DNA from: Candidatus Syntropharchaeum caldarium
Lineage (GTDB): Archaea; Halobacteriota; Syntropharchaeia; Syntropharchaeales; Syntropharchaeaceae
Length of the DNA stretch: 6,196 nucleotides
NCBI GenBank assembly: GCA_001766815.1
Contig: LYOS01000010.1
Coordinates: 1 to 6,196 of the forward strand
Direction of reading: 5' to 3'
In this document: positions 1 through 6,196 of the stretch, in pieces
Numbering within the stretch: position 1 is the first letter of the stretch
Layout of the letters: every line of letters starts with the position of its first letter
Translations under genes and position numbers: made by a program
Notes under the pieces: generated by a model
The model's input: the letters and a program-made list of their open reading frames with translations, nothing else
The model's database searches: none
What the model was told of the DNA's origin: nothing

Positions 1-1
1 A

Positions 2-610
2 AGGTGCAGTAGCGATTCCCTATCAACAATAGAAGGGTTCATCGATCATCTCACCAGAAGATGGCTTTTTATGCCCAGGGCTCTCAAGGAACTCAGAAAG
101 ATCAGGAAGAAGCTTGGTAAGAAACCGATAGATATGAAAAAGCTCGCAAAAAAGATTGCAAAGGCTCTGGATGAGATCGCACCATGCTTTCTTCTCTTTG
201 ATGAGATTGATCTGATAAGAGACAGGGATGAACTTCTCACAATTCTGCAGGAAGTTCTTGAGAGATCTGAGAAGGGTTTGATGATCGCGATAGCAGGAGA
301 CGCCAGGGTTGATAAAGGCATCAGGGTTGAGCTTGAACCGCTGACCTCCAAGGAAGCAGAACTCCTTATCGCAAAGCGGATACTTGCAGCACGAAGTGTC
401 GGCGATAATCTTGATCCAATCTTTCCATTCACAAAGGCTTCCGTAGGTCGTATCTACGATGATGTGGGAGGAAATCCAGGAGAGCTACTCGAGAGGATGA
501 AAGACCTCATCGATTCTGGAGTCAGGAGAAGAGTGATGATGATCGATGAAGAATTCGTTGAGCGTAGATATGAAGAAAGGAAGCGTGCCAGGTCTGGTGG
601 CTGTAAGTAA
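2..610 (+). CDS. AAA+ ATPase, 3' portion (5' end lies outside the window); AAA_22/ExeA- or Orc1/Cdc6-like
   Basis: The frame of the 71..610 ORF stays open back to base 2 (RCSSDSLSTIEGFIDHLTRRWLF precedes M71), so the gene enters from the left edge. The stop is TAA at 608-610. There is a Walker-B-like hhhhDE motif (CFLLFDEIDLI). 'VELEPLTSKEAELLIAKRI' and 'GGNPGELLERMKDL' resemble the lid/helical region of ExeA/AAA_22 and Orc1/Cdc6-type ATPases; this is recognised from memory. Walker A would lie upstream of the window. Confidence 0.75.
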   Translation, partial: RCSSDSLSTIEGFIDHLTRRWLFMPRALKELRKIRKKLGKKPIDMKKLAKKIAKALDEIAPCFLLFDEIDLIRDRDELLTILQEVLERSEKGLMIAIAGDARVDKGIRVELEPLTSKEAELLIAKRILAARSVGDNLDPIFPFTKASVGRIYDDVGGNPGELLERMKDLIDSGVRRRVMMIDEEFVERRYEERKRARSGGCK

Positions 611-641
611 GGTGTAATCACATTGGCTCTAATTTTTGCAG

Positions 642-772
642 ATTGAGGGAAAAACCGTTACTTTAGAGGGAGATGTTGAGGATAAATATCGGTATGGAAG
701 GGTTTTGAGGCGTATTTTATACATTTGTAAACTTGGAAAAAGCTGAAGAGGTACTATCTAAGCATCTGGTGA
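642..772 (+). pseudogene. Decayed fragment of a second SNase-like (thermonuclease) gene
   Basis: 642-719 aligns codon by codon with 1549-1626 of the downstream nuclease gene, at about 54/78 nt by hand count. It encodes IEGKTVTLEGDVEDKYRYGRVLRRI, against IEGRTVRLEKDVEDKDQYGRLLRHI in the intact gene. Relative to the gene it then carries an 8-nt deletion and a ~70-nt deletion: 'acatttgtaaactt' at 721-734 is followed almost directly by 'gaaaaagctgaag' at 736-748, whereas these lie at 1637-1650 and 1721-1733 in the gene. There is no start codon and no N-terminal or catalytic motifs, and an in-frame stop follows the deletion. Confidence 0.6.
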
Positions 773-1151
773 CTATCCCCTACAAAAAGCCAAAACTTCA
801 AAACTGCCTCTTTCTATGCTTCCTCTGCTTTTCAGGGATCGTGTAGAGATCTTCTGAAGATTTTACGGGTAGGATAGCAGTTTTCAAAACCTGATCTCGT
901 AGGATTCCCTGCAAGAGGGACAGATATATCCGCGGTATATTCGAAGCCGTTTGTGTACTCCTCAAAGATTGAGAGAAGATATATCACTATGCGAAAAGCT
1001 TTTAATAGACAGTTGAAAGATACGCTAACACCAAGGGTATGAAAGAGGTGTTCTATTCAATCACCAGAAAATTAGATTGTGCCCTCAAAAGCAATTGCGA
1101 GACAGCCTATTCAAAAGAGTTAGGACTTTAATGTAAAAGGAAGTAAAAAAT

Positions 1152-1433
1152 ATGAAGAATAAGATCATAGCGGGTTTAATAGCAACAATAGCCGTTGTAG
1201 CAGTCGTTGTGGTTTTGGACGTAATATTTGCAGATTCAGATGGTGATGGTTGGAGTGACTTTAAAGAAAAAATACTGGAACATATCCATACAATGTTGAT
1301 ACAGATGCTGATGGGATTTGGGGTCCGCATGATCCAGATCCATCAATTCCATCTTCAACTACATCAACAGAAACACCCGTATCTGCCCCTACACAGGAAT
1401 CAGAAACAACTTCTGCGATCGTATCCAGGGTAA
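1152..1433 (+). CDS. N-terminal fragment of the exported nuclease (signal anchor + Ca-binding-type DxDxDG repeat); meaningful only to ~1271, the rest is out of frame
   Basis: MKNKIIAGLIATIAVVAVVVVLDVIFA has a basic n-region, a hydrophobic h-region and a possible I-F-A cleavage site. It is followed by DSDGDGWSD, a thrombospondin-type-3-like acidic repeat. After the A6 run at 1267-1272 the translation becomes implausible (HIHTMLIQMLMGFGVRMIQIHQFHLQLHQQKH), while another frame continues with a second acidic repeat. Confidence 0.6.
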   Translation: MKNKIIAGLIATIAVVAVVVVLDVIFADSDGDGWSDFKEKILEHIHTMLIQMLMGFGVRMIQIHQFHLQLHQQKHPYLPLHRNQKQLLRSYPG

Positions 1434-1477
1434 TAGACGGCGATACTGTAAAATTACAAAATGGTGAAATAGTTAGA

Positions 1478-2137
1478 TTGCTCGGAATTAATGCGCCAGA
1501 GATGGGGCAACCATACTACGAAGAAGCGACAAATAGGTTAAAGGAATTAATTGAAGGGAGGACCGTACGTTTGGAGAAGGATGTTGAGGATAAGGACCAA
1601 TATGGGAGACTGCTAAGGCATATTTACATTGATGATACATTTGTAAACTTAGAGATGATTAGAGAAGGATACGCTAGCGTTTATATTACCCCTCCAAACA
1701 CGAAATATTCATACGAATTTGAAAAAGCTGAAGAAGAAGCTAAAAATGCTGAGAGAGGAATATGGCAACGATCAGAAGATTTATCTAAATGCATAGGCAT
1801 TCTTTATTTTCATTGGGATGCAGAAGGCAATGACTGCTATAATCTCAATGATGAATATGTCACTTTCAAAAATCCCTGCTCTGAGTCTATTGATATGACG
1901 GGTTGGACAGTTAAAGACGAGGCGAATCATATCTATACCTTTCCAGATTTCAGTCTGGCAGGTGGTGCCACAGTTACGTTGTATACAGGTTCAGGAAGGG
2001 ATACAAAGACAAAGTTATACTGGAATAGCAGCGGTCATACATGCAATGCAATATGGAACAATGCTGGTGATACACTTTATTTAAGGGATGCAGGCGGTAA
2101 CTTGGTGATAAGCTATCACTATAGTGGGTTTGAATAA
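1478..2137 (+). CDS. Thermonuclease (SNase-like) domain + C-terminal lamin-tail domain (LTD); the true coding frame extends upstream to 1265
   Basis: SNase motifs are present: VRLLGINAPE (compare S. aureus FRLLLVDTPE), DQYGRLLRHIY (compare DKYGRGLAYIY), NLEMIREGYA and AERGIW. The C-terminal ~110 aa (ILYFHWDAEGND...EYVTFKNP...IDMTGWTVKD...YTFP...LAGGATVTLYTGSG...IWNNAGDTLYLRDAGGNLV) matches the LTD pattern. The same frame is open back to 1265 (TAA at 1262-1264) and encodes ...NTGTYPYNVDTDADGIWGPHDPDP, an S/T-rich linker, then AIVSRVIDGDTVKLQNGEIVR. The TTG at 1478 therefore lies inside the conserved domain and is not a credible native start. Confidence 0.88.
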   Translation: MLGINAPEMGQPYYEEATNRLKELIEGRTVRLEKDVEDKDQYGRLLRHIYIDDTFVNLEMIREGYASVYITPPNTKYSYEFEKAEEEAKNAERGIWQRSEDLSKCIGILYFHWDAEGNDCYNLNDEYVTFKNPCSESIDMTGWTVKDEANHIYTFPDFSLAGGATVTLYTGSGRDTKTKLYWNSSGHTCNAIWNNAGDTLYLRDAGGNLVISYHYSGFE

Positions 2138-2175
2138 TTTTACCACAACATCCAATATATTTTTCATATATTTTG
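2138..2175 (+). terminator. Oligo-T tracts downstream of the nuclease gene (possible archaeal intrinsic termination signals)
   Basis: TTTT at 2138-2141, TTTTT at 2160-2164 and TTTT at 2171-2174 follow the TAA at 2135-2137. Archaeal RNA polymerase is known to terminate at oligo-T runs. There is no transcript evidence. Confidence 0.3.
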
Positions 2176-2253
2176 TAAAATAACTACAATTTCTACAAAC
2201 TTCTCTTTTGATTTAAGAAAATCTGGTATATATTCGATGAAACTATATATAAC

Positions 2254-2676
2254 ATGGGAAGGCGTGAGATGTTCATGTTTGCGATCATCATACTCCTTGA
2301 TACTGTGGACTGCATCTCAACCCGCTATGCGATAGGTAACAGTCTCGGGCATGAGGTGAACCCTTTTCTTATAGATATCGTTAATACTAATTCGTTCCTC
2401 CTTTTAAAGCCAACCCTGATCACATTTACACTTTTTGCCATCTACAAGACCTCAAATATATTCCATGATGATAATCTGACGTTCTTTGCAGCTACAGAGC
2501 TTATCATTCTCTATGCGCTTGTCTGTATCAACAACATCATGGTTCTCTTTCTTGGGGTTGATCTCAGCCTCTCATTTGCGAAGCTTATCCTGATAACACT
2601 GATATCTCTCGCTCTGGTTCTACTTGTGATGAAGGTGTATCATTCATGCTTCTCTCCATCTTCTCCTTCACACTGA
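2254..2676 (+). CDS. Small polytopic membrane protein, DUF5658-like
   Basis: The 140-aa product has about four hydrophobic segments. The N-terminal pattern 'IIILLDTVDCISTRYAIGNSLGHEVNPFL' (LD..D..T......G..E.NP) resembles the DUF5658 signature as I remember it. The native start may instead be the M at codon 6 or 8 (MFMFAII). Function is unknown. Confidence 0.7.
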   Translation: MGRREMFMFAIIILLDTVDCISTRYAIGNSLGHEVNPFLIDIVNTNSFLLLKPTLITFTLFAIYKTSNIFHDDNLTFFAATELIILYALVCINNIMVLFLGVDLSLSFAKLILITLISLALVLLVMKVYHSCFSPSSPSH

Positions 2677-2734
2677 TGCTCACCTGTTTTTCGATTATGA
2701 GATTACCGGTAATTCCAGTAAACCCAGGAACATC

Positions 2735-3182
2735 TCAATCACCTTTGAAGGCTTCAGCAATCGCTTCCTTCAGCTCTTCCACATTCAGCAGGAGATTCAG
2801 GTCTGGAGAGTATGGAGGGGGGTGAACCAGCCATCTCATCGATGGATCATGTGACTTTCTGTAGTCTTTCTGATAGGGACTGGCGTATCCCATTCCAGAT
2901 GTGTCCAGTCATCTCTCTCCTTCAGAATGGGTTTTAACTCCTCCTTCTGCTCATCGCTTAACTCTGAAGGTCCCTCTCTTCCGTAGTGATGAAGAAAAGC
3001 TTTCTCAGGACTTCTGAAGTGATTTTTCTCCTGCAAATTTCTTCGTTTAACTCCTCCTTTCGGGCTTTCGCCCCATATATTTGTTTTGTCTGAAGCCCGG
3101 GTAGCAGAAGTTGCCAGAGCCCTTTAGCGGTTGAGTTTACAAGTGATAAATAATAGAACGATACCTTAAAAGAAGGTGTCAC
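2735..3182 (-). mobile_element. IS630/Tc1-mariner-like transposase relic (multiple frameshifts, catalytic core deleted)
   Basis: Minus-strand pieces lie in three frames. 3036..2836 gives 'YGREGPSELSDEQKEELKPILKERDDWT', like the GRPxKLSxEQ...WT segment that follows the N-terminal HTH in IS630-type transposases. 2833..2735 gives 'WLVHPPPYSPDLNLLLNVEELKEAIAEAFKGD*'; the family motif is PPYSP(D/E)LNP(I/V)E, and here the NP-I-E part carrying the third catalytic acid is missing. 3182..2958 gives a degenerate N-terminal segment including 'GRKPERRS' in an alternate frame. Only ~450 nt remain, against ~1 kb for an intact gene. No terminal inverted repeats were identified. Confidence 0.6.
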
Positions 3183-3228
3183 ATAAAAAAGAGAGGGAAA
3201 GTCATAAAGCGACCGCTTGCTCTCATAT

Positions 3229-3380
3229 CACTCCCTTTTCATAGAAGAAGAAAGAGGAGTGGGTGTGGGTTGCAAACCAGCAGGAAATCCAATATGTGAC
3301 AAAATATATTGAGGTGAGATTGCTGGCACTTCATGAAGAAGATTCGCCGCACCACTCCTCTCATCTGTAGCTCTTCTTCT
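3229..3380. repeat. Inverted-repeat set able to form two mutually exclusive stem-loops
   Basis: AGAGGAGTGG (3253-3262) is complementary to CACTCCCTTTTC (3229-3240), giving a 12-bp stem with one mismatch, one G-U pair and a 9-nt loop. It is also complementary to CCACTCCTCT (3352-3361). The distal pairing extends through AGAAGAAGAA (3243-3252) and CTCTTCTTCT (3371-3380), with a 9-nt bulge at 3362-3370. Confidence 0.5.
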
Positions 3381-3506
3381 TTAGGTGTAGATAATATCTC
3401 GCCTAACTAAGTTAGGATACGTTCTCAATTACCGAGATATATTAGGAAACGCTCCCAAAACCTAATTTTATTAGGATCATCCTTATTAGCACCTAATAAC
3501 CATCAA
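3381..3506. promoter_or_regulatory. Phased array of CCTAA-N5-TTAGG palindromes plus a putative TATA region upstream of the pilin-like gene
   Basis: Perfect palindromes lie at 3402-3416 (CCTAActaagTTAGG) and 3461-3475 (CCTAAttttaTTAGG). A degenerate copy lies at 3432-3446 (CCGAGatataTTAGG), with half-sites TTAGG at 3381-3385 and CCTAA at 3492-3496. Site starts are spaced 30, 29 and 31 bp. The AT-rich TTATTAG at 3483-3489 lies -34..-28 from the ATG at 3517, a plausible TATA box if the mRNA is leaderless or short-leadered. Confidence 0.5.
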
Positions 3507-3516
3507 ACTTTGATTT

Positions 3517-5031
3517 ATGAGGCCATGTCTGATAGAGGATACAGAGGCAGTGTCTGTAATCATCGGTGTGATGCTTCTGATAATCGTTGTCGTGACCGCT
3601 GTAACAGCGCTTGCTTATATTGTATCAGGTATCCAGGAGGATGCAGCAGAGAAGGCAATGCTTGCGGCTGCAATGGATCGTGAAGAGCTTGATATCCTCG
3701 GGATCACATTGTATGAAGAGGCAATGATCGATGACTTCGAGGGTGTGTATGAGGTTGTTGAGGGGAAAGAGGGGAGTGAGATCGGATACAGGATACTTAA
3801 TACAACACCGGCGTGGAGCTTCTCTGGATGTACCTGGGAGCTGAGAGAACAGCAGGTTGGAGCCGGAAAATACTGTATTCGGGTTAACGGTAGCGGAGGT
3901 ACGCTAACCAGAACCTTCTCTGAAGAGTTTGACCCCGGGACCGTGAGCTTCTGGATAAGGAGTACCGATAACATCACCCTTTCTTTTGGCACAGGTGGTA
4001 ATCAAACCATCTGCAGCACAGGAGGAGTATGGAAAAAAAGAAGCGCTACATCCATCAGCCCTTTCAGCGAGATTACCTTTACATTGAACACCAGTGAAGT
4101 CTTTCTCGACGAGATCAGCTATACTAACCCCAGTTACTGGGGCGGGTGCGAGGTTACAATCAGAAACACGAACATCGATCCCTGCACCCTGAAAGAGATT
4201 GCAATCCAGGTCGGTGAGACGACGCTTTTTGCCAGAGACTACTCTATCTTCTTCAAAGAGGGCAATAAATGGAAGAAGCAGGTGTTCACACCCCGTTACC
4301 CCTATGATATACCACCACAGCAGAGTGTACCTGTAAAGCTAAATTTCCTGAAGAGTTTTGGAGAGCCCCGAAAGGTACAGCGTGGCTATCCGCACTCACT
4401 CGGTGTGATTGCGATAACAGGTTTTGGAAACAACTTTGCAAGATGCTTTGCACCACCTGTTCCGATTGCTCACATAGGTATAGCGAGCGAAGATATCGGT
4501 GTTACATATCGAGACATCCTGATACTTGATGCAACCGATTCCTATGATCCTGATGGGTTTATCACGGAGTATCGGTGGGTGATCAATGGAAGCAGTAATT
4601 TATACAACCGCACAGGGAGGAAACTCAGACTGGGAGTGAACGAGACAGGACCTTTTGAGATAGACCTGATCGTGACCGATGATACAGGAATGGTGAGCAG
4701 ACTCAGCCAGATCTCAGGAAATATTACGATAGCTGAGAATCGTAACTTTAACCCACCTGTGAGTCTGGAGGCTAAATATACTAAAAGCACCCATAACATA
4801 ACCGCATGGGTGAATGATTCATGGGGTAACGGTCTTGAGGGGTATCCTGTCAGGGCCAATGTAGCAGCGAATGATAACGCAAGCAAGCCGGTGAAATTAG
4901 AAAAATGGTCCGATGTCACGGATAGCAATGGAATGGTCACGTTACCGGTGGATTCAGGAAGTGGAAACGGAACCGTCTATATCAGCTGTGACGCGATCTC
5001 GTATGATGTAGCTCTGCGTATAGAGGTGTGA
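3517..5031 (+). CDS. Modular surface protein with archaeal type IV pilin-like (class III) signal peptide, lectin-like beta-jelly-roll region, PKD domain and C-terminal Ig-like domain
   Basis: The N-terminus MRPCLIEDTEA|VSVIIGVMLLIIVVVTAVTALAYIVSG fits the archaeal Pilin_N/DUF1628 pattern (charged residue, then G/A, then a hydrophobic helix; compare ...RAVSPVIGVILMVAITV...). ~3730-4125 reads DDFEG...W.F.G..W...G.Y.IRV...GTLTRTF...GTVSFWIRS...ITF.L....VFLDEISY, a CBM/LamG-like pattern. ~4490-4740 reads ILDATDSYDPDGFITEYRWVINGS...GPFEIDLIVTDDTGM, a PKD signature. ~4750-5028 reads ITAWVNDSWGNGLEGYPV...VTDSNGMVTLPV...GTVYISCDA, which is Big_1/Ig-like. I count about 13 N-x-S/T sequons and 8 Cys. 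There is no C-terminal anchor. Confidence 0.85.
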   Translation: MRPCLIEDTEAVSVIIGVMLLIIVVVTAVTALAYIVSGIQEDAAEKAMLAAAMDREELDILGITLYEEAMIDDFEGVYEVVEGKEGSEIGYRILNTTPAWSFSGCTWELREQQVGAGKYCIRVNGSGGTLTRTFSEEFDPGTVSFWIRSTDNITLSFGTGGNQTICSTGGVWKKRSATSISPFSEITFTLNTSEVFLDEISYTNPSYWGGCEVTIRNTNIDPCTLKEIAIQVGETTLFARDYSIFFKEGNKWKKQVFTPRYPYDIPPQQSVPVKLNFLKSFGEPRKVQRGYPHSLGVIAITGFGNNFARCFAPPVPIAHIGIASEDIGVTYRDILILDATDSYDPDGFITEYRWVINGSSNLYNRTGRKLRLGVNETGPFEIDLIVTDDTGMVSRLSQISGNITIAENRNFNPPVSLEAKYTKSTHNITAWVNDSWGNGLEGYPVRANVAANDNASKPVKLEKWSDVTDSNGMVTLPVDSGSGNGTVYISCDAISYDVALRIEV

Positions 5032-5035
5032 GTGA

Positions 5036-5357
5036 ATCGATACGATCGAAAGAGATACAAGAATTCTCGAACGGCTGTACTTCGTAAGATACCTCTACAG
5101 AAGAATGAGCGTTGAGGAATTTGGTAGGAGTTACCATACGAAGGTTTAATTCCAGAATTTGGTGGAGGAAGGTCGTCCAAGCTGACGGAAGAGCAGCAAG
5201 AATACTTCGTTAACACCTGATATTCTCACCTTAATCTCTGAAGAAGATTGCAAGACTTTTCAGGGAAGCTTATGAGCAGAATGCCTTGCTAACTCACAGT
5301 GATGTTGCATTCCTTTTGCATGTTTCTACTGCAACTGTTAGTAAGCAGGTAGTTTAG
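5036..5357 (+). mobile_element. Frameshifted HTH / transposase-N-terminal-like relic (IS630-type N-terminus; last segment DUF1670-like)
   Basis: Three consecutive open segments lie in three frames. 5036-5149 gives 'RDTRILERLYFVRYLYRRMSVEEFGRSYHTKV*'. 5149-5220 gives 'IPEFGGGRSSKLTEEQQEYFVNT*', containing the GGGRxxKL(S/T)xEQ motif of archaeal IS630-like transposase N-termini. 5235-5357 gives 'KKIARLFREAYEQNALLTHSDVAFLLHVSTATVSKQVV*', an HTH-like segment that resembles Methanosarcina DUF1670 proteins from memory. No DDE catalytic region follows. Confidence 0.5.
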
Positions 5358-5403
5358 AAAAACCTAAACTTATTAGGCAATGGTTTTTCTATCCCTAACA
5401 ACC
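5358..5403. promoter_or_regulatory. Two-box element (CCTAAacttaTTAGG + CCTAACAACC) and putative TATA region upstream of the MFS gene
   Basis: A perfect palindrome lies at 5363-5377, preceded by AAAAA. CCTAACAACC lies at 5394-5403, 31 bp downstream of the palindrome start. The T-rich TTTTTCTA at 5384-5391 lies -34..-27 from the ATG at 5418. The layout and spacing match the pilin-like gene promoter. Confidence 0.45.
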
Positions 5404-5417
5404 TCTATGCTCTATAT

Positions 5418-6196
5418 ATGCGAAAAGAGACAGTGGTATATGCGATTTTGATATTTGTAGCGATGCTGAGTCTCACGCTTATGGCACCTGTGATAAAGGA
5501 GTTTGTTATCGACCGCTTCGATGTGAGCAATACCGTGGCAAGTCTGTTTTTCACGCTTGAGATCCTCGCCTACGTGATTTTTGCCGTTTTCTGGGGTTCA
5601 CTCTCTGATACGTGCGGTAAGAGAAGACCTTTTATCATTTTTGGGTTTGGTAGCTCTGCAATAATGTATTTCTGGATGGCACAGGTGAACTCACTCTTCT
5701 CTCTTCTGATGTTGAGGTTCATACAGGGGGCTGTCACGGTTATGGCGTGGTCGATTGTGATGACAGCCGCGCTGGACGGTGTGGATAAGCGAGACCATGG
5801 CAGGACAATGGGTGTGATTGGGATGGCAATGATGTTTGGGATGGGCTCAGGAGCACCGATAGGAGGCTTGCTTGCAGCAAAGTATGGTGTCTTTTTTCCG
5901 ATGTATTTCGCATCCTCTCTCTTTCTTGCAGGTATGCTGATCGCAATAGCCCTGGTGCCTGAATCCCATATCGCAAACAAACCTGATACAATGCGAGAAT
6001 CGATCAACGTCCTTCTTGAGAAGAGAGATCTTGCGATTCCTTTTGTCTTCGGTTTTATCGATAGGTTTACGGTTGCATTTTTTATCTTCGCATTTCCACT
6101 GTACATGAGTGAGGCTTTCGGATCCGGTACCGCGGAACGGGGGATTTATCAGGCACTCCTCCTCCTACCTTTAGTCCTGCTCCAGTATCCGTTTGG
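5418..6196 (+). CDS. Major facilitator superfamily (MFS) transporter, 3'-truncated by the window edge
   Basis: This gene is absent from the supplied ORF track because it has no stop in the window. My translation from ATG 5418 (in-frame TAG at 5355-5357 upstream) is open to 6196: MRKETVVYAILIFVAMLSLTLMAPVIKEFVIDRFDVSNTVASLFFTLEILAYVIFAVFWGSLSDTCGKRRPFIIFGFGSSAIMYFWM...RFIQGAVTVMAWS...GRTMGVIGMAMMFGMGSGAPIGGLLAAKYG... It has the MFS motif A (G-x-L-S-D-x-x-G-[KR]-R-x-P) between TM2 and TM3 and at least six hydrophobic helices. Confidence 0.9.
   Translation, partial: MRKETVVYAILIFVAMLSLTLMAPVIKEFVIDRFDVSNTVASLFFTLEILAYVIFAVFWGSLSDTCGKRRPFIIFGFGSSAIMYFWMAQVNSLFSLLMLRFIQGAVTVMAWSIVMTAALDGVDKRDHGRTMGVIGMAMMFGMGSGAPIGGLLAAKYGVFFPMYFASSLFLAGMLIAIALVPESHIANKPDTMRESINVLLEKRDLAIPFVFGFIDRFTVAFFIFAFPLYMSEAFGSGTAERGIYQALLLLPLVLLQYPF

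Follow-up and report, generated by a model that had tools for sequence, protein, structure and literature searches.

It was concluded that the CCTAA and TTAGG pentamers repeated in front of the pilin-like gene probably constitute an Fe(II)-responsive repressor array of the DtxR/MntR type, which would bracket the TATA boxes of the pilin-like gene and of an MFS transporter gene in the same window (the whole 6,196-nucleotide stretch of DNA that was analysed). The boxes were real and conserved, and they had the appearance of functional, putative regulator-binding sites in the promoter of the pilin-like gene. As judged from the sequence, their arrangement was a variant relative to the known iron boxes.

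Elements of the array in the window

The features of the window are given below, where L003 and L004 are orthologous loci and L002 belongs to the wider contig of the window.

3183..3380, no strand: conserved DNA left of the array, aligned with L003 4700-4932 and with L004; no conserved ORF
3381..3436, minus strand: left-pointing unit TTAGG(3381)-N16-CCTAA(3402)-N5-TTAGG(3412)-N15-CCGAG(3432), read from the sequence; its gap order is that of the reversed consensus unit
3386..3401, minus strand: 16-bp spacer of the left-pointing unit, CGAGATATTATCTACA on this strand, probably TATA-like when compared by eye with the N16 consensus
3432, minus strand: degenerate last pentamer CCGAG of the left-pointing unit, read from the sequence
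3442..3496, plus strand: right-pointing unit TTAGG-N14-CCTAA-N5-TTAGG-N16-CCTAA, an exact match to the 20-base search pattern
3476..3491, plus strand: 16-bp spacer ATCATCCTTATTAGCA between TTAGG 3471-3475 and CCTAA 3492-3496
3482-3489, plus strand: candidate weak TATA-like element CTTATTAG within the spacer ATCATCCTTATTAGCA
3517..5031, plus strand: pilin-like gene with a 504-aa product; ATG 20 nt past the last CCTAA
5041..5340, no strand: rearrangement scar with frameshifted DUF1670-like fragments only (six-frame translation; DUF1670 match in L002)
5345..5398, plus strand: partial unit of the MFS promoter, GCAGG(5345)-N13-CCTAA(5363)-N5-TTAGG(5373)-N16-CCTAA(5394), first pentamer degenerate
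5418..6196, plus strand: MFS transporter gene, which leaves the window at its end (Pfam MFS_1, E=8.6e-31)

The array started with a TTAGG half-site at 3381-3385 and ended with a CCTAA half-site at 3492-3496. Between these, exact boxes were located at 3402-3416 (CCTAACTAAGTTAGG, identical in L003 at 4954 and in L004 at 1216) and at 3461-3475 (CCTAATTTTATTAGG), together with a degenerate box at 3432-3446 (CCGAGATATATTAGG, two mismatches, identical in L003 and L004). The third exact box, CCTAAACTTATTAGG, was found at 5363-5377 in the MFS promoter, where a half-site also followed 31 bp past the box (5394-5398). Successive starts were 30, 29 and 31 bp apart, the box centres were CTAAG, ATATA and TTTTA, and the array comprised eight half-site positions, all of them CCTAA/TTAGG save one CCGAG. 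The elements and distances listed in the original prediction were thereby confirmed, and its proposal of a phased multi-site regulator array in the pilin-like promoter, with the same motif at the MFS promoter, was upheld as a putative one.

The exact motif CCTAANNNNNTTAGG (CCTAA-N5-TTAGG) occurred three times in the window, at 3402, 3461 and 5363, compared with 0.01 expected, and none of 200 dinucleotide-preserving shuffles contained three exact boxes; the excess of perfect copies claimed earlier was therefore genuine. The CCTAA/TTAGG pentamer itself was not over-represented in the window (11 versus 12 expected). Ten of the 11 pentamers fell within 3381-3496 or 5363-5398, the sole outlier being a TTAGG at 1120, and all five CCTAA of the plus strand lay in the same two intervals, as had been stated before. 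The relation of the ~30-bp units beyond the palindrome was likewise borne out by the 17-mers at 3412 and 3442, which were 82% identical. The outer half-sites formed an inverted pair (TTAGGTG at 3381, CACCTAA at 3490), and the array had a global dyad near 3438.5.

No further boxes with <=1 mismatch were detected in the wider contig L001/L002 (about 13-14 kb). The canonical TTAGG-N4-CCTAA arrangement had no exact site in the window, and its sites with <=2 mismatches (3381, 3483 and 5354) were present in a number expected by chance. In place of TTAGG-N4-CCTAA, the pairings of the array were CCTAA-N5-TTAGG and TTAGG-N14/15/16-CCTAA.

The array was read as two units of the 55-bp type placed back to back. 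The pentamers of the right-pointing unit started at 3442 (TTAGG), 3461 (CCTAA), 3471 (TTAGG) and 3492 (CCTAA), and the unit is the predicted promoter module of the pilin-like gene, with orthologous units at L003 4994-5048, L004 1256-1310 and around L083 5912-5985. The left-pointing unit was conserved at L003 4933-4988 and L004 1195-1250. The box at 3432-3446 is the junction of the two units, which accounts for the global dyad of the array. The 15-bp palindrome described originally was exact and phased, but it proved to be only a part of a directional 55-bp module with a TATA-like box.

The left-pointing unit now faces non-coding DNA. The counterpart of the left side in L082 drives feoA, so that the left unit may be the orphan half of an ancestral divergent promoter. 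A 41-aa ORF behind this unit (3239-3364) was not conserved in L003 and L004, because indels shift the frame in both loci. Within the conserved DNA at 3183-3380, the initial ~60 nt were left over from the 3' end of a DUF2023 gene; the remainder was non-coding, and an inverted repeat (hairpin) was present at 3229-3261. An Rfam scan of the window at gathering thresholds gave no match, thus no known RNA accounts for the conservation on the left side of the array.

The N-terminus of the 504-aa protein resembled that of archaeal type IV pilins, and PKD/Big-like domains were present as well; both Pfam matches (Pilin_N, E=2.7e-4; PKD_4, E=1.1e-4) fell short of the curated cut-offs. An identical product was encoded on a contig of a Candidatus Syntrophoarchaeum butanivorans MAG (GCA_011052865.1) and on a Logan contig, and the window was assigned to this butane-oxidising archaeon. 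Ahead of the pilin-like gene, the contig carried T2SSE/T2SSF pilus-assembly genes, feoB, and genes for a KaiC-like ATPase and an AAA ATPase. The ATG of the MFS gene was positioned 19 nt past the partial unit, and a full divergent version of the latter was found between an MFS gene on the minus strand and a flavodoxin gene on the plus strand (L003 4026-4111, L004 285-370).

Conservation of the 55-bp unit

Arrays were present before the pilin-like gene in nine orthologous loci, namely the window, L003, L004, L005/L006 (two contigs, one protein), L007, L082, L083 and L084, the other orthologues sharing 43-76% protein identity. In L003 (76%) and L004 (59%) the entire array was kept almost base for base. 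At 43-50% identity (L005/L006, L007, L082, L083, L084) the spacers had diverged and the CCTAA/TTAGG pentamers were kept, and the ~10-bp/~20-bp alternation and the ~30-bp phasing persisted. The conservation of the boxes in orthologous promoters, which had been put forward as a check of the original prediction, was thus established over this whole range of identity. In L003 and L004 the pentamers recurred in the intergenic region of the divergent MFS/flavodoxin gene pair and before the regulator gene described below, in the order TTAGG-N14..16-CCTAA-N5-TTAGG-N14..16-CCTAA.

This 20-base pattern was used to scan 185,579 species-representative genomes (596 Gb). Unit-bearing stretches numbered 74, and 70 of them were archaeal by record title, while Archaea make up only a few per cent of the species-genome collection. 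About 5 sites were expected by chance over the collection (596e9 x 9 / 4^20, equal base use). The main taxa were Methanosarcinales/ANME-2, Methanophagales/ANME-1, Methanocella, Methanotrichaceae, Argoarchaeum/Ethanoperedens and S. butanivorans BOX1, with a few Altiarchaeota, Bathyarchaeota and Thermoplasmatota. The four non-archaeal stretches included a tandem repeat (L011) and a stretch (L027) near-identical to the archaeal unit of L055. The same pattern gave three matches in 2.9 million viral contigs, none with the spacer features of the unit.

The unit was rigid, as 71 of the 91 sites had the gap pair (14,16) or (16,14). The consensus of 64 distinct oriented units was TTAGG tTTTT......AAa CCTAA yTTTr TTAGG GtA...TaTTT.tatA CCTAA, and the pentamer centres were 19, 10 and 21 bp apart, i.e. 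roughly on one helix face. TATA-like words were recorded in 40 of the 64 N16 spacers versus 12 of the 64 N14 spacers. The centre of the 15-bp box was also directional rather than symmetric, being T-rich on one strand only in these 64 units. Units ended 14-90 nt ahead of the start codon; the median distance from the last CCTAA was about 44 nt, with 26 of the 70 distances being <=30 nt. For 28 units an ORF start within 110 nt was found solely in the predicted direction, and for 5 units solely in the opposite one. Across taxa, the pentamers, the spacing and the TATA-like box were kept and the spacer sequences were not.

These properties bear on the origin of the array, since a dispersed repeat, a MITE or an IS terminus had been named as the outcome that would speak against the original prediction. 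On this reading, the array would have been carried along with the transposase-like fragments beside the pilin-like gene. Transposase-like and DUF1670-like fragments do flank the pilin-like gene, the outer half-sites are inverted, and L003 contains a paralogous copy of the array (850-944) whose homology extends through the spacers and which had no clear gene on either side. However, L003 and L004 carry the same array without the fragments, the units stand at a fixed distance and in a fixed orientation before the start codons of iron genes, the spacers are unconserved across taxa, and the viral control yielded only the three matches mentioned above. An origin from a mobile element was therefore rejected as extremely improbable.

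The rigid and directional build of the unit, the TATA-like box at a fixed place and the fixed short distance to start codons would also suit another explanation, in which the pentamers are extended core-promoter elements for a specialised TBP/TFB paralogue, that is, an alternative promoter class of an iron/surface-protein regulon. Against this, the pentamers extend over about 35 bp on the upstream side of the TATA-like box, past any known BRE, DtxR-family genes abut the units, and no linkage to a TBP or TFB gene was seen in the gene tables. Moreover, identical pentamers build canonical DtxR-type operators beside the units. A core-promoter role of this kind was consequently regarded as very improbable.

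The canonical operators were counted separately. TTAGG-N4-CCTAA, which the genome-scan pattern did not select for, occurred 23 times in 532 kb of fetched loci versus 0.4 expected, and 13 of the 23 sites were located 8-23 bp downstream of a unit. Since the canonical sites adjoin the units, one pentamer serves both arrangements in the same promoters. At 8-23 bp past the unit, such sites should lie where the transcription start site is predicted. Inside the N14 and N16 spacers, no conservation was observed at the positions required for inner half-sites of TTAGG-N4-CCTAA.

The linked regulator and the genes behind units

In L003, L004 and L085 the gene of a 155-aa Fe_dep_repress/Fe_dep_repr_C protein directly followed the pilin-like gene and had its own unit upstream, and in L005 the regulator gene was 1.7 kb away. 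Among the 74 loci found by the pattern, 16 contained a homologue of the MntR/DtxR family, which abutted the unit in 11 of the 16; the usual gene order at the linked loci was regulator, unit, feoA. In principle, DtxR-type genes might be adjacent because they are linked to feoA and not because they are linked to the unit.

The database protein closest to the L003 regulator (P0049) was 97% identical and came from another sample. The best solved relative was B. subtilis MntR (E=5.6e-27). In comparison with approximate IdeR and MntR reference sequences, the regulator retained a DACxxEH metal site, whose Cys is the one present in the iron-sensing DtxR/IdeR proteins, and its recognition helix kept the Pro. 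It was MntR-like, having two domains and lacking the SH3-like one, and its C-terminal tail was conserved (WLEHF..FC.TGEH.C). The family was common in Syntropharchaeia, ANME-1, Methanotrichaceae and Methanosarcinales.

No gene of the DtxR/MntR family was found on the contig of the window. Relatives have the operator unit of the regulator and the 155-aa MntR/DtxR-family gene at the position of the scar (5041..5340), and the homology of the window to L003 stops at about L003 6627, just ahead of the L003 unit at 6639-6693. The regulator gene is thus absent from the window because gene fragments replace the gene that directly follows the pilin-like gene in relatives. On the other flank, transposase-like fragments and the 60-nt DUF2023 remnant were present in place of flavodoxin and DUF2023; Pfam at E<=0.01 gave no name to the flanking transposase-like fragments.

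FeoA domains were encoded by 24 of the 70 non-redundant genes behind units. Other genes behind units coded for flavodoxin, FecCD, solute-binding proteins, MFS transporters, the regulator itself, surface proteins with CbiX, NosD, FmdE or dockerin domains, DUF3793 and DUF454. In the window, the motif had the MFS transporter and the pilin-like protein as its targets, and feoB was present elsewhere on the contig. The pilin-like protein does not belong to the classical iron-homeostasis genes.

The original prediction had attributed the array to regulators of the Lrp/AsnC (FFRP) type. In a wider form, it can be supposed that the 15-bp boxes are bound cooperatively by dimers of another family, either Lrp/AsnC or a small winged-helix protein such as HTH_45 of L007, and that a DtxR-type protein acts only at the canonical TTAGG-N4-CCTAA sites. 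FFRP boxes are ~13-17-bp palindromes with an AT-rich centre, e.g. TTGYAW..WTRCAA and TGAAA..TTTCA, and those of Ss-LrpB are 15 bp long with AT-rich centres. The array has a comparable architecture, with 15-bp boxes, an AT-rich centre, ~30-bp phasing and a length of ~115 bp. The Sulfolobus Ss-LrpB control region has three regularly spaced, helix-aligned boxes over ~100 bp, for which cooperative binding was proposed, and in one region of the Lrp type three dimers wrap about 100 bp (PMC2995911). Furthermore, the everted polarity and the N5 spacing misfit the known DtxR/IdeR dimer site, and an HTH_45 gene lies between the arrays in L007.

However, the resemblance to Ss-LrpB, i.e. several phased sites covering ~100 bp, was architectural only, as differences existed in the half-site (here CCTAA), in the family of the linked regulator and in the targets. 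The half-site is exactly the DtxR-family pentamer, corresponding to the IdeR/DtxR monomer unit and the TroR core, and it occurs alongside canonical sites in the same promoters. Both the directional box centre and the iron genes behind the units, with feoA, flavodoxin and metal transport among the targets, argue against dimers of another family. Only 1 of the 74 loci held an Lrp/AsnC-type gene, at a distance of more than 4 kb from its unit, versus the 16 of 74 for DtxR/MntR (tblastn with two approximate Lrp queries, of limited sensitivity), and no Lrp-type gene was seen in the gene tables of the orthologous loci. The Lrp/AsnC attribution was therefore left unsupported, and binding of the boxes by dimers of another family was considered unlikely.

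Known iron boxes and the proposed mechanism

In the crystal structures of IdeR, one CCTAA is read per monomer; the IdeR/DtxR iron box is the 19-bp TTAGGTTAGSCTAACCTAA, with a 14-bp consensus TTAGGNNNNCCTAA for a single dimer, and the proteins repress iron-uptake genes in a metal-dependent manner (PMC8464063). The array shares with the actinobacterial IdeR/DtxR box the CCTAA/TTAGG pentamer, and related loci contain canonical 14-bp sites alongside the units. In contrast to IdeR/DtxR, the unit has an everted one-turn pair (CCTAA-N5-TTAGG), and its pairs of correct orientation are separated by 14 or 16 bp (two turns). Its four pentamers are set around an archaeal TATA-like box in a rigid and directional 55-bp layout, and the linked regulator is MntR-like with two domains and no SH3-like domain.

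[quoted passage not shown] The array is similar to this system in being archaeal and in having CCTAA/TTAGG pentamers, several motifs per promoter and a ~30-bp spacing. Whereas the TroR sites are canonical inverted N4 repeats ~100 nt upstream of starts, the units consist of an everted N5 core with flanking half-sites, bracket a TATA-like box and end close to the start codon, at the 14-90 nt given above.

The DtxR homologue MDR1 of Archaeoglobus fulgidus has been cited as blocking the recruitment of RNA polymerase at the core promoter (PMC3074139, PMC2995911), and its motif is GTT-N8,9-AAC (PMC3074139). Archaeal repression by a DtxR-family protein at the core promoter would be common to both systems, although the MDR1 motif is not based on CCTAA, and MDR1 acts downstream of the TATA box with no bracketing. 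According to Bell et al. 1999, MDR1 reportedly acts through several operators. Leyn and Rodionov 2015 (J Bacteriol 197:451) are said to have predicted, by comparative genomics and in ten motif groups, palindromic sites of the DtxR family (FetR/MntR/ZntR) in front of feoAB and of further metal-transporter genes across many orders of Archaea, with Syntrophoarchaeum, ANME and the pilin-like target being later than, or outside, the coverage of that work.

For the Fe(II)-responsive DtxR/MntR-type array, we proposed that the TATA-like box, and probably a BRE as well, is situated within the 16-bp spacer that separates the third pentamer from the fourth. A metal-loaded regulator, presumably the linked DtxR/MntR-family protein with Fe(II) as its likely metal, would occupy the pentamers and thus keep TBP and TFB off the promoter, so that repression rather than activation is expected. 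When iron is scarce, the regulator would leave, and transcription would proceed from about 10 nt past the last CCTAA with a very short leader. The right unit (3442-3496) would drive the pilin-like gene and the partial unit would drive the MFS gene. If the sites belong to an iron-sensing repressor, the pilin-like surface protein would be made under iron scarcity.

It was suggested more tentatively that the 55-bp unit might represent a so-far undescribed higher-order mode of MntR/DtxR binding, and that the locus of the pilin-like protein and pilus assembly might be under iron control in alkane- or methane-oxidising archaea. Such a mode would be built on the everted CCTAA-N5-TTAGG core, with the TATA box held between the third and the fourth pentamer; a dimer of dimers might be formed, or bent DNA might be exploited. 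It would be shared by Syntrophoarchaeum, ANME-1, ANME-2, Methanocella and Methanothrix relatives and would reach as far as some Altiarchaeota and Bathyarchaeota. The arrangement of the half-sites raises the question of whether a second, multi-dimer mode of DtxR/MntR binding directly excludes TBP/TFB.

The finding offers a testable iron-control code for uncultured alkane- and methane-oxidising archaea, which have a high iron need and in which genetic manipulation is not yet possible. An iron-controlled pilus-like structure, if true, would bear on the attachment of syntrophs to minerals or partners. The 55-bp unit may also be used as a marker of iron regulons in metagenome-assembled genomes. The uncharacterised candidates flagged by it were pilin-like proteins beside pilus-assembly genes, DUF3793, DUF454 and triple-FeoA proteins, as well as large CbiX/NosD/dockerin surface proteins.

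Pilus-assembly genes and other genes behind the units

The pilin-like gene family was found to adjoin T2SSE/T2SSF pilus-assembly genes in four loci, the first being the wider contig of the window and the others more distant orthologous loci:
L001, 1-3405
L082, from 8739
L083, 867-5015
L084, from 7574

Additional CCTAA/TTAGG arrays were observed before other genes of the pilus cluster, for example at L082 2900-3014 and 6057-6092. This suggests that an entire pilus-like locus is under common control with the pilin-like gene.

In ANME/Methanosarcinales MAGs, the genes directly behind units repeatedly encoded surface proteins of very large size, in which CbiX, NosD/beta-helix, FmdE and dockerin domains occurred, and the same was true of triple-FeoA proteins, DUF3793 and DUF454. 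Such proteins were located at L005 2547-9528, at L007 179-6956, in L017, L034 and L047, in L056 and at other loci. As a group they are candidates for iron regulation that are still uncharacterised.

The linked MntR-like regulators of Halobacteriota members (L003 6724-7191, L005 13248-13724 and those of 15 other loci were compared) had in common the C-terminal tail WLEHF..FC.TGEH.C, which was not present in B. subtilis MntR or IdeR. This tail may provide an additional site for binding a metal or a cluster.

Surroundings of the pilin-like gene

Frameshifted gene fragments were located beside the pilin-like gene:
2690-3182, minus strand, frameshifted fragment
5041-5340, frameshifted fragment

On one flank, a transposase-like piece containing ...PPYSPDLN... 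appeared IS630-like by eye and gave no match in a Pfam search at E<=0.01; DUF1670-like pieces were observed on the other. Compared with the orthologous loci L003 and L004, the fragments of one flank stood in place of flavodoxin and DUF2023, and those of the opposite flank in place of the regulator gene; the orientation of the pilin-like gene was inverted relative to the neighbouring genes.

About 200 bp to the left of the array (3183-3380) were retained in L003 and L004 without a conserved ORF and included a hairpin (3229-3261) with a loop of variable length. No Rfam match was obtained for this DNA, which could be the 3' region of the lost DUF2023 gene. Alternatively, the left-pointing unit could drive a short transcript divergently across it. 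A paralogous array copy was found at L003 850-944, where the left-pointing unit was retained, the right end was decayed and neither flank carried a clear gene.

Other features of the window

At the MFS box, TTAGAAAAACCTAA (5354-5367) differed at a single position from the canonical TTAGG-N4-CCTAA and shared bases with the first CCTAA of the box; near matches to this canonical site, counted window-wide, were at chance level.

One further gene was split by a frameshift:
1152-2137, secreted SNase/Lamin-tail-domain nuclease gene

The frameshift was located at an A-run near 1267-1273, and the second frame, KNTGTYPYNVDTDADGIWGPHDPDP..., continued directly into the SNase ORF. Both assemblies annotate two genes here (93 aa and 211/219 aa). 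Directly upstream (620-760), part of the nuclease gene was present a second time in decayed form; for instance, 623-647 was 80% identical to 1215-1239, and 660-760 was similar by eye to 1570-1740.

Follow-up and report, generated by a model that had tools for sequence, protein, structure and literature searches.

A TATA-straddling two-box element before a pilin-like gene and a transporter gene of Candidatus Syntropharchaeum caldarium, probably the operator of a metal-responsive archaeal regulon

The pilin-like gene and the MFS transporter gene in the 6196-nt stretch of the Candidatus Syntropharchaeum caldarium genome analysed here (the window) are each preceded by the same two-box promoter, as the first-pass annotation had described (Table 1). 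These modules are local copies of a design that stands before ferrous-iron uptake genes in many methane- and alkane-cycling archaea, and therefore the pilin-like protein and the transporter most likely form one metal-controlled set. The earlier suggestion that the two genes are co-regulated is supported, as the module recurs before many genes that share one functional class. Judged from DNA and protein sequences, the two-box elements are probably, with a fair margin for error, the operator and core promoter of a regulon that responds to a metal, most likely Fe2+, and is read by a DtxR-family regulator; the same reading would make this regulon common to Syntropharchaeia, ANME-1, Methanosarcinales and Methanotrichaceae.

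Box 1 is AAAACCTAATTTTATTAGG in the pilin-like promoter and AAAACCTAAACTTATTAGG in the MFS promoter, with 17/19 positions identical, and box 2 is CCTAATAACC and CCTAACAACC, respectively, with 9/10. Both spacers are 16 nt long and share just 3 of 16 positions, and in each promoter CCTAA follows CCTAA at an offset of 31 bp. As coordinate differences, the palindrome ends 42 nt before the ATG of the pilin-like gene and 41 nt before that of the MFS gene. The identical distance from boxes to ATG is explained if both mRNAs are nearly leaderless, since transcription is predicted to begin 4-6 nt ahead of the start codon; the predicted TSSs, extrapolated from the TATA position, are ~3511 (pilin-like) and ~5413 (MFS). 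A TATA box had been expected within the 16-nt spacer, and the family consensus has one there (TTATTTATG). The TATA-like cores of both window promoters are weaker than this consensus, and the pilin-like spacer would presumably act as a TATA box. The BRE position in the pilin-like promoter overlaps the right half of box 1.

Table 1. Features of the window. Positions are counted from its first nucleotide.
Feature	Position	Strand	Description
Foreign segment	2691-3095	-	No counterpart in L003/L004 (gap in blastn map); left breakpoint of the inversion, in the place of the regulator gene
Third two-box promoter	3379-3420	-	Box 2 (TTAGG on the + strand, 3381-3385), 16-nt spacer (3386-3401) and palindrome (3402-3416); conserved in L003 and L004
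Degenerate middle palindrome	3432-3446		CCGAGATATATTAGG; matches family consensus TTaGG-N14-CCgAA
Box 1, pilin-like promoter	3457-3475	+	AAAA prefix and palindrome CCTAATTTTATTAGG; fits family consensus cAAAACCgAAc.TTtTTAGGG
Spacer, pilin-like promoter	3476-3491	+	16 nt, atcatccttattagca; weak TATA-like core CTTATTAG
Box 2, pilin-like promoter	3492-3501	+	CCTAATAACC; conserved core is the half-site CCTAA(ca)
Pilin-like surface protein gene	3517-5031	+	504 aa, ATG at 3517; N-terminus MRPCLIEDTEA conserved in relatives
DUF1670 pseudogene relic	5039-5357	+	Frameshifted; right breakpoint of the inversion; outside the regulatory module
Box 1, MFS promoter	5359-5377	+	AAAA prefix and palindrome CCTAAACTTATTAGG
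Spacer, MFS promoter	5378-5393	+	16 nt, caatggtttttctatc; T-rich TATA-like core
Box 2, MFS promoter	5394-5403	+	CCTAACAACC
MFS_1 transporter gene, 5' part	5418-6196	+	383 aa in full, ATG at 5418; MFS_1 at 8.6e-31; N-terminus MRKETVVYAIL conserved in relatives

The box 1 pattern, with up to three mismatches allowed, matched twice in the window against 0.03 expected, and the core palindrome CCTAA-N5-TTAGG matched three times against 0.18 expected, a count reached in 0/200 shuffles. Box 2 alone was not significant in the window (2 matches, 0.51 expected; 17/200 shuffles reached 2). Ten of the 11 TTAGG/CCTAA pentamers in the window fall within the two intergenic regions that hold the promoters, where they are laid out as CCTAA-N5-TTAGG, TTAGG-N14-CCTAA and TTAGG-N16-CCTAA. 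Neither TTAGG-N4-CCTAA, the inverted repeat for one dimer, nor a 19-bp double site occurs in the window. A scoring matrix trained on other lineages only found three sites in the window: the MFS promoter (5359-5400, 42.0 bits), the pilin-like promoter (3457-3498, 28.3 bits) and an oppositely facing promoter at 3379-3420 (23.1 bits). The next best position scored -1.1, and the maximum in shuffled sequence was 6.6. A scan of the window for sigma-70 promoters and terminators gave counts at or below the shuffle level, which is uninformative because the host is an archaeon.

The third promoter lies on the minus strand of the pilin-like intergenic region, with the spacer reading cgagatattatctaca on that strand and the palindrome being CCTAACTAAGTTAGG. 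On the plus strand, this palindrome doubles as the distal element of the pilin promoter array. The minus-strand ORF at 3239-3364 was rejected as the target of the third promoter, as its frame is not conserved in L003 or L004 (orthologous loci from two related genomes), and no ORF conserved in frame was found downstream of this promoter. Between it and the pilin-like promoter, the TTAGG of the degenerate middle palindrome stands 14 nt before box 1 and preserves the 29-31 bp phasing of the array.

Two sets of sequences place the module in a wider context. In 684 kb around 80 homologues of the MntR-like regulator, TTAGG-N16-CCTAA was the commonest spacing, with 66 occurrences against ~0.65 expected, while N15 and N17 occurred 0-1 times. 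Three other layouts were enriched in the same 684 kb, CCTAA-N5-TTAGG (26), TTAGG-N14-CCTAA (15) and TTAGG-N4-CCTAA (27); nearly all remaining spacings occurred 0-2 times, for the same expectation of ~0.65. At 25/80 loci, the regulator gene has an exact site no more than 300 nt away. The consensus of 74 non-redundant sites has the AAAA prefix and a TATA box (TaTtTat) in the spacer; around the TATA box it reads TTAGGG.a.g.TaTtTat.taCCTAA, with the spacer G.a.g.TaTtTat.ta. Operator DNA thus abuts the TATA box on its BRE side and its TSS side in the family consensus, and the weaker TATA-like cores of the window sit in the same place. The genes directly 3' of the sites in the regulator-centred loci encode FeoA (16/39), ZinT-like proteins (4), CbiX (4), flavodoxin (2) and the regulator itself, and split-FeoB genes also follow sites in related loci. 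Among 80 metagenome contigs whose sole selection criterion was the DNA motif, N16 was found 94 times and N15 and N17 were absent. FeoA was again the most frequent 3' protein (26/63), followed by surface proteins, namely beta-helix/NosD (6 and 4), cohesin (4), CARDB (3) and PKD proteins. A regulator-like gene was present in 4/80 of these contigs and a pilin-like homologue in 2/80. MFS genes were not recurrent 3' of sites in other lineages in either set. At least four archaeal orders have FeoA genes preceded by the module, which, to judge by these neighbours, is widespread in Halobacteriota as a putative iron-regulon element. The architecture, its conservation, the exact spacing and the association with FeoA, surface-protein and regulator genes are direct observations.

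We infer the protein bound, the metal sensed, the sign of regulation and the TSS as follows. In this reading, the module is an array of TTAGG/CCTAA pentamers phased so as to share one side of the double helix, and it is made up of optional distal palindromes, AAAA-CC(T/G)AA-N5-TTAGG (box 1), exactly 16 nt with the TATA box, and CCTAA (box 2). A DtxR/MntR-family metalloregulator would bind this array when loaded with metal. Since the right half of box 1 would coincide with the BRE position, and box 2 would fall downstream of the TATA box but short of the predicted TSS, the bound regulator would clamp the TATA region, keep out TBP, TFB and RNA polymerase, and repress transcription. Low metal would relieve the repression, and the pilin-like gene and the MFS/radical-SAM operon would be switched on together with the FeoA/FeoB genes. 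The roles proposed earlier, activation through box 1 and repression through box 2, are unproven; family-wide, box 2 and the right half of box 1 make up a rigid TTAGG-N16-CCTAA unit that straddles a near-consensus TATA box, which fits occlusion, that is repression, better. The candidate regulator is MntR-like, with a match to PDB MntR at 5.6e-27 and 124.7 bits with the NCBIfam MntR model, under the equivalog cut-off of 138 bits. It keeps the DtxR metal ligands Cys102, Glu105 and His106 as invariant residues.

The order of the half-sites counts against a DtxR-family reader, since the everted CCTAA-N5-TTAGG and the distant TTAGG-N16-CCTAA are unlike the one-dimer TTAGG-N4-CCTAA of DtxR and TroR, and it is not obviously possible for a single protein to bind both layouts. 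The same cis-module might therefore have another reader, such as a second DtxR paralogue, an HTH_45 protein or a dedicated TFB/TBP variant, with the neighbouring MntR-like regulator taking only canonical TTAGG-N4-CCTAA sites. We regard this as unlikely, though it is the strongest of the alternatives. N4 sites do form a separate element 15-25 nt 3' of box 2 in many related promoters, and several genomes (MAGs) carry at least two paralogues of the regulator. The one-nucleotide rigidity relative to the TATA box, with N15 and N17 absent, is unusual for a free-standing operator and would suit a factor in contact with TBP/TFB. However, the pentamers are identical in all the elements, and the module adjoins the MntR-like gene far above chance and precedes it in L003, L004 and a further locus, L085.

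Activation rather than repression is slightly less likely again. Box 1 would then be an activator site 5' of the BRE/TATA, from which the regulator turns weak promoters on. The usual binding site of archaeal activators is immediately 5' of the BRE, and weak TATA-like cores are what the window promoters have. Some targets of TroR are activated by it (PMC10783522). However, TATA boxes near the consensus are found family-wide, the genes driven are iron-uptake genes, and metal-loaded DtxR-family proteins classically repress such genes. Occlusion is also favoured by where the elements sit: box 2 falls past the TATA box but ahead of the predicted TSS, and the right half of box 1 coincides with the BRE position.

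It is very improbable that the palindrome works as an RNA or DNA hairpin, whether as attenuator, processing site or cruciform. The pilin-like promoter does show, in its box 1, one symmetric double change from the window (CCTAAT..ATTAGG) to L003 (CCTAAC..GTTAGG), which keeps a 6-bp stem. Among 40 distinct palindromes, however, the inner positions were complementary no more often than expected (positions 6/10, 11 against 12.4; positions 7/9, 10 against 12.5). The element lies upstream of the predicted TSS, its stem would be just 5 bp, and the window has no Rfam match.

Comparison with L003 and L004, including a blastn map, bears on the origin of the boxes. Both loci have the MFS promoter with 100% identity over box 1, spacer and box 2; the DUF1670 relic is absent from them, and homology resumes at window position 5358, just outside box 1. 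That the boxes are the terminus of a mobile element (a DUF1670/IS relic) or a recent duplicate without regulatory role is thus hardly credible: the relic does stop 2 nt before box 1 of the MFS promoter, but the identical promoter stands in L003 and L004 without it, FeoA genes of several archaeal orders have the module, and the window spacers have diverged from each other. The proposal that the boxes are under selection and not recently duplicated held, as they are kept in orthologous pilin promoters (43-78% protein identity) with diverged flanks. The boxes were also considered as a coding extension of the relic and rejected, since the translations resemble each other solely across the matching DNA boxes, and those of the spacer are unrelated. 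The relic itself is evidenced by a PF07900 match on record for a 39-aa fragment and by frameshifts in the three-frame translation.

In L003 and L004, the MFS promoter and a flavodoxin promoter built alike face away from each other, and the pilin-like gene is followed by a DtxR/MntR-family regulator gene, at 6724-7188 in L003, with its own module copy in front, so that modules precede the pilin-like, MFS, flavodoxin and DtxR/MntR-like genes. In the genome of the window, the synteny indicates that an inversion bounded by IS relics has removed the regulator and flavodoxin genes from this locus. The foreign segment at the left breakpoint may be a transposase relic; its short ORFs gave no Pfam match. 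The rearrangement split the divergent promoter pair precisely between its two palindromes. No DtxR-family gene was found in the window or in positions 6520-22842 of the 22,842-nt contig (16.3 kb), and the additional contig sequence beyond the window held no further two-box sites. The sole near-identical regulator protein that was found (P0049) derives from another sample. The genome of the window is in this respect a natural mutant, in which an IS-bounded rearrangement took the regulator and flavodoxin genes out of this locus.

The pilin-like protein has an archaeal type IV pilin N-terminus followed by jelly-roll/CBM-like, PKD and Ig-like domains. Pilin_N matches 22/23 members of its family at E<=0.01; the window protein scores 22.2 bits, under the Pfam cut-off of 25.2. 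An AlphaFold2 model of mediocre quality (mean pLDDT 65.8; below 50 for the N-terminal 56 residues) matched generic multi-domain beta-sandwich ectodomains and a CBM29-like module in a fold search, and these matches gave no specific pointer to iron. The contig also carries a T2SSE gene and two T2SSF genes. Complete two-box promoters, equally close to the ATG, precede orthologues with 43-49% identity in L005 and L089. A divergent module copy in L089 stands upstream of a TPR-T2SSE-T2SSF operon, and other orthologues adjoin FeoA, split-FeoB or regulator genes. The MFS gene is followed by a HemN/ChuW-like radical SAM gene, whose product has ChuW/HutW as its best NCBIfam match (7e-64, under the family cut-off). 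It is conceivable, though we hold it as a tentative idea, that in alkane- and methane-oxidising archaea, as in the methanogens related to them, iron governs a surface apparatus resembling a type IV pilus, through a DtxR-family binding mode not described before. The apparatus would consist of the pilin-like CBM/PKD protein, T2SSE/T2SSF, split FeoB and other large surface proteins, and in the binding mode, the sites would lie in a same-face array, with the final two half-sites clamping the TATA box, always 16 nt apart. If so, these archaea would make a surface organelle induced by iron starvation for iron acquisition, for example from minerals. A census of archaeal type IV pili describes KaiC-linked pili in Methanomicrobia and reports nothing on iron, and a comparative-genomics paper on ANME archaea does not mention FeoB, DtxR, pilin, type IV pili or iron uptake.

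Since no Syntrophoarchaeum or ANME archaeon is in pure culture, nothing is, to our knowledge, known experimentally about gene regulation in them. A strict and easily recognisable module offers a route, from sequence only, to the iron-starvation regulon of uncultured lineages. It indicates unexpected members of that regulon, namely a pilin-like adhesin, pilus assembly genes, giant surface proteins and the MFS and HemN/ChuW-like operon, and it provides a defined DNA target for the action of a DtxR-family protein on an archaeal TATA promoter.

The proposed system shares features with several known ones. The bacterial DtxR/IdeR iron box, TTAGGTTAGCCTAACCTAA, is a 19-bp site in a bacterial promoter that is bound by two dimers on opposite faces. 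It has the same half-site pentamers, and its repressors belong to the same fold family with Cys/Glu/His ligands at the primary site, whereas the elements described here are arrayed along a single face, phased at 29-31 bp, on an archaeal TATA promoter. The archaeal regulator lacks the SH3-like third domain of DtxR/IdeR and is nearer to MntR; Bacillus subtilis MntR is both its closest solved structure and its best NCBIfam model. Unlike MntR, it has a Cys in place of Glu99, a DtxR-like feature, and its gene neighbours suggest iron rather than manganese. Leyn and Rodionov in 2015 reportedly predicted archaeal DtxR-family regulons (FetR, MntR and ZntR) in ten groups, with palindromic motifs before FeoAB and other metal transporter and regulator genes in cultured archaea including Methanosarcinales. 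As far as we know, that work does not cover Syntrophoarchaeum or ANME genomes, the pilin-like gene or the TATA-straddling N16 rule. The DtxR homologue MDR1 of Archaeoglobus fulgidus is reported to act through several operators at the core promoter and to block polymerase recruitment. Its reported consensus is GTT-N8,9-AAC (Bell et al., 1999, as cited in PMC3074139), unlike the TTAGG/CCTAA described here. In Methanococcus voltae, DtxR and FeoAB proteins increase together (PMC8516115). The operator of Haloferax volcanii TroR, a DtxR-family protein, is archaeal and uses the same TTAGG/CCTAA pentamers as the window modules. TroR represses iron-uptake genes in an iron-dependent manner and binds TTTAGGC-NNN-CCTAAA; its promoters often have several copies of the motif, with tandem motifs ~30 bp apart near the TATA box (PMC10783522). 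Its half-sites face each other across a 4-nt gap, whereas those described here form everted N5 palindromes and the TATA-straddling TTAGG-N16-CCTAA, in different organisms and before different targets, namely FeoA, pilin-like and surface-protein genes.

The likeness between the promoters of the pilin-like gene and the MFS transporter gene is real and highly non-random, and the box coordinates, sequences and 16-nt spacing in the first-pass annotation match the window exactly. With three or fewer mismatches allowed, the box 1 pattern has two matches in the window against 0.03 expected; box 2 alone has two against 0.51, which is not significant. The two spacers agree at 3 of 16 positions. At the core of box 1 lies the palindrome CCTAA-N5-TTAGG, with three copies in the window (0.18 expected; three were reached by no shuffle). 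The two promoter regions hold 10 of the 11 TTAGG/CCTAA pentamers of the window. The only other one in ~6 kb is at position 1120. Base composition predicts ~13 in the window, and their scarcity outside the promoters may reflect avoidance of stray sites.

Two-box promoters and associated features in the window and at homologous loci
Feature	Locus	Positions	Strand	Sequence
Box 1, pilin-like promoter	window	3457-3475	+	AAAACCTAATTTTATTAGG
Box 2, pilin-like promoter	window	3492-3501	+	CCTAATAACC
Start codon, pilin-like gene	window	3517	+	ATG
Box 1, MFS promoter	window	5359-5377	+	AAAACCTAAACTTATTAGG
Box 2, MFS promoter	window	5394-5403	+	CCTAACAACC
Start codon, MFS gene	window	5418	+	ATG
Third CCTAA-N5-TTAGG palindrome	window	3402-3416		
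Third two-box promoter	window	3379-3420	-	
Flavodoxin promoter	L003/L004			CCTAATTTTCTTAGG, 16 nt gtttgttatttatgca, CCTAAC
Regulator promoter	L003/L004			CCTAAAATTATTAGG, 16 nt gtagcatatataatta, CCTAAT, then GGAGG + start codon
Pilin-like orthologue promoter	L005			agaaCCTAAATCTTTTAGG gtccggtatatttata CCTAACA
Pilin-like orthologue promoter	L089			gaaaaCCTAATTTTATTAGG gttagtcttattaaaa CCTAA, 15 nt, ATG
53-65 aa protein	L008	1887-2048		
53-65 aa protein	L016	6685-6846		
53-65 aa protein	L036	4612-4776		
53-65 aa protein	L049, L066, L078, L079			

Two related genomes, L003 and L004, have the two-box layout in front of four genes, encoding the pilin-like protein, the MFS transporter, a flavodoxin and a DtxR/MntR-family regulator. 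Pilin-like orthologues at mere 43-49% identity (L005, L089) retain it, and L089 has a divergent two-box copy in front of a TPR-T2SSE-T2SSF-T2SSF operon. Of the other orthologues, the one in L088 neighbors two FeoA genes, that in L087 a split-FeoB module in which a separate two-box promoter precedes the FeoB-KaiC part, and that in L086 a regulator gene; no full module lies directly upstream of these three. A 42-nt matrix, whose training set of 67 sites came from other lineages and included neither the window genome nor L003-L005, scored the MFS promoter at 42.0 bits, the pilin promoter at 28.3 bits and a minus-strand promoter at 23.1 bits, against -1.1 bits for the next best position and a shuffle maximum of 6.6 bits. 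The minus-strand site is a complete third two-box promoter pointing away from the pilin-like gene, and is kept in L003 and L004. The reading frame of the single ORF behind it (3239-3364, 41 aa) is kept in neither L003 nor L004. Its transcript may be a non-coding or antisense RNA, or alternatively the promoter may be a remnant of the divergent arrangement of L089, where a promoter at the corresponding position drives the pilus assembly operon. A 35-nt block at 3273-3307, CAAACCAGCAGGAAATCCAATATGTGACAAAATAT, is identical among the window, L003 and L004 within intergenic, indel-rich surroundings of ~83% identity, and had no match in Rfam.

The regulator has homologues at 55-68% identity in Syntropharchaeia, ANME-1/Methanophagales, Methanosarcinales and Methanotrichaceae. 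Pentamer pairs at spacings of 0 to 20 were counted in 684 kb around 80 of them, with ~0.65 expected per arrangement. TTAGG-N16-CCTAA occurred 66 times, TTAGG-N4-CCTAA 27, CCTAA-N5-TTAGG 26, TTAGG-N14-CCTAA 15 and CCTAA-N19-TTAGG 8 times, and the remaining spacings 0-5 times, mostly 0-2. The N16 count is far above expectation, and therefore the best-conserved unit is box 1's right half joined to box 2 by exactly 16 nt. Taken over 74 non-redundant oriented sites, the consensus ..CC.AACttttTTaGGtTTttt...cAAAACCgAAc.TTtTTAGGG.a.g.TaTtTat.taCCTAAca has up to three palindromes at 29-31 bp phasing on a single helix face. It also contains the AAAA prefix noted in the first reading and, within the 16-nt spacer, where one had been expected, a clear TATA box. 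Many promoters carry an N4-type element, GTTAGGGCAACCTAA, 15-25 nt 3' of box 2. In many lineages a conserved 53-65 aa protein (MDEMELTRLMKEL...IKRELGSWFIDGYSLYQAS) without a family match is encoded directly after the regulator gene, and its promoter combines the two-box module with the TTAGG-N4-CCTAA element.

The archaeal TATA box is centered ~26-27 nt upstream of the transcription start site (TSS), and the BRE abuts its upstream side. If the TATA box occupies spacer positions 7-13, the BRE position would be covered by box 1's right half and box 2 would lie at about -20 to -11. The TSS would then fall ~15 nt past the CCTAA core, near 3511 and 5413, 4-6 nt ahead of the ATGs. Both mRNAs would thus be near-leaderless, which would explain the equal box-to-ATG distance at the two promoters; family promoters with Shine-Dalgarno leaders have longer distances. 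A protein occupying the TTAGG and CCTAA that flank the TATA box, the candidate being the MntR-like DtxR-family regulator, would keep off TBP/TFB or polymerase, the classical repression mode of archaea. The rigid spacing relative to the TATA box could also mean co-binding with basal factors. Several MAGs encode two regulator paralogues. A hairpin role of the palindromes is unlikely, because no compensatory variation was seen in them and an Rfam search of the window gave no match.

By the first-pass annotation, the promoter reading would fall if the copy at 5358-5403 were the terminus of the adjacent IS-like relic; this relic is a DUF1670 pseudogene. Synteny refutes an origin as an IS terminus, since the MFS promoter of L003 and L004 shows 100% identity to the window across box 1, spacer and box 2, and the relic is absent near this promoter in L003 and L004; the comparison indicates that the boxes are older than the relic. 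Matched blocks share ~83-96% DNA identity. The order in L003 and L004 is MFS (-), then flavodoxin, DUF2023, pilin-like and the 155-aa regulator (+), then DUF5658, AAA, KaiC-like and split FeoB (-). Because window 3096-5038 maps by blastn to L003 4332-6636 and window 5358-6196 to L003 4066-3274 in reversed orientation, the window genome has an inversion. Its edges are foreign or IS-like relics (foreign DNA at 2691-3095; the DUF1670 pseudogene at 5039-5357), and the corresponding L003 breakpoints are 4066/4067 and 6636/6637. Compared with L003 and L004, the window locus has lost the flavodoxin gene, the bulk of DUF2023, and the regulator gene together with its promoter. In the ancestral arrangement MFS and flavodoxin had a divergent promoter pair; the break separated its two palindromes, and thus the MFS promoter lacks its distal palindrome. 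In L003, MFS is split into two called genes (3608-3991 and 2901-3638; 127 and 245 aa) and the flavodoxin has only 67 aa (4160-4363), so parts of the regulon may be decaying there, as in the window genome. At L003 850-951 lies an incomplete paralogous copy of the distal part of the pilin promoter (77% identity), with a degenerate proximal palindrome (CCTAATTTTGTTCGG) and no gene behind it. An insertion at 631-2079 has no counterpart in L003 and L004. It contains a gene for a secreted thermonuclease (SNase) with a lamin-tail domain, frameshifted at an A-run (~1263-1272) so that ORF 1152-1433 resumes in another frame as ORF 1478-2137; a short degenerate partial copy lies at ~640-790.

The pilin-like protein (504 aa) begins with an archaeal N-terminus of the Pilin_N type, a hit shown by 22 of 23 family members but sub-threshold in the window protein; jelly-roll/CBM-like, PKD and Ig-like domains come after it. 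Its exact sequence is encoded in Candidatus Syntrophoarchaeum butanivorans MAG GCA_011052865.1 and a 22.8-kb Logan contig. The MFS_1 gene is followed by a co-transcribed HemN-like radical SAM gene (orthologue L003 1528-2883). The best model for its product is ChuW/HutW, an anaerobic heme-degrading methyltransferase (7e-64, below the family cut-off), which hints at iron retrieval from heme. On the window's own contig (L090 1-9304), a long upstream operon encodes a TPR protein, a T2SSE ATPase, two T2SSF proteins and a 108-aa protein and continues with split FeoB (G domain and Gate domains), an ArlH/KaiC-like ATPase and an AAA protein, uniting pilus assembly genes and split FeoB. At regulator-centered loci, the genes directly downstream of sites encode FeoA in 16 of 39 cases, and others ZinT-like (4), CbiX-domain (4), flavodoxin (2), DUF3793 and the regulator itself. 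This sample is neighborhood-biased, and metagenomes were therefore scanned by DNA pattern alone (AAAACCKAA-N5-TTAGG-N16-CCTAA), giving at least 120 matching stretches, with 80 loci listed. Among the matches listed, almost all have the family spacer, 26 of 63 distinct downstream proteins have a FeoA domain, surface proteins (beta-helix/NosD, cohesin/dockerin, CARDB, PKD) come second, and DUF3793 and DUF2325 also occur. In the 80 listed loci the count is 94 for N16 and zero for N15 and N17; four have a regulator-like gene and two a pilin-like homologue. The module probably marks an iron-uptake regulon with a surface-protein branch, which the pilin-like gene fits. The proposed co-regulation of the pilin-like and MFS genes is therefore supported and gains much in specificity, both promoters belonging to one conserved, probably iron-responsive DtxR-family regulon module.

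What is new here is the target genes and the TATA-clamping geometry; operators of this kind are already known. The comparative study of Leyn and Rodionov in 2015 is the likeliest to have catalogued this motif. Bacterial DtxR/IdeR boxes are built from the same pentamers. The half-site order differs from the one-dimer N4 geometry, and the window has no TTAGG-N4-CCTAA site. Compared with the reference DtxR, the regulator has invariant Cys102, Glu105 and His106 ligands, and Asp in place of Met10. Under the metal selectivity rules reportedly set out by Guedon and Helmann, this ligand set weakly favors sensing of Fe2+ over Mn2+. Perceived iron limitation in Methanococcus voltae comes with a joint increase of the DtxR and FeoAB proteins (PMC8516115). 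The module also shares its pentamers with the Haloferax TroR motif, TTTAGGC-NNN-CCTAAA, which occurs in tandem copies ~30 bp apart and mediates iron-dependent repression (PMC10783522).
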